A stretch of 64,000 bases of DNA from Candidatus Heimdallarchaeota archaeon. GTDB lineage: Archaea > Asgardarchaeota > Heimdallarchaeia > Heimdallarchaeales > Heimdallarchaeaceae. The notes under the pieces were generated by a model, which was not told the DNA's origin, searched no databases, and saw nothing but the letters and a program-made list of their open reading frames with translations. The position numbers and the translations under genes are program-made. The DNA is taken from the NCBI GenBank assembly GCA_030603365.1, contig JAUVXV010000015.1, forward strand, positions 40,421 through 104,420, in the 5' to 3' direction. Numbering within the stretch: the stretch's first letter is position 1; each line of letters opens with the position of its first letter. This document shows positions 1 through 64,000 of this stretch, piece by piece.

Positions 1-2301
1 TCTCTCAAAAAAATCGACAGCTTGTTTGAGATTATGAACTTCATATGAGGGGGATAATACGCTAATGTAAGTTCCTTCCCAATAAAAATTATAACTATCA
101 TCTAAATTAGCTATACGAACACCTGTTTCTTTTACAAAGTAGTATTTTGCATACATCGGCCATTCTTCATCAGGATCATCTAATATCCACACATCAACAA
201 TCTCTCCATAATAGTTATACGTTGTTTCTCCAATGACTTCACCATCATTAGCTCCCATATAGAAAACATCGACTACTGCTCCCAAATAGAGATCATCTGG
301 ATTTAGCCAATAGGGAAATAAATCCCATGATGATGAAAACTCACGAGTGTATGGATTTAGGATATAAGTACCATAAACATATTCAGTGAGCGTATCAGCT
401 AAGAAATATATATAATTAAGAACATATTCTCGTGGACTCAAAATGTCCACAACTTCCCATTTTATACTAAACGGGTAAAAGTCATTAGGATATCCGTAAG
501 CTAAAATATCACCAATTTGAAGATTAATGACTTTTGCTATAGCTTCCACTGCTTTTTGAGCACTATTGTCAGCTTTTATTATTTCACCGGGAACTGGTTC
601 AATATACCCAGTAATATTATATGTTCCTATGGTACCTGGAGTGAAACCTATGCCAATAAAATGTTTTTCACGAGGAGCTAAACTTGGTATAATAGAAGTA
701 CCAAAATTTACATCATCAATTATAAGGCTAACATTGATATCCGTTTCTTCAAACAAACCCACATTAGATATCTGGATTTCAATCATAGTCTGCAAATCAT
801 ATGGAATTATATTTGGACAAAGAAGTTTAGCTTGTAGATTATGGTCTTGTAATCCGAAAATTGCTGCAAATGCATCTATTCTTCCCCATCCAAAGTAAAT
901 ATCATAACCAGGATCCCCCAAATCTACAGATGTTGTTTCCATTATATTATAAATCTGATCTGGAGTGTAAGTGGGAAATTCACTTAAGAGTAAAGCTGCT
1001 AATCCAGCAACATGAGAACAAGCTGCAGATGTTCCACTATCGTACATATAATCCCCCCAATAGCTCCCCCATATATGAGTAGAATAAATATCATCACCAG
1101 GTGCGGATATATCTAGCCAATCGCCATAATTTGAGTAGTAGGGTCTATTATCTGATGAACCAGTTGCTCCTACTGCAAAAACTCCTGATAATGCAGCAGG
1201 ATAGTAAGGGTCGTTTGTTCCATAGTTCCCTGATGCCGATATTACCATTATTCCAGCAGTAATCGCGTTTTGTACACTATCATTGACTAATTGAGAATAT
1301 CCATATCCCCCCAAACTGATACTAATGATGTGAGCTCCTTGTGCAACTGCATGATCAATACCAGATGCAAGGTTTTCAGCAGTTCCATAACCATTATTAT
1401 CTAACGTTTTTTCAGCAATTATGGAAACATCAGCGATACCAGCGATTCCTATACCATTATTTATAGTTGCAGCTATTATCCCTGCACAATGTGTTCCATG
1501 ATAATTATCATCAAAAGGATCATTATCATTATTTATAAAATCATAACCAAGAGGAAGATATTGACCTGCTAAATCAGGATGTGTATAGTCGATACCTGTG
1601 TCTAAAATAGCAACAATTACACTAGAAGAACCCATTTGAATATCCCATACATCTTCCATTCCTATGATTTGTGGTCCCCATTGATGAATCCAGCTTGGAT
1701 CATCAGGTATCAGTGCCTTTTCATAATAATAATTTGGTTCAATGTATTTTACACCTGGAATATTTAGAGCTTCAGTAAAGAAATTTTGTTGATAATTATA
1801 AATAAGATTCTTGGGGACTTGTATAAGAAGAAAACTACTGTATTGGTTAATTTGAGTAATTTCTACATCATATCTAACTAAATGTTCTACAGTTGATAAA
1901 AGATTGAATTGGTCATCATATTTCAGAACAAATTCAATTTTGTTATCTTCTCTAACTTTGAATAAAGAATCAGGATGATATCGCTGAAGAAATGGAGTGT
2001 CCAAAATACTCTTTAAAACTGTAACTTCTGAATCTAAGTCACTTGGAGTAATGAAAGAATCTATATCTCTACTTGAAAGTTCAGAAATGTCTTTTAAGTA
2101 CGCGTTATTCTCACTATCTTGATCTTCTTCTATTTTCTCTTCTGGTTCAGAATTGTTAATAGTTGTATATTCAGTTAGTTTGTTTATGTCATTTTCTGCA
2201 TTGATTGAACCATTTATAAGAGTTGTATTTCCTATTGTTCCGATTAATAAAACACACAATAATAAAATGAATTCTGTTTTTAGTTTGTTTTTTTCTGACA
2301 T
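1..2301 (-). CDS. Secreted subtilisin-like S8 serine protease with C-terminal Ig/CARDB-like domains; runs off the left edge and is absent from the ORF track
   Basis: Hand translation from ATG 2301: signal-like MSEKNKLKTEFILLLCVLLIG, then VIVAILDTGIDYTHPDL (Asp), DNYHGTHCAGIIAA (His) and SGTSAACSHVAG (Ser) in one frame, still open at position 1. Confidence 0.93.
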   Translation of the reverse strand, partial: MSEKNKLKTEFILLLCVLLIGTIGNTTLINGSINAENDINKLTEYTTINNSEPEEKIEEDQDSENNAYLKDISELSSRDIDSFITPSDLDSEVTVLKSILDTPFLQRYHPDSLFKVREDNKIEFVLKYDDQFNLLSTVEHLVRYDVEITQINQYSSFLLIQVPKNLIYNYQQNFFTEALNIPGVKYIEPNYYYEKALIPDDPSWIHQWGPQIIGMEDVWDIQMGSSSVIVAILDTGIDYTHPDLAGQYLPLGYDFINNDNDPFDDNYHGTHCAGIIAATINNGIGIAGIADVSIIAEKTLDNNGYGTAENLASGIDHAVAQGAHIISISLGGYGYSQLVNDSVQNAITAGIMVISASGNYGTNDPYYPAALSGVFAVGATGSSDNRPYYSNYGDWLDISAPGDDIYSTHIWGSYWGDYMYDSGTSAACSHVAGLAALLLSEFPTYTPDQIYNIMETTSVDLGDPGYDIYFGWGRIDAFAAIFGLQDHNLQAKLLCPNIIPYDLQTMIEIQISNVGLFEETDINVSLIIDDVNFGTSIIPSLAPREKHFIGIGFTPGTIGTYNITGYIEPVPGEIIKADNSAQKAVEAIAKVINLQIGDILAYGYPNDFYPFSIKWEVVDILSPREYVLNYIYFLADTLTEYVYGTYILNPYTREFSSSWDLFPYWLNPDDLYLGAVVDVFYMGANDGEVIGETTYNYYGEIVDVWILDDPDEEWPMYAKYYFVKETGVRIANLDDSYNFYWEGTYISVLSPSYEVHNLKQAVDFFER

Positions 2302-2592
2302 TTTAATCTAGTCCTATCTCTATTAGACTCAACAGTAATTAGGACCAGAACCCTCACATAGTACATCAGTAATTTAGATATCAAAAACAAGCTTACTTAT
2401 TCTCATATATTAACGTATGCTAGAAAATTTAGTTTAGCAACTGGCAGAAAATAGTATATTCAGTTATTTTACTACTAACAATATGAATGAATCATAAAGT
2501 AGCCAGTTTTTTATAATCGTTCTTGATTTGGTTTGCATAAAGCTTTTAACCTACTTTAGACTAAACTGTCTCTGTCAAAAGAAGATGATTAA

Positions 2593-4620
2593 ATGAAAAA
2601 CAAGCACGTAAAAATAACTATTTTCATGATTCTTTTAGGTTCAGCCTTTTGTTTTGTACCAAACAACCGAACAGATGTTCAAGCTGCTACTGGTATCTTT
2701 GTTGAAAATTTTTCAACCACAACATATCATGATATTGCTAATACAAATGCAACTGGATGGGGTACTGGAATTGTGAAAACTCCAGATAAACCAAATCCTG
2801 AACTTAAAGGTATTTTCAACAATTCCAAAGATCCAGTTGATGTCTTTGTAGATGGTAATTACGCATATGTAGCCGAATATCATGGTGATTTGACAATTCT
2901 TGACATCAGTGACCCTTCAGCTCCTACCAATGTAAGTCAGTATATCATAGGAAGTGCGGCAGGAACACCAACTGGTGTATATGTGAAGAATTCAGTATGT
3001 TATGTTGCTACAAGAAATTGGGGATTACAAATAGTGGATGTTTCTAATCCAGCTAGCCCAACAAACCTTAGTGCCTATCCTACTATAGATCATCCTGTTG
3101 ATGTTTATGTCGATGGGGATTACTACTACGTTGCTGACCAATATGGTGGAGTACAGATTGTTGATGTAACAGATCCAGCAAATCCATTTAATAGCTCTGT
3201 TATAAACTATGGTGGTTTTGTAAATGGAGTCTATATAAGCAGTTCAACACTCTACATCGCAGACTATTTTGGTAAATTTCTGGTTTATGATGTCACAAAT
3301 CCAGCTGCTCCAGTTTATAGAGGAAATGTTTCTTTAACAACTAATGCTTATGATTTATCTGTTGATGGCAATACAGCTTATGTTGCAAATGGTTGGGCAG
3401 GATTAGTTACAATTGATGTTACAAATCCGACAACTCCAACAATTTTGGATACATATAATTCAGGAGACTACGTTAAAGATGCTAAATTCGAAGAGCATAA
3501 AGTTTACATAACTGATTCAGCTTCTGGAGTTATAGTTATAGATGCCACAAATCCTTCAGATCTAGCTTTGATTGGTTCTTATGATACATGGAATTGGCCA
3601 GATGGCCTATTTGTAAAAGACCGAATGGTATATGTTGCTGACTATTTTGGTGGCTTACTCGTACTTGACCACACTGGTCATGAAAGTCCTATGTTTGCTC
3701 AATCTACTACAATTGTTCCTATTACTGATGATGCACAAGTCATCAAAGCTTCATTGTTATTAAACGACTATTCAACACTATGGAGTGGAATGGCAATTGG
3801 TTTGTATCTTTCAGCAGATGGAGGAGCAAATTGGCAAGCTGTAACACATGGTGCACTAACAACCTTAACTAATCCTGGAAAAGATTTAAGGTTTCGATTA
3901 CTGTTGATTAATCTCAATGCTGTTAATGCAACGTGGGTATCTGAATTAACTGTTGAGTATACAACTAAACTAGAAAGTGTTGTACAAGATTCACCTGGTG
4001 ATGGTTCGTACATAACTGATACCACGCCTACATTAATTTGGGATCCGATTGCGGGAGCTGCTAGTTATCTACTTCAAGTTGATGATGCACCAGATTTCAT
4101 ATCTCAAGTAGTTAATGCATCCGTTTCTGGAACAGCTACAAATTATACGACAACAACACTTTCAGACGGTTTATATCATTGGAGAATCCTAGCTATTGAT
4201 TCTGAGGGGGAGCCTGGAAAGTGGTCAAATGTCAGTACATTCACACTTGATACAACCGATCCTGTAGTTGTAGGAGAACCAAATTTTGAGATGAATGAAG
4301 GAGAAACTGGTCATAATGTTAATTGGACAATAACTGAAATCAATTTATATTCCTTTACAGTTTACCTCGATGAAACAGCTGTTCCCATGGGATTGTTAAC
4401 TTGGGATGGTACTACATTGTGGATTTCAACTGATGGATTAGGAGTCGGTGTACATAATTACACTCTGGAAGCGATAGACGACGCAGGTAATACTGGAACT
4501 GATACAGTATATGTAACAGTAAACATTGTTGTAGGAGAATTTAATCCTACAATCGTCATTCTTCCACTACTAATGGCAGTTGGAATTTGTTCAATTTTTA
4601 TCTTAAAGAGAAGAAAATAA
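2593..4620 (+). CDS. Surface protein with LVIVD beta-propeller repeats, Ig/FN3-like domains and C-terminal sorting signal
   Basis: Repeats such as VFVDGNYAYVA...LTILDISDP and GLQIVDVSNP; signal peptide; tail VGEF + TM + KRRK. Confidence 0.88.
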   Translation: MKNKHVKITIFMILLGSAFCFVPNNRTDVQAATGIFVENFSTTTYHDIANTNATGWGTGIVKTPDKPNPELKGIFNNSKDPVDVFVDGNYAYVAEYHGDLTILDISDPSAPTNVSQYIIGSAAGTPTGVYVKNSVCYVATRNWGLQIVDVSNPASPTNLSAYPTIDHPVDVYVDGDYYYVADQYGGVQIVDVTDPANPFNSSVINYGGFVNGVYISSSTLYIADYFGKFLVYDVTNPAAPVYRGNVSLTTNAYDLSVDGNTAYVANGWAGLVTIDVTNPTTPTILDTYNSGDYVKDAKFEEHKVYITDSASGVIVIDATNPSDLALIGSYDTWNWPDGLFVKDRMVYVADYFGGLLVLDHTGHESPMFAQSTTIVPITDDAQVIKASLLLNDYSTLWSGMAIGLYLSADGGANWQAVTHGALTTLTNPGKDLRFRLLLINLNAVNATWVSELTVEYTTKLESVVQDSPGDGSYITDTTPTLIWDPIAGAASYLLQVDDAPDFISQVVNASVSGTATNYTTTTLSDGLYHWRILAIDSEGEPGKWSNVSTFTLDTTDPVVVGEPNFEMNEGETGHNVNWTITEINLYSFTVYLDETAVPMGLLTWDGTTLWISTDGLGVGVHNYTLEAIDDAGNTGTDTVYVTVNIVVGEFNPTIVILPLLMAVGICSIFILKRRK

Positions 4621-4655
4621 CTTCTCCTCTTTTCTTATTTTTTTATTTTATTTTT
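4621..4655 (+). terminator. Oligo-T archaeal terminator
   Basis: cttctcctcttttcttattttttattttattttt directly after the stop codon. Confidence 0.55.
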
Positions 4656-4705
4656 ACACAATAATTAAATGCTGTTAGTGGGATTCAATGCTAGTTGTGT
4701 GATAA

Positions 4706-6352
4706 ATGAACTTGGAAACTGATATTCTTGTTATTGGTGGAGGAAGTGCAGGAACCATGGCAGCTATTGTCGCCAAAGAACAAAATCCAGATGCTGATGT
4801 AACCATTCTTGAAAAAGGAGAAATCAACCGTAGTGGTTCAATAGCACGTGGTATGGATGCACTCAATATAGTTGTTCAACCAGGTATAACTACTCCTGAA
4901 TTATATATGAATTCAGCACGTATAGCAACAGAAGGAATTGTAGATTACAAACCTAGCTACGTAATGGCTGAGAGGAGTTATTCTATTCTTAAACGTCTTG
5001 AAGGTTGGGGTATCCGTTTTCCCCGAGATGAAGAGAATAAATATATCTCATTACAAGTTCATGCAAAAGGTAGTTTTCTCTTAGAGATGGATTCTCCAGA
5101 ACTGAAACTTGTCTTAGCTGAAAAGGTCAAAGAAGCTGGAGTGAGAGTAGTAAATAGAACAATTGTTACCAAACTGCTAGTAAATAATGGAGAAGTAAAC
5201 GGAGCTATGGGTTTTAACATTAGGACAGGAGAATTTGTTGTCTGTAAAGCAAAAGCAACTATTCTTTCTAATGGAGGTTGTGCAAGATTTTCTCTTCCTA
5301 ATTCAGGGTATCTTTATGGAACATTTGATTATCCAGGAAACGCAGGTGATGGATATTCTCTTGCTTATCGAGCAGGTGCTCAGCTTACTGGATTTGAGTA
5401 TACCAATTGTTCTCCTCTCATAAAAGATATTAACTGCCCATTACTCTACATCACTTTGACTCGTGGAGCAGAGATTGTCAATGCCCTTGGTGAAACGATT
5501 GATCTTGAATATGTTTCTACTCAGAGAATGTTGAAGGAGCTTCGAGAAGGTAGGGGACCAGTTTTCATAAAAATGAATCATCTTTCTGAGGAACGAATAC
5601 AAGAAATCGAAAGGATACTATTTTCAGTAGAACGACCTATTCAGAAGAGATTCTGGGAAAACAGAGGAGTCGATTTTAGAGAAGGACTCATCGAATTAGG
5701 TGAAACAGAGTATCAACTTTGTGGTGGTCATGGTTTAACAGGTATTGTTGTTAATGAGAAAGCTGAAACTACTCTCAAAGGTCTTTATGCAGCAGGGGAT
5801 GTTGCTTGTGTGCCATTACAACATCTAACTGGAGCATTTGTTTTTGGTGAAGTAGCTGCTGAAGAAGCTGTCAAATTTGTCAGTAACAAGGAACACAGTA
5901 AAATTGATCAAAATCTGATAAATGATGAGGAACAAAGACTTCTCAAAGTTTTGGAAAATAACAAAACTGGGACAATATCAGTTCAAGATTTCGAATATAA
6001 AGTTAGACGAACAATTGGAGATTATGTTGTTCCTCCAAAAAATGAAACAAAATTGAATAGATTCTTATGGTGGCTTCCAAGGTTTAGAAAAGAAATGACG
6101 AACATACGAATTACTGACCATCATGAGTTAAGTCGTTTTGAGGAGATACAATTTATTCTAGATTGTGCAGAGCTCTCAGTACATGCCTCTCTTGCCCGAA
6201 AAGAGAGTCGCTGGGGTTGGTTCCATCATAGAACTGATTATCCTGAAAAAGATGATGAAAATTGGTTAAAGCATGTTGTTCTTGCTAAAGGATTAAAATC
6301 CGGAGAAGTTCAAACGGTTCTAGTTCCAATTGATGATGGAGGAGATCCATAA
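4706..6352 (+). CDS. FAD-dependent oxidoreductase, SdhA/FrdA/AprA superfamily (AsfA/PRK08275-like subgroup)
   Basis: DILVIGGGSAG FAD motif, RSGSIARGMD, GYLYGT..PGNAGDGY, GLYAAGD, RKESRWG..H.R.DYP. Confidence 0.88.
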   Translation: MNLETDILVIGGGSAGTMAAIVAKEQNPDADVTILEKGEINRSGSIARGMDALNIVVQPGITTPELYMNSARIATEGIVDYKPSYVMAERSYSILKRLEGWGIRFPRDEENKYISLQVHAKGSFLLEMDSPELKLVLAEKVKEAGVRVVNRTIVTKLLVNNGEVNGAMGFNIRTGEFVVCKAKATILSNGGCARFSLPNSGYLYGTFDYPGNAGDGYSLAYRAGAQLTGFEYTNCSPLIKDINCPLLYITLTRGAEIVNALGETIDLEYVSTQRMLKELREGRGPVFIKMNHLSEERIQEIERILFSVERPIQKRFWENRGVDFREGLIELGETEYQLCGGHGLTGIVVNEKAETTLKGLYAAGDVACVPLQHLTGAFVFGEVAAEEAVKFVSNKEHSKIDQNLINDEEQRLLKVLENNKTGTISVQDFEYKVRRTIGDYVVPPKNETKLNRFLWWLPRFRKEMTNIRITDHHELSRFEEIQFILDCAELSVHASLARKESRWGWFHHRTDYPEKDDENWLKHVVLAKGLKSGEVQTVLVPIDDGGDP

Positions 6353-6546
6353 TGCCATTAATTGTTAACAAAGATCTTTGCACAAGCTGTGGTGTATGTG
6401 TAGAACGATGTACAATGGACATCATTAGATTGGACGACGAAGGATTCCCATACATTAAGTACGATGAATGTTGGTATTGTGGAGTGTGCGAAGAAGACTG
6501 TCCAGTAAATGCTGTAGTGATAGATTTACCATTCCTAGTGAAATAA
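6352..6546 (+). CDS. 2x[4Fe-4S] ferredoxin, partner of the upstream flavoprotein
   Basis: CTSCGVCVERC and CWYCGVCEEDCP; start overlaps the upstream stop (TAATG). Confidence 0.92.
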   Translation: MPLIVNKDLCTSCGVCVERCTMDIIRLDDEGFPYIKYDECWYCGVCEEDCPVNAVVIDLPFLVK

Positions 6547-6652
6547 GCATAAACAAGATAGTTACTTCTTTACGAAACCTAAAGATTAGAGAGAAAAAAC
6601 ACATATTAGAAAATCTAAAAATTAACCAATAGCACTACATGAGCGATTAAGA

Positions 6653-7177
6653 ATGATCAGATTAGAAACAGGCAGATTAATAGTTCGTAATTTTACTCTT
6701 GATGATTGGGAAGATCTAGCTGAATTAGCAATGAAATATGAACAATCAGAGTTAGCAAAATATGATGAGGGACCTTGGCCAAGCAATCTAGAAGAATATA
6801 AATCGATAGTTCAGAATTTTTCTGAAGGGGACGATTTTGTGGCTGTAATCTTAAAAGAACCAAAGAAACTGATAGGACTAATATTTAAAGCTAAGAAAGA
6901 AGATGGGAGGTTTGAATTTGGCTTTAATTTTCATTCTGATTTTCATGGGATGGGGTACGCTATAGAAAGCTGTCAAGCTGTTTTAGATTACATTTTTGAG
7001 GTATTAGATGCAGAAATTGTGACTGCAGGTACAGCTAAAATTAACAAACCATCAAATAATCTACTAAGACGACTGGGTTTTTGTTTAATAGGTGAAAAGA
7101 AGATATCTTTTAGAAAAGATAAAGAAGGTAAACCTATTGAATTTGTGGGATTAGATTATTCCCTTTCTAGAAAATAA
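6653..7177 (+). CDS. GNAT N-acetyltransferase, RimJ/RimL type
   Basis: LETGRLIVRNF N-terminus, FHGMGYA, NKPSNNLLRRLGF. Confidence 0.88.
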   Translation: MIRLETGRLIVRNFTLDDWEDLAELAMKYEQSELAKYDEGPWPSNLEEYKSIVQNFSEGDDFVAVILKEPKKLIGLIFKAKKEDGRFEFGFNFHSDFHGMGYAIESCQAVLDYIFEVLDAEIVTAGTAKINKPSNNLLRRLGFCLIGEKKISFRKDKEGKPIEFVGLDYSLSRK

Positions 7178-7240
7178 TTTGATCAATTCTTAAAGAACCA
7201 TTCTAAATTATTTTACTATATTAAATCAAATAACTTCAAT

Positions 7241-8221
7241 TTATTTTTCTTCTTTCCAAGCATGAGTTATTCTTTTCCAACCTTGCTCAAAACTAAATTT
7301 CTCATATAACTTGAGTGCAGCTACATTAGCGATATCTACCACAAGACTCATAGTTTTGAAACCAGAATTTTTGAGAGTGACTATTGCATGGTTTAATAGT
7401 TTAGAGCCTAGCTGATGTCCTCTATGATCAGGAATAACACCCATAATCCATAGATGGCCGTTACCTTCACCATGGGTGGGTTTAACGAGTGTAAAACCTA
7501 TGAATTTGGTTCCTTCAACAAGTACTATAGATGCTTCATTTATCATTTCGTCTTCCTTATCAAAATGTTCATCAAAATATTCTTTTCTTTCTTCATCTGT
7601 TTCAGAAAGAAAATTCCTATCTCCACTTTCACTAAAAGAATCATAGAAGCAAGAATATAGGTCATTATCATCAGCATTTTTCAAGAGAATAGTTTCTATT
7701 CCTTTAGGAAATTCTATTTCAGAAAGCTCTTGTTCTTCTAGATTGAGTGACATGAAAACAATTTCATCTTCCTCTAGAAGATTACAACTTGGATATATAG
7801 AAGGATCTACTGGATATTTTTCTAAAGAATCTATTTTCTCGTAACACAATTCTATTCTAGTGTGTTGTGTCTTCAAAGCATGATTTATGCATTCTGTGAA
7901 TAGAAGTTGAGCTACTTCTATTTTCTTGGGTTCATTAGGATGAATAAGAGGATGACCTCCTAATGCCCAAGGATTAATCTCTAACCTTTTGGAATCATGT
8001 ACAAAGAGAAGAACCCATCCCACTAAATTATTTTCTTTGTAAGCTTCTACTACAATAGGAACTTCATCATAATCTAGATTTTGTATCCAACTTCCTATAC
8101 CTTCAATGGATGCATTGATTTCGGGTCTAGTAATTTTCCAAATTACATGTGTTAACATTGCCAAGTCTAGAACATTTAGATGTTCATCTAACTTTTGTGT
8201 TTTAATTTGTATATTATTCAT
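7241..8221 (-). CDS. Tandem-domain GNAT acetyltransferase
   Basis: GVIPDHRGHQLGSKLL and NVAALKLYEKFSF motifs in the C-terminal domain. Confidence 0.85.
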   Translation of the reverse strand: MNNIQIKTQKLDEHLNVLDLAMLTHVIWKITRPEINASIEGIGSWIQNLDYDEVPIVVEAYKENNLVGWVLLFVHDSKRLEINPWALGGHPLIHPNEPKKIEVAQLLFTECINHALKTQHTRIELCYEKIDSLEKYPVDPSIYPSCNLLEEDEIVFMSLNLEEQELSEIEFPKGIETILLKNADDNDLYSCFYDSFSESGDRNFLSETDEERKEYFDEHFDKEDEMINEASIVLVEGTKFIGFTLVKPTHGEGNGHLWIMGVIPDHRGHQLGSKLLNHAIVTLKNSGFKTMSLVVDIANVAALKLYEKFSFEQGWKRITHAWKEEK

Positions 8222-8474
8222 TTGTCTAATGCCTCCTTCTGAGTATTCAATTATTTAAGTGTAATCAGCAAAAATCAATGAACTCTATAGTAACAGACTA
8301 ATTAACCAGAATATCAAGGTCATCACAAGAGATGGAGTTACAAATGAGCAACTAAAATTTTGAAAGAGAGCAATTACAGAATTCCTTCAACTGCTCACGA
8401 AGTAAGACAAACAAAAAAGAAAAAGATAGAAAGAAGGGAGAGGAGTAAACCTAGAAAATAGAGAAATAAATAAT

Positions 8475-9638
8475 CTATTTCCTTTTTTTACTGTAGACAA
8501 CTAATGGTATTGCTAGGAATGTAATAATCATGATGAAAGATATGTAACCACTAGTATATTCGGAAATCTCTGGAATTACTTCTAAAGGATAAAGGTCTTG
8601 AGAACCTGCTGTACCATCAATTGTATAGTAACTACTTACTGCAGGACTCCAATTACTCCAATAATTTCCCTCGAGTAACAATTCATCATACCACTGATCT
8701 CCAGCGTCATCTAGAGCTTGAATGGTGGAGCCAGCAAGATTGTTATCAAAGAATGCATTATGATATATCTTATTAATTCCTACTGAAAGAGACATACTTA
8801 ATCCATATGATGTACTTGTTTCAACGTGATTATTAGTTATCACACTACCTGATGATCCCACAATCCTCATACCAAAGAAATTACCTATTAGATAATTATT
8901 AGTAATAATTAAATCTAAACTGTCTTCAATTAGAATACCAGTATCAGCATTATTTGAACAAGTATTATGAGTGATGCTTGTACCATTTGAGTTCTCCACA
9001 CTTATTCCTACCCCAACAGTTTCATTACAGATATTTTTGTGTATTAAAACTCCATGAGAATCTAGAATGTGAATACCAAGTTCTGCAACAATTTTATTAT
9101 TTTTAACGTAAGTAAAGTCAGATTCTCTTATATCGATTCCACCTGTAAAGGAGACTATATAGTTATCATTAATTGTTGAGCTTATTCCTCCATTTAGTTT
9201 AAGACCATCGTTTCCTGTTGAGACTATCACATTATTGAGAATGACTACTGTTTCTTCAGCCATGTTTTGATATTTGCCCAAGAAAATAGCATAATTTGTG
9301 TCTGTCTTAAGAAAACAATTTTGGATAATGAAGTGTTTAGTAGTATAACCACCGAAATTAAGACAATAATCACCAGAAGTTGTGATATTGTAATTTTCAA
9401 TACGATAAGGGTTAACAGCTGATCCTTCTCCAGGGAATCCATAAGATTCAAAATCAGAATCAACATCAATAGTCATTGGTGACTGTACAATCAAATCGTC
9501 TAATGATGGTAGATCTGAGAGGGGATTGGTTGATGTAGTAGCTGATGTTTTGTTTACTCCTGCATTTAATACTACAGTATATAGAATTAAAAGAGATAGA
9601 ATTAACATAATTGATACTTTGAGATTGTTTCTTTTCAC
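8475..9638 (-). CDS. Secreted right-handed beta-helix (NosD/CASH-like) surface protein with C-terminal sorting signal
   Basis: GFPGEGSAVNPYRIEN, Asn-rich ~22-aa repeats, GNYWSNW, tail IPEISEY + TM + KKRK; paralog of 62521..63668. Confidence 0.85.
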   Translation of the reverse strand: MKRNNLKVSIMLILSLLILYTVVLNAGVNKTSATTSTNPLSDLPSLDDLIVQSPMTIDVDSDFESYGFPGEGSAVNPYRIENYNITTSGDYCLNFGGYTTKHFIIQNCFLKTDTNYAIFLGKYQNMAEETVVILNNVIVSTGNDGLKLNGGISSTINDNYIVSFTGGIDIRESDFTYVKNNKIVAELGIHILDSHGVLIHKNICNETVGVGISVENSNGTSITHNTCSNNADTGILIEDSLDLIITNNYLIGNFFGMRIVGSSGSVITNNHVETSTSYGLSMSLSVGINKIYHNAFFDNNLAGSTIQALDDAGDQWYDELLLEGNYWSNWSPAVSSYYTIDGTAGSQDLYPLEVIPEISEYTSGYISFIMIITFLAIPLVVYSKKRK

Positions 9639-9889
9639 GATAGTTCATTCCTGCGATTATTTATTATACTTGATAGTATTTGTATGCTACTAATGTATTT
9701 TTAAGTGTTATTGAAGCAAATCTTCTGATTATTCCTTTTTTTATTTTTTCAGCATTTTGCAAAGCTATCTCACTTCCAAGAAAGAGGGGATTATGACAAT
9801 GCTTTTATTTCCTACATAAATTCAGATTTGAATTAGACCAGACATTCCAAATATTTAAATACACTATGGAAAATATAGTTCAGATATAA

Positions 9890-10348
9890 ATGAATCTAAA
9901 TAAGACTCTAAAATTTATATTAGTAGTAGTAACTGTGGCACTATTTACATTGAATTTCAATGTGAGTGCTTTAGGTCCAAAAGTAGACATACAATATGTC
10001 TGTTATTGTGATTATGATGGAGATGGTGCATTAGATGATGTCTATGCTGAAGTTCTTCTTACACTTTTACCAGGAATAAATCACCTAGTCTTTGAAGCCT
10101 CAGTTAAATTCATTGGAGAAATACTCTATACAATCTATAGAGATAATCACGTAATAACTGAAACAGAAATTCTATACAAATTCTACTTCACCAACATTGC
10201 ATTTCAAAGCGGAATATACATCTTTAAAGTATGGTTTGAGATAGAGAATAATGATCAAATTAGATATGTAAGTGATACTCAACCATTCGACCCACCAGAA
10301 GGAGATCCAGATTACCCTCCAGGAGGAGGCGTTACCCCGGGGCCTTAG
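9890..10348 (+). CDS. Small secreted protein with DxDxDG (Ca-binding-like) motif and Pro/Gly-rich tail
   Basis: Signal-like N-terminus; DYDGDGALDD; ends PFDPPEGDPDYPPGGGVTPGP. Confidence 0.6.
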   Translation: MNLNKTLKFILVVVTVALFTLNFNVSALGPKVDIQYVCYCDYDGDGALDDVYAEVLLTLLPGINHLVFEASVKFIGEILYTIYRDNHVITETEILYKFYFTNIAFQSGIYIFKVWFEIENNDQIRYVSDTQPFDPPEGDPDYPPGGGVTPGP

Positions 10349-10384
10349 TTTGACAAGACTTCACTAATCGAAAAAAACAGTTAT

Positions 10385-11620
10385 ATGGGATTAATAATGA
10401 AGGGATTCGCTCGAGATTTGATGGAAATACTGCGTTTATTAGAAAATTATCCACTTAAATCGTTCAGCGAACTAGCTCAAAAAATTAATCTGTCGCCCCA
10501 AACCTTCATTAGACGAGTAGATGAGTTAAGAGCTCAAGATGTTATCCGAGAAGTTCATTCCTCTCTTAATCCCGAAAGTTTACTGTTAGAAAGACATATT
10601 GTAATATTCTTAACAGAATCGATAGAAGAAATCAAAATTTTAGAGCTTGCGTGTGATATTCATCCTTACACCTCTTCAAGAAATAGAATCTTTGGGTCTG
10701 AGTACGGAGTATATACGGTATTCGACATACCTAAAGGTTCTTTCCGTAACCTGAAGCTCTTTCTTGAAAATCTGTTAGTAAGGAAATATTGTGTTAAATA
10801 TTATACCTATAAATCTCAGGGAAGAAGAATATTTTATCCTCAACCTTTTTACAACAATATTACTGATCTTGAGGAATTCGATCTTGATGCTTATCTTGTA
10901 CAATCTACCACTCCTTTGTACACCGGTAAGGGAGGGAGGGAGTCCTCTTTATCCTCTTTAGAATTGCATCCCATAGAACTTCTGATTCTAAGGGACATTA
11001 CTCTTGACTTTAGAACACCAATGAGCCAATTAATAAAAAAGTATCGAAAATACCTGAAATCAAAAAAAGGAGAATTGAGAGAGTACATCTTCCCTGAAAC
11101 TTTTCGACCATATCTTGAAGAATTCTTTCGCGAAGAAAGAACTGAAAATGCAATCTACATGGATTTCAAAAAAAGATATCATGCACTTATAGAAAAACAT
11201 GTAGAAAACTATTGGCTGGGAATAAACAGAAAACATTTCGAGATGTTTATCAGATTCGGGTATATTATACGCAACATCTCTAAAGAAGAAAAATCAAGAC
11301 TCTTCAGTCTTTTAAAGAATGAAAGACCACCATTTAGCATATATATCGAAGATTTAGGTCAGAACTTGTTTCTTACAGTATCTCTACCTCCTTACTATCA
11401 AACTAAACTCTCTTACTTAATGAAAGAAAGGTATGAAAAATTTTCAGCTTACTTGTTGGATAGCTTTGGATATAATGCATTGAAATATAGATTTTATACA
11501 GGGAATTATGATATTGAAAATAAAGAATGGAGGCAAGATGAGGAGTGGATGGTAACTAGGGTCACTAAAGGCATAGAAGAAAAACTAACGAAAAAAGAAT
11601 ACAGAAAAGTAGAAACTTAG
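10385..11620 (+). CDS. Lrp/AsnC-like winged-HTH regulator with internally duplicated architecture
   Basis: SFSELAQKINLSPQTFIRRVDEL; second degenerate copy LHPIELLILRDITLDFRTPMSQL. Confidence 0.7.
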   Translation: MGLIMKGFARDLMEILRLLENYPLKSFSELAQKINLSPQTFIRRVDELRAQDVIREVHSSLNPESLLLERHIVIFLTESIEEIKILELACDIHPYTSSRNRIFGSEYGVYTVFDIPKGSFRNLKLFLENLLVRKYCVKYYTYKSQGRRIFYPQPFYNNITDLEEFDLDAYLVQSTTPLYTGKGGRESSLSSLELHPIELLILRDITLDFRTPMSQLIKKYRKYLKSKKGELREYIFPETFRPYLEEFFREERTENAIYMDFKKRYHALIEKHVENYWLGINRKHFEMFIRFGYIIRNISKEEKSRLFSLLKNERPPFSIYIEDLGQNLFLTVSLPPYYQTKLSYLMKERYEKFSAYLLDSFGYNALKYRFYTGNYDIENKEWRQDEEWMVTRVTKGIEEKLTKKEYRKVET

Positions 11621-11630
11621 AGGAGTAAAA

Positions 11631-12023
11631 ATGGTAAGAGTGTATATTGTTGAGGACAATAGATTAGTGCAGGATTTGTATGTAATGTATTTGTCTAAAA
11701 TGGGACATGAAATAATAGGACAATCATATAATGGTATAGAGGCTTTAGTTGACTTATATTTAAATCACAGGAAGAATCCACCAGATCTAATAATTCTAGA
11801 TTATTTAATGCCAGGAAAGAATGGTTTGGAGCTGTTGCACGACTTACAAAAACTAAATTATATTAAGAATACTAAAGTTATGCTAATTACTGGAGTTACT
11901 GAACAAAAAAGTTCAGCCTTGGAGATGGGAGTGTCCAAATTTCTTCAGAAACCATTTGATTACGAAATATTAAGTCAGTCAATCAAAGAATTAGCATTTG
12001 AGGAGACGACAATTAGGATGTGA
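11631..12023 (+). CDS. Single-domain response regulator (CheY-like receiver)
   Basis: IVEDN, PDLIILDYLMPGKNG (phospho-Asp), LITG, FLQKPF. Confidence 0.92.
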   Translation: MVRVYIVEDNRLVQDLYVMYLSKMGHEIIGQSYNGIEALVDLYLNHRKNPPDLIILDYLMPGKNGLELLHDLQKLNYIKNTKVMLITGVTEQKSSALEMGVSKFLQKPFDYEILSQSIKELAFEETTIRM

Positions 12024-12079
12024 ATTTTCCAGCAACTGTACAAGCTGCAAATTTAACATCATGTTTTTTCTTTTAGTTA

Positions 12080-12808
12080 TTAGAGTTTCTCTAAGAGAAC
12101 TTCCAATGTGAATGGTTTTCCATGACCTGGGTAAATTGTTATTATTTGATATTGTTTCAGTTTTTCAATACTCTCATTATATTCCTCGTGATTGTCGATT
12201 AGAGAGAATTTAGCAGGTTCTTTAGTATTCTCAAGTAAATCTCCACAGAAAAGATTGCCATTATCAGTTAGAAAACCTATAGAACCTTTTGAGTGACCTG
12301 GAAAATGAATTACTTTCGCATCAAAACCATATATGGATAAGTCATCCCCTTCCTCGACATAGATATCTGGTTTAAATCTATCTTGCTTTTTTAAATTCAT
12401 CCTCAGTAAAAATAATGCTGTTTTGAGCAGTATTTTAACGATAATATTCACATTAGATCTACTATAGAAAAAATCTCCATACTCAACCATTCCTGAATCT
12501 TCTTTATGCATTGCAACTTCTGCACCATATTTGTCTCTGAAATAAGCACAGTTTCCAGTATGGTCAAAGTCACCATGAGTTAACAAGATAAGATTAAGAT
12601 TTGCAGATGTACAACCTGCATTAGTGAGTGCTTCTTCGATAACTAGACGCTCACTTGTATAGCCAGTGTCAATTAGAACAAAACCATCGTTAATTTCTAT
12701 TAGAAAACAATTTGTTTTCTTTGAAGTAATAGTTAAAGGAGATGTGGATTTTGATATCACACTATTGTTGAGATGATTCATTGGTTCTTCTTCTGAGTTT
12801 TCAAGCAT
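12080..12808 (-). CDS. Metallo-beta-lactamase fold hydrolase
   Basis: LIDTG, THGDFDHTG, PGHSKGS, FCGD, YPGHG. Confidence 0.9.
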   Translation of the reverse strand: MLENSEEEPMNHLNNSVISKSTSPLTITSKKTNCFLIEINDGFVLIDTGYTSERLVIEEALTNAGCTSANLNLILLTHGDFDHTGNCAYFRDKYGAEVAMHKEDSGMVEYGDFFYSRSNVNIIVKILLKTALFLLRMNLKKQDRFKPDIYVEEGDDLSIYGFDAKVIHFPGHSKGSIGFLTDNGNLFCGDLLENTKEPAKFSLIDNHEEYNESIEKLKQYQIITIYPGHGKPFTLEVLLEKL

Positions 12809-13078
12809 AATTGGGAATAAATTCGTACTTACTTATATGTTTGTAAAAATCAGATTTAAACTCAAAATTACAAATGATTCATCATACTCTGTCGAGAATA
12901 AATATCAGAATTCTAGCTTGGACTTGCTTCCAGTTGAAATAGAGGTGATTTCCACTGCCAAGAAGCTACTGTGATTCTATAAGGAAGAGAATATAATAAG
13001 GTGTCTTCCTGTTTTCTCAAACGAATTTCTTTGCATTGTTTTGAAAAATAAAATTCTAGAAGTAAGATTCCGTGAGAA

Positions 13079-13447
13079 GTAATCTCTCACGGATACATTG
13101 GATCTATCAAATACATGGATGATATTAGTTCAGCTGGATAGCATTATTCGGTTAGTAAGAAGGATTTAGTGAGTTGAAATAAGCATTGGATAAACAAACA
13201 TGAAAGTATAGCAGAAACAATACCTGATGATCTGCTAATTCTGGAAACAGATAATCTACCTGAAGATTCATTTAAACCTCCAGTAAAAGTTCTATCTGAA
13301 GTATATGAAAATGTATCTAGAATCAGAGAAGTAATTGTTGAAGATTTGAAAGAGCTTTGTAGAGGAAATGCACTCAAACTAGTACAAGAAGATTTTAAGC
13401 TAGGAAAAAATTACCATTATATTACAGTTTTCGTAGACGATATTTGA
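13079..13447 (+). pseudogene. tatD: 3' remnant of a TatD-family nuclease with in-frame stops
   Basis: VISHGYIGS..AG*HYSV..S*..IAETIPDDLLILETDN..VLSEVYENVSRIRE..LCRGNA; stops at 13139 (TAG) and 13175 (TGA); no N-terminal half. Confidence 0.7.
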
Positions 13448-13483
13448 TGATCTTTTGGAAACAAACCAGCCAATGATAAAGGA

Positions 13484-16207
13484 TTAATTTAGAGTAAAAC
13501 CATATCTTCTACTTCTACTTTTAAATGCATCCTCGCCCCCTTCTAAGGAAATTACAGATTTCAAAGTTTCAGGACAATCAAGATAACCAGTTTGATTAAC
13601 TTTACCCTTTTTATCACCTAAAGCTTTGATTTCATGTATCAATTCTGAATCAGCTAACACTGGAATGTTGGGATTGTGTGTAACGAATATTTGTTGAGTA
13701 TGATATTTCGATTTACTAATAGCATCAATTACTTGTGTAATAAAATAATGATGATCCATTTCTGATTCAGGAGTATCTATTATCAAGATTCTAGGATTTG
13801 ATTTTTGAAGTAGAATTATACTCAAAATAGTGCCACATTTTTCCCCTAGACTAAGTTCTTCTAGCTGTTCATGTTTTAAATCTTTCAATAATTGTATTCT
13901 AGGCAGGTGGGGCACGGGTTGCATTATAGCATTCATAAAACCTTCATCAATTCTTTTGGTATGAAGAATAGAAACAACTCTTTTATCCACATTTTTCTCG
14001 AGCAACTGAGAGTATTTAGATGTAGAATTTAAATATTCAAACAATTCTAAAGGATGTACAAAAGTTTTTAACAGATTTCTAAATTTAATTTCTTTGTTTC
14101 TAATTTTATATTCATTCCCAGTGAATTTAATAACTAGATTATCAATTACTTCATCCAAATAACGTTTATTACTGAACTCGATTCTAATATTGGGCAAATT
14201 TTTGCTTATGTACGAAGCAGTTTCATCTCTCTTTTTTTGAATTTTTGAATCAATTTTTATAATTTGTTTTATATTCCTAAGTATGCCATTTTCTATTTCA
14301 ATAATTTCCTTGTTTAATTCTTCATACTCAGGAATAAAAGTTTTATTTATTGAAATCAATTCTTCCCTTTTACCATTTAGATTATCAACAATTGCACCAA
14401 CATCATGTGTGGTTTTGTCCAATTTAGATTTGTACTCACTCTCAACCTCATCGTACATCTTTTTCCATTTATCCAACAAACCGCTTATTTCATCATGGAT
14501 TTTAATAGTTAAACTTTCATTTAGTATGCTACGAACTCTCTCTTTCAGCTGATCTATAAATTCGCTATTTTTTACAGAAATTTCATTTATTAAATCATTA
14601 TTCAAAATTGAATCTTTCTCTAAAGTAGGAGTTTTTGGATAAGGTACATCACACATCACAGTAGCTATTTTCTCAAGAAATTTTTGTGTGTTTTTTATAA
14701 ACTTGAATTCTTCTTGCCATTCCTGATAATTTTGGACAAAATCAAATTTAACTAGAGCGGATAGTTCATCAATTCTATCTTCTAAATTTCCTTTTTGGTT
14801 TATTTTTTCTTCTAGGGTTTCAATTTTCTCTTGAATTTCAATAATTTCTTGTATTTTACTTTTAATATATCCACATTCTTTGTTTCTTAGTTTGAAGAGC
14901 TTTTTATCCTCAATATAATCATCAATGAGTTTAAGCTGATCACCGGTTTTCTTAGCTATTTCAACAAGCTCTCCTTGACCATAAATTTCTGTTTCTATAA
15001 GTGTGCTTAATTTTTCAACTTCTTCACGAATAATACTATCATTGTGCAAGTAAAATAGAATTGTATTTCCTTGATTAGAAATATCTTCTACATATGTTCT
15101 CTTCACAATGTACAATTTACCATCATTACCGTAAAAATATACATATACTGAGTTACCGTATGATAGAAGATTCATTATCTTGGATTCATATTCTTTATAA
15201 CCTATTTCAGTAATCGGTAAATCATTGAATGCAAATTGAATCAGATTAACTAAAGTTGATTTTCCAGCACCTCTACCTCCAATCAAAACATTAAGATTAG
15301 GATGAAAAGCTATCAATTCATCCTCAAAATATCCACCTGAAACATGTACTCCCAAAATTCTTTGTTTAGTTATTGATGGTGGATCTTGCCTAATTACTCT
15401 TAATTTGGGTTCTCTCAGTACTTTCTTTAAGTTTTCAAATGTGGGATTTTGCATTTTTAGAAAAGAGTATCTTGAACCGATTTTTCTTTCATCCTCAGAT
15501 GTATCATCTAATGTATGACAATCTGAACCGAATAAACAAGGTCTATAGAGGAAGTTCAAACCTTCATCAGTTCCATCAAAGAACTTTGTATCATTTTCAT
15601 CTCTGATTTCTACAAAGAATGGCAAGTTTTTTATCCTTTCTGCAATCACAACTCTATATGAATCTCGAAATTCGTTTCCAAAGCCTTTATGACTACTTGA
15701 ATGAGCTAGAATAGCAATTCCATTTTTATCATTAATTATTTTGATAACTTCAAACAGACCTAAAGGATCAGGTTTAGCAACTGCAGTTTTTGGATCACAG
15801 TTTTCCTCAATATTAAGAGTTCGAAGAATTGAATTAATCATTGACTCTTCTTCATGTATTGCTATTACATGAACATAAGGATGTTGAGAAGAATCAACAA
15901 GAGATTTAGGTACGTTGATCTCCACACCTGCTAAGACTAATATTCCATACTTCATTGCTTTCTCTTTAAAAATTTCAAAATCCTTAATACAATTATGATC
16001 AGTTAGAGCAATTATTTCTAAACCAACATCATTGGCTTTTTTCATAAGCTTTTCAGCGTATTCATCAACAGTCAGATCTGATTTAACATCATATGAGTTT
16101 AGAGTGTGTATATGTAAATCAGCTTTATAGAATTTAGATGATTTTTCTTCTAAAATACCTAACAAAAGTTCGATATTTGCTTTAATTCTTTCATCCTCAG
16201 ATTTCAT
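13484..16207 (-). CDS. PHP phosphoesterase fused to ABC/SMC-like ATPase (Ppl/TrlF-like defence protein)
   Basis: KADLHIHT, ALTDHN, GVEI, LAH, GSDCH (PHP); Walker A GGRGAGKST, coiled coil, LSLGEK, LIIDTPE, FVTHNPNIPV. Confidence 0.85.
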   Translation of the reverse strand: MKSEDERIKANIELLLGILEEKSSKFYKADLHIHTLNSYDVKSDLTVDEYAEKLMKKANDVGLEIIALTDHNCIKDFEIFKEKAMKYGILVLAGVEINVPKSLVDSSQHPYVHVIAIHEEESMINSILRTLNIEENCDPKTAVAKPDPLGLFEVIKIINDKNGIAILAHSSSHKGFGNEFRDSYRVVIAERIKNLPFFVEIRDENDTKFFDGTDEGLNFLYRPCLFGSDCHTLDDTSEDERKIGSRYSFLKMQNPTFENLKKVLREPKLRVIRQDPPSITKQRILGVHVSGGYFEDELIAFHPNLNVLIGGRGAGKSTLVNLIQFAFNDLPITEIGYKEYESKIMNLLSYGNSVYVYFYGNDGKLYIVKRTYVEDISNQGNTILFYLHNDSIIREEVEKLSTLIETEIYGQGELVEIAKKTGDQLKLIDDYIEDKKLFKLRNKECGYIKSKIQEIIEIQEKIETLEEKINQKGNLEDRIDELSALVKFDFVQNYQEWQEEFKFIKNTQKFLEKIATVMCDVPYPKTPTLEKDSILNNDLINEISVKNSEFIDQLKERVRSILNESLTIKIHDEISGLLDKWKKMYDEVESEYKSKLDKTTHDVGAIVDNLNGKREELISINKTFIPEYEELNKEIIEIENGILRNIKQIIKIDSKIQKKRDETASYISKNLPNIRIEFSNKRYLDEVIDNLVIKFTGNEYKIRNKEIKFRNLLKTFVHPLELFEYLNSTSKYSQLLEKNVDKRVVSILHTKRIDEGFMNAIMQPVPHLPRIQLLKDLKHEQLEELSLGEKCGTILSIILLQKSNPRILIIDTPESEMDHHYFITQVIDAISKSKYHTQQIFVTHNPNIPVLADSELIHEIKALGDKKGKVNQTGYLDCPETLKSVISLEGGEDAFKSRSRRYGFTLN

Positions 16208-16405
16208 TTTTTATTCCCCTCACTTGTATTTTAGTCAAAAAATACTAATATGCAGTATTCATTTTATATATTTAAGTTTTTTTTACATTTTTAATTAGAA
16301 ACGTATGTTTTTCGTTATACAGTAAGATATTGACTCTTCCAAGAAAGAGGACAATTTGAGATCATCAATTTTATTTTTTCGTTTCTAAAGTTCAACAAAA
16401 TAATA

Positions 16406-16966
16406 TCATAAATGCATTATCTCAAAATCCCATTCTCCTTTCTTTTTATCGGATGGAATTCCTCTTCCTTCTCTATAATAGTTTTCATACCAACTTCCCT
16501 TATAGTTAATAAATCGGTAGAAATCAATATTCCTATCTATACTTAGAAAGTAGACTCTTTTAATGTCATCATCATATCTTTTTAGATCCTGAAATTTCTT
16601 AATATCTTTTTGAGCATCTTCATCTTTTAATTTTGGTAAAAATTTAAACTCAAAAACAAACCAAAATCGGCCTATATCTCTTGTCCAAATTTCTTCATAT
16701 TCCCATTCAGAATCTGCTTGTGATTTCATTATCACCAAATCGTAGAAGTAATTATTATCTGGATCTTTATATTGTAGGAACATTCTTATTCCCGGATATT
16801 TATCAATAAAAGGCCTCAGATAGTGATAAAATGAAGCAATTAAAGTATCTTCATAATACATTATCTTTCTATTCTCCAAATCTTCCTTTACTTTTACAGC
16901 CCATACTCTTTCAATTTCCTCCTCTAGTTCACTTATGTTAGGATAATCCTTCCTTCTTTCATTCAT
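16406..16966 (-). CDS. Putative PD-(D/E)XK restriction-endonuclease-like nuclease
   Basis: E-helix (YEDTLIASFYHYL), YDLVI, FEFKF, and DAQKDIKKFQDL helix typical of this fold. Confidence 0.55.
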   Translation of the reverse strand: MNERRKDYPNISELEEEIERVWAVKVKEDLENRKIMYYEDTLIASFYHYLRPFIDKYPGIRMFLQYKDPDNNYFYDLVIMKSQADSEWEYEEIWTRDIGRFWFVFEFKFLPKLKDEDAQKDIKKFQDLKRYDDDIKRVYFLSIDRNIDFYRFINYKGSWYENYYREGRGIPSDKKKGEWDFEIMHL

Positions 16967-17026
16967 TAAACAACCTCCTCTGATTGCACGTAATTATTTG
17001 ACTATACCTTTATTAATATTATGATT

Positions 17027-17052
17027 AACCTTGCATTAAGGTCTCCTTATTG
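17027..17052 (-). repeat. Dispersed intergenic palindromic repeat, copy 1
   Basis: Reverse complement caataaggagaccttaatgcaaggtt matches 30878-30903 at 24/26. Confidence 0.75.
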
Positions 17053-17206
17053 TAATTTCCTTCTTATAAGAAGAGATGATTACTTGCATTATTTTGCAAT
17101 TACTTCTTTACATATATCTAAAATACGGAATTTTATGTTTTCTTTTATAGATTTTCAGAAAAGGGAAACAAAAAGTTTTATTTCTTACCAATTATAATCT
17201 AGATAT

Positions 17207-18274
17207 ATGGGTGAGAATATGGATAAAAGATATCAAGTATTTGTTAGTTCAACTTTTGAGGATTTAAAGGAAGAAAGAAGCGAGATTATTCATGCACTTT
17301 TAGAATTAAATTGCATTCCAAGTGGAATGGAATTGTTTCCTGCAGCAAATGAAGATCAATGGACTCTAATAAAACAAGTAATTGAAGATTGTGATTATTA
17401 TATTGTGATAGTTGGAGGAAGATATGGTTCAATAGGAATTGATGGGACAAGTTATACAGAAATGGAATATGATTATGCAGTAGAATCAGGAAAACCTGTA
17501 ATTGCTTTTTTACATGAAAATCCGGACAACCTTCCAGTTAGAAAAGTAGATAGAGAAACACAGAAATCAGAAAAATTAAACCAGTTCAGATTGAAGCTTA
17601 AAGAAAAAGTGTGCAAAACATGGACTAATGCTGAGAATCTGGGAGCTGTAGTTAGCAGAAGTTTAATTAGTTTGATGAAAACTCATCCAGCTGTTGGTTG
17701 GGTGAGGGGAGATTTAATTCCTGATGAGGACGCAACTAAAGAGATTTTAAATTTAAGAAGAGAAATAGATGAGTTAAATCAAAGATTATCAGAGTATGAA
17801 AAAGAGACAATAACTGATATAGACAACTTATCTAAAGGTGAGGATAAGTTTGATATTATCTATTCATTCAGTGTTACTAGAGGATTATTAGATGTTTATA
17901 CTTATGAATATAACAGCGTAGCTGTTAAATGGAATGAGATTTTTGCTGAAATTGCACCTTTGATGATTGCTGAAGCATCTGAAGAAAAACTTAAGCGGAG
18001 AATAAATAAATTTCTGGAAAGAGAACTTAAGCTCAAAATACCTGACGAACTTCTTAGATTGAAAGAAAAGGGGACACTTAGATTGGGATCCTTCAGAATC
18101 ATTGATAAAAGCTTTGATTCAATAAAAGTACAATTCCGAGCTTTAGGATTAATAGAAAAAAGCACAAAAAAGCGAAGTGTTACAGATTTAAATGCATATT
18201 GGATTCTCACCAGAACTGGGGACTTATTCATGACACAGCTAATGGCAATAAAAAAAGAAGAACAGCCTCTATGA
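17207..18274 (+). CDS. DUF4062 (TIR-like Rossmannoid) domain protein with coiled coil and C-terminal wHTH-like domain
   Basis: YQVFVSSTFEDLKEER, GMELFPA, IVGGRYGS, SYTEMEYDYA. Confidence 0.88.
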   Translation: MGENMDKRYQVFVSSTFEDLKEERSEIIHALLELNCIPSGMELFPAANEDQWTLIKQVIEDCDYYIVIVGGRYGSIGIDGTSYTEMEYDYAVESGKPVIAFLHENPDNLPVRKVDRETQKSEKLNQFRLKLKEKVCKTWTNAENLGAVVSRSLISLMKTHPAVGWVRGDLIPDEDATKEILNLRREIDELNQRLSEYEKETITDIDNLSKGEDKFDIIYSFSVTRGLLDVYTYEYNSVAVKWNEIFAEIAPLMIAEASEEKLKRRINKFLERELKLKIPDELLRLKEKGTLRLGSFRIIDKSFDSIKVQFRALGLIEKSTKKRSVTDLNAYWILTRTGDLFMTQLMAIKKEEQPL

Positions 18275-18707
18275 TGTTCCTGAACCTAGCAGAATCAAAT
18301 TAGAAGAGTTTACTAGTTTAATGGAAATCAGTTCAAGGAAGATCAAATCATTACTATTCAGTGAAAAACCAGAGAATTTGTTAGAGTGGTAGAAAATTTT
18401 TCATTAGATGAGGTCACCGCTGTTCTTCAAATGCTTAATGTAATCAAATTAGCATCAACTTCTTGTTTAGGTAAATTTTCTTCACTTATGTTAGTTTCTT
18501 GTATCTTTTTCTCTTTTCTCTTCTTAGTTTCTTGTTTTTTCACACTCATCTTATCCTAATCCCATTGGAGTTTTACAAATATTAGATATTTAAGTAATAT
18601 AAAATTTTATTAGCTTTCAAATTCAAAAATAATATCGTAGAACCTTTATTTAAGAAGATATAAATATAGGAGAATTATTTAATAATATCTGTGAGGTTGG
18701 TGAAGAA

Positions 18708-21700
18708 ATGGACCCAGTATCAACTTATCTAATTCTCACTCTGATGGTTCCAATAATATCGGAATTTTTTGGAGATAAACTTTTGAATAGAATATTAGAA
18801 AAACTAAAGTCTTTATTTAAGAGATCATCTAAAAACGAGGTTGATTCAGAAAAAATTGAAGAAAAGATGAGTACTTATCTTAATGATATTTTAGATGAAA
18901 ACGGAGAAAATTCTCAAGAGTTCAAGAAGATACCTTCTTTCTTGATACATATGGGAGAGACAATATCCAAAGTGATCAAACTCTCTGCAGATGAACAAGT
19001 CAAACAAATTAGTATTCAAATTTCATCTGAATTTGAAAAACTTGAAGCAAAAACTGAACTACAGTTTAAAGAATTGAAGAATCTATTTGAAGAATTCCAA
19101 TTTAATATACTAAAGTATTCTAAGGATTTAAACGAAATTAACCAAGAGTTAAAAAATCAACTTACCATATTGAGAAAAAAAATCCAAGAATTTGACACAT
19201 TAATTTCAAAAGAAAATTTAATTCCTCTAAATTACTATCTAAATAGACAAGAAAGTAGAAGAATGCTAGAAAGGCACCCAAAATTAATTGGCAGGTCATA
19301 TGAAATTAATAGATTACTTAATTTTCTAAATAGCAATCAAAACGTAATTTTGATATCAGGTCCAGGAGGAGTTGGAAAAACAAGGCTTATACTAGAATTT
19401 GCAAAGGAGGTTATGAAGTTAAATTCTTGGAGTGTAAATTTCATTAACCACAATAAGGAATTCAAAGTTCAACATGAGACAATTAACAGAGTATTGATTT
19501 TGGATGATGCAACTAGGTATGCAGATAAAATGTCTCTTATTGACTATATCATAAACAATTCAAGAATTAATAATATGAAGTTTATTCTTTTGGATCGAAG
19601 TATATTTAGTCAATCCTTGCAATTGGTATTTAAAGAAAAGAATCACAATCTGGAAATTATTAATTTATCAGAAGGTGATGTAAAAGAATTCTTGGATTGC
19701 TATTACAAGGAATTAAATGAGGAAATAAAGAGAGAAATTAGACAAAAATCAAATAACAACTTTGATTTAACAATTCTATTCGCTGATTTCGCTATTAACA
19801 ATCTAGATATCTCAGATCCATTAGAAATACTTGAAACCAAATTAGTGAAATATATAAAGGATATTGCTATTAGAAGGAAAGTAGATGAAATAGATGTTAT
19901 GACAACATTAAGTTTTATATCACTAATCCGTCCAATTAAAATTGATGATCTTAAATTATTAGCACTCGAATCATCATCTATTCTTAAAAATGAAGATATT
20001 ATTAGTGTTTTATATGATGGTACATCAGATCTTTTAGTTTTGAAGGATGACTATGTAGATTTTATCTTTGATTTTTATTCAGATTATTTGAATGCAAAAC
20101 TTATAATCGAGAAGGAAGACATATTTTTACAAAATTTCCATTCTTTGCTTAAAAAACACCCATTAAATCTGACTTTAAACATTTTAGGTTTATCAAGGTT
20201 TTTTGATGTAAGAATAGGTATAAAAGTTGTAGAAATTATAGAGAATATTTGGTCTGAATTGAACAAGATTCAAAAAGTTGAGGTTGACTATTTCTTGTGT
20301 TTAGGATTGTTAACATTTTATTCAGAATATTTCGCATTTATTAATATAAACTCATGCTCATTAGATGCATGGTTTATAAATTACCAGAATCTATATGATA
20401 AGACGAGTGATAGTGAAAATTTAAAAAGACTCCAATTTGAATTCATTTCAATCTTACAAAACTATATCTCTATACATAAATCTGAGTATAATTTAGAGAA
20501 AATTAAAAGAGCTGTTGATTTTGTTAAAAATCTCTCAGAGGAACAAAAAACACAAGATCTCAATATAATGTATGCAAGAAGTTTGGTAAACGCTAGTGCT
20601 GTAACTAGCTTTCACAGCTTAGTAGATGAAACAAACTACTATATAGAAAAAATCAGAAAATTATACGAAACTAGCAGAGACAATCGTATTTTAGAAATCT
20701 TTTCTATTTCACTTAGTAATAGAATATTAGATTCTAGTCAAAGAGAAAATGAAACTGAGTTAATTGAATATATGACTGAGATTCAGAATTTATTTGAAAC
20801 TGAAAACAAAGAATATGTATCAATAGGATTAAGCAACTCACTAAATATTTCCTGTGATTTTTATGGCAAAAAAAACAAATTTGAGAAACTAGAATTCTAT
20901 ATGAGAAAATTAACAGATTTATCTAATGAATTCGAAACAATGCAGATTAGAAGTTCTTTAAATTCTGTTCTATTAAATTCAACAGATGATTATGGAAGAA
21001 ATGGTATGTGGTCAGAATTGGAAAAATCTCTAAATCAACTAGAATTGATATTTGATACCTATCAAGAAGAAGATACACTTGTTAATTGGATAAAAGGTAT
21101 AGCTAATTCAATAAAATACTATGGCAAAAATAAAATGTACAATGAAATGACATTAGGATTGAATAAACTTACACAGATTTATAAAAAACATAGTTTTATG
21201 AATACAGCAGAGTGGATTTCCCATGCTTTATTTAATGCATCTTATCACTATAGTAAAAATATGAGTACAGAACATCTTAAAGGTATAGTAAAGACCATTT
21301 CTTCACTTGCAAATAAATTTGATAATAATGATTTAAGAGAAAAGTATGCAGGAGTACTCTTTAACATAATTAAAACATACGGTGAACTCAAGAATTTTAA
21401 AAATATGGAAGTCTATTTAGGTGAACTTCATTTTCTTCAAAGTAAATTTCCTTTACAGCCAATAAAGCTATTCTACGTGAAAGCTTTAGTGGATTGTTTT
21501 ACCTATTATGCTATGGACTCAAATAATACAAAAGCAAAAGATTGTCTGAAAGAAATTGAAGAAATAAATAAAGTTTTGAATAATCATGAAATAAGGGAAA
21601 AGTATGGTTTTGTACTTACAAATGCTATACATTTTTATGGAATGAACAAAGAACCGAAAAATATTGAATCAATTATTGAAAAACTGAAAATCCTATTTGA

Positions 21701-22376
21701 ATCAAATCCCTCAGGTTTCTTTTTAGAATTTTATTCAAGAGGTCTGTTAAATGTTATCACTCAATTTGGTCAACTAAACGATCTGAATAAACTTGATCTG
21801 TATTTTGAAGTTTTAAACAACTTATATGATAGTACTGGAAACGACTTTTGTTTAATGGACTTATTATCAGCATATATTAATGTGATATTTTCTCTTTCTC
21901 AAGAAAGAAATATAGAAAAGATAAAATTGTACCTAAAGAAATTTAAAAAGAAATTCAAAATAGGATACAATGAAGTAATTGATATGGCTATTGCTAATAT
22001 ATACTTCAATATACTTCCGGTTTTTGATGTTGATCCGGAATTTTTCTTTGTTTTTACAATTAGATTATATAATTTGCGCTTTCATTTGTTTGAATTTAGT
22101 CCTTTATCTCCACAGAATGAGAAGAATGTTTTCATGTTTGAAAAACCAGATAAAGAGCATGCAATAAAGACAATTGAAAACAAAATTGTAAACTATGTAA
22201 GAAATAAAGTAATCACTTTAATAGAAAGAAATACAGATGAAACAAGAGAAATTCTAAACATTCTCAAGAAAGAAGTAAAGAATTATCATGATTTCACTAT
22301 TCTGTTGGATAAGATTATTGAAAAAATTGATGTTAGTCTTCAATCAAAGATCTTTAAGATAATTGATGAATTATAA
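18708..22376 (+). CDS. STAND/NLR-like P-loop NTPase with N-terminal helical domain and C-terminal 43-aa helical repeats
   Basis: LIGRSYEI, Walker A GPGGVGKTRL, Walker B VLILDDA, sensor-1-like FILLDR; about 11 repeats such as LREKYAGVLFNIIKTYG. Confidence 0.8.
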   Translation: MDPVSTYLILTLMVPIISEFFGDKLLNRILEKLKSLFKRSSKNEVDSEKIEEKMSTYLNDILDENGENSQEFKKIPSFLIHMGETISKVIKLSADEQVKQISIQISSEFEKLEAKTELQFKELKNLFEEFQFNILKYSKDLNEINQELKNQLTILRKKIQEFDTLISKENLIPLNYYLNRQESRRMLERHPKLIGRSYEINRLLNFLNSNQNVILISGPGGVGKTRLILEFAKEVMKLNSWSVNFINHNKEFKVQHETINRVLILDDATRYADKMSLIDYIINNSRINNMKFILLDRSIFSQSLQLVFKEKNHNLEIINLSEGDVKEFLDCYYKELNEEIKREIRQKSNNNFDLTILFADFAINNLDISDPLEILETKLVKYIKDIAIRRKVDEIDVMTTLSFISLIRPIKIDDLKLLALESSSILKNEDIISVLYDGTSDLLVLKDDYVDFIFDFYSDYLNAKLIIEKEDIFLQNFHSLLKKHPLNLTLNILGLSRFFDVRIGIKVVEIIENIWSELNKIQKVEVDYFLCLGLLTFYSEYFAFININSCSLDAWFINYQNLYDKTSDSENLKRLQFEFISILQNYISIHKSEYNLEKIKRAVDFVKNLSEEQKTQDLNIMYARSLVNASAVTSFHSLVDETNYYIEKIRKLYETSRDNRILEIFSISLSNRILDSSQRENETELIEYMTEIQNLFETENKEYVSIGLSNSLNISCDFYGKKNKFEKLEFYMRKLTDLSNEFETMQIRSSLNSVLLNSTDDYGRNGMWSELEKSLNQLELIFDTYQEEDTLVNWIKGIANSIKYYGKNKMYNEMTLGLNKLTQIYKKHSFMNTAEWISHALFNASYHYSKNMSTEHLKGIVKTISSLANKFDNNDLREKYAGVLFNIIKTYGELKNFKNMEVYLGELHFLQSKFPLQPIKLFYVKALVDCFTYYAMDSNNTKAKDCLKEIEEINKVLNNHEIREKYGFVLTNAIHFYGMNKEPKNIESIIEKLKILFESNPSGFFLEFYSRGLLNVITQFGQLNDLNKLDLYFEVLNNLYDSTGNDFCLMDLLSAYINVIFSLSQERNIEKIKLYLKKFKKKFKIGYNEVIDMAIANIYFNILPVFDVDPEFFFVFTIRLYNLRFHLFEFSPLSPQNEKNVFMFEKPDKEHAIKTIENKIVNYVRNKVITLIERNTDETREILNILKKEVKNYHDFTILLDKIIEKIDVSLQSKIFKIIDEL

Positions 22377-22536
22377 ATTTGAATTTATTTACGAAAAATC
22401 TAATGATGTGACAATCTACTAAATAAATATTATACATTTATTTGTTAAATGAAGCACATTCAAAAAACACTTCTTAATGTAATATTTTTATAGATATAGT
22501 TAATATAATAACTATTACCTGAAGTGAGGTTGTTTA

Positions 22537-25080
22537 ATGGTTGATATATTCCAAATTATGAATAGTAGACTAAACACTTGTTTGTTAAGTATTGAAGAAA
22601 ATCTAAAGTCCTTCTGGAATGATAGAGTACTTCACCAACATTATACTGATCATGGAATGAACCATAGTTTTAGAATCAAACAGATTCTTACAAAATTGTT
22701 AGAGGAATTTCCAGATGCACTAAATGAATATGAGAAATTTATACTATTAGGAGCAGCTTTATTACACGACATAGGAATGCAATTTCCAAGTTATTCCAAA
22801 ATTGAGTTAAAAGCACAATATTCACTTGAAGAATTAGAAAGAATCAGAAAGAACCATCACTTAGCTAGTTTTCAGATTATCAAAGATTCAATATCTCCTA
22901 AAACCAATTTCTCACTTGGTTTAGAAACCTGTAAGGATTTTATAAATGAGATTGCGATTGTGTCTCGTAATCATAGAGGGATTAAACTAAATACTATAAG
23001 CAAAAGTTCAATTGCAGGAATGCTCATTAGAAGGAGATTGTTATCAGCATTGCTACGTTTAGCAGATGAATTAGATTCCGATTTTAGGAGGGTTAATATG
23101 GATGTACTTAACATGTATAACTTGCCTCCCTTAAGCAAGTTTCACTGGTGGTCACACCATTATGTAGAGAGTATAATGATTGATAAAGGACACATAATCG
23201 TGTACTTTAGATTTCCAGTAAGCTTCAAACAAGATCAAAAGTGGGTTTCTATTTTTCAACAAAAAACTATAGAAAGTTTGAGAAGTACGTTTCTTGAAAC
23301 TTATGACATCCTAGATGAAAACAAAATTAGACTTTATCGAGAAATAAAAATTGGAAACACTAGGTTTACATCTGAAGGAGAAGTTTTTGATATTCCTAAC
23401 GACTTAAGACAATTTATTACTGAAAAGATAATTAATTCTCAAGAGAAAATCGAAAATGCTTCCAATCGTATTTCTATGGAATTTTATTTAGATGGAATTC
23501 CATACTCAAATGAAATAAATGCAATACAATTCTTAGAAAAGATAGCAGAAAAATTGGATGGTGAAGATTATGAATCAGCTGCTGTACTAATCGAAAAAAG
23601 CAAAACCGAAATTCATTCTGCCAAAGATAGACTAGTTTTATTGCAAATGGCAGGAGTATGTTACTTTAATTTAGGTAAATATGATTTATCCGAAATCTAC
23701 CTAAAAGAAATCCTCGAATTGTCTACTAAGAGTAATTTAAGAAATATCTATAACCAAATCGTAACCAGAGTTTCATCAGCATCTAATAATAATCTAGGAC
23801 TTATGAAATTACACAAAGGCGAATTTACAAAAGCTCTAGAATTTTTCGAAAAATCGATAGAAGAATGTAATACTATAAAAAATCTTGATGGAAAAGCGAT
23901 TGCGATTGATAATAAAGGAGTGGTCCTTCAAAGATTAGGATTGTTAGATGATGCTTTAAAATGTCATTTTGATGCAAATAAGATCTACAAAATAAATAAA
24001 AGAAAATTCGGTGGAGCTAAATCATTTGGAAATATAGCTAATGTATATTTAATGCAGAATAATCTTGATGAAGCTATAAAATATTCTAGAAAAGCAATGA
24101 AATTATTCACTGATTTGGGGAATAAAAGTGGTGAAGCAGAAGAATTACAAACCATTGGAATAATTCACAATCAAAAAAGAAATTTCAAGGAAGCTTTGAA
24201 GAATTTTGCTCAATCTTACAAACTGTTTAATGCAATTGGATTTAAGAGAGGAATTTTAGTAACAAAACATAACATTGCTGGGATTCTGCTTGAAGAAGGC
24301 AGATACGAGTCTTCTTTGAGAATACTTAACAAGATCTTATTGGAAAGTCAAAAAATTGAAAATATGGACCAAGTAGTTTCTGTAATTACAAGCATAGGTG
24401 ATGTCTATTATAGAAAAAGAAACATTAGAACTGCTTTAGATTATTATGAGAGAAGTTTAGAAATGATTAACTATGCTAATTATAATGTAACTAAAAAAAT
24501 ATACTTTAACATTTCATTATTATACGCAGAACTGAATATTATTGAGAAAGCTCAAGAGTTTTTTGAACTACTCTTAGAAAAATATCCAGAAGATGCTGAC
24601 ATTTGTAGTAATTATGCATTGTTTCTATTTTCAAAATTGAACAATATATCAGATGCTGAAATTTATTTTGAGAAAGCAATTAAATTAGATCCAAAAAATC
24701 AAAATAATCATTTAAACTATGCTAGTATGTTACTTTCAGTAGGAAAGAGTGAAGGAATTAGCATTCTTCAATCAACAACCTTTACTAGTAAAGATGCAGA
24801 ACTCAATAAATTGCTAGAACTTGAAAAATCTCTTTATTTGTTTCTCCATGAAAGTCAAGAGGATCCTAATGTGGATTATCTTGTTAACATAAAAACGCTT
24901 CTAGAGAAAGGTTATATCTCTCAAGGAATGGACTTTAGTAGAAACATTGAACAAGCAATTAGAAGTGGTCATAAATATAAAGAAATCTTAGATATTTTGG
25001 GAGAAGTTATATCTGGTGAAATGAGTATTGATGCACTAGAAACATTCGAAATCTGGCAAAAAGTTGAAACAAAGATATAA
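22537..25080 (+). CDS. HD-domain (HD-CE-like) phosphohydrolase fused to a TPR array
   Basis: YTDHGMNHSFRI, AALLHDIGM, RKNHH, LRLADELD, FHW; ~40-aa TPRs such as SFGNIANVYLMQNNLDEAIKYSRKAM. Confidence 0.82.
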   Translation: MVDIFQIMNSRLNTCLLSIEENLKSFWNDRVLHQHYTDHGMNHSFRIKQILTKLLEEFPDALNEYEKFILLGAALLHDIGMQFPSYSKIELKAQYSLEELERIRKNHHLASFQIIKDSISPKTNFSLGLETCKDFINEIAIVSRNHRGIKLNTISKSSIAGMLIRRRLLSALLRLADELDSDFRRVNMDVLNMYNLPPLSKFHWWSHHYVESIMIDKGHIIVYFRFPVSFKQDQKWVSIFQQKTIESLRSTFLETYDILDENKIRLYREIKIGNTRFTSEGEVFDIPNDLRQFITEKIINSQEKIENASNRISMEFYLDGIPYSNEINAIQFLEKIAEKLDGEDYESAAVLIEKSKTEIHSAKDRLVLLQMAGVCYFNLGKYDLSEIYLKEILELSTKSNLRNIYNQIVTRVSSASNNNLGLMKLHKGEFTKALEFFEKSIEECNTIKNLDGKAIAIDNKGVVLQRLGLLDDALKCHFDANKIYKINKRKFGGAKSFGNIANVYLMQNNLDEAIKYSRKAMKLFTDLGNKSGEAEELQTIGIIHNQKRNFKEALKNFAQSYKLFNAIGFKRGILVTKHNIAGILLEEGRYESSLRILNKILLESQKIENMDQVVSVITSIGDVYYRKRNIRTALDYYERSLEMINYANYNVTKKIYFNISLLYAELNIIEKAQEFFELLLEKYPEDADICSNYALFLFSKLNNISDAEIYFEKAIKLDPKNQNNHLNYASMLLSVGKSEGISILQSTTFTSKDAELNKLLELEKSLYLFLHESQEDPNVDYLVNIKTLLEKGYISQGMDFSRNIEQAIRSGHKYKEILDILGEVISGEMSIDALETFEIWQKVETKI

Positions 25081-25414
25081 TAAATCAACTGATCCCATCC
25101 TTCATTGTAATAAATAACATTATTGAAATATCAGTTTTGACTATACAGATGTTTTTACTTCTTCTCTTCTACTTCATTTTCTTTAGATTATCTAATCTCT
25201 TGTGCAGTAGATGGAGTTCTGTTAAAGTTCTCTTTCGGAATTTTAGTTATTCGACAACAATTCTATCTTTTTTGCTGATTCTTCTAGATTACTAGACTAA
25301 AGTCCATAATTATATCCCTATACTCTAATTTGTCATAACCCATAGTGATTCCTTTTTTTCAGTATAATGCAATTGATTTTCTCTTAATTGTCAGTAAGGT
25401 GTCTTCTTGTTTCC

Positions 25415-25506
25415 TCTTCTTTCTTAAAGCTACATTAGATTTCAGATAAGAAGATGTATTCAAAGAGTTTAGAAAATCCAAGAAGAAGACCTTCATTCAA
25501 GGTCTT
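25415..25506 (+). repeat. Dispersed intergenic repeat, long copy 2 with terminal hairpin
   Basis: ~90 bp aligns with 30815-30903 (shared aagatgtattcaaagagtttagaa); perfect stem aagacctt-cattc-aaggtctt at 25486-25506. Confidence 0.8.
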
Positions 25507-25604
25507 ATTTATATTTCTTGTAATGATAAAAATGAATTTATTTATTATGTGAGTAAAAAATAATGTAAGAACTTCATAAGAACTTAAAAATACTAAACGA
25601 AATA

Positions 25605-25850
25605 TCAAGATAGATATCTCTCTAGAATGTTAATAATATGTTGTTCTACAATTATCTCGTAAATAGGATCTTTATTCGTTAAAATTATGATATTCATGTT
25701 TTTCTCTGGTATCAAAAACATCATAGTAGCAATACCATTTGCTCTACCACCATGACCATACCACTCAATATCACCAAATTTACCTAGTTGACATCCGTAC
25801 CCATAATCACCATAATTACTAGGAACTATATCGGAATGAGGATTTTTCAT
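25605..25850 (-). pseudogene. C-terminal remnant of a beta-lactamase-family serine hydrolase
   Basis: YGYG...WYGHGG..G....MFLIPEKNMNIIILTN present; SxxK/YxN half missing. Confidence 0.7.
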
Positions 25851-25925
25851 TAATTGTATAGAATTTTAGATATAAGATCAATGTACAAAGGTTTGTATTA
25901 TAAGTGTTTAAATTCTTAAATAAAT

Positions 25926-26579
25926 TTGATGAAAACTAAAAATACTAGAATCACATCTTTTTTTCTTCTGTTAATTCTTTTACTTATTCCATTCATTGTT
26001 AACACATCACCAAGGAAAAACACCGTCTTAGGAAATACATCTTTAGTACCTCTTGATGTTGATGAAGATTCATATTTGATAGGTTTTCCCGATTTAAGAT
26101 CAGAAAAGAATCTAGAAAGTAATGATGGATTAAATTATTACATTTTGTTTTTATCTTCAGATTTTATTGCACCAGTTATTACAGATGTTAATCACAATCC
26201 TTTAGATCCAACAGAATCAGATGTGATAACTATTGGTGCTAATGTTACAGATGCTTCAGGTATTTATAATGTTACACTCCATTATTGCGTTAATAGAGGA
26301 TTATGGATGAATATTGAAATGATTGTGTCATTTGCATTTCCAGAAATTTTTATGGTAGATATTATTGCTTTTGCAGCAGGTGATTTGATACAATACTATA
26401 TTACTGCATACGATGCTTCAGGAAACTGGAATGAGGGTATTAACGACAATGGAGGTTTATTCTATTCTTTCACTATATTACCAGCTGTACCAGAATTTAA
26501 TGCAAACCCAATTTTAATGATTATAACAACACTTGGATCAGTGTCACTTGTCTATTTAGCTACAAAAAAAGTGAAGTAA
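25926..26579 (+). CDS. Secreted Ig-like domain protein with PEF-type C-terminal anchor
   Basis: Signal peptide; DFIAPVITDV...ANVTDASGIYNVTLHY...IQYYITAYDASGN; tail VPEF + TM + KKVK. Confidence 0.75.
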   Translation: MMKTKNTRITSFFLLLILLLIPFIVNTSPRKNTVLGNTSLVPLDVDEDSYLIGFPDLRSEKNLESNDGLNYYILFLSSDFIAPVITDVNHNPLDPTESDVITIGANVTDASGIYNVTLHYCVNRGLWMNIEMIVSFAFPEIFMVDIIAFAAGDLIQYYITAYDASGNWNEGINDNGGLFYSFTILPAVPEFNANPILMIITTLGSVSLVYLATKKVK

Positions 26580-26656
26580 AATTCTTTATATTTTTTATTA
26601 CAATTATTTTTTTTTCAATTCAAAAGGATATATATTTATGAATTTTAAATATTCTT

Positions 26657-27163
26657 ATGGATAAATCAATTACTATCTGCATATTTCTGCATGGAACCAC
26701 TATAATGCATTCTAGTGGTCAAAATTGTTCTAGAGAGGATAGAGTCTTACAGGTTAGAAAAAATGACCCATCAATCTCTGATTATTCTTCTTATATTCCC
26801 ATTGGTAATGTGGTTGATAAACTATTCATTTGGAAAAATCAAGAAGTACAAATTCTATATCTGAGTTTTCACAGAAATAGAAAAGACATAAAAAAGGATA
26901 AATTGGTTCTAAGTAAATTTGGTTTTCCCAAAGGAAAAATCGTTTATCGCAAGAAAAGACAAGAGTACAAAGAACTTATTGAGAGAATAAAGCCTGATAT
27001 TTTAATTGAAGATAATTGTGAAAGTATAGGTGGTGCTGAAGAAATGATTATCACTCATATTGATTCTAATTTGAGAAATAAAATGAGTTTTTTTGTAGTT
27101 AAAGAATTTGAGGGAATAGATCATTTGCCTAATCTCATTGCTGAACTCATGTATAAAAGCTAA
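26657..27163 (+). CDS. HAD-like fold protein lacking the catalytic Asp
   Basis: CIFLHGT where DxDGT is expected; ILYLS; PDILIEDN. Confidence 0.5.
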   Translation: MDKSITICIFLHGTTIMHSSGQNCSREDRVLQVRKNDPSISDYSSYIPIGNVVDKLFIWKNQEVQILYLSFHRNRKDIKKDKLVLSKFGFPKGKIVYRKKRQEYKELIERIKPDILIEDNCESIGGAEEMIITHIDSNLRNKMSFFVVKEFEGIDHLPNLIAELMYKS

Positions 27164-27368
27164 ACCTCTTCTTCGGAACTAATAGTACTTAGAATAGATA
27201 AATCAATTTTTCATGCAACTCGTTCGAAACTTGGCATTCATTGAGATTTATGTAATAAAATACTATTACATAAGAAGATTTAAATTGTAGAAATGATATA
27301 ACATAACGATATTCGAATTTATACAGATCTATTTAATCTGTTTATTCAAATATCAGGAGATTGTTTAT

Positions 27369-28490
27369 ATGAATAAGAAATTTACGATTGATGAATCTGA
27401 CAAAGTAACTGTCAAGATTATAAAAAATCGTTATATGGATTTTCTTAAAGATCCAAATGTAGTTGGAGTAGCTGTTGGTAGAAAGATACGTGATGGCAAA
27501 GTGACAGATGAACCTTGTATTACTTTTTTTGTAGCTAAAAAAATAGTTAATGAGAAAAAAATACTTCCTGAATTTCTTTTACCTCAGACACTTGAAGAAG
27601 ATGCTGTAGAAGTACAGAGTGATGTAGTAGAGACTGGTCATATATATGCATATGCGGCACATACTTCTCGAGAACGTCCAGCGGTACCTGGTGCTAGCAT
27701 TGGTCATGTTGATGTAACAGCAGGAACGTTAGGAGCAATAGTAATTGATGATAAATCAAAAACCCAAGTTATATTATCAAACAACCATGTTTTAGCAGAT
27801 AGTAATAGAGCCTCTACAAACGATGATATTCTGCAACCAGGTAAAGCTGATGGAGGAACCGTTCCAAATGATGTCATTGGAAATTTACTCAGATTCAAAA
27901 CAATTGATTTTGCTGGAGGTACAAATTACATTGATGCTGCTATTTGCAGCGTGAAAAAGCCTAATTATATTAGTAATACTCCCCATGATGGTATACCAGC
28001 TCCATCGCCTAAGACTCAAGCAGTTGGTTTACTTTTTGCTGGATCAAGTACTCAAACTATAATAAATCCTATCGGTATTGTTCTCAATGAGCTTAAAATC
28101 TCTTTACCTGCAGGTTCTACAATTGAAGGTAGTATTGGTATGAATGTTCAGAAAACTGGTCGAACAACAGGTGGAACAACTAATACAATAAAGAACATAA
28201 ATGCAACAGTTAGAGTTAATTATGGCTCTGCTGGAGAAGCAGTTTTTAGCGACCAAATTGTAACTGGTGACATGTCTGACGGCGGTGATAGCGGTTCTTT
28301 AGTTGTCAAAGGAGGAGCTGGAGCACCAGATGAACCACCAGATAAACCACCAACAAAACCTGGTCCTTGTCCTTGTGGAATTTTCGCACTAGTAGATCCC
28401 CAATTAGACTATACTACAAGTAAAATAGTATTCAATGCATTTAAAGCAAAAAGATTAGCTAAAAAGGAACTGAAGAATAAGAAACAATAA
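27369..28490 (+). CDS. Trypsin-like (S1, NAL1-like) serine protease with N-terminal pro-like domain, no signal peptide
   Basis: TAGTLG, LSNNHVLA (His), ILQPG, IDAAI (Asp), KTGRTTG, GDSGSL (Ser). Confidence 0.85.
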   Translation: MNKKFTIDESDKVTVKIIKNRYMDFLKDPNVVGVAVGRKIRDGKVTDEPCITFFVAKKIVNEKKILPEFLLPQTLEEDAVEVQSDVVETGHIYAYAAHTSRERPAVPGASIGHVDVTAGTLGAIVIDDKSKTQVILSNNHVLADSNRASTNDDILQPGKADGGTVPNDVIGNLLRFKTIDFAGGTNYIDAAICSVKKPNYISNTPHDGIPAPSPKTQAVGLLFAGSSTQTIINPIGIVLNELKISLPAGSTIEGSIGMNVQKTGRTTGGTTNTIKNINATVRVNYGSAGEAVFSDQIVTGDMSDGGDSGSLVVKGGAGAPDEPPDKPPTKPGPCPCGIFALVDPQLDYTTSKIVFNAFKAKRLAKKELKNKKQ

Positions 28491-28622
28491 TCTTTTTTTC
28501 TTTTTTTTATTATATATTATTGTGCATACTAGAGATGCATTTAAAAAAAGCTACACTTTCCCAGAAATATAGGTTGTATATATCTTAAAGAAATTAAAGG
28601 AAAAAATAGGTGATTTATCTTC

Positions 28623-28862
28623 ATGAGAGATCCTTATAAAACAGCTTCAGAAGTATTGGAAAGGAATAAACAGAACATAATGAATATTAGCGGAGTCCAT
28701 GGTATTGGTGTTGGTAGAGGTAGTGATTATGGTGGAGAAGACAAGCCTTGCTTTGTTGTTTATCTAGATACAAATGCGGATCAATCTGTTATTCCAAAAG
28801 AAATTGAAAATATACCAGTTCATATTGAGATTACTTCTCCTTTCAGAGCTTTGGATGAATGA
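28623..28862 (+). CDS. Stand-alone homolog of the N-terminal domain of the upstream protease
   Basis: GVHGIGVGR..DKPCFVVY..IPKEIENIPVHIEITSPFRA aligns with NVVGVAVGR..DEPCITFF..LPQTLE..SDVVETGHIYA; SD-like aggtga upstream. Confidence 0.72.
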   Translation: MRDPYKTASEVLERNKQNIMNISGVHGIGVGRGSDYGGEDKPCFVVYLDTNADQSVIPKEIENIPVHIEITSPFRALDE

Positions 28863-28956
28863 ACTAAACTTCAAAATAATTACTGTCAACCCTTTACAGA
28901 TTATGTCTACCACAGTTTGCTTCTGACGGTCATTCTATTTCTATCAGAAACAATTT

Positions 28957-28973
28957 GGACCTTAATGCATGTT
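28957..28973 (+). repeat. Dispersed intergenic repeat, core copy 3
   Basis: ggaccttaatgca identical (13 nt) to the 30.9 kb copy; lies between convergent genes. Confidence 0.55.
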
Positions 28974-28996
28974 CAGTTGATTATTGGTGAAGACTA

Positions 28997-30502
28997 TCAA
29001 TCGAGCTTGTATAGTTTAGTATATTTGGTTGTTAGATAATCAGCAAGATATTTTGATGAAACTTCCTGTCCGGTAATATTTTTTACAAGATCATATGAAT
29101 CCAGTATATTACCTTTTTCAAAAACATTGACTCTATACCAGTTCAAAACTTCCTGTAAATTGCCTTTTTCAATTTGCTGTTCCCAATCTGGCATAGCATT
29201 TGTTAATGTATCGAAAATTTGAGCACCAAATATGTTTCCTAATGTATAAGCTGTGAAACTACCCATCAATCCATCCGACCAGTGAATGTCTTGTAGAACA
29301 CCTTCAGCATCATTCTTTACTTCATATCCTAGAAGAGTTTTCATTTTTTCATTCCAAATCGCTGGTAAATCCTTTACTTCAATTTTTCCATTTAATAGAT
29401 CTCTTTCCAACTCAAATCTCAGAATTATGTGAAAATCATAGGTTAACTCATCTGCATCTACTCTTATTGCAGAAGGTTCAGTTTTATTAATAACTGCAAC
29501 AAAATCTTCTAAGGACACGTCTGCGAAAATATCACCAGTTAATTCCTTAAATTTGGGAAAATAGTATTTCCATAATGATGAACTTCTACCTATGATATTT
29601 TCGTAAAATCTTGCACTGCCTTCATGAACTCCATCACTACACCACATCCCAACTGGTTGATATCTACCGTTTTTACCAACATAATGTTCGTACTCACCAT
29701 GACCAGCTTCATGCATTGTACTCATAACTGCACTGAGAAAGTTATCTTCAAAATATTTGGTTGTTATTCTAACATCATCGTAGTTACCTGTTGTGAAAGG
29801 ATGAACAGTCTCATCTAACCTTCCGCGATCTAAATCATACCCAATAACATTGAGAACATCAAAGTTCAATTTCTTCTGTATCTCTATAGGTACCTTTCTG
29901 GTAAGAATTGACTTATTTGGTTGATGATCAGATTCTGAACATTTTCTGATTAGCGGTACAATGACCTCTTTCAGTGGGTTAACCAAACTCTCAAATTTTT
30001 CTTGGTTCATTCCAGGTTCATTAAAATCCAGCAAGACATCATAAGGATCCATCTCGGGATTCAAGTAATGGGCATATTTCTTGTTGAATTCAACCATTTT
30101 TTCCAAGTCAGATTGAAATATAGAGAAATCAGCTTGATCTTTAGCTTTTTCCCAAGATTCACTCGCGATTACGCCTTGTTTACTAAACTCTCCAACGAAG
30201 TCTGCAGGAATTTTGACTAATTTTTCATACTGTCTTTGAATGAGAAAGATATTCCTCTTTTCCAAATCAGATAGATTCTCATAATCTTTGTGAGTTCGAA
30301 TAATTTCCAAAAGTTCTCCAATTCTAGGATTGATTCTTCTTTCATGTTCCAATTTAGAGATAAGAGCTATTTGCTCTGCTTTTTGTTTCCCTCCTTTCTT
30401 AGGCATAGTTACATCTCTGTCCCAGTAAAGAAACATATTCACTTCGTCTAGTATACAAGCTTCTTTGAAAAGTCCAAGAAGCTCATCGTAGAACTTTCTC
30501 AT
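28997..30502 (-). CDS. Carboxypeptidase, M32 family
   Basis: HPFT, DVRITT, HEAGH, IRVDADELTY, QDIHW. Confidence 0.93.
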   Translation of the reverse strand: MRKFYDELLGLFKEACILDEVNMFLYWDRDVTMPKKGGKQKAEQIALISKLEHERRINPRIGELLEIIRTHKDYENLSDLEKRNIFLIQRQYEKLVKIPADFVGEFSKQGVIASESWEKAKDQADFSIFQSDLEKMVEFNKKYAHYLNPEMDPYDVLLDFNEPGMNQEKFESLVNPLKEVIVPLIRKCSESDHQPNKSILTRKVPIEIQKKLNFDVLNVIGYDLDRGRLDETVHPFTTGNYDDVRITTKYFEDNFLSAVMSTMHEAGHGEYEHYVGKNGRYQPVGMWCSDGVHEGSARFYENIIGRSSSLWKYYFPKFKELTGDIFADVSLEDFVAVINKTEPSAIRVDADELTYDFHIILRFELERDLLNGKIEVKDLPAIWNEKMKTLLGYEVKNDAEGVLQDIHWSDGLMGSFTAYTLGNIFGAQIFDTLTNAMPDWEQQIEKGNLQEVLNWYRVNVFEKGNILDSYDLVKNITGQEVSSKYLADYLTTKYTKLYKLD

Positions 30503-40718: not shown

Positions 40719-42874
40719 TTATAAGCATGAGGAATTCTTTTTCTTGTTAAACACTAAGCTCTTTACAGTCACTGGAAAAGCTTGACCTGAGTAAAGTGGG
40801 GCACCGATGTCAATCCAGTCTCCCTCCTCTAGTTCTAATTCATCCATACAAATAAGGTTGTTCTGTAAAGATGTTTCCCGACGAAGAGCGATTCCTACTG
40901 ATCCACCCATATCTTGGTCAAAAATCAAAAGAATCATTTTTTTGTTAGCAATTGAATTTGGGAGAGCTTTTTCTATAGCCTTAGCGAAATCCGACAGATA
41001 AAAATTATTTCTGTGAATAGGATCCTTGAAGTATAAGGCAATTAGATCTTTACCCTCTTGCATATCAAATCTCTTAAAAGCTTGATTGACTTCTTCTCGA
41101 AGTTTCTTCGAACTAAAGTTTTCTTTTCTTATATTCACATTGATAACTGGGATATTTTCTAGGGGAATTCTATACTCTTATCAAAATAACATGTGGATCC
41201 AGATACCGAAAGAGAAAATGATCCAGCACCAATGACTGTTGCCCTAATCTTGTTTTCAGGTTCAATCATGACCAAGTTGTGCTCATCCATTAAAGACTTG
41301 ATTTCCTCAGCGAGATACAGTCCAATGTCATCATATACCTTATCATCACCATAAATCATCTCTGCCACTCCTCCTGAAAAGGAGAACTCATCAATTGGAA
41401 TGGAAAAATCTAGATCACTTGTCATCATCAGTTCCTTAGCGATTGTACTTGTTGCTGGACCTCTCATCACCTCAACCAAAGCTTTTGCATATTCATGGGC
41501 GATAGTTCTAACATCCTCTTCAGAAATAGTGTCTCCTAGTTGATAATTCATCTTTAGCTCTTTCATAAGAAATTCCGTTGGTTCATCTATCCTCCAAATC
41601 TTGAAGTTTTCATCTATTCCTAACAACCGACCACCTATATTGATGCAGGAAGTACTGAGTACATGACCATTAGCTGCAATTGCTAGATTACTGGTACCTC
41701 CACCCACATCTACATTCATTATTGTATTCTCTTTTTCGAGTGACATATCAACTATACCACTGCCCATAGCTCCAAGTAAAGATTCGAAATTTGGTCCTGC
41801 TGCAGCACTAACAAATTTACCAGTCTCTGAAGATAACCTTCTCACGATCTCTGCTGCATTCTGTTTCTTAGCTGTTTCTCCAGTAACTATTACAGCTCCT
41901 GTATCCACCATGCTAGACTTGATACCTGCTTTCCTATACTCCTTGACACAGAATTTTACAACAGCATCAATATCAATGGTATAACGATCGATTAGGGGAG
42001 TATCAATTATATTTCCCTCATAGATAATTTTTCTATCAATCAGATGAAATCGATTAGACATATTCAAGAAGCTTCTCTCCCTTCTTAGGGTTAAACCTGA
42101 AAATACAAGATGTGAGGTAGAAGACCCAACATCTATTCCGACACTTAGCACCTTCAAATACTCACCAATATCATCCTTAGTGATAGATGAATGATCAGGA
42201 AATATTGTTGCTAATTTCCTCAAATCCGCCATTTTTGGAGATAAATGACCCATTAGATCACTTGCTGATTTAAGTGCAATCTCTTCATCACTAATCATAC
42301 TTGTAGATGAAACTTTGGTACCACCACTAATTCTTATTTCCATTTCCTTATCATGGTGTTTAGGTAATTCCAGTTTATCATCAGATTTTAGCAGTTTTTC
42401 TTTCATATCTTCAGGGATATCAAATAATTGCTCACATATAGTACAGAAGAAACTGATAGTAGTTGTTTTATCACTACCAGGTACAACAGGACCATCTTCT
42501 TTTGGACGACTGATTTTATTCTCCATCTGTCGTCTAACTCCTGCTAAATTCACATCTTCGAACATATCTACCATCCAGTCACATATTTCATCAAACTCTA
42601 CCCCAGGTTCTAAAACAGAAGCTAAAGCTGGCTTAAATTCTGAAATAAGACGATAAAGACGTGCAAGATCAGTAACATCTACTTGTTCATACTTCTGCAG
42701 TAAGGTTTCGTATTTCTTAGTAAATGAATCCTTAATATCAGTTGTATCTTGTCTATAATACCTCTCAAAGAATGAACCGACCATCCCAACAGCAGACCAT
42801 TTCATGGTTTTAATATCAATTTTCAAATCTTTTTCTCCATTAGAAACATGTGACATAATTGGCATTCTACTCAT
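40719..42874 (-). CDS. eutA: EutA-like reactivating ATPase (ASKHA fold) with long N-terminal extension, split by a 1-bp frameshift at ~41162
   Basis: LSVGIDVGSSTS, TGAVIVTGETAKKQNA, AGPNFES, NVDVGGGTSN, FSGGVA, IRATVIGAG; adding one C to the C4 run (gaattcccctag) gives EFPLENIPV and joins 40719..41138, which ends PVTVKSLVF; likely start 42856-42874. Confidence 0.82.
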
Positions 42875-42882
42875 CAGATATA

Positions 42883-42922
42883 AATACATTATTATACTAA
42901 AATAATACATTATTGTATTGTT
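42883..42922. promoter_or_regulatory. Palindromic/tandem operator candidate between divergent eutA and regulator
   Basis: aataataca-ttat-tgtattgtt (42901-42922); aatacattatt occurs at 42883 and 42904, 21 bp apart. Confidence 0.45.
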
Positions 42923-42930
42923 GAAATATT

Positions 42931-43263
42931 GTGACACGTAGAACTTTGATCGAAAGAGCTCATGCAATTTTTGAAATGATTGAATACGAAGATGATCCTT
43001 TTCCTAAATCCAAACTACAAAAAGTTGGTTTAAATCCAACAACAGCAGAAAAATGGCTGGAGTTAATTACATTTATTCAACGAAAGCCTAGAATTAGGCT
43101 GATAAAAACAAAATCTAGTACAATAATTGAACGTGTTGAACAGAAATATCATACTGTAAGCAGAGAAACATTCATGAACCCAAATAAAAGTTATAAAGAA
43201 CGATTTCATGCTTTGAATGATTATCTCAGTGCTCTTATAACTACAGAAAGATTAAGAGAATAA
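42931..43263 (+). CDS. Small putative winged-HTH DNA-binding protein
   Basis: PKSKLQKVGLNPTTAEKWLELI followed by a beta-wing-like RIRLIKTKSSTIIE. Confidence 0.55.
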   Translation: MTRRTLIERAHAIFEMIEYEDDPFPKSKLQKVGLNPTTAEKWLELITFIQRKPRIRLIKTKSSTIIERVEQKYHTVSRETFMNPNKSYKERFHALNDYLSALITTERLRE

Positions 43264-43466
43264 CTTGTTTTGCTAACAGACATTTGATTATCAGCTATAA
43301 CTAATCTGAAGATAGAGATGTAAGCTTTAAGCTCAATTCCCAAAACTCTTTCTGTTTTTTCTTGTCAAAAGCTAATTTGTTTCTTTCAGTTTTTATTGAT
43401 ACAAAAGAATATGAGTATAAATAAAACAAAATATGCATTATTATTATTGAGAAAAACTAATTTAAC

Positions 43467-44948
43467 GTGAAAATTTATATATTATTTATCAATTATCCCA
43501 TGATTCAAATGAAAATAATTAGAAAAAGGAATTTAATGGTATTAACATTACTAATTTCTTCTAGCTTAATTTTCTCTATTCGGAATAATAATCTAGATAC
43601 CAACGCTCTTCCCAAGTACGCGATTGAGTGGAAGCCAATTGAAGTAATAACGACAGATAGTACAGGAGATTCACATGATGCAACTATAACTGTAGATAAC
43701 GTAGGAAATGCTCACGTTGCTTGGATGGATAATACTGTACTTCTAGCAAGTGGTACAGATAAGGATATTTTCTACAAAAGATGGGATAAAGCTTCGGATA
43801 CATGGACTACAACTGAATTGATTTCTACAGGTAGTACAGATATTTCGGGTGATCCTTCTATTGTTGTAGATAATCAAGGAAATGTGTACATTGCTTGGGA
43901 AGATGAAACAGATGATTTCTTAAGCAGTGATGCAGATAAAGATATATTCTTTAAAAAATGGGATAAATCGACTGATATATGGTCAACCACAGTTTTAGTA
44001 TCAACTGAAAATACAGCAAGTTCTGCTTCTAATGGTCCTTCTCTAGGTGTTGATTCTGAGGGTAATATTCATATTGCTTGGTGGGATTCTACTGACTTTT
44101 TGGGTACAGATGAAGATCAAGACATTTTTTATAAACGTTGGAATGCTTCATTAGGAAGTTGGACATCAACTGAGGTTCTATCAACAGGGAGTACTGGTGA
44201 TTCAATATATCCTTCTATTGTTGTAGATACTCAAGGAAATGCACATCTCACTTGGAGTGAATTTTCTGACAACTATCTTGGAAGTGGTTTAGATGGCGAT
44301 GTTGTTTATAGAAGTTGGAGAAAAGAAAATGAATCTTGGTTAGCAGCGGAGTTAGTTACAACAGATAGTTCTGCAGATTCAAGCTATTCTAATTTAGCAA
44401 CTTATAATGGCCAACTAATTGATATGGTCTGGTATGAGCAAACTTCAGATCTAAGCAGTGGTATAGACATGGATATTTTTTATAAACAATTTAACACAGT
44501 TACTAAAACTTGGATAACTACAGAACTTGTATCAACTGAAAGTACAGAAGATTCTGCTTATCCAACAGTTGATGTAGATGGTTCTGGTAATTTGTACGTT
44601 GCTTGGACCGATTGGACCGACTATTTAGAAAGTGGTACCGACCAAGATATATTCTACAAAAACCGTAATGCTACATCAGAAAGTTGGTCAACAACAGAAA
44701 TTGTCTCAACAGAAAGTACAGGATTGTCAGATTTCTCTTCTATATCTGTAAATGATGAAGGTTTGACATATATTGTTTGGAGAGACTATACAGATTACCA
44801 AGGAAGTGGTACTGACTCAGATATTTTCTTTTCAAGTACACATGATCCAGATGATCCAGATACTAGCAAATCTCCGTTTGTTTTTCTATTCAGTGTTCTA
44901 GCAATGATTGGATTGGCATCTCTTGTAGTAATCAAAAACAAAAGATAA
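43467..44948 (+). CDS. Secreted acidic propeller-repeat surface protein with C-terminal TM anchor (start probably ATG 43500 or 43509)
   Basis: About 7 repeats of ~58 aa: DIFYKRW...TTELVSTEST..S..PSIVVD..GN.HIAW.D.TD.L.SG.D; tail SPF + TM + KNKR. Confidence 0.8.
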   Translation: MKIYILFINYPMIQMKIIRKRNLMVLTLLISSSLIFSIRNNNLDTNALPKYAIEWKPIEVITTDSTGDSHDATITVDNVGNAHVAWMDNTVLLASGTDKDIFYKRWDKASDTWTTTELISTGSTDISGDPSIVVDNQGNVYIAWEDETDDFLSSDADKDIFFKKWDKSTDIWSTTVLVSTENTASSASNGPSLGVDSEGNIHIAWWDSTDFLGTDEDQDIFYKRWNASLGSWTSTEVLSTGSTGDSIYPSIVVDTQGNAHLTWSEFSDNYLGSGLDGDVVYRSWRKENESWLAAELVTTDSSADSSYSNLATYNGQLIDMVWYEQTSDLSSGIDMDIFYKQFNTVTKTWITTELVSTESTEDSAYPTVDVDGSGNLYVAWTDWTDYLESGTDQDIFYKNRNATSESWSTTEIVSTESTGLSDFSSISVNDEGLTYIVWRDYTDYQGSGTDSDIFFSSTHDPDDPDTSKSPFVFLFSVLAMIGLASLVVIKNKR

Positions 44949-45050
44949 TTTTTATTCTTTTTTTCTTTTTTTTTATCTAAGAAATTTTCTTTAAGATTCA
45001 AGAATATAGATAAATGAGTACTAATTAGTTAAAATTTTCATTAGAAGTAA

Positions 45051-45905
45051 TCAAATCAAATCAGAAGACAAACCTGTAAGTGACATACTTAAATCCCACA
45101 ATTCTTTCTGTTTCTTCTTATCAAAAGCCAACTCATTTGGCTCTCTCTCTTTCATTATGTGATAATATTTGCCTGTGACATTTTCAACTTCAGGTGAGGA
45201 AGCTAAATAAACTGATGTCTCAGCTCCTTCTTCTAGGGGTTTTGCTTTTCTTTTAACTATGGGATTTAGAGGTTTAAGTAGAAAATGGTTTAACCCAATA
45301 TCTGTTCGTATATATCCTGGATGAAGACAGTTGGCACTGACACCTGTTCCCTTTAATTTCTCTGCCAACAAGAAAGTAAACATAATATTGTATATCTTAG
45401 ACTCAGCATAAGCAGTTAACAACCTATATTTTCTTCTTTCCCAATTATAATCATCCAGCTCTAATTTTTTCACTTTGTAATTTGAGCTTGAAGCTACATT
45501 TACAATTCTTGAATAATCACTAGCTTTGACTAAATCTAGAAGTTGTAGAGTTAAACTGAAGTACCCTAGATGGTTGACTGCAAAAGTTGCTTCTATTCCA
45601 TCTTCAGTCATTGTTTTCTTAAGAAAGACAGCACCATGGTTATTTAATAGAACATCAATTTTTTTATGCTTCTTTTTAAAATTCTTAACAAAGTTATTAA
45701 TTGATTTCAAAGAGGAAAAATCACAAAGCATTAAATCTAAATTGTTATTCTTTGATAATTTCTTGATTTCTTGAAGAGTTTTCTTTCCCTTTTTTTCATT
45801 TCTGCACACTAATATTACATGAGCTCCCATTTCTGCTAGTTCTTGAGTAGTTACTTTCCCTATTCCTGCATTAGCACCTGTAACAATAACAATTTTATCT
45901 TTCAT
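45051..45905 (-). CDS. SDR oxidoreductase, retinol dehydrogenase/WWOX-like
   Basis: VTGANAGIG, NHLGYF, YAESK, LHPGYIRT, ELWDLS. Confidence 0.92.
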   Translation of the reverse strand: MKDKIVIVTGANAGIGKVTTQELAEMGAHVILVCRNEKKGKKTLQEIKKLSKNNNLDLMLCDFSSLKSINNFVKNFKKKHKKIDVLLNNHGAVFLKKTMTEDGIEATFAVNHLGYFSLTLQLLDLVKASDYSRIVNVASSSNYKVKKLELDDYNWERRKYRLLTAYAESKIYNIMFTFLLAEKLKGTGVSANCLHPGYIRTDIGLNHFLLKPLNPIVKRKAKPLEEGAETSVYLASSPEVENVTGKYYHIMKEREPNELAFDKKKQKELWDLSMSLTGLSSDLI

Positions 45906-45969
45906 TATAATAAATAGAAATTAAGTCATTTATTAATTTGTGTCATTTATTAATTTTTAACAAAGTATA

Positions 45970-45994
45970 CAAAAGAGGAGCTTAGTGCAAGGTT
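45970..45994 (+). repeat. Degenerate copy 5 of the dispersed repeat
   Basis: aagaggagcttagtgcaaggtt vs aaggggaccttaatgcaaggtt; preceded by a tandem duplication of gtcatttattaattt (45925, 45942). Confidence 0.45.
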
Positions 45995-46044
45995 TTATGT
46001 CTAGAAACTTAGTTCAAAACTTAAACTACAAGCTTTGAAATGAT

Positions 46045-46821
46045 TTGGTTACCATTATAAGTGTTTCATACTATTCATTTCTAATGTTAGAAAAGCAAAC
46101 AGAATTAGCAGTTGCTACTAAAGACTTAGTAAAAAATTTTGATTTACCCGGTAGAGATAGTGTTCATGTTCTAACAGGATTGAACTTAGAAATATATCGA
46201 GGTGAGTTTATTGCTATTATGGGACCAAGTGGGAGTGGAAAATCTACCCTCATTAATATTTTATCAACTTTAGAATATTTAACAACTGGTGAAGTGATTA
46301 TTGATGGAATACAATTAAACAATTTGAAAACTAATGAACTTCTCAATTTTAGAAGATCTCGTTCTGCTATTATTTTTCAGAATTTCGCTCTAATTGACTA
46401 TTTGACAGCTTTAGAGAATGTCAAGCTTCCTTTGATAGTCAGAGGAATCTCTCATAAAGAAGCTGAAACAAAAGCATTACAATTACTAGAAACAGTCGAT
46501 TTGTATGCACGTAAAGACCATCTACCAGAGGAACTAAGTGGAGGAGAGCAACAGCGTGTAGCAATTGCAAGAGCTTTGGCTCATGAACCAAGTATTATCT
46601 ATGCTGATGAACCTACTGGTAATTTAGATGCTGTTACTGGAATGAAAATAATTCAGCTTTTTAAAGACATTAGTCATAAGACGGGAATCACCATAGTCAT
46701 CGTAACTCACGATCATAATGCTGCAAGAGAAACAGATAGAGTATACATCCTTCAAGAGGGTAAGGTGTTTGAAGAAAAATCAAAGAAGATAAAGAAAAGA
46801 ACTTCTAAGAAGAGGCATTAA
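46045..46821 (+). CDS. ABC ATP-binding protein, LolD/MacB type (start probably ATG 46084)
   Basis: GPSGSGKST, LSGGEQQRVAIARAL, ADEPTGNLD, VTHD. Confidence 0.93.
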   Translation: MVTIISVSYYSFLMLEKQTELAVATKDLVKNFDLPGRDSVHVLTGLNLEIYRGEFIAIMGPSGSGKSTLINILSTLEYLTTGEVIIDGIQLNNLKTNELLNFRRSRSAIIFQNFALIDYLTALENVKLPLIVRGISHKEAETKALQLLETVDLYARKDHLPEELSGGEQQRVAIARALAHEPSIIYADEPTGNLDAVTGMKIIQLFKDISHKTGITIVIVTHDHNAARETDRVYILQEGKVFEEKSKKIKKRTSKKRH

Positions 46822-46822
46822 A

Positions 46823-49609
46823 ATGAAGAAAACAAATCTCTTTTCATACATTGGTTACGCATTACATTCAATTCGCTCATATAAACGAAGGAATTTATCA
46901 ATAAGTGCTGGGATAATTCTAGGAGCGGCTATTTTTTCAAGTATTTTCTTTTATGGAGCATTAGTTGATACTATAGCTGTTCAAGACATAATAAACGATA
47001 TTGAAGCTGAAGTAATTTTCTGTCCAAATGATGAAGCAAATATAACAGAAACTCCCTCTGAATTAGCTGAATCATTAATGATTAATGAAGAGTTTCTAGA
47101 TACAACTACATTCTATGGTCAGAATCCTTGGGGTAACATATATTATTTAACGGATTTAAATTTATTAGATAAAAATGAAACACAGATCAATAACTTCCCC
47201 TTGGTAGATAATTTTGAACCATTTATATTTAATTCAGCTGATCAAGAAGGAGATATAATTCAGCAGATTAAACTTGTAAAAGGGGAACTTAATTTCAGTG
47301 ATGGTGGGTGCATATTATCAGATAAAATTAGACGAACACATGGTTTTTCTATAAATGATACTCTTAATTTTAATATGACTATCGCGGGACTCTTTATTCA
47401 TCCCAATGGATATACTTTAACAACAGTATATTATTCTCTCATCAATCTTACTGTATCAGGATTTTTTCAATCAGAGCTCTTTGACGATGATTCTGCAATT
47501 TTTTCAACACAGGATTTGAATCCTGAATTAATGGATCAATTAATTGGATACAAACTATATAGTATTTTTTCTAGACTAGATTACTCTAAGTTACCAGTTA
47601 GTGATTTACAGGCATTAAATAAGAAAATTGATAATTTAGTACAAAAAATTGAGATTCAAACCGAAGGAAAGTTGTTAGGAACCAATGTTATTTCGGAGTT
47701 ACTTGGAGAAAATCAAATAAAAATCATCATTATGCAACTAATTGATACTATACTCTATATTCCCGCAATATTCCTTTCTTTAATTCTAACTGCTTCAGGC
47801 ACTGACTTATCTTTACAAGAAAGAAAACACGAAGTTGCGTCTTTAAAAGCACAAGGAGCAAGTTCAAAACAGATCAAGCAAATGATTTACACTGAAGTGA
47901 TAATTATAGGAATAATTGCATCAGTTATTGGAATAATTTTAGGAACATTAATTGCTTCAGTTGTGTTATCCATTTCACGCTTTATGACATTAGATTTCTC
48001 TACCTTTGGCGAATCATTTAGAACAATAAGTATTACTCCTCTTTCAATTCTAGGTACAATTTTAATATCAATGGGAATATCATTAGTCACAACATCTCTA
48101 AAAACTAAAACTTTTATTGCTCAAGAAGTTGTTGAAGGTAAAACAATAGAAAAGAAGAAACCTAATTTGTTCAAAAAAATATATGGTGATTTCATATTTT
48201 TATTTATAGGTTTATTAGGTGTTATTCTAAATCTCATTCAAGATCTAAATCCTGAGATGTCTTTTGGTTTTTCTTCAATTTTACTACAATTCATTTCTCC
48301 TATATTTCTATGGTTTGGTGCAGCATTTATAGCAAGCCGAGTAGCAACTACAATTCCAAAAATTCTAGATAGATTCATCATCAAAATTTTCAAAGATATT
48401 GGAATGTTAATAAAAGGGAGTTTAAGCAGAAGAAACCAACATTTTCCCAGAATAACAGTTCTTCTTTGTTTATCTATTTCATTAAGTGTATTAGCAACTA
48501 TTCAAGGACATACTGGAGATCAAGCTTTAGATAGACAAGCTGAATACATTACAGGCGGAGATTTGAAAATAGAAATTTACACTTCATCACTTATTCTGTC
48601 AGAAACAAACTTCACAGGTTTTGAAGATCAAATAGAGTCAGTGGTTCCTATTTTCTATGCAAACTTACAATTCTCAATATCCTCATCCTATTATCGTACT
48701 GCTCATTGTTATGGGACGAATATTTCATTATACAAAGAAAATGCTATTTGGCATAGAGATTCTCTTGTAAATTATGATGATTGGGAAGAAGGTTTATCTC
48801 TAATAGAGGCTAATCCTACAGAAACAATTGCTGTTGACAAAGAAGCTAAGGAAATTATTGATGTAACACAAAATTCCACTCTATTCTTCGTAAGTCGAGA
48901 TTCTTATCTACCATCAGCATCTGCAAATGCAGAGGTTATTTTTGACCATATTCCTGCAATAGAAAATACGGCTATATATTCTAACGATGTTAACGTCTTA
49001 GCTGATACTGAATTCCTTCTAACAAACTTCTTGAACGATACTAGATTAATTCGAGCAATTATTAATCTGAAACCAGGAATTGATAAAACTACTAGTGAAC
49101 TACAAATAGAATTGCTTGAATCATTTGAATGGATAGGTGAAGTATATACCTATGAAGATGTACTTAATGAAGTAGAAGATGTCCAAGGTAGATTTTATGG
49201 TATTCCTGGATTGCTTTCTATTGATTATATAATCTCCATTACAACAATACTAATTGGAGTATCTACTTTTATGTTTATGATCATAAACAAAAGAAAAAGA
49301 GAATTTGCAATTTTGATATCGGAAGGTACTTCTAAGAAACAGTTGATCAAATTAGTTTTATGTGAAATACTATCTATAGCAATATTCTCAATATTATTTG
49401 GATTTGTTATAGGATTCTTATCAGCTTACCAGTTCAATAGTTTCTTTGATGTGTTTGATCTTGCTACATTTAACAGATTGTTGTATATACCTGTGATATC
49501 TCTTGTAATTACGTTAATCAGCTCGTTTGTAGCAATTATACTAGCTACTTTAATTCCAGCATTTTTTGCTTCAAGAATCAAAGTGGTAGAGGAGATGAGA
49601 ACTTTCTAG
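46823..49609 (+). CDS. FtsX/MacB-like ABC permease (duplicated)
   Basis: ERKHEVASLKAQGAS and KRKREFAILISEGTS motifs; two large extracellular loops. Confidence 0.88.
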   Translation: MKKTNLFSYIGYALHSIRSYKRRNLSISAGIILGAAIFSSIFFYGALVDTIAVQDIINDIEAEVIFCPNDEANITETPSELAESLMINEEFLDTTTFYGQNPWGNIYYLTDLNLLDKNETQINNFPLVDNFEPFIFNSADQEGDIIQQIKLVKGELNFSDGGCILSDKIRRTHGFSINDTLNFNMTIAGLFIHPNGYTLTTVYYSLINLTVSGFFQSELFDDDSAIFSTQDLNPELMDQLIGYKLYSIFSRLDYSKLPVSDLQALNKKIDNLVQKIEIQTEGKLLGTNVISELLGENQIKIIIMQLIDTILYIPAIFLSLILTASGTDLSLQERKHEVASLKAQGASSKQIKQMIYTEVIIIGIIASVIGIILGTLIASVVLSISRFMTLDFSTFGESFRTISITPLSILGTILISMGISLVTTSLKTKTFIAQEVVEGKTIEKKKPNLFKKIYGDFIFLFIGLLGVILNLIQDLNPEMSFGFSSILLQFISPIFLWFGAAFIASRVATTIPKILDRFIIKIFKDIGMLIKGSLSRRNQHFPRITVLLCLSISLSVLATIQGHTGDQALDRQAEYITGGDLKIEIYTSSLILSETNFTGFEDQIESVVPIFYANLQFSISSSYYRTAHCYGTNISLYKENAIWHRDSLVNYDDWEEGLSLIEANPTETIAVDKEAKEIIDVTQNSTLFFVSRDSYLPSASANAEVIFDHIPAIENTAIYSNDVNVLADTEFLLTNFLNDTRLIRAIINLKPGIDKTTSELQIELLESFEWIGEVYTYEDVLNEVEDVQGRFYGIPGLLSIDYIISITTILIGVSTFMFMIINKRKREFAILISEGTSKKQLIKLVLCEILSIAIFSILFGFVIGFLSAYQFNSFFDVFDLATFNRLLYIPVISLVITLISSFVAIILATLIPAFFASRIKVVEEMRTF

Positions 49610-49617
49610 GTGATAAA

Positions 49618-50631
49618 ATGGTTAACAGTGTAAAAAATAATAATTCTGAACTCCAACCACTACCAGAAAATCTTTCCAATCAAATTATGGATGTCTATCA
49701 TGTTTATGGAATGAAGCTTCAAAACAAGGTTGTAGCTCTAAAAGGAGTATCTTTCGACATTAAAAAAGGTGAAATCTTAGGAATTGTAGGTCCTAGCGGA
49801 TCAGGTAAATCCACTCTTCTGCTTGCACTTGGAGGAATGTTGAAACCAACAGCAGGCAGAATTATTTATCCTGATGGTACTGATATTTCAAAGCTTCCTG
49901 AGGAGAAAATGTATACTTTCAGGAGAAACAATATTGGATATGTTTTTCAGGAACACAATCTGATTAATCATTTATCAGCTGAAAAAAACATAGAAATGCC
50001 TATGAAACTTAATTTTATCCCTCAGAGTGAGAGAAAGAAAAAATCTAATGAACTTATGAAAAGATTGGAAATTAATCATAGAAAAAATCATACTCCTAGT
50101 AAACTATCAGGAGGAGAAATTCAACGTGTAGCTATTGCAAGAGCTTTAGCAAATGAACCACAGTTAATTTTAGCAGATGAACCTACAGGAAACTTAGATG
50201 CGGAAAAATCTTTACAGATTCTGGAGTTATTCAAAGATTTATCAGATGAAATGGGAACTTCTTATCTAATTTGTTCTCATGATCCTATAGTAGCTGAATA
50301 TTCAGATAGATCTTTAGAAATAAATGATGGAATTATTATTAGAGAACATGGTCTTGGGATTGACTTAATGGATTTAGATAGTTCAAGATTGCTAGTTATG
50401 GATAATCAAAACAGAATTACTCTTCCAGAAGATGCCGTAGAAGAGGTTGCAGGAGCGTTTCTATACACCTGGAAAGTAAAGGATAAAGGAATCTTCTTAG
50501 AACCTTTAGGAAGTGAAACAACTATAGATACTCAGAAAATAAAGTTTTGTCCAAATTGCAATCTGGAAATACCTCCAAGAACCTACTCTTGTCCAAGATG
50601 TGGAGCTAAACTTTCAAGAATAGTACGCTAA
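49618..50631 (+). CDS. ABC ATP-binding protein with C-terminal AbrB-like segment and zinc ribbon
   Basis: GPSGSGKST, LSGGEIQR, ADEPTGNLD; MDNQNRITLP; CPNC...CPRCG. Confidence 0.9.
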   Translation: MVNSVKNNNSELQPLPENLSNQIMDVYHVYGMKLQNKVVALKGVSFDIKKGEILGIVGPSGSGKSTLLLALGGMLKPTAGRIIYPDGTDISKLPEEKMYTFRRNNIGYVFQEHNLINHLSAEKNIEMPMKLNFIPQSERKKKSNELMKRLEINHRKNHTPSKLSGGEIQRVAIARALANEPQLILADEPTGNLDAEKSLQILELFKDLSDEMGTSYLICSHDPIVAEYSDRSLEINDGIIIREHGLGIDLMDLDSSRLLVMDNQNRITLPEDAVEEVAGAFLYTWKVKDKGIFLEPLGSETTIDTQKIKFCPNCNLEIPPRTYSCPRCGAKLSRIVR

Positions 50632-50669
50632 AAGTATTTATAGTGAGTCTAGAGCTTCAATTGATTGTA

Positions 50670-51275
50670 ATGAATACTTTTTAGATATTAACAATTTGTG
50701 GGATGCTTAGTCCAATAATCTACACCTTAGCATGGATTATTGGAGGATTAATTGTACCAGATTATAATCATATTCGTGATGATGTCAGCTCCCTATTTGC
50801 AGTTGGGGCTCACAAAAGATGGTTATTCAGTTCTTTCTTTATTACTGGTAGTGCATTGTCATTTATTTTCTCTTTTGGATTACTCTGGGGTATTGAGGGA
50901 AATGGTTCAATTGTCGGACCAATATTGTTTCTGATTAGTACATTCATAGGATTACTTGTTGCTATATTCTTTCCTCTAGATGAAGGAGGTAAATTAGAAA
51001 CTTTACGAGGAAAACTACATCTAATTCTTATAGTTATTTCAGGGATTATTATAATGGTTTCAATGATCTTTTTATGGCTTCGAACCAAAACCGTAGAAGG
51101 TTGGATAGGTTTTGCTTGGTTCTCATTAGTTTCAGTACCAATTATGCTTATTCTCATGGCTATATCAGGTATTTTCGGAGGAGGACCTTACATGGGTTTA
51201 GTAGAAAGATTCATGGTTAGCTACTTTCAAGTATACTACTTTGTTATCGCATTAATGTTATTTCTAAATAATTGA
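50670..51275 (+). CDS. DUF998-family membrane protein; probable N-terminus interrupted by in-frame TAG (open from ATG 50703)
   Basis: PDYNHIRDDVSSL, FPLD...LH, GLVER; upstream in frame ATG AAT ACT TTT TAG ATA TTA ACA ATT TGT GGG ATG. Confidence 0.75.
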
Positions 51276-51297
51276 AATTTGAAATGGAGCTGATAAA

Positions 51298-51720
51298 ATG
51301 GGTAGAAAATTAATATCATTTCTTCTTATTATTCATGGTTTGATTTATTTATTATTTGAATTCATCATCTATGATTCAGCTAACGATGTTTATATTGGTT
51401 GGTCTGGTCAATCATGGATATTAACTAATCCTTTAGGAACACTTGCTGTACTTATTATTGGCCGAATAGTATGGGGGTTAACAATAGCAGGATTTGTCGC
51501 AGCAGGAATAACTCTTTTGTTAAAATTGAAGATATGGAGAATTATAGCTTTAATTTCATCAGCAATATCACTTCTAGGATATTTGTTCTTCTGGGATGGA
51601 TTATCACCTGAACCATATTACTGGGTTGCAGGAGCTGTAATTGGTGGAGGAATAATTCTATTTCTACTAATTGTTAGATGGCCGAAAGATGAGAAACTCT
51701 TTGGTACTGTTGAAACATGA
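51298..51720 (+). CDS. Four-TM membrane protein, paralog of 62019..62429
   Basis: LLIIHGLI...GWSGQSWIL...W...GFV...WRII pattern shared with 62019. Confidence 0.7.
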   Translation: MGRKLISFLLIIHGLIYLLFEFIIYDSANDVYIGWSGQSWILTNPLGTLAVLIIGRIVWGLTIAGFVAAGITLLLKLKIWRIIALISSAISLLGYLFFWDGLSPEPYYWVAGAVIGGGIILFLLIVRWPKDEKLFGTVET

Positions 51721-51932
51721 TTAACAGTAGTTTTCAATTTTTCGCGTTTAGTAAGCACAGATATACTACTTTATTATTGGTTGATGTTGTTCTAAAGAGA
51801 TTAACAAATTAAAATAATTTGTTTTTTTTCTATTTTAAAGTAAATGAAGTAGAATCAGCTTCTATTTATATTAACTGGAAAAAAATAACCTATTAAAAAT
51901 GTAAAAAATCACTTGTTAAAAAAGGAATTTTT

Positions 51933-52172
51933 GTGACAGTTGATTTGGAATCAATATTATTTAGATATATGTTCAACAAAAGAGTGTTATCATACTTTGC
52001 TTCTCTTAATACTGAGATATTAGACTTTCTTAGAGAACAAATTGAAGCAGGAAAAATCAAGTCTATTGTTGAGAAAACCTTTCCATTGAGTCAAACAGCT
52101 GATGCACATAGATACTATGAAAAAGGTCATCTGAAAGGGAAAATTGTAATTTCAGTAATTGACAGAGAATAA
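51933..52172 (+). pseudogene. C-terminal remnant of an MDR/zinc-binding-dehydrogenase-family oxidoreductase
   Basis: LDFLREQIEAGKIKSIVEKTFPLSQTADAHRYYEKGHLKGKIVI; N-terminal domains absent. Confidence 0.75.
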
Positions 52173-52247
52173 AGTGTTGATTAATTCCTTTCTCACAACT
52201 AGAAAGGAATATACTTTTTATACTGAAAGTTGATTATATTTACACAC

Positions 52248-52433
52248 ATGACTGCTTTAAAACCCAATCAAGACAGAGTCAAACAAAGGAGAGAAGAAGT
52301 TATTCAATCTGCATTAAGATCAAAAAGATTTACTACAGCCCAATTGACTCGAGAAGCTTCAGCTTTCATCCAATTCTGTTTGTCTTTAGAGCAGATAAGA
52401 ACTGAAAATGTAAGACCTCATGGAAGAGATTAA
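52248..52433 (+). CDS. Small basic protein, putative partner/antitoxin of the downstream nucleotidyltransferase
   Basis: ATG 52248 downstream of TTTTTATA; 14-bp overlap with the next gene. Confidence 0.5.
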   Translation: MTALKPNQDRVKQRREEVIQSALRSKRFTTAQLTREASAFIQFCLSLEQIRTENVRPHGRD

Positions 52434-53016
52434 ATTGAGTGATCCTATCTCAAAAAGCCTTGAAAAACTGGTATCTTATTTTAGTTCAAATTCAATTCCA
52501 TATGTTATTGTTGGAGGAGTCGCTGTGATTGTCACTGGTCGAACCAGAATGACTTCAGATGTTGATATTATACTTGATCACCAAAGAATCCAAAGGGAGG
52601 ATTTTGTGGAATATCTAGTGAAAGAAGGATTTGATGCCAATCTTCGAGATTTTGATGGGTTTGACGAGAAAGGTCATTGTTCTGTGTTCTTTAAAGAAGG
52701 AATGTTTAGAATCGATATTAAAGGCGCATACACTAATTTAGATAACGAAAGTATTGAAATGGCATTATCTGAAACATTTAATGGTATTCCAGTGAAAATA
52801 AATCATCCAATTAATACAATATTATTCAAACTCAAATTTGGTTCTGAACAAGATTATGAAGACGCTTTAGCTGTTTATGTAAGAAATATGGAAAGAATAG
52901 ATCATGATTTTTTAACATCTAAAGCTCTTAAAATGAAAATAAAAAATGAACTTGATTCTTTCCTAGAGGAAGTCAATAGTTTTCTGAAGAAACAAAATTC
53001 CAAAGATAAACAATAA
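52420..53016 (+). CDS. Nucleotidyltransferase (DUF6036/AbiEii-like, Pol-beta superfamily)
   Basis: VIVGGVAV..GRTRMTSDVDI, RIDI, FKLKFGSEQDYED. Confidence 0.8.
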   Translation: MEEIKLSDPISKSLEKLVSYFSSNSIPYVIVGGVAVIVTGRTRMTSDVDIILDHQRIQREDFVEYLVKEGFDANLRDFDGFDEKGHCSVFFKEGMFRIDIKGAYTNLDNESIEMALSETFNGIPVKINHPINTILFKLKFGSEQDYEDALAVYVRNMERIDHDFLTSKALKMKIKNELDSFLEEVNSFLKKQNSKDKQ

Positions 53017-53047
53017 TTTTATTAGGTTTGTATGGTTAGTTATTTTC

Positions 53048-53902
53048 ATGCAACACATCTTTCTTTCTCCTCATTTCGATGATGCGGTAGCCAGTTGTGG
53101 AGGATCCATTGCCAAACTTGTTTATGAGAGAAAAGATGTTAAAGTTATAACAATTTACACTAGGCAACCTGACTTAACATCAATTTCAAAGAAATTCGAT
53201 AAGTTTGCAATCTATGACCAAAGAAAGAAAGAAGACAAAGTTGCTCTTGATAAGCTTAGTGCAGATTATAAATGGATGGATATAGAGGAAAGAGCTTACA
53301 GAACACCTCTGCTTAAGAAACCTACAGATGTCTTCAGAATTAATCTTTCAGAGGGATTAAAACAATTCTTAAACATAAGAGAGATACAAACAGAACTAGA
53401 TAAGATTTTCGAGAAAAATCCTAAAACAAAAATTTATGCTCCTTTAGGTGTAGGGAACCATTTTGATCATGTAGAAGTTTTCCTTGCTTCATTGATGTAC
53501 ATGGTTGATAATGCCCTCTTTGACAATTTCCTTTTCTATCTAGATTCCTATGGTATGTTTAGCACCAAGATGAGAAGGAAACATTATCTGGGAAAACAAA
53601 TTATATCTCGTGGAAAAAAACCTGAGAATTCTAGCTTCAAATGGTTCATGATAACTTCAGTTATGAATGCAATGATTTCGGGACATAAAATAGAGAAATT
53701 GCTTTCTTCCAAATATCTAGATTTAGAATGGGAACTCAAAACAAGTTCGATAAAAGGTTATGAAAGAACGAAATTTTCAGCTCTTATGTGTTATGAATCC
53801 CAAGTGAATCTATTCGGAAAAAAAACGCTTGAGAAATTCTTCAACAGACATCATAAGAATTGGGACAGTTCTGAACTGTTTATGCAGGTAAAAGAAATCT
53901 AG
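53048..53902 (+). CDS. PIG-L/LmbE family deacetylase
   Basis: LSPHFDDAVASCGG, RKKED, APLGVGNHFDH, CYESQ. Confidence 0.88.
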   Translation: MQHIFLSPHFDDAVASCGGSIAKLVYERKDVKVITIYTRQPDLTSISKKFDKFAIYDQRKKEDKVALDKLSADYKWMDIEERAYRTPLLKKPTDVFRINLSEGLKQFLNIREIQTELDKIFEKNPKTKIYAPLGVGNHFDHVEVFLASLMYMVDNALFDNFLFYLDSYGMFSTKMRRKHYLGKQIISRGKKPENSSFKWFMITSVMNAMISGHKIEKLLSSKYLDLEWELKTSSIKGYERTKFSALMCYESQVNLFGKKTLEKFFNRHHKNWDSSELFMQVKEI

Positions 53903-53946
53903 ATGAAATCCCTTCAGTCTAGATTTACTCATTTCTTGCTGCAAAC

Positions 53947-55611
53947 TCATAATTTAGCGTATTTCCTCTTAAGTACATAACTTATTACAATTATGGCTGG
54001 TATAAATATATACACTAATTGATGCTTTGAAAACTCTGGTACAACTATAATTTCTTCTTGAATTCGCCCATTATATGCAACTATACTAATGTCAGGGATT
54101 TTACTAATGTAGTTGATTGCAGCATCTCGATACATGAAACCTGTATCTGTTGCAGTATAGACATCTTTGAAACTAACCCACCACATATAATCGATCATAA
54201 GTCCAGTATAAATGTTAGTAGGAATTATTTCCTCAAAAGTACCAGTTGAATTAATATACGCAGAGGTAATGTGAAATCCACCATCATAGCTATAGTTGTA
54301 TCTAATGTTACCAATTGCATGATATCCATGACCATTGGTCAAAATATCTAATAATTCCTGACCTGTAATGCTTAGTTCGAGCATGTTATTTTCAAAAGGA
54401 ATGACTGAAACTACATCACCTATTGTGACATCCCCAGCACGGAAATAGTCTCTTATTCCTCCTCCTCTATTAGTTATTGAAAAATCGTGGGTCCAGTTGA
54501 GATAGTCTAACATTCCATCTGCTACAAGATTACCGATCCCACTTTCAGGAGATGGATCATATACAGCAGTAGAAGCATATGATATTACTACATCAGCACC
54601 TACAAGATCTACCCAGTAGTCAACTACTTGCTGAATCTCAGCATCAGGTGTAACTCCACCTTCAGTATTTGCGACTAGATACCCACTCTGTGAAACCACA
54701 ACTTTTGGATCAAGTGTAGCGTCAACCTCTAGATCTATTCGTATATATTGCTGAGCATAATGTCCTGCCATCGCTACAATTGAACCACTAACTTCCGTGA
54801 CTGTAGGAGTACCACCATGACCTCCTAGAAAAACGCTAATATTAAGATCAGCTACATCAGCTGCTAAACTTTTCAGTTCATTAGGTACAACATGAGTCAA
54901 AGCAATTATAATATCTGCTCCTGCAGCTCTCATTGCTGGAACATTGTTTCTCAAAGCCGTTTCATAATTTCCGAAATCATAATACTGAGTATATTTTGGA
55001 TGTGCAGCAGTATATGTAGCTGTAGTTGTTAACCCCACAATTCCAACCTGTATCCCAGCATGTTCTTGAACAACCCAAGGAATAGTGAAGTTAGCTAAGT
55101 CAGTTGTACCTACATCATATATATTACATGATAACAAGGGGAAATTAGCTATGTTTTGTCGATAATTCAACCAATCTATACCATAATCAAATTCATGATT
55201 ACCAATAGCTGAAGCAGTAAAATTCATAGCATTCATAACATCCATCATAGATTCTCCTTGAGTTAGAGTAGCAACAGCTGGACCAGTGTTTTCATCCCCC
55301 CCATTTAAGAGAAGGAAAGAATCATCTGATGCATTAAACCCTTCTTGCTTAAAATAACCCATATATGTTGCTGCACCACCTCTTCCGTCGTGAGGCTCTA
55401 GCCACCCATGCCAATCATTAATGTGTAGAATTGTGAGATATACTGTGTCAGCAGTAAACCGATTATTCTGAATGTTCTCAAGTGAAGCAGAGAAATTCGA
55501 ATCTGAAGGTTGAGCATCAGATGTATCGGTTACTGCATAAGAAGGATTGTTCATCATAGAAACAATTAAAATTGAACTGATAATGAAATAGAAAATTGAT
55601 GAGCTTTTCAT
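53947..55611 (-). CDS. Secreted 5'-nucleotidase/metallophosphoesterase with PEF-type anchor
   Basis: ILHINDWHG, GGD, GNHEFDYG, ALTH, GGHG, NRGGGIR, IPFEN; tail VPEF + TM + KRK. Confidence 0.92.
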   Translation of the reverse strand: MKSSSIFYFIISSILIVSMMNNPSYAVTDTSDAQPSDSNFSASLENIQNNRFTADTVYLTILHINDWHGWLEPHDGRGGAATYMGYFKQEGFNASDDSFLLLNGGDENTGPAVATLTQGESMMDVMNAMNFTASAIGNHEFDYGIDWLNYRQNIANFPLLSCNIYDVGTTDLANFTIPWVVQEHAGIQVGIVGLTTTATYTAAHPKYTQYYDFGNYETALRNNVPAMRAAGADIIIALTHVVPNELKSLAADVADLNISVFLGGHGGTPTVTEVSGSIVAMAGHYAQQYIRIDLEVDATLDPKVVVSQSGYLVANTEGGVTPDAEIQQVVDYWVDLVGADVVISYASTAVYDPSPESGIGNLVADGMLDYLNWTHDFSITNRGGGIRDYFRAGDVTIGDVVSVIPFENNMLELSITGQELLDILTNGHGYHAIGNIRYNYSYDGGFHITSAYINSTGTFEEIIPTNIYTGLMIDYMWWVSFKDVYTATDTGFMYRDAAINYISKIPDISIVAYNGRIQEEIIVVPEFSKHQLVYIFIPAIIVISYVLKRKYAKL

Positions 55612-55743
55612 TTTTACAGAAATAAAGAGTTATTCGGTTCTTATTAATTTTATCATAATCTGCAGTTCAAAGAATTTTTAGATTGGTTGACAATTAATAT
55701 AACTGTCTCCAATCTGATGAATAGCATATAAGAGTGATAAATA

Positions 55744-56769
55744 ATGATTTCTAAAGACCAAGAAGATATAGATGAGCAATTGTTAATAGATATTTGTCAG
55801 CTATATGATATCACTGTAAAAGATTTGAATTTCATTATAGCTATAGATTGGAATTTCGTTTACGAATTTACAAAAGAGAATAAAGAATATATTTTACGAG
55901 GTGGAACTCGTCACTCTCCAGATCAAGTTCAAGCTGAACTAGAGTGGATTTTGTTCTTGAATTCTTCTGGAGTAAATGTGTCTGTACCAATTTTATCAAA
56001 TAATGAAAAATATCTAGAGATAGTAAAGCACGATGGAAAGAACATCAATGCAGTTGTATTCGAGAGAGCACCTGGAAAAGCAGTTGAGTGGAAAAACCCT
56101 GAAAAGTGGAATGAACTATTTTGGGAACAAATGGGGAGAACTCTAGGTAAAATGCATGCTGCTTCTTTCAAATATAATTCTTTGCAACCAGAATTTCGAC
56201 GAGTATCAGCTTTTGAAAGCGTACATGCAACTGCAGAAAACCATCTTGATTCTGTAAAGGATAGAGAAATAATAGAGAAATTCAATAATCTAAAGAAAAA
56301 ACTCAATCAACTTCCCAAGGATAAAGATGCTTACGGTTTAATACAATACGATTTTCACCTTGGAAATCTTAATGTTCATAATGAAGAGTTAATTGTTTAC
56401 GACTTTGATGATTCTTATTATTTCTTCTTCATCCATGATATAGCTACTTGCATTCATGAAACTGTTTGGTATTATCCAGATGATAAAAAATTGGAGTTTG
56501 TTAATCGATTCATTCCTTCACTGTGGAAAGGCTATTCTGAAGAATACAAACTAGATCGAAAATGGTTAGAATATCTTCCAGATTTTTTCAAATGGCGTGA
56601 ATTCGGTATTTACATTACCTTAGTAGAAACATATAATGATAAAACAACTCCTGAACAACATATGCAAGAAGTGGAAGAGTACATGCCTGATTTTAGAGCA
56701 AGAGTTGAATCAGATGAACAGATAGTCCCAATTCCAGAAAATCTAGAAGTATGGTTTAAAAAACACTAA
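55744..56769 (+). CDS. APH/homoserine-kinase-II-like phosphotransferase, copy 1
   Basis: YILR, AELEW, LGKMH, YDFHLGN, YDFDD. Confidence 0.88.
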   Translation: MISKDQEDIDEQLLIDICQLYDITVKDLNFIIAIDWNFVYEFTKENKEYILRGGTRHSPDQVQAELEWILFLNSSGVNVSVPILSNNEKYLEIVKHDGKNINAVVFERAPGKAVEWKNPEKWNELFWEQMGRTLGKMHAASFKYNSLQPEFRRVSAFESVHATAENHLDSVKDREIIEKFNNLKKKLNQLPKDKDAYGLIQYDFHLGNLNVHNEELIVYDFDDSYYFFFIHDIATCIHETVWYYPDDKKLEFVNRFIPSLWKGYSEEYKLDRKWLEYLPDFFKWREFGIYITLVETYNDKTTPEQHMQEVEEYMPDFRARVESDEQIVPIPENLEVWFKKH

Positions 56770-56926
56770 AGAATCATGAACAATCACTTTTTTTTTCTTA
56801 ATTTTACCTTATTATCTTTTAGATGATTCTTAAGATGTGATAGTTTTATTAGATTCAGATAATTAGGTATAACGATATGTTTATTAAATACATGTAGATG
56901 ACCTACATAACTTAAAGGTGTAAATC

Positions 56927-57409
56927 ATGGTAAGTCCAATAATACTTACATTAATCAACTTCCTCCACGAGATTTTTACAATCATTTGGATAGGAGGATT
57001 GCTATTATTAGTTCTGGTTATACTGCCGATTTTGAAAAAGCAGCTTAAACCAGATGAATTTCAAATTTTCAATAAGAAGATTAGAAGCAGATTGAGCATA
57101 TTTGTCTATATATCTATAGTAGTACTGCTTGTAACTGGAATACTACTCTCAAATCAATCAACATTATCAAGTAGATTATTCTCATTTGAGAACACATATT
57201 CAATTCTCTTATCAATAAAACACATTCTATACTTCTTGATGGTTTCAATAGCAGTTTTCAGAGGTACAATATTAGATAGAATAAAAGGGATGAACAAAGA
57301 GATTAAGCAGAAACTTAGTCAGATTCTATTACTGTCAAATGTTATCTTTGCTGTTGCAGTATTATTCTTAAGTTCATATCTTGGAGTACTCGCTTCTTTG
57401 GCAATTTAA
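56927..57409 (+). CDS. CopD/DUF4149-like four-TM membrane protein
   Basis: FLHEIFTIIWIGG, LLVTGI, LSIKH. Confidence 0.7.
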   Translation: MVSPIILTLINFLHEIFTIIWIGGLLLLVLVILPILKKQLKPDEFQIFNKKIRSRLSIFVYISIVVLLVTGILLSNQSTLSSRLFSFENTYSILLSIKHILYFLMVSIAVFRGTILDRIKGMNKEIKQKLSQILLLSNVIFAVAVLFLSSYLGVLASLAI

Positions 57410-57468
57410 TAGAAAAATTGATATTACTCCTTTCTTTCTTTTTATATATTTTACCAGAGAGTGACTGA

Positions 57469-57828
57469 ATGAACAAATTAACAGGAAAAAATATTCTCGA
57501 ACCTGTACCAGTAGTTAGAACGTTATTGTTATTCTTGCTAAAAAGAAACCCTAACTCTTCAGGATATAGATTAATTAACCTTGTAAAAGAGTTTACAGCT
57601 GATCAAATTAGTTTAAAGACAGGAACGCTTTACCCTGAACTGAAAAAGTTGGTTGAAGAAGGGATACTAATTCAAGATGAGCAAGTTACTGGAAAGAGAA
57701 TTGCTTATCTCTACTGTTTGACTAACAAAGGTGAAGAAGAGCTACTTAGATTAATTACTGCTATTGAAATTAAGAAAGAGGTGTTACTAGACCCACTAAT
57801 TAAAGAATATTTAAAAATTAAATCTTAA
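57469..57828 (+). CDS. PadR-family transcriptional regulator
   Basis: SGYRL, GTLYPELKKLVEEG, YCLTNKG. Confidence 0.88.
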   Translation: MNKLTGKNILEPVPVVRTLLLFLLKRNPNSSGYRLINLVKEFTADQISLKTGTLYPELKKLVEEGILIQDEQVTGKRIAYLYCLTNKGEEELLRLITAIEIKKEVLLDPLIKEYLKIKS

Positions 57829-57892
57829 GAAATTGCAGAAACTCAAGCTTCCGATTAGTTATATGTCTCAAGTTCATGTCTTCGTCTACCTA

Positions 57893-59884
57893 TCAAAATG
57901 CAAAGAAATTCCATGAAATGAATATTCCAACCAGAATTATTGAGAGTGCAACTAGAACAGAATAATGAATTCTTCCAGTTAATTTCCAATAAGGTTTCCT
58001 CTCCTTGTTTTTAAATCCAGTCCATGAAAACCAAGTGAATACTATTGTGATAATTACTGAAATAAGAAATAAGAATGGGAAGACTAGTAAGCCTTTGAAA
58101 GCTGTAACCATTTCACTTACCAGCAAAATATCTGAATTCAATTTTAATGCAGTAATTACTAATGTAATAGTTCCAAAAATGAGATTAACTAGAAAACTCC
58201 ATCTTGCCATTCTCTGGATTTGTGGAGATTTTTCTTTCTTCTTGTAGACTCTTACTAAACCTTTTGTTCCCCAATATGCTAAGGAGATAAACGTGAGAAT
58301 GAGAATTACAACTGTTAAAACTGATTTAAACTCAGATTCAAAATAGAGAGGATGAGTTCTTTCATAAGCATAAACAGGTCCTACAAAATTTGTGTAGAAA
58401 TGAGTTATTTTTCCTCTGTTATCTTCTATGAATGCTATCTCTAAATAGTATTCCCCTGTTGATTCTACAAAATAATTAGATTCAACTTCTACAAATCTTA
58501 CATTACCTATACCACTAATCGCAAGAAATCCTTTTTCTGCTGTAATTATGAAGCTCGCACTAAAATAGTCTCTTTCATCAACTGTTGGTTTATCGGAATA
58601 GACTCTTCTAGCTGAGACATAAAGTCCTTCAAACTTTCTTGCACGATTTTTGTATCCTTCCATTGGTTCAATAACTTCCACAGGATATGGAAAATATTCC
58701 TCAATGATTTCATCAAAGAGTAAGCTTCTAGCAATAGAACCACCGACGCTGTTGTAAGATGCAAAAATGCCTATATTGAGTTCAGGAAGAAGAATCATTC
58801 GACTGTGGAAGAATCTTGTATCCCCACCATGACCAATTATACGTTGATCACTCACATCAAATTCGTAAACTCCTAAACCTAGTGATGCAAGATTTTCATG
58901 AGTAGTAAATTGTTTACTTAACATCAGTTCAACAGTAGCATTCTCCAAAATTCTACTTCCATCAAACGTTCCATTATTTAATAGGGTCATCATAAATTTC
59001 GTCATGTCAGAAGCTGTAGAACTGCATGAACCAGCAGGTGGAATGCTAATGTATTCAAAATAACCGGGAACGAAATTTTCACTATATCCAGTTGACATTT
59101 GTGAAGATAAGGAAATTGGAAGAGGTTGTAAAAAGGTTGTAGAATTCATACCTAAAGGAGTTAATATTTCATCTTGTATGTAAGTTTCAAAATTCTTACC
59201 TGAAATTTCTTGAACGATATAACCTGCTAGAGCAAAACCATAATTTGAATATGCCGAAAGTGTGCCTGGAGTCCTTACCCTATCTGGGATTCCTTCAGCT
59301 AAAACCGTTACTAAAGGATCAATTGAATAAGAACTAGATACTATTGAGGGAAAAGTTGCTCTCTCAAATCCAGCTGTATGCGTTAACAAATGTCTCAGAG
59401 TTATTGATTCTTCATATGTTTCAGGTATTTTGAAAGCAGTAAGATAATCATTAATATCAGTATCCAAATCTAACAACTCATCTTCTACTAATTGTAAAAC
59501 TGCAACTGAAGTGAAAGTTTTGGAAATGGATCCTATTCTAAATATCGTTTCATTAGCTACAACAGGAGTTTGAGAGAAATAATTTGCATACCCATATCCT
59601 TTCTCAAGAAATACAGAACCATCTTTTACCATAGAAAATGTAACACCAGCAACTGTATAATTTTCTAATTGTGCAGATATAATTGGATCTAAGAAAGTTT
59701 CTAGTTCAGTTGGTGTAGTTAATTCTTGATTAGTTTGCCCAGCAAGATTAGATTTTATTCCGTTTGCTGAAAAAGTGCTATCTATTACTGTATTAGAGGA
59801 GGTAAGATAAGGAGTGAGAAATAAAGCTAGAAGAACTAGAATTATCTGTTTTTGTAAGCTATTTCTTCTATTTATGAACCACAT
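57893..59884 (-). CDS. Membrane-anchored beta-lactamase-family (class C/PBP-like) serine hydrolase (start probably ATG 59884 rather than 59962)
   Basis: FRIGSISKTF (SxxK), LLTHTAG, YSNYG, GHGGD; C-terminal TM helices. Confidence 0.9.
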   Translation of the reverse strand: MWFINRRNSLQKQIILVLLALFLTPYLTSSNTVIDSTFSANGIKSNLAGQTNQELTTPTELETFLDPIISAQLENYTVAGVTFSMVKDGSVFLEKGYGYANYFSQTPVVANETIFRIGSISKTFTSVAVLQLVEDELLDLDTDINDYLTAFKIPETYEESITLRHLLTHTAGFERATFPSIVSSSYSIDPLVTVLAEGIPDRVRTPGTLSAYSNYGFALAGYIVQEISGKNFETYIQDEILTPLGMNSTTFLQPLPISLSSQMSTGYSENFVPGYFEYISIPPAGSCSSTASDMTKFMMTLLNNGTFDGSRILENATVELMLSKQFTTHENLASLGLGVYEFDVSDQRIIGHGGDTRFFHSRMILLPELNIGIFASYNSVGGSIARSLLFDEIIEEYFPYPVEVIEPMEGYKNRARKFEGLYVSARRVYSDKPTVDERDYFSASFIITAEKGFLAISGIGNVRFVEVESNYFVESTGEYYLEIAFIEDNRGKITHFYTNFVGPVYAYERTHPLYFESEFKSVLTVVILILTFISLAYWGTKGLVRVYKKKEKSPQIQRMARWSFLVNLIFGTITLVITALKLNSDILLVSEMVTAFKGLLVFPFLFLISVIITIVFTWFSWTGFKNKERKPYWKLTGRIHYSVLVALSIILVGIFISWNFFAF

Positions 59885-60116
59885 TCGAAAAGGATAATAG
59901 ACTTGAATATTTATAAAACTATATAAACAGAAATTGTTGTTGACATCAAGAAACTTGATCAAGATATACTAGAAGAAGAACCAAATTCTACATGTGGACT
60001 TTCTACTTCTTCGAGTAATGGAACTAGATGCTACTGAATCTTTCTCAAACTGTTGTTTAAGATAAAAGATATTAATGCTTCAAATCTATTTAACAAAATA
60101 ATTAGGAAATGATTTC

Positions 60117-61142
60117 ATGCCTCAGAAGGACCAAGAAGATATAGATGAGCAATTACTAATAAATATTTGTCAGCTTTATGATATCTCTGTTAAAGATTTG
60201 AATTTCCTAGCCGCTATAGACAATAATTTTGTTTATGAATTTCAGAAAGATGATGAAAATTATATTTTAAGAGGAGGCACACGACACTCTTCAGATCAGG
60301 TTCAAGCTGAATTGGAGTGGATCTTGTTTTTGCATTCTTCTGATGTAAAAGTATCCTTACCAATTAAATCTACGAACAATAATTATTTAGAATTAGTACA
60401 ATATAAAGATAAAATTATCAATGCTATAGTTTTTGAGAAAGCTGCGGGCAAGGAAATAGATTATCGAAATCAAGAAGAATGGAATGAAAGTGTTTGGGAA
60501 GAGATGGGAAGAACGCTTGGCAGAATGCATACTGCTGCTGTAGAGTATAACCAAGAAAATCCTGAATTTAAACGAAAAACTGCTTTTGAGAGTATACATG
60601 CTTCTTCAAAGAGCATTCTAAATCCTGTCAAGGATGAAAAAGTAATCAAAAGGTTTGAGGAACTTAAGAATAAGCTTAAGCAATTACCCAGAGAAAATAA
60701 TGCTTTTGGTTTAATACAATACGATTTTCATCTTGGTAATTTTAATGTTCATGATGAAGAGTTAACTGTTTACGATTTTGATGATTCATACTATTTCTTC
60801 TTCATCTATGATATAGCTACTTGCATTCATGAAACTGTTTGGTATTATCCAGATGGTAAAAAATTGGAGTTTGTTAATCGATTCATTCCTTCATTATGGA
60901 AGGGTTATTCTAAAGAATACAAACTTGATAGAAAATGGTTAGAATATCTACCAGATTTCTTCAAATGGCGTGAATTCGAAATTTATATTACTTTAGTAGA
61001 AACATATAACGATAAAACAACACCTGAACAACATATACAAGAAGTAGAAGAATACTTACCTGATTTTAAAGCAAGAACTGAATCAGATGAACAAATTGTT
61101 CCAATACCTGGAGATTTGAGCAAGTGGTTTAAAGAATTTTAG
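60117..61142 (+). CDS. APH/homoserine-kinase-II-like phosphotransferase, copy 2
   Basis: Same length (341 aa) and motifs as 55744..56769, colinear at offset 4373. Confidence 0.88.
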   Translation: MPQKDQEDIDEQLLINICQLYDISVKDLNFLAAIDNNFVYEFQKDDENYILRGGTRHSSDQVQAELEWILFLHSSDVKVSLPIKSTNNNYLELVQYKDKIINAIVFEKAAGKEIDYRNQEEWNESVWEEMGRTLGRMHTAAVEYNQENPEFKRKTAFESIHASSKSILNPVKDEKVIKRFEELKNKLKQLPRENNAFGLIQYDFHLGNFNVHDEELTVYDFDDSYYFFFIYDIATCIHETVWYYPDGKKLEFVNRFIPSLWKGYSKEYKLDRKWLEYLPDFFKWREFEIYITLVETYNDKTTPEQHIQEVEEYLPDFKARTESDEQIVPIPGDLSKWFKEF

Positions 61143-61160
61143 AAACAATCGTGAAGAATT

Positions 61161-61865
61161 CTAAGGAGAATCCCCCGTCTCCAATTTTATTTTCTTTCTC
61201 CTCTGTATGTTTAGGGTTATTGAAACTGTTATTATCCATGAAAAAATCGAAAAAGCAACAAGCCACTCCAAGAAAGCCATCATTAAGAATCTAGATCTTG
61301 GTCTGATTAAACTATCATCTAAAGAGCTTTCAGGTATAAAAATAAACAAAGCAAAAATTATAGCTACAAGCAGACCAAAAATACCTAACCATTTTGGAAG
61401 ACTATTTTTCTTATCAACAAAAATCAAAATCGAGAAAAGGAAAACTGTAATCATCCCACCATAAAAGAAGCTCATAGCTGATATCACATGTCCAGTCATG
61501 AAAATATTGTTATCAAAATCCATTGGAAATATGCCTACAAACAATATACTGACAGAGGTGAACATTCCTCCTACAGTACAAATCCATCCAAAAATGGAAT
61601 TGTATTTTATTCCTAAACCTAGCATAAAAATGATTAAAGGAATTCCACCTACAATTAAACCCCAATTGAACAACCATGCTGTTTGTGAAACAGCTCGCTC
61701 CCCTAGCTCTGAAACAAACATGTTAAAAATTGAAAAAGGAGCTCCAAGGGGATCTACATAGATTAATCCTGTGATAAACATAGCAATTACTGATAAACTC
61801 ACTCCAACATATCCCCATATGTAAACTGGGATCTTTTCATAAAACAGTCTTAATTTTGTCAGCAT
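61161..61865 (-). CDS. DUF998-family membrane protein
   Basis: FSIFNMFVSELG, LFNWGL, GIFPMD, H, FLEW. Confidence 0.78.
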   Translation of the reverse strand: MLTKLRLFYEKIPVYIWGYVGVSLSVIAMFITGLIYVDPLGAPFSIFNMFVSELGERAVSQTAWLFNWGLIVGGIPLIIFMLGLGIKYNSIFGWICTVGGMFTSVSILFVGIFPMDFDNNIFMTGHVISAMSFFYGGMITVFLFSILIFVDKKNSLPKWLGIFGLLVAIIFALFIFIPESSLDDSLIRPRSRFLMMAFLEWLVAFSIFSWIITVSITLNIQRRKKIKLETGDSP

Positions 61866-62018
61866 TCAAAATTTTGATGAAATAACTTTAATAAAAAAAT
61901 TTCCATCGAAAAAGAAAAAATAATAATGTAAAATTACTGGTGTTCTTACTCTATTCTTGTTGGGTTTCCTGCTTCTTTTAAGAAATATTTAAATTGAAGC
62001 CACACATAATAATGAAAT

Positions 62019-62429
62019 ATGTTGCACACACTATTTGGCATTCTTCTCATAATTCACGGCTTAATTTTTATTATGTTTCTAGTTTATGTAAAACTGCCTG
62101 AGGAAGAGGGATTTTTTGGATGGTCTAGAAAATCATGGTTATTAGACAGATTCCTTGGCGAGAAAATAGTTAAGATTGTCGGGATGGTACTCTGGGCAAC
62201 AATTATCGTTGGTTTCGTTGTTTCTGGAATAATAATCCTCGCTAAGCATGAATCATGGAGAATTATTGACATCATCGCTTCATTTATCTCATTATTCGCT
62301 TTTATTCTCTTCTGGAAAAATTTAGAGCCTAAAAAAACATATTTCATTCTAGGTCCAATTATAGCCATAGTGAATATAATCACTCTACTGATCAATAGAT
62401 GGCCTACAGACACGATTATCTTTGGTTAG
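62019..62429 (+). CDS. Four-TM membrane protein, paralog of 51298..51720
   Basis: LLIIHGLI...GWSRKSWLL...WRII...RWP. Confidence 0.7.
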   Translation: MLHTLFGILLIIHGLIFIMFLVYVKLPEEEGFFGWSRKSWLLDRFLGEKIVKIVGMVLWATIIVGFVVSGIIILAKHESWRIIDIIASFISLFAFILFWKNLEPKKTYFILGPIIAIVNIITLLINRWPTDTIIFG

Positions 62430-62520
62430 AATAACAGAATTTTTGGAAAAAAGATTAATAATATGTACGATTCATTATTAATTACAAGAAACAATGTAAA
62501 ATAAATAGGAAAGGAAAAAA

Positions 62521-63668
62521 ATGAAAAAAATAATATCAAGTTTATTAATATCTTTCTTCTACTCTTCCTTGGGGTCTTATTTTCATCAATTAGCTCTATA
62601 ACACCTACAACAGCTGATCTTTCAACAGTAATCCCCTATGAGAATCCAACTTTACAAGTGTTAGTTGGTCATGGACCAATTGTTATAGAATATGATGATA
62701 ATTTCACAGAATTTCCAGGAACTGGTGATCCTGGAGATCCTTATAGAATAGAAAATTATAATATAACAGTAACATCTGATTATCCTATTCTTTTCAGTGG
62801 AAACAATTCAAAACACTTCGTTATACAGAATTGCTTCCTCAAAACAGATACTAATTACGGAATATACCTAGGTAAATACTATCCCATGGGAAATGGAACT
62901 GTAAATATTCTCGATAATGTCATTATTTCTGAAACGAATAATGGAATAGCATTACAAGGTGGTGCAGGCGCCATTATTACTGGAAATACCATTGAAACGG
63001 GTATGAACGGTATTAAGATAACAGATAGTGAGTTCTGTGTTGTATCTTATAATACAGTCAGTGGAGGTTATGTTGGCATTTATACGGATCGAGCTCCTAA
63101 AAGTACAATCACAAAAAATACTTGTACTAACAACGATTATGGAATAGCTGTAATAGAATCTTCAGAAACAAGTGTAAAACACAACAACTGTTCCAACAGT
63201 GCATATGTAGGTATTGAAACCCAAGATAGTATAGATTTAACAATAACTAACAACAGATGTATAAACAGTTCGTTCTTTGGTATGCGTTTTTATGATACAG
63301 CAAATTGTATCATTACAAACAATCTTCTAAAAGAAAATGATCAATATGGTATTACAATGCAAAACTCAGTTGGTGTAAGTAAAATCTATCTTAATGTGTT
63401 TTTAGACAATAATCTACTAGGTACTTCCCAAGCAGAAGATGATACGGGTAATCAGTGGTACGATGAAATTGCTCTGGAAGGGAACTGGTGGTCGACCTGG
63501 GTTAGTGGGGGTTATTCAATTGATGGTAGTGCGGGTTCAGTTGATCCCTATCCATTAAATTATATCCCTGAGATTTCAGAATATTCAAGTACTTTCTTAG
63601 CTTTCATTATGATTTTAGCATTTATAGCTATTCCTGTAATTAATTTTGTTTATAGAAAGAAGATGTAA
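62521..63668 (+). CDS. Secreted beta-helix (NosD-like) surface protein; 1-bp frameshift in the A7 run after the ATG
   Basis: Adding one A gives MKKNNIKFINIFLLLFLGVLFSSIS (signal peptide) in frame with 62658; tail IPEISEY + TM + RKK; paralog of 8475..9638. Confidence 0.8.
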
Positions 63669-63920
63669 TTCTTCTATTTTCACGTCTTTTTTTTTCTATC
63701 TAGTCTCTAAAGAGTCAATGATTCTAGCAAATAATAGATATGTAATGCATAAATTTTTGATTCCCAATCTATTCTACGTAAGACTGTAGCTCAGATAATA
63801 TGTAAAAAGGAGAAAAAGAAATTCGAAGTAACTTAACACATGCACCACGTATGGCTTAAGAACGATGACGGAGATGTCAGCTGAAAATGAAATATGAGGT
63901 TGAAGACAAGTGCTCAGGAT

Positions 63921-64000
63921 TCATTCAGCCTTTAGTCCTGTTAGTAGAACCAACTCATCCCACAACCTTTTTCCTAATACCTCGTCATTCATTGCCTTAT
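63921..64000 (-). CDS. C-terminal end of an SDR (retinol-dehydrogenase-like) gene entering from the right edge
   Basis: KAMNDEVLGKRLWDELVLLTGLKAE*, compare LAFDKKKQKELWDLSMSLTGL in 45051..45905. Confidence 0.6.
   Translation of the reverse strand, partial: KAMNDEVLGKRLWDELVLLTGLKAE

Follow-up and report, generated by a model that had tools for sequence, protein, structure and literature searches.

A MEPIS region is common to Bab, Bell, HeLL, Avs2 and the receptors bNACHT02, bNACHT11 and bNACHT23; its mutation impairs defence by Avs2, and Bab requires Gly11, which lies centrally in helix 1 (10.1101/2024.11.07.622273). In bNACHT11, where the consensus reads MDPIT, the substitutions D2A and P3A abolish phage defence, and activation of the protein leads to plasmolysis (10.1101/2024.12.17.629029). 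It has been proposed that the MEPIS/MDPIT helix serves fungi, plants, animals and bacteria as a near-universal death module that targets membranes. In the literature we searched, the putative Bell domains of Methanosarcinales are the sole described case of the motif in Archaea, and the Heimdallarchaeia appear poor in recognisable defence systems (PMC11291487).

We analysed a 64,000-nucleotide stretch of DNA (the window) from an Asgard archaeon of the Heimdallarchaeaceae, in agreement with the Asgard-like host that the initial annotation had supposed. One of its open reading frames, of 1222 aa, is a tripartite receptor of the STAND/NLR type, with an effector slot, an NTPase and a repeat sensor. 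This layout, proposed earlier from the letters of the DNA, is confirmed by the Walker motifs, by STAND fold matches (NLRs, Avs4/5, SAMD9) and by the repeat array. The gene and its parts are as follows:

18708..22376, + strand: STAND (NLR-like) receptor gene, 1222 aa
18708..18722, + strand: MDPVS (aa 1-5) at the very N-terminus, a motif of the MEPIS/MDPIT type, from the sequence and published consensus motifs
18714..18827, + strand: hydrophobic helix (aa 3-21), then basic amphipathic helix (aa 22-40); candidate membrane-attacking segment
18828..19217, + strand: remaining N-domain, helical and orphan; low-confidence AF2 models place three short helices at aa 47-112 and a coiled-coil-like stalk at aa 117-170
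19218..19667, + strand: STAND nucleotide-binding domain (aa 171-320), with GRxxE motif, Walker A, Walker B and sensor-1 Arg297
19680..20402, + strand: helical domain 1, winged-helix domain and helical arm (aa 325-565), from model, alignment and structural matches
20433..21980, + strand: sensor made of 12 helical 43-aa repeats (aa 576-1091), of a type shared family-wide
21981..22373, + strand: C-terminal non-repeat cap (aa 1092-1222), without periodicity

Like bNACHT11, the receptor is a one-protein NLR without an enzymatic effector that starts with Met-Asp-Pro, an aliphatic residue and Ser/Thr, and for both a clustering of the motif on oligomerisation is proposed. bNACHT11 differs in its NACHT module, its 45-aa N-terminal extension that is not notably hydrophobic and its short SNaCT sensor, whereas our receptor combines an nSTAND3/5-like NTPase with a 170-aa helical N-domain and 12 repeats of 43 aa. 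EcAvs2/Avast2 likewise joins a STAND module to a helical repeat sensor and a motif-led helical N-domain (10.1101/2024.11.07.622273). The receptor is nevertheless not an Avs2, for its sensor is unrelated and none of the Avs1-5 family HMMs of PADLOC 2.0 gave a full-length match, the Avs2 model aligning on the P-loop alone (E 0.013). With Bell/Bab, fungal HeLo/HeLL, MLKL, RPW8 and CC domains it shares an acidic position 2, a hydrophobic first helix and further helices; in contrast to them, it yielded no HMM or fold match, has no mid-helix glycine and no amyloid-linked partner gene, is longer, and possesses a coiled-coil-like stalk. Avs4, Avs5, SAMD9 and nSTAND3/nSTAND5 are the best structural neighbours of its NTPase and give weak Pfam matches, with scores below the cut-offs, but they carry another effector and another sensor. 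Since motif-led all-in-one NLRs have already been described in bacteria, the novelty first attached to the gene was overrated.

With a probability of roughly 55%, we read the protein as a single-protein antiviral abortive-infection STAND receptor, led by a MEPIS/MDPIT-type motif, that would cluster its helix 1 to damage the membrane. This reading draws on the anatomy of the protein, its intact ATPase motifs, the defence island around it, an effector-swapping family, and MDPVS followed by a hydrophobic helix.

The NTPase carries Walker A (GPGGVGKT, aa 218-225), Walker B (VLILDD, aa 262-267) and sensor 1 (LLDR, aa 294-297), and G218-T225, D266 and R297 are nearly invariant across the family alignment. 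Asp455 and Asp459 of the winged-helix domain are conserved as well. In the confident core of the AF2 model, the nucleotide-binding domain is followed by helical domain 1 and the winged-helix domain in the STAND topology, with pLDDT mostly 85-95 over aa 325-565. The top Foldseek matches were SAMD9, Avs5, NLRP3 and Avs4 (E 2e-7 to 3e-6). VIA-align gave Z 18.1 against NLRP9 (rmsd 4.2, 311 residues), with NOD2 and NLRC4 within 1 Z, as against Z about 15 over about 200 residues for ClpA-type ATPases. We also checked whether the NTPase groups with non-STAND archaeal ATPases, and rejected this: the alignments with Orc1/Cdc6, archaeal ATPases and Clp proteins cover shorter spans, and these proteins rank behind the NLRs. 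At the GxP position of helical domain 1 the literal motif is absent and SNNNF stands at 348-352; close family members have xSF or xNF there, more distant ones GNP. The family motif IKPDP has become FIFDF at aa 452-456. The nearest Atlas structures are nSTAND3/nSTAND5 (TM 0.54-0.57), and the corresponding Pfam scores fall below cut-off (25.6 vs 34 bits and 22.3 vs 27.2). Pfam NACHT does not match the receptor, and NB-ARC matches the P-loop only, at E 0.022, short of its cut-off.

The sensor consists of 12 units in register and without indels (aa 576-1091), and BLOSUM autocorrelation over aa 560-1110 gave z about 12-13 against shuffles at lags 43, 86 and 129. The initial annotation had counted about 11 strict repeats: the spacing is indeed strict, but the units are 12 and their pairwise identity averages 17%, with a maximum of 40%. 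This low identity, together with the lack of near-identical DNA copies among the repeats, rules out hypervariable near-identical repeats of the fungal type. Pfam holds no model for the repeat, and the C-terminal cap has no paralog within the genome.

The same repeat, of 43-44 aa, occurs in most long members of a family whose NTPase is largely archaeal where named. Members come from Methanosarcina, Methanolobus, Methanoperedens (including a plasmid), Methanophagales, Altiarchaeales, a Zixibacterium and a few Asgards. The receptor sits on a long branch, its NTPase being 25-31% identical to the best relatives. Across the family the N-termini are swapped among Schlafen, PNP, caspase, trypsin, DUF4062, TIR, Mrr, EAD10 and 2TM domains, and other members carry wHTH or other helical N-domains. 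The three nearest relatives, taken from a weakly supported tree (SH-aLRT 88; a quick version without bootstrap), adjoin Argonaute, type I RM and Schlafen, and Schlafen, HEPN and YaaC, respectively; some other members sit among housekeeping genes. By the criteria for defence-associated STANDs (PMC13581612: effectors and/or nearby defence genes), the family qualifies qualitatively, on a small sample. PADLOC 2.0 misses the receptor and its family, and the literature searched holds no report on the receptor's STAND clade or on motif-led NLRs in Asgard archaea. The 43-aa-repeat STAND family is undescribed.

The gene starts at an ATG preceded 4 nt upstream by a Shine-Dalgarno-like GGTGA, with no earlier in-frame start codon. 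Its GC content of 26.6% is the second lowest, against a genome mean of 33.9 +/- 2.4% (537 long genes), and it lies in an AT-rich 12-kb island with Ppl-like, DUF4062 and HD-CE-TPR genes:

12997..13018, + strand: left member of a pair of imperfect 22-bp direct repeats that enclose the island, two copies only in the genome
13484..16207, - strand: Ppl-like PHP + SMC-type ATPase defence protein, 907 aa (PADLOC Ppl, E 2.8e-33)
17207..18274, + strand: DUF4062-domain protein, 355 aa (Pfam, E 5e-29)
22537..25080, + strand: HD-CE phosphohydrolase fused to TPRs, 847 aa (Pfam HD-CE, E 4.5e-33; motifs present)
25395..25416, + strand: right copy of the 22-bp imperfect direct repeat, two copies only in the genome

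Past the left flank of the island the gene order differs in every relative, so no empty insertion site can be demonstrated. The STAND gene was not found in the 24 same-genus genomes searched; in the phylum-wide search, which scored only four candidates for each genome, negative outcomes are soft. The gene looks recently acquired, without an ancestral origin in the host, and its patchy occurrence favours horizontal gain, which limits its evolutionary weight. Its defence context is supported by its neighbours and by the homolog loci.

An alternative to membrane attack by helix 1 is that the N-domain acts as an adaptor or spacer without toxicity, and that the oligomer recruits an effector in trans on the EAD principle, such as the HD-CE-TPR or DUF4062 neighbour. 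The three genes are indeed co-oriented inside the one island, some relatives have EAD10 adaptors, one relative of the PNP type is followed by a different HD gene, and the ESM Atlas offers weak leads (0.85 and 0.78) to NNH2 and NNH5, two uncharacterised helical domains. However, intergenic stretches of 160 bp (AT-rich) and 433 bp lie between the genes, and no protein of the island or the genome shares the N-domain, though homotypic EAD pairing would need one. Nor does any fetched homolog locus of the STAND gene carry an HD-CE gene, or any of four Asgard HD-CE loci a STAND-family gene, so that the signalling to the HD-TPR neighbour once suggested found no backing. We consider recruitment in trans unlikely; lacking conserved linkage to the STAND gene, the HD-CE-TPR neighbour is probably an independent defence gene.

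The N-domain itself (aa 1-170) is helical, being all-helical in both AF2 models, at low confidence, and coiled-coil-like at aa 117-170. Pfam and PADLOC found no enzymatic domain in aa 1-172, which bears out the earlier statement that no nuclease, SIR2, TIR or protease effector is visible. MDPVS sits at the supported start codon and contains both D2 and P3, the residues on which bNACHT11 depends. Among 2633 ORFs, only the receptor starts with M[DE]P[IV][ST], against 0.09 expected (a chance of about 3e-5 per ORF), where the V at position 4 is a widening of the published consensus made after the fact. The motif evidence comprises five residues. A few other family members begin similarly (P0009 with MIIDPLF, P0136 with MVEPVS), and their N-domains have no detectable kinship to the receptor's. 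No MEPIS-like start was found in other Asgard P-loop ORFs with readable 5' ends, a check that covered the plus-strand frames at about 45 loci, RFC accounting for many of these.

The initial annotation had likened the start to the MDPxS of fungal proteins. The match to the MEPIS/MDPIT motif, which defence by Avs2 and bNACHT11 requires, is stronger support than that likeness. A HeLo, MLKL, RPW8 or CC fold could not be shown. HMMs for HeLo, HeLL, MLKL, RPW8 and Rx_N did not match aa 1-60, 1-110 or 1-172 at E up to 10, which speaks against the supposed relation at the profile level. A fold search with a single-sequence model (pLDDT 46), too poor for its negatives to count, gave generic helical matches (best Z 8.2), with no MLKL, HeLo, CC or Bab chain among those listed. 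Pfam matches to Phasin, ApoLp-III and EzrA were dismissed as coiled-coil noise. No homologs of the N-domain were found by word-index search among proteins of similar length or short proteins, in PDB sequences, in a metagenome scan, or in an all-against-all comparison with 106 family N-termini. Scored against an HMM of 11 family N-termini that open with an acidic hydrophobic segment, the receptor ranked 333 of 2483, so these N-termini are not demonstrably homologous to its own.

Helix 1 follows the MDPVS start and is helical in both AF2 models. Its Kyte-Doolittle mean over the 19-residue window aa 4-22 is the maximum of the protein, at 1.63 borderline for a transmembrane helix, and no glycine occurs before position 22. 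An acidic-start hydrophobic helix is found in 7 of 1552 otherwise soluble ORFs, hence is not unique. Helix 1 might instead be a constitutive membrane anchor, comparable to the N-termini with two transmembrane helices in its nearest relatives, and keep the receptor membrane-bound at rest so that activation clusters anchors or the helix merely localises the protein, with MDPVS incidental. It is uniformly hydrophobic (moment 0.05-0.19) and followed, as in signal-anchors, by a basic helix (aa 22-40; net charge +4, hydrophobic moment 0.69), and 2TM-like N-termini occur in P0010, in P0018 (on a Heimdallarchaeaceae contig) and in an Asgard homolog in genome G127. Yet the hydropathy is modest, Pro15 and Glu19 fall within the segment, and the improbable motif match is left without explanation; we hold a plain anchor to be improbable. 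Least credible of the three alternatives is a receptor without function or outside defence, be it a regulatory STAND ATPase or a decaying gene of the island that lacks an effector, for although its branch is long, its IKPDP motif altered, and defence and non-defence STAND clades interspersed (PMC13581612), its 1222-codon frame is intact with all catalytic motifs present, it has no DNA-binding domain, its relatives bear effectors and its neighbours are defence genes.

Under the membrane-damaging abortive-infection reading, whose steps we infer from Avs, bNACHT11 and plant NLRs, the resting receptor would be an autoinhibited monomer. Binding of a viral protein to the 43-aa repeats would be followed by nucleotide exchange that drives oligomerisation; the oligomer would cluster the N-domains and free helix 1, which might then disturb the cytoplasmic membrane by ion or osmotic collapse, so that the infected cell would be killed or arrested. 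That this amounts to a working resistosome-like receptor in Heimdallarchaeia, a STAND oligomer that kills the archaeal cell by acting with its MEPIS-type helix on the ether-lipid membrane, we propose tentatively, at slightly less than even odds. Much less likely, indeed very improbable given the patchy, island-borne occurrence, is that the receptor reflects a vertical ancestor of the eukaryotic HeLo/MLKL/CC death domains.

If the proposal is true, the receptor would give Archaea their first demonstrated motif-led NLR executioner, one that belongs to an undescribed STAND clade and carries a new 43-aa sensor repeat. Furthermore, a receptor of this all-in-one build, in the archaeal class nearest to eukaryotes, would offer a direct test of the motif on archaeal lipids, one that bears on whether the motif acts on membranes directly or via a partner protein.

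The open reading frame at 18708-22376 (+) encodes a receptor of 1222 aa; it begins with ATG, has no earlier in-frame start codon, and carries a Shine-Dalgarno-like GGTGA 4 nt ahead of the ATG. Its NTPase motifs comprise Walker A (218-225), Walker B (262-267), and a sensor-1 Arg (297). In an AF2 model built for aa 1-620, the confident region (aa 171-610) contained an NBD, a helical domain, a winged helix, and an arm. When this NTPase model was submitted to Foldseek, SAMD9, Avs5, NLRP3, and Avs4 ranked first, and VIA-align placed NLRP9 (Z 18.1 across 311 residues) on a par with NOD2 and NLRC4; the STAND NTPase proposed in the initial annotation is thus confirmed. In the Atlas the domain adjoins nSTAND3-type clusters. 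Pfam scores for nSTAND5 and nSTAND3 were under the cut-off, and the PADLOC Avs models aligned to the P-loop only. Taken with the structure matches, these results show that the receptor is a STAND protein, but one outside NACHT, NB-ARC, and Avs1-5.

At lags of 43, 86, and 129, the 43-aa period of the receptor stood well beyond chance, with z about 12-13. Residues 576-1091 form 12 in-register units with a mean identity of 17% and without near-identity in DNA, so that the periodicity of the "strict" repeats noted earlier (about 11) stood, but their sameness in sequence did not. The same repeat (E 4e-21) occurs, without an NTPase, in a 696-aa protein of the host genome (L008 2056-4146 (-), on C15), possibly a stand-alone sensor or a remnant.

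An exhaustive search found 194 relatives; its query contained the 43-aa repeats, which biases the count of repeat-bearing members. Since most long members share a repeat of 43-44 aa, it is a family trait and not peculiar to this gene. Among members with a name, archaea predominate (Methanosarcina, Methanolobus, Methanoperedens, one of them plasmid-borne, Methanophagales, and Altiarchaeales), plus a Zixibacterium. At the N-terminus, family members carry PNP, Schlafen, caspase, trypsin, DUF4062, TIR, Mrr, EAD10, wHTH-like, 2TM, or helical domains. The nearest three relatives (quick tree, SH-aLRT 88), one of which sits on a Heimdallarchaeaceae contig, have 2TM, Schlafen, and 2TM N-termini and adjoin Argonaute, type I RM, and HEPN/Schlafen genes. 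Defence STANDs are recognised by effector content and gene neighbourhood (PMC13581612), and the family qualitatively shows both; several other members are lone genes amid housekeeping genes. The receptor is very probably an antiviral STAND of some kind.

In the vicinity of the nearest relative P0010 (L010 2535-10500) are a gene for an SMC/OLD-type ATPase and a two-gene Argonaute (Piwi) module, and a PNP-STAND relative from Halobacteriota (L160 10001-15412) is followed by an HD_3/YfbR-like gene. A member from another Asgard family (L113 9112-11307, genome G127) has both effector and sensor swapped: its N-terminus is 2TM-like, and the 43-aa repeats have given way to highly similar canonical 34-aa TPRs.

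Searches of aa 1-172 revealed no enzyme domain; the initial annotation had seen no nuclease, SIR2, TIR, or protease effector. Its suggestion of a HeLo-like or CC-type N-domain fared unevenly: the opening helix is indeed the receptor's most hydrophobic window (aa 4-22, KD 1.63), followed by a basic amphipathic helix (aa 22-40), but HeLo, HeLL, MLKL, RPW8, and Rx_N profiles did not match and no homolog was detected. A single-sequence model was of unusable quality (pLDDT 46), a fold search with it gave generic helical matches (best Z 8.2), and the Atlas leads, NNH2 and NNH5, were weak. The functional evidence for the N-domain is its first five residues, MDPVS. A "MEPIS" region is common to Bab, Bell, HeLL, Avs2, and bNACHT02/11/23; its mutation impairs Avs2, and homology within the superfamily is sometimes almost confined to this segment (Ibarlosa et al., 10.1101/2024.11.07.622273). 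In bNACHT11 (consensus MDPIT), defence is abolished by D2A or by P3A, and activation brings plasmolysis (10.1101/2024.12.17.629029). MDPVS retains D2, P3, the aliphatic residue, and S/T, whereas the central glycine of Bab is missing. By position-specific frequencies, an M[DE]P[IV][ST] start has a chance of ~3e-5 per ORF, or 0.09 expected in 2633 ORFs, and the one observed is the receptor itself; V was added at position 4 after MDPVS was seen, and the receptor was singled out from a very large scan partly on account of this motif. The sole other near-match in the host genome, a 381-aa protein starting MDPLA (C1:529749-530894 (+)), lacks a hydrophobic first helix and by eye resembles a P-loop ATPase that ends in a winged helix. 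Among relatives, P0152 of Methanoperedens (L158/L159) opens with MIIDPLF and a hydrophobic helix that contains Gly; an integrase is close by, and the record is named as a plasmid. P0152 is a candidate second motif-led archaeal receptor.

By analogy with characterised STANDs, the resting receptor would be an autoinhibited monomer whose repeats bind a viral protein; ATP would then drive oligomerisation, the clustered N-domains would release helix 1, and this helix would disturb the membrane, causing abortive infection. We give this chain as a whole a probability of roughly 55%.

The host is an Asgard archaeon, in line with the first impression: it encodes two actins, and the 90% clusters to which its EF-1alpha, L2, and EF-2 belong bear the name Heimdallarchaeota or Heimdallarchaeaceae. 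The receptor gene lies with Ppl-like, DUF4062, and HD-CE-TPR genes between two repeat copies:

12997-13018 and 25395-25416: 22-bp imperfect direct repeat bracketing the five-gene AT-rich island; just two copies genome-wide
16406-16966 (-): island gene for a 186-aa protein that matched nothing in Pfam or PADLOC
22537-25080: the receptor's neighbour, an HD-CE domain joined directly to TPRs and to a C-terminal domain (aa 667-845) that other same-genus proteins also carry; a search of 200-300 Asgard genomes gave no full-length ortholog

A D...E-x-K pattern, seen by eye, suggests that the 186-aa protein may be a PD-(D/E)xK nuclease. A 373-aa protein (27369-28490) weakly matches both domains of the plant trypsin-like protease Nal1. 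No integrase was seen among the island ORFs. The receptor gene's GC, 26.6%, is the second lowest among 537 long genes of the genome. None of 24 same-genus genomes (72-92% complete) yielded its NTPase, and just one further genome of 400 Asgard genomes, where negatives are soft, had a full-length family-profile match. In relatives retaining the island's left flank, different genes adjoin it. Low GC, island setting, patchy occurrence, and the other genes beside the conserved flank together point to recent horizontal gain.

The N-domain might instead act as an adaptor for one of the neighbours, bringing in the HD-CE-TPR or the DUF4062 protein, much as the initial annotation had it signal to the adjacent HD-TPR protein. 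We consider this unlikely: the N-domain has no homotypic partner in the island or genome, and in the homolog loci compared the linkage between receptor and neighbour genes is not conserved. Slightly less probable still is a constitutive membrane anchor, as in the 2TM relatives, and a decaying or regulatory protein is improbable.

Motif-led all-in-one NLRs have already been described from bacteria and Bell domains from Methanosarcinales (10.1101/2020.01.06.895854), and counts of NLR-like systems exist for Asgard genomes (PMC11291487); no publication that we found assigns a MEPIS/MDPIT receptor to Archaea or to this STAND clade. The evidence for a motif-led executioner is a short motif within an orphan domain. 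Because the gene looks imported, it says little on eukaryotic origins. What the receptor offers is a testable archaeal instance of a recently defined death motif.

What the first reader, a model, noticed from the sequence alone, without database searches (positions are those of the whole stretch)
22537..25080. HD-CE-like phosphohydrolase fused directly to a TPR sensor, co-oriented with the STAND gene
Seen: complete H..H / HD / HH / H / D metal-ligand pattern, two types of TPR and a C-terminal cap (LLEKG..SQGMDFSRNIEQA..GH). Established: HD-CE domains are usually fused to Hsp90-like ATPases in conflict systems, and HD enzymes can defend by nucleotide depletion. Inference: an effector-swapped one-component sensor (TPR detects a viral protein, HD degrades nucleotides), possibly forming a two-gene system with 18708..22376. 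My recollection that the cap also occurs in SIR2-TPR proteins is unverified.
Basis: partly seen in the sequence, partly recalled or inferred. Interest (0 to 1): 0.7.

Follow-up and report, generated by a model that had tools for sequence, protein, structure and literature searches.

The report
Stand-alone HD-CE enzyme fused to TPR sensor
An Asgard archaeon carries, in a horizontally acquired AT-rich island, a single gene that joins a predicted metal-dependent phosphodiesterase (HD-CE) to a long repeat "sensor" whose tail also occurs on SIR2, ParA-like and CHAT–STAND (caspase-like protease) proteins; it looks like a one-protein immune sensor-effector, and nothing links it to the neighbouring STAND gene.

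Summary
ORF 22537-25080(+) encodes 847 aa in four parts. First comes an HD-CE domain (Pfam PF24391, E 4.5e-33) with every conserved metal-ligand motif. Then come 40-aa TPR_12-type repeats, two 35-aa "NYA.FL" TPRs and a ~107-aa C-terminal cap.

The cap is a real domain with no Pfam model. It sits at the extreme C-terminus of 62 cluster representatives.

About 40 HD-CE+TPR clusters without an NTPase exist, mostly archaeal. Only one (P0003, 57% identity) also has the cap.

The proposed two-gene link to the STAND gene is not supported. In 35 non-redundant homolog loci no neighbour recurs and no STAND homolog is present. The STAND gene has no detectable full-length relatives. Neighbours of homologs are mostly housekeeping genes with few PADLOC hits.

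The gene is a singleton: HD-CE is absent from the 30 other species genomes searched in its taxonomic family. It lies with Ppl, DUF4062 and STAND genes in an AT-rich island.

Best reading: a self-contained NTPase-less sensor-effector, probably a binuclear phosphodiesterase. The substrate is unknown and no function was tested.

The scan's other notes on this gene are on the same DNA.

The parts
22537..25080 (+). Whole gene, 847 aa: HD-CE + middle domain + TPR array + cap
   Evidence: Intact ORF. The ATG is preceded by a GAGGT Shine-Dalgarno-like motif. M1 aligns with the start of homologs.
22636..23220 (+). HD-CE catalytic domain (aa 34-228) with H39/H43, H77-D78, H107-H108, H146, D177
   Evidence: Pfam PF24391 E 4.5e-33. 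The ligand residues are invariant or nearly invariant. The AF2 model has pLDDT 92.9. HD fold by VIA: Z 12.1 to PPX domain III, ~9 to class-I PDEs.
23221..23556 (+). Family-specific middle domain (aa 229-340), packed with the HD domain; occupies the position where STAND relatives carry the NTPase
   Evidence: Conserved positions P287, L290, G320, S324. Modelled confidently as helices plus a strand. No Pfam hit and no Walker A.
23557..24501 (+). TPR_12/TPR_10-type repeats, 40-aa period (aa ~341-655)
   Evidence: TPR_12 E 1.1e-35, TPR_10 E 5.9e-18. Repeat register at aa 459/499/539/579/619. Shared with ~40 HD-CE+TPR clusters.
24502..24756 (+). NYA.FL-type 35-aa TPRs (aa 656-740)
   Evidence: TPR_2, TPR_8 and TPR_17 best stretches fall here. 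NYALFL at 692 and NYASML at 727. Aligns with the SIR2-TPR proteins of same-genus genomes.
24757..25077 (+). C-terminal cap domain (aa 741-847), helical, with conserved E763, Y767, H771, S795, N803, H812, W840
   Evidence: 62 representatives at E<=1e-3, at the C-terminal end. Conserved columns. No Pfam model. AF2 pLDDT 96.4, helical. Only generic TPR fold matches.
22377..22536 (+). 160-bp AT-rich spacer with a TTTATA box ~45 bp upstream of the ATG; possible own promoter (inferred)
   Evidence: Read directly from the sequence. Not tested.

Best explanation
The gene encodes a self-contained sensor-effector protein with no NTPase, of the kind used in biological conflict (antiviral or anti-mobile-element immunity).

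The TPR solenoid with its conserved cap is the input module. It binds a trigger, most likely a foreign protein, less likely a small ligand at the polar cap pocket.

The N-terminal HD-CE domain is the output. It is a binuclear metal phosphodiesterase that cleaves phosphodiester bonds in nucleotides or nucleic acids once binding relieves autoinhibition or drives oligomerisation. The result would be growth arrest or abortive infection.

The gene was acquired horizontally into an AT-rich island. It works on its own, and its adjacency to the STAND gene reflects island clustering.

Shown: the domain content, the intact catalytic motifs, the fold, the modular sharing of the tail, the singleton distribution and the lack of a conserved partner.

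Inferred: the defence role, the activation mechanism and the substrate class.
For: - The HD-CE match is strong and all conserved ligands are intact. The HD-domain and tail models are confident.
- Relatives of the HD-CE domain sit at the N-terminus of NACHT, NB-ARC and nSTAND NTPases and of TIR, KAP and LRR-Roc proteins, the position typical of immune effectors.
- The NYA-TPR+cap tail is shared with SIR2_2, ParA-like and CHAT+nSTAND1 proteins. The same input module is thus combined with different outputs.
- About 40 NTPase-less HD-CE+TPR clusters exist.
- No neighbour is conserved across 35 non-redundant loci, so the protein is a single-gene unit.
- Distribution is patchy. HD-CE is above cut-off in 18 of 400 Asgard species genomes and in 0 of 30 in the same family.
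- The gene lies in an island of 28.5% GC against 33.2% elsewhere. The island also holds Ppl (PADLOC E 2.8e-33), DUF4062 and a STAND gene.
- The phosphodiesterase reading rests on three weak lines. The H..H / HD / HH motifs align with class-I PDE signatures at E 0.02-0.04. Pfam PDEase_I scores E 0.016. VIA gives Z ~9 to PDEs against 7.4 to SAMHD1.
Against: - No experiment exists.
- The PADLOC models hit only the generic TPR part.
- Flanking genes of homologs are mostly housekeeping: ilvC/ilvB/leuA, beta-lactamase, P-type ATPase, LeuRS, Mfd, URO-D. Among 74 flanking ORFs no PADLOC family was matched by more than two members; the hits are kinase, MkoA-like and TPR models, and the number of distinct ORFs with a hit was not counted. 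Defence-island enrichment is therefore not shown.
- The similarity to PDEs is marginal, and the best structural match (PPX/GppA domain III, Z 12) says nothing about substrate.
- The family is not found on plasmids or phages, with one weak IMG/VR hit. That neither helps nor hurts.
Confidence: 0.55

Rival explanations
1. It is a housekeeping or stress-signalling phosphodiesterase, for example one that turns over a nucleotide second messenger or alarmone. The TPRs would act as a scaffold for host partners, not as an invader sensor.
For: Neighbours of homologs are mostly metabolic or housekeeping genes with few PADLOC hits. The structural and profile neighbours are PDEs, HD-GYP, Rel hydrolase and PPX/GppA. 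TPRs are generic protein-interaction modules.
Against: The gene is a singleton in its family (0 of 30) and rare in the phylum (18 of 400). It has no conserved synteny with any pathway. It lies in an AT-rich island with Ppl and STAND genes. Its two modules recur with NACHT, NB-ARC, TIR, SIR2 and CHAT partners.
Confidence: 0.22
2. It forms a two-gene system with the upstream STAND NTPase (18708-22376). The STAND protein would sense and recruit or activate the HD-CE-TPR protein.
For: The two genes are adjacent and co-oriented with a 160-bp gap. Both are singletons confined to this genome among the relatives searched. Related HD-CE domains are fused to STAND NTPases.
Against: None of 35 non-redundant homolog loci has a STAND neighbour or any recurrent neighbour. 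No homolog of the STAND protein was found anywhere, so none can sit beside P0003 at detectable similarity. The spacer carries a plausible promoter. The SIR2-TPR-cap genes have a different neighbour, a RING-finger protein.
Confidence: 0.08
3. The cap and NYA-type TPRs sense a small-molecule signal, as was predicted for TPR-S scaffolds and NAD+-derived messengers. The HD-CE domain would then be either the signal-activated effector or a signal-degrading enzyme, perhaps paired with the DUF4062 (TIR-like) gene in the island.
For: The cap has a set of conserved polar residues: E763, Y767, H771, S795, N803, H812. SIR2 is the commonest identified partner of the cap. A SIR2-TPR-cap relative gives a sub-threshold TPR-S hit of 24.6 bits against a cut-off of 27.6. 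DUF4062 lies 4 kb upstream. The TPR-S prediction itself is recalled from Burroughs and Aravind 2020 and was not read here.
Against: P0001's tail gives no TPR-S hit even at E<=5. No TIR or DUF4062 homolog lies beside any homolog or beside the SIR2-TPR-cap genes. The fold is an ordinary TPR solenoid.
Confidence: 0.1

Closest known systems
HD-CE domain family (Pfam PF24391) as the N-terminal effector of STAND NTPases (NACHT, NB-ARC, nSTAND + TPR, WD40 or pentapeptide repeats)
   Same: The same catalytic domain with the same conserved motifs, placed N-terminally and followed by superstructure-forming repeats.
   Different: There is no NTPase between effector and repeats and no Walker A motif. A 110-aa family-specific middle domain sits there instead. 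The tail carries an extra NYA-TPR+cap module.
DSR2 / DSR1 defence-associated sirtuins (SIR2 + helical-repeat sensor, one protein, no NTPase; recalled from Garb et al. 2022 and later structures, not read here)
   Same: The logic is the same: an N-terminal enzymatic effector fused directly to a C-terminal helical-repeat sensor. SIR2_2-TPR-cap proteins that share P0001's tail exist in the same genus.
   Different: The effector is HD-CE, not SIR2. The repeats are TPR, not HEAT-like. No PADLOC DSR model hit was obtained. The trigger and any oligomerisation are unknown.
Class-I cyclic-nucleotide phosphodiesterases and HD-GYP / PgpH-type binuclear HD phosphodiesterases
   Same: An HD fold with an H..H / HD / HH / D ligand pattern. 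Profile hits have E 0.02-0.04 and VIA Z is 8-9.5.
   Different: The similarity is marginal and sequence identity is about 10-15%. There is no GYP motif. The substrate is unknown.
SAMHD1 / dGTPase-type nucleotide-depleting HD defence enzymes (Tal et al. 2022, recalled)
   Same: HD superfamily.
   Different: The structural similarity is weak (Z 7.4). There is no sequence or PADLOC match. The ligand pattern has extra histidines typical of binuclear diesterases.
ParA-TPR components of ternary ParA/toxin-antitoxin immunity systems (bioRxiv 10.64898/2026.10.19.760177)
   Same: Some cap-bearing proteins are ParA/CbiA-like NTPases with C-terminal TPRs. That paper describes ParA fused to TPR sensors.
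   Different: P0001 has HD-CE, not ParA. No toxin-antitoxin pair is adjacent. Whether the paper's TPRs carry this cap was not checked.

Membership tests
HD-CE (PF24391) | Match to the family HMM above the gathering score | tested here: met
   115.5 bits against a cut-off of 27, E 4.5e-33, aa 34-228. Whole-genome scan: 119.2 bits.
HD-CE (PF24391) | Intact HD-superfamily metal ligands (H..H, HD, HH, H, D), that is, not the inactive iHD-CE form | tested here: met
   H39, H43, H77, D78, H107, H146 and D177 are present, and invariant or nearly invariant in A1, A2 and A6.
HD-CE (PF24391) | HD-domain fold | tested here: met
   AF2 pLDDT 92.9. VIA Z 12.1 (rmsd 4.0, 187 aligned) to the PPX HD-like domain; Z 9-9.5 to PDEs.
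STAND NTPase receptors (Avs / bNACHT / NB-ARC-TPR) | Central P-loop STAND NTPase module between effector and repeats | tested here: not met
   No NTPase family hit in P0001. No Walker A motif. Only 110 aa lie between HD-CE and the TPRs.
   tblastn of P0002 found no hit in any of the 107 loci fetched with the HD-CE-TPR alignment. Neighbour clusters among the 35 non-redundant HD-CE-TPR loci have at most 2 members. P0002 has no homolog in the index.
DSR2-like one-component SIR2 sensors | SIR2 NADase effector domain | tested here: not met
   No SIR2 hit in P0001. SIR2_2 is present only in tail-sharing relatives.
DSR2-like one-component SIR2 sensors | Direct binding of a viral structural protein by the repeat domain, activating the effector | not testable with these tools
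   Needs binding and infection assays.
TPR-S sensor repeats (PF20308) | Match to the TPR-S HMM | tested here: not met
   No hit at E<=5 for aa 622-847. Relatives reach only 24.6 bits against 27.6 and E 0.16.
SAMHD1/dGTPase-type dNTP triphosphohydrolases | Sequence or structural membership in the dNTPase clade | tested here: inconclusive
   No PADLOC or PDB sequence match. VIA Z 7.4 to a fungal SAMHD1, below the PDE and PPX matches.
Known anti-phage systems in PADLOC-DB v2 | Match of the effector part to any defence HMM | tested here: not met
   The only hit is the generic PDLC01169 'TPR' model at aa 494-639.

The most novel reading that the evidence does not exclude
HD-CE+TPR proteins would be a new family of NTPase-independent, one-protein pattern-recognition receptors of archaea and some bacteria, with a phosphodiesterase output. 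The NYA-TPR+cap tail would be a portable, so far unmodelled sensor module that evolution has attached to at least four output classes: HD-CE, SIR2, ParA-like and CHAT-STAND. Asgard archaea exchange it by gene transfer.
Probability: 0.35. Interest if true: 0.65.

Novelty: new variant of a known kind. Interest (0 to 1): 0.45.

Why it matters
If it is a working immune protein, it shows that the HD-CE effector can be driven straight from a TPR sensor without the ATP-dependent switch. HD-CE is otherwise seen mainly on STAND/NLR-type receptors. This would parallel DSR2 for SIR2 and add a phosphodiesterase output to the one-protein receptors.

The C-terminal cap is a conserved domain with no Pfam model. 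It marks a family of interchangeable sensor tails, so finding its ligand would annotate proteins with several different effectors at once. The case also documents recent acquisition of conflict genes by a Heimdall-group Asgard archaeon.

The value is limited because the domains are known, the logic is familiar and nothing has been tested experimentally.

Tried and rejected
The 33.5-kb contig of the closest homolog P0003 could not be read. This was the most direct test of the STAND link.
- The word-index search with the tail alone found only the query. The exhaustive HMMER search was needed.
- phmmer of aa 1-340 against PDB sequences found nothing. The profile search gave only marginal PDE hits.
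- Foldseek TM-scores against the PDB were low, about 0.33.
- Fold search of the tail returned only generic TPR proteins, so no special fold can be claimed for the cap.
- Literature searches for 'HD-CE', 'iHD-CE', 'TPR-S'+SIR2 and 'HD-TPR/SIR2-TPR' returned nothing relevant. The Burroughs and Aravind 2020 paper is not held. The origin of the HD-CE name and the claimed Hsp90-ATPase association could not be checked.
- Protein-mode searches of plasmids and phages found no match. IMG/VR gave one weak partial hit.
- A protein search across 400 Asgard genomes returned almost only TPR-to-TPR matches. The HD-CE family HMM was more informative.
- A split-STAND idea (NTPase in trans) was rejected. The upstream protein has its own repeats, and no P-loop neighbour recurs.
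- A Thoeris-like link to DUF4062 was considered and found unsupported.
Full report
**1. What is there**

The window has an intact ORF at 22537..25080 on the + strand, 847 aa. Pfam assigns aa 34-228 to HD-CE (PF24391) at E 4.5e-33, 115.5 bits against a cut-off of 27. The region from about aa 340 to 740 matches many TPR models: TPR_12 at E 1e-35, TPR_10, TPR_2, TPR_8 and TPR_17. NCBIfam gives only generic TPR hits. PADLOC gives only a generic TPR model.

These positions are invariant or nearly invariant in alignments of 31, 48 and 35 homologs (residues checked). The enzyme therefore looks catalytically competent.

There is no Walker A motif. The upstream STAND protein has GPGGVGKT at aa 218.

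The repeats fall into two kinds:
- a strict 40-aa period at aa 459, 499, 539, 579 and 619;
- two 35-aa NYA.FL-type TPRs at aa 692 and 727.

**2. Structure**

An AlphaFold2 model of aa 1-345, built with 48 aligned sequences, has mean pLDDT 92.9. It shows a helical HD core, a beta-hairpin (aa 210-227) and a further helix/strand/helix unit (aa 234-312). Together these form one compact body.

No solved structure is close:
- phmmer against PDB sequences found nothing.
- Foldseek gave E about 2e-4 to domain III of exopolyphosphatase, with TM about 0.33.
- The Foldseek-independent search gave Z 12.1 to PPX, 11.7 to GppA and 9-9.5 to class-I cyclic-nucleotide phosphodiesterases. It gave 8.2 to an HD-GYP protein, 7.8 to a Cas10d HD domain and 7.4 to a SAMHD1.
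- A profile of the N-terminal domain hit PDE6 and PDE5 at E 0.02-0.04. The alignment places H..H, HD and HH on the PDE signature motifs. Pfam PDEase_I is at E 0.016.

These are weak signals. Together with the ligand-rich pattern they favour a binuclear phosphodiesterase over a SAMHD1-type triphosphohydrolase. The substrate is unknown.

**3. The tail**

The last ~215 aa align end to end with the C-terminus of 818/819-aa proteins in two genomes of the same genus: 36% identity, E 9e-27. Those proteins have an N-terminal SIR2_2 domain (PF13289) and TPRs. One of them is OLS32414.1 of Heimdallarchaeota archaeon AB_125.

A search with the 113-aa cap alone against 1.84 billion cluster representatives gave 62 hits at E<=1e-3, nearly all ending within a few residues of the protein's C-terminus.

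Among 38 longer hits, 36 have TPRs, 9 have SIR2_2 and 3 have a ParA/CbiA-like NTPase. One, in a separate ten-protein scan, has CHAT plus an nSTAND1 NTPase, and several have N-terminal regions of 200-490 aa without a Pfam match.

The consensus is NYA.FL-type TPRs followed by L.LE..FY.YAH ... G.RSPGWDLS.NV.RA..DGHP ... F..W. P0001 keeps E763, Y767, H771, S795, N803, H812 and W840.

No Pfam model covers the cap, and the TPR-S model does not hit P0001's tail even at E<=5. The model of aa 659-847 has pLDDT 96.4 and is a helical continuation of the solenoid. Its fold matches are generic TPR proteins.

**4. The family**

The 5.8-billion-protein index holds about 40 clusters of HD-CE plus TPR_12-type repeats without an NTPase. 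They share 33-41% identity and come from Methanotrichaceae, Altiarchaeota, a Heimdallarchaeote and several bacterial phyla. One close relative, P0003, has 57% identity and 843 aa. Only P0003 shares the cap, at 44% identity over the last 219 aa. None of the 107 genome and metagenome loci fetched with the family alignment matches aa >820. P0001 and P0003 therefore look like a family-typical HD-CE+TPR body that gained the NYA-TPR+cap module.

More distant HD-CE domains sit at the N-terminus of a range of proteins:
- STAND-type NTPases: NACHT, NB-ARC and nSTAND;
- other partners: KAP NTPases, LRR-Roc, TIR, WD40/pentapeptide and FGE-sulfatase proteins.

**5. Is it paired with the STAND gene?**

All available tests say no:
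- tblastn of the STAND protein and the other island genes against the 37 genome loci and 70 metagenome loci found nothing.
- In 35 non-redundant HD-CE+TPR loci with 106 flanking ORFs, no neighbour family recurs more than twice, and no large P-loop gene is adjacent.
- The annotated neighbours are mostly housekeeping: ilvC/ilvB/leuA, a beta-lactamase-fold protein, ETF-QO, a P-type ATPase, LeuRS, Mfd and URO-D. Exceptions are one GmrSD and one kinase-WD40 plus a 1507-aa protein with a weak PDC-M54A-like hit.
- PADLOC on 74 flanking ORFs gave no family matched by more than two members. The hits are kinase-type (PD-T4-6 and mad6 models), MkoA-like and TPR models.
- The STAND protein has no full-length homolog in 83 genomes of its class or in the protein index at E<=1e-5.
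- The SIR2-TPR-cap genes are preceded by a 900-aa RING-finger protein unrelated to the STAND.
- The 160-bp spacer before the gene has a TTTATA box and a GAGGT motif, compatible with its own promoter (inference).
- The STAND protein has its own N-terminal helical segment and its own repeats.

One gap remains.

**6. Setting**

The genome is a Heimdall-group Asgard MAG (3.65 Mb, 17 contigs, 89% complete) with a single HD-CE gene. The HD-CE family passes its cut-off in 18 of 400 Asgard species genomes. It is found in none of the other 24 genomes of the genus and none of the 30 of the family.

The gene has 29.5% GC and the island 13484-25080 has 28.5%, against 33.2% for the rest of the window. The island also holds:
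- a PHP+ABC-ATPase matching PADLOC Ppl at E 2.8e-33;
- a DUF4062 protein;
- the STAND gene.

The local setting is therefore a horizontally acquired conflict island, even though homologs elsewhere are not visibly clustered with known defence genes.

**7. Interpretation**

The best-supported reading (about 0.55) is a self-contained, NTPase-less sensor-effector. TPR+cap is the input and an HD-CE phosphodiesterase is the output. It would work like DSR2-type one-protein sensors but with another enzyme.

The evidence is architectural and distributional. The defence role, the activation step and the substrate are inferences.

Three rivals remain:
- a housekeeping signalling phosphodiesterase (about 0.22), favoured by the ordinary neighbourhoods of homologs;
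- a small-molecule-sensing tail (about 0.10);
- the two-gene STAND model (about 0.08).

The protein does not match any described system in full.

**8. Novelty**

The domains and the logic are known, so this is a new variant of a known kind. The NTPase-less HD-CE+TPR architecture is unannotated in the sources consulted: 'tetratricopeptide repeat protein', 'Ycf3', 'PilF'. It is combined with an unmodelled cap domain that is shared across several effector classes.

The scan's other notes on this gene (e1-5503968, e1-5503963, e1-5503978) are readings of the same DNA, not independent finds elsewhere.

Noticed in passing
L059:285-7557 (-) and L060:7599-14859 (-), same-genus genomes G017 and G018: A conserved three-gene row. 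It holds a 900/905-aa protein ending in a RING finger (zf-RING_2, E 1e-7), then the SIR2_2-TPR-cap protein (818/819 aa). A 642/633-aa protein follows, which in L060 has a Cas12f-like TNB domain. A RING-finger protein next to a SIR2 sensor in an Asgard archaeon may merit its own look.
   Followed up: partly
window 13484-16207 (-): A PHP + ABC/SMC-type ATPase protein, 907 aa. It matches PADLOC Ppl (E 2.8e-33) and weakly matches LmuB and mad3.
   Followed up: partly
window 17207-18274 (+): A 355-aa protein with an N-terminal DUF4062 domain (E 5e-29) and an unassigned C-terminal 260 aa. It has no PADLOC hit. It lies between the Ppl-like gene and the STAND gene.
   Followed up: no
Proteins P0122, P0126, P0127, P0131, P0141, P0152, P0167 and others: Many cap hits are only 86-150 aa long. 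They are either free-standing cap proteins or gene fragments at contig ends. Which of the two was not resolved.
   Followed up: no
L005:1168-13735 (+), Vulcanimicrobiota MAG: The HD-CE-TPR homolog (1243 aa) is the third of three large co-oriented genes. The first is a protein kinase-WD40 protein (1244 aa). The second is a 1507-aa protein with weak PDC-M54A/OloA-like PADLOC hits. This may be a multi-gene conflict cluster.
   Followed up: partly
L008:1283-3870 (+), L016:2605-5281 (+) and L038:10098-12130 (+): In these loci the HD-CE part and the following part are separate adjacent ORFs: 338+516 aa, 308+590 aa and 218+450 aa. They could be frameshifts or genuine split forms.
   Followed up: no
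Proteins P0018 and P0025: Two different HD-CE+TPR proteins (634 and 590 aa) are both reported from contigs whose longest is 13,417 bp. This suggests tandem paralogs on one contig.
   Followed up: no
window 27369-28490 (+): A cytoplasmic Nal1-like (NARROW LEAF 1) trypsin-fold protease, with matches to NAL1_N and Nal1_C. It lies just downstream of the island.
   Followed up: no

What the first reader, a model, noticed from the sequence alone, without database searches (positions are those of the whole stretch)
27369..28862. Cytoplasmic NAL1-like protease followed by a free-standing copy of its own N-terminal domain
Seen: the 79-aa ORF aligns along its length with the N-terminal ~95 aa of the protease (V.G..VGR, PC, P...E, V....T/S....A). 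The protease has an intact H/D/S triad, no signal peptide and a Pro-rich linker ending in CPC plus a basic tail. Established: S1 pro-domains act as folding chaperones and inhibitors. Inference: a protease with a trans-acting inhibitor/adaptor (toxin-antitoxin-like or regulated proteolysis switch), 2 kb from the defence island. I do not know of a description of such a pair.
Basis: partly seen in the sequence, partly recalled or inferred. Interest (0 to 1): 0.7.

Follow-up and report, generated by a model that had tools for sequence, protein, structure and literature searches.

The report
NAL1-type protease with separate partner domain
An archaeal relative of the rice yield protease NAL1 sits next to a tiny gene that encodes an old, free-standing version of the protease's own N-terminal domain; this unannotated gene pair recurs across archaea and bacteria, so the small protein is almost certainly a dedicated partner of the enzyme, though nobody has tested what it does.

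Summary
Both ORFs are real: a 373-aa protease at 27369-28490 and a 79-aa ORF at 28623-28862. Direct BLASTP does not link the small protein to the protease's N-terminal domain, but profile methods do (hhalign 92.8%, E 3.8e-7). That domain corresponds to the "ATP-binding domain" of rice NAL1.

It is not a decaying fragment. dN/dS is 0.15-0.24, like the protease's. It belongs to a family of 60-130-aa stand-alone proteins (138 representative clusters) with no Pfam model.

The pairing is conserved:
- In a 301-genome sample of the archaeal phylum, 17 of 19 stand-alone copies lie beside a NAL1-like protease on the same strand.
- In 80 mostly bacterial protease loci, 50 have one within 400 nt on the same strand and 5 carry it fused to the protease C-terminus. 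The commonest spacing is a 4-nt overlap.

A tree puts the small proteins apart from the N-domains, so the duplication is ancient. Most end exactly at G-x-[ILVF]-x-A-[QLF], where the protease's N-domain ends.

The protease fold is closest to NAL1, then α-lytic proteases. The small protein's best, weak, fold match is the α-lytic pro region.

My reading is a dedicated pro-domain-like partner. A toxin-antitoxin or defence role is not supported.

This scan flagged the same pair at least seven times on other DNA. I found no paper on it.

The parts
27369..28490 (+). NAL1-like S1 serine protease gene, 373 aa
   Evidence: ORF. Pfam NAL1_N scores 33.4 bits against a cut-off of 27; Nal1_C scores 23.6 against 26.1. 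phmmer to rice NAL1 structures gives E 4.6e-11. The AF2 model (pLDDT 87) has NAL1 as its top PDB hit at E 1e-15. At least 7950 homologues were found.
27381..27656 (+). N-domain of the protease (residues about 5-96), equivalent to the ATP-binding domain (aa 89-172) of rice NAL1
   Evidence: Window residues 32-145 align to about 113-239 of the 582-aa NAL1 chain 8has_A; domain limits are from PMC12012508. It keeps K39 and K58 at the columns of NAL1 R120 and K139. Those columns are 97% and 100% basic in 84 N-domains.
27666..28328 (+). Protease domain with triad H140 (27786-27788), D189 (27933-27935) and S308 (28290-28292)
   Evidence: H140 and S308 are invariant and D189 nearly invariant in A4. 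Foldseek ranks NAL1 first, then α-lytic protease, SGPB and NAPase.
28329..28490 (+). Lineage-specific C-terminal tail (Pro-rich, CPC, basic helix) in place of the roughly 210-aa helical, Cys-rich domain of the closest relatives
   Evidence: Relatives at 65-67% identity are 531-537 aa and diverge after GGAGAPD. No remnant of that domain was found in the window or in the genome. The tail has no homologue among the fetched proteins. pLDDT is below 50 at residues 322-351.
28491..28622 (+). 132-nt AT-rich spacer: oligo-T run right after the stop codon, A/T boxes (for example TTTAAAAAAA at 28540-28549), AGGTGAT at 28608-28614, which ends 8 nt before the ATG
   Evidence: Direct reading. That the small gene has its own promoter and ribosome-binding site is an inference; the σ70 scan does not apply to an archaeon.
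28623..28862 (+). 79-aa stand-alone paralogue of the protease N-domain (partner protein)
   Evidence: ORF. Profile homology to the N-domain. It belongs to a family of 138 representative clusters, mostly 60-130 aa. Orthologues in G017 (77 aa) and G180 (78 aa) are intact, with dN/dS 0.15-0.24. AF2 gives pLDDT 88 and an α-β-β-β fold. The C-terminus FRALDE carries the family's terminal motif.

Best explanation
The two genes encode one functional unit: a cytoplasmic NAL1-type serine protease and a small non-catalytic partner that is an ancient paralogue of the protease's own N-terminal domain.

My most likely mechanism is that the small protein binds the protease domain the way a detached pro-domain would. 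It would use the β-sheet face that its paralogue, the NAL1 ATP-binding domain, uses to contact a neighbouring protease domain. It would also use its precisely conserved free C-terminus. Binding would gate or inhibit the enzyme, and possibly help it fold, until the partner is displaced or degraded.

Shown here:
- homology of the small protein to the N-domain;
- purifying selection on the small gene;
- conserved adjacency, translational coupling and natural fusions;
- co-divergence with the partner protease;
- loss of the NAL1 ATP-site residues in the small protein;
- the conserved C-terminal end.

Inferred: physical binding, the binding site and the inhibitory effect.

I put about 0.8 on 'dedicated partner that binds the protease' and about 0.4 on the specific pro-domain-like gating mechanism.
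For: Conserved pairing:
- In the archaeal phylum sample, 17 of 19 stand-alone small ORFs lie next to a NAL1-like protease on the same strand, in both gene orders and in four family codes, f1, f5, f11 and f19.
- Of 80 genome-contig loci from many bacterial phyla, 39 have the small ORF directly downstream, 9 directly upstream and 2 within 400 nt upstream. Five more carry it as a C-terminal fusion. The commonest spacing is a 4-nt overlap, seen 24 times across both locus sets.
- Further fusions of a protease domain with one or two small domains: P0141, P0152, P0161, P0200, P0205, P0245.
- No other neighbour is conserved.

Selection and co-inheritance:
- dN/dS is 0.15-0.24 for the small gene and 0.11-0.26 for the protease.
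- Mantel correlation of divergence over 65 pairs: small protein against partner N-domain r 0.65, against partner protease domain r 0.38, each reached by 0 of 2000 permutations.
- Small and fused-C domains form a group apart from N-domains: 5 label changes on the tree against a shuffled mean of 54.

C-terminus:
- 59 of 74 small proteins end 0-2 residues after G-x-[ILVF]-x-A-[QLF], exactly where the N-domain of the protease ends and its linker begins.
- Fused copies also end the polypeptide there.

Structure:
- The protease model's best folds after NAL1 are α-lytic protease, SGPB and NAPase. By my own knowledge, not tested here, these are made with N-terminal pro regions.
- The small protein's top hit in the structure-only search is the α-lytic pro region (2pro_A: Z 5.4, rmsd 3.5, 69 residues aligned). 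The NAL1 ATP-binding domain scores Z 4.0 and the 'α-lytic protease prodomain-like protein' 4hlb scores Z 4.0.

Literature:
- The α-lytic pro region works in cis or in trans (PMC2289522).
- In NAL1 the ATP-binding domain contacts the neighbouring protease domain to build the trimer (PMC12012508).
Against: - No binding or activity data exist, and no complex prediction could be run here.
- All fold matches of the small protein are weak (Z below 8, Foldseek E at least 0.05). The α-lytic pro-region resemblance may be only a common α/β arrangement.
- No member of the small family hits the Pfam pro-region model at E 0.1 or better.
- The protease keeps its own N-domain, so a second copy is not obviously needed for folding.
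- 18 of the 80 loci hold no small ORF at all. A further 7 have one only more than 400 nt away or on the opposite strand.
- Two archaeal small proteins of 122 aa have no protease within 1.5 kb.
- Arrays of 2-4 small domains without a protease domain exist.
- A stand-alone domain ending at its domain boundary is partly expected.
- In this window the genes are 132 nt apart with a likely terminator and promoter between them, so stoichiometric co-expression is not assured here.
- Correlated divergence is expected for any linked genes.
Confidence: 0.4

Rival explanations
1. Assembly subunit. The small protein is a structural, non-inhibitory component of a hetero-oligomeric cage. It adds a second N-domain-like module per protease subunit, for substrate recruitment or to close the cage, much as plant NAL1 uses extra N-terminal segments to build its hexamer.
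For: NAL1 is a cage of two trimers in which the ATP-binding domain contacts a neighbouring protease domain (PMC12012508). Translational coupling suggests roughly equal amounts of the two proteins. Stable C-terminal fusions, some with two small domains in tandem, look more like accessory domains than like a releasable inhibitor. The prokaryotic proteases lack the plant N-terminal segment, residues 1-88.
Against: Many family members lack a partner. The strictly conserved free C-terminus is not explained by this reading. The oligomeric state of any prokaryotic member is unknown.
Confidence: 0.27
2. Toxin-antitoxin-like or antiviral module. The protease is a latent toxin or effector and the small protein its antidote or sensor, as the first reader suggested from the nearby defence island.
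For: It is a self-contained two-gene cassette with no other conserved neighbour. Its distribution is patchy: 21 of 301 genomes in the phylum sample, and 2 of the 25 genus genomes searched, the window's own included. Both gene orders occur. The window's pair is less like that of a same-genus genome (60-62% identity) than that genome's pair is like one from another genus (76-78%), which suggests lateral movement. The window copy lies 2.3 kb from an HD-CE/TPR gene.
Against: Neither protein hits PADLOC. In G017 and G180 the pair sits beside a polyprenyl synthase gene. Covalent fusions of the two parts are common, which is unusual for a toxin and its labile antidote. The eukaryotic relative NAL1 is a regulatory housekeeping protease (PMC12012508).
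Confidence: 0.08
3. Dedicated substrate or precursor. The small protein is cut or consumed by the protease, for example to release a peptide or to act as a degradation tag, rather than regulating it.
For: Adjacency is tight, and the tail motif resembles the N-domain-to-linker junction of the protease.
Against: The small protein is predicted to be a compact, well-folded domain (pLDDT 88) that is conserved along its whole length. It has no leader-and-core layout. Fusions place it at the very C-terminus with nothing to release.
Confidence: 0.07
4. Independent function. The small protein belongs to a general small-domain family that merely tends to sit near these proteases, or the ORF is a decaying duplicate.
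For: Some members occur without a protease nearby (G078 and G158) or as arrays of small domains only. No Pfam model covers the family.
Against: Adjacency in 50 of 80 and 17 of 19 cases, fusions, co-divergence and dN/dS well below 1 argue against chance linkage or decay.
Confidence: 0.05

Closest known systems
Rice NARROW LEAF 1 (NAL1) serine protease (PDB 7Y77, 8PMM, 8PME, 8HAS; Pfam NAL1_N PF25608 and Nal1_C PF25819; PMC12012508)
   Same: The layout is the same: an N-terminal α/β domain (the ATP-binding domain of NAL1) followed by a chymotrypsin-fold protease domain with a His/Asp/Ser triad. Neither has a signal peptide. NAL1 is the best match by sequence (E 4.6e-11) and by structure (E 1e-15, about 340 columns). 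The prokaryotic N-domains keep basic residues at the columns of NAL1's ATP-phosphate ligands R120 and K139.
   Different: NAL1 is a single gene, and the NAL1 paper read here mentions no separate N-domain partner. The window protein lacks the plant N-terminal segment (residues 1-88), scores below the Nal1_C cut-off (23.6 against 26.1) and appears circularly permuted in its second barrel. Its oligomeric state and substrates are unknown.
α-Lytic protease and its pro region (PDB 2PRO, 3PRO, 4PRO; related streptogrisin-type S1 proteases)
   Same: The protease domain's nearest folds after NAL1 are α-lytic protease, SGPB and NAPase. The small protein's top match in the structure-only search is the α-lytic pro region (Z 5.4). 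That pro region can act in trans (PMC2289522). From my own knowledge, it stays bound as an inhibitor with its C-terminal tail in the active site, which would parallel the conserved free C-terminus seen here.
   Different: The α-lytic pro region is 166 aa, is part of the same secreted precursor and is cleaved off and destroyed. Here the module is about 80 aa and cytoplasmic, it is encoded by its own gene, and the protease also keeps a covalently attached copy. There is no sequence-level match to the pro-region family. The fold match is weak.
4HLB, 'α-lytic protease prodomain-like protein' DESPIG_01740 of Desulfovibrio piger (structural-genomics entry)
   Same: It is a small stand-alone protein with the same kind of α/β fold (Z 4.0, 67 residues aligned).
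   Different: A profile of the small family detects no sequence relationship to it. Its genomic context and function were not examined here.

Membership tests
NAL1-type serine protease (protease gene) | N-terminal NAL1_N domain (PF25608) above the curated cut-off | tested here: met
   33.4 bits against a cut-off of 27, residues 31-77.
NAL1-type serine protease (protease gene) | Nal1_C protease domain (PF25819) above the curated cut-off | tested here: not met
   23.6 bits against a cut-off of 26.1. It is a homologue by phmmer (E 4.6e-11) and by fold, so I call it NAL1-like rather than a strict Pfam member.
NAL1-type serine protease (protease gene) | Chymotrypsin-fold domain with an intact His/Asp/Ser triad | tested here: met
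   H140 and S308 are invariant and D189 nearly invariant in A4. The AF2 model has pLDDT 87. Its top hits are NAL1, followed by α-lytic-type proteases.
NAL1-type serine protease (protease gene) | ATP bound by the N-domain (NAL1 R120, R122, K123, K139) | tested here: inconclusive
   K39 and K58 occupy the R120 and K139 columns, which are 97% and 100% basic in 84 N-domains. The R122 and K123 columns are not conserved.
NAL1-type serine protease (protease gene) | Hexameric cage built from two trimers | not testable with these tools
   Only single-chain prediction was available.
NAL1_N domain family (small ORF) | Match to PF25608 | tested here: not met
   The small ORF has no Pfam hit at E 1 or better, and none of 61 family members hits any relevant Pfam model. 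Homology to the N-domain shows only by profile comparison (Prob 92.8%, E 3.8e-7) and HMM cross-hits. One Atlas cluster of look-alikes carries NAL1_N on 34% of its members.
α-Lytic-protease-type pro region (foldase and inhibitor) | Pro-region fold | tested here: inconclusive
   2pro_A gives Z 5.4, rmsd 3.5, 69 residues aligned. Foldseek gives probability 0.8-0.9 but E 0.16-0.26. Scores at this level can reflect only a common arrangement.
α-Lytic-protease-type pro region (foldase and inhibitor) | Needed for folding of the protease and inhibits it through its C-terminal tail | not testable with these tools
   The only indirect evidence is the conserved free C-terminus.
Toxin-antitoxin or anti-phage defence system | Match to a known defence or toxin-antitoxin family | tested here: not met
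   PADLOC has no family at E 0.01 or better for either protein or for the two upstream ORFs.
Toxin-antitoxin or anti-phage defence system | Toxicity of one partner neutralised by the other | not testable with these tools
   This needs expression experiments.

The most novel reading that the evidence does not exclude
The small protein is a pro-domain encoded by its own gene. It would act as a trans-acting foldase and tight C-terminal-tail inhibitor of a cytoplasmic α-lytic-like protease, giving a widespread bacterial and archaeal proteolysis switch. The plant NAL1 'ATP-binding domain' would then be a retained, uncleaved relative of that pro-domain.
Probability: 0.3. Interest if true: 0.75.

Novelty: new variant of a known kind. 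Interest (0 to 1): 0.55.

Why it matters
NAL1 is a rice yield gene whose protease mechanism was solved only recently. Its prokaryotic relatives number in the thousands and have not been studied. Most of them turn out to come with a separately encoded, sometimes fused, paralogue of the N-terminal domain. That points to a two-component protease whose regulation could be tested directly with two small soluble proteins.

If the partner works like a detached pro-domain, it would be, as far as I know, a rare or first natural case of a chymotrypsin-fold protease with its pro-domain on a separate gene. It would also bear on the question of what the N-domain does in NAL1.

For genome annotation, it defines an unmodelled family of small proteins and a rule for naming them.

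Tried and rejected
- Direct BLASTP of the two window proteins found no N-terminal alignment. Profiles were needed.
- The word-based homologue search for the small ORF found only two near-identical proteins. The exhaustive HMMER search was needed.
Matching contig lengths suggest that P0009/P0125 and P0011/P0128 are further pairs, but this is unverified.
The first metagenome scan, with the single protein, found nothing. The second gave two loci, one of them another pair.
- I considered whether the small ORF is the split-off C-terminal part of a longer protease, because relatives are about 490-537 aa. I rejected this: it aligns to their N-domain, not their C-terminal domain, and no remnant of that domain is in the window or the genome.
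- Searches of Pfam, NCBIfam, PADLOC and PDB sequences with the small protein or its family found nothing meaningful.
- Five literature searches found no description of prokaryotic NAL1-like proteases with a partner gene.
- The σ70 promoter scan is uninformative for an archaeon.
- No complex prediction was possible, because only single chains can be folded and no coordinates are returned.

Full report
**The observation.** The window holds a 373-aa ORF at 27369..28490 and a 79-aa ORF at 28623..28862, both on the + strand and 132 nt apart.

Pfam finds NAL1_N in the larger protein (33.4 bits, cut-off 27, residues 31-77). It also finds a sub-threshold Nal1_C (23.6 bits, cut-off 26.1). It finds nothing in the small one.

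Profile methods do:
- hhalign of a three-sequence small-ORF alignment against the first 100 residues of 120 protease homologues gives 92.8% probability and E 3.8e-7 over small residues 3-78 and protease residues 5-96.
- The small ORF hits the N-domain of a 67%-identical relative of the protease at E 6e-7.
- HMM cross-hits are reciprocal.

The triad H140/D189/S308 sits in invariant or nearly invariant columns. Neither protein has a hydrophobic leader. The Pro-rich/CPC/basic tail is present.

**What the protease is.** It has at least 7950 homologues, mostly 485-540 aa.

By sequence its only solved relatives are rice NAL1 structures (E 4.6e-11). Window residues 32-145 align to about 113-239 of the 582-aa NAL1 chain. 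The Pfam "NAL1_N" domain is therefore the ATP-binding domain (aa 89-172) described in PMC12012508. In NAL1 that domain contacts the neighbouring protease domain to form the trimer.

An AF2 model (pLDDT 87, pTM 0.82) has NAL1 as its top PDB hit (E 1e-15, about 340 columns). The next hits are α-lytic protease, Streptomyces proteases and NAPase.

The window copy is unusual among its closest relatives. Proteins 65-67% identical are 531-537 aa and carry a helical, Cys-rich C-terminal domain. The window protein diverges after GGAGAPD into a 52-residue tail that is disordered and then helical. No remnant of the lost domain is in the window or the genome. Natural short forms of 311-332 aa exist, so the truncation need not inactivate the enzyme.

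The genome is archaeal: ribosomal protein S8e is present, and in the control genomes only archaea have it. Earlier notes of this scan call it a Heimdall/Asgard archaeon. I did not test that.

**What the small protein is.** An exhaustive profile search found 138 representative clusters at E 1e-3 or better. Of these, 108 are shorter than 135 aa. None of 61 members matches a relevant Pfam family, and a profile of the family finds no solved structure.

AF2 gives a confident α-β-β-β domain (pLDDT 88). Its fold matches are all weak:
- the top hit of the structure-only search is the pro region of α-lytic protease (Z 5.4);
- the NAL1 ATP-binding domain scores Z 4.0 and 3.8;
- a stand-alone "α-lytic protease prodomain-like protein" (4hlb) scores Z 4.0.

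Compared with 84 protease N-domains, the 78 small or fused-C domains have relaxed the N-domain's near-invariant residues. These include the basic residues at the columns of NAL1's ATP ligands R120 and K139: 97% and 100% basic in N-domains, 48% and 58% in the small family. The window's small protein has Gly and Asn at those two columns. It therefore probably does not bind ATP the way NAL1 does.

**Is the pair conserved?** Yes, widely.

In 40 relatives, only G017 (same genus) has both genes. A 301-genome sample of the phylum gave 21 genomes with a hit. ORF-level HMM searches of the fetched loci showed that 17 of 19 stand-alone small ORFs lie directly beside a NAL1-like protease on the same strand:
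- protease then small, with a 9-nt gap or 4-nt overlap, in family f11;
- small then protease in f5, f19 and, within f1, in G017 and G180.

A genome-contig scan with a protease alignment returned 80 loci. Almost all are bacterial: Streptomyces, Micromonospora, Pyxidicoccus, Anaerolineae, Desulfobacterales, Calditrichia, KSB1, Omnitrophota, Gammaproteobacteria and others. Among them:

| Arrangement | Loci (of 80) |
|---|---|
| Small ORF directly downstream, same strand | 39 |
| Small ORF directly upstream, same strand | 9 |
| Small ORF 151-400 nt upstream, same strand | 2 |
| Small domain fused to the protease C-terminus | 5 |
| Small ORF more than 400 nt away, same strand | 5 |
| Small ORF on the opposite strand | 2 |
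| No small ORF in the locus | 18 |

The commonest spacing across both locus sets is a 4-nt overlap, seen 24 times.

The representative set adds further fusions: a protease domain with one or two C-terminal small domains, some with an N-terminal Ig domain. It also holds arrays of 2-4 small domains alone. No third gene is conserved around the pair; the largest other cluster covers 7 of 80 loci.

**Selection and history.** Between the window, G017 and G180, the small gene has dN/dS 0.15-0.24 and the protease 0.11-0.26. dS is near saturation, so these values are rough.

A tree of 161 domains needs only 5 changes between the labels "N-domain" and "small or fused-C", against a shuffled mean of 54. 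The duplication is therefore old rather than repeated locally. With 88 columns, many forks in this tree are unresolved.

Across 65 pairs the small protein's divergence tracks that of its partner: r 0.65 with the N-domain and r 0.38 with the protease domain, each reached by 0 of 2000 permutations. This shows co-inheritance. It does not show contact.

The pair is patchy: 2 of the 25 genus genomes searched have it, the window's own included. The window's copy is less like G017's (same genus, 60-62% identity) than G017's is like G180's (another genus, 76-78%). That argues for lateral movement or old paralogous lineages.

In G017 and G180 the order is polyprenyl synthase, then the small gene with a 4-nt overlap, then about 300 nt, then the long protease. 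In the window the order is protease then small gene. The spacer between them starts with an oligo-T run and holds A/T boxes and an AGGTGAT that ends 8 nt before the ATG. The small gene is therefore probably transcribed on its own here; this is an inference.

**A feature that bears on mechanism.** Of 74 stand-alone small proteins, 59 end 0-2 residues after the motif G-x-[ILVF]-x-A-[QLF]. In the proteases the same motif, typically LRA[LFQ], is followed by a conserved linker (Q-x-x-T-D-R-W-R-P) that leads into the protease domain. The C-terminally fused small domains also end the polypeptide at this motif. The window protein ends FRALDE.

A stand-alone domain is expected to stop near its domain boundary. 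Such exact, conserved ends nevertheless suggest that the free carboxy-terminus matters. From my own knowledge, the α-lytic pro region stays bound with its C-terminal tail in the active site, and it can act in trans (PMC2289522).

**Interpretation.** The evidence firmly supports a two-gene functional unit: a NAL1-type protease plus a dedicated non-catalytic paralogue of its N-domain.

I consider a pro-domain-like gating or inhibitory partner the most likely mechanism (about 0.4). A structural cage subunit is second (about 0.27). Neither can be separated without complex prediction or experiments.

The toxin-antitoxin or defence reading is weak. There are no PADLOC hits, there is no defence context in the sister genomes, and covalent fusions are common. 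The defence island 2.3 kb upstream is most simply coincidental.

**Novelty.** I found no paper describing the pairing, and no Pfam model covers the small family. The same kind of pair has been flagged and followed up at least seven times by this scan on other genomes, with the same conclusion. My tests reproduce those claims independently here.

Specific to this window are four things:
- the archaeal host;
- the gene order swapped relative to sister genomes;
- the loss of the protease's C-terminal domain;
- the apparent separate promoter.

Noticed in passing
window 28329-28490: The protease lacks the roughly 210-aa helical, Cys/His-rich C-terminal domain of its closest relatives (P0004-P0008, 531-537 aa). 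In its place is an unrelated 52-residue tail: Pro-rich, then CPC, then a basic helix. No remnant of the lost domain was found in the window or in the 89%-complete genome.
   Followed up: partly
window 28020-28310: The segment AVGLLFAGS...helix (protease-profile positions 213-243) lies before KTGRTTG...GDSGS in the window protease and its long relatives. In the short, roughly 335-aa family members it lies after GDSGS. This fits a circular permutation of the second barrel in the window's subfamily, as another first-stage note proposed.
   Followed up: partly
L003:1501-2699 (G017) and L013:1495-2729 (G180): In the two sister genomes the small gene overlaps the stop codon of a polyprenyl synthase gene by 4 nt, and the protease follows about 300 nt downstream. 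There the small gene is translationally coupled to an isoprenoid enzyme gene, not to the protease.
   Followed up: no
proteins P0137, P0139, P0143, P0199, P0207 (arrays); P0161, P0200, P0245 (Ig + protease + two small domains): The small domain also occurs as tandem arrays of 2-4 copies without any protease domain. It also occurs twice in tandem behind protease domains that carry an N-terminal Ig-like domain. The genomic context of these proteins could not be fetched.
   Followed up: no
L025 (G078) and L026 (G158): Two archaeal 122-aa members of the small family carry a roughly 40-residue N-terminal extension. They end differently (…SEFEKEKMIIRK…) and have no protease within 1.5 kb. They may be a diverged, protease-independent branch.
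   Followed up: no
84 protease N-domains from loci L011-L120: The columns matching NAL1's ATP-phosphate ligands R120 and K139 are 97% and 100% basic in prokaryotic N-domains. Nucleotide or phosphate binding by this domain may therefore be ancestral and general, not specific to plants.
   Followed up: partly
window 25605-25850 (-): An 81-aa ORF looks like the C-terminal fragment of a β-lactamase/esterase-type serine hydrolase (…GHGGRANG…IILTNKD…). It is probably a gene remnant between the defence island and the protease locus.
   Followed up: no
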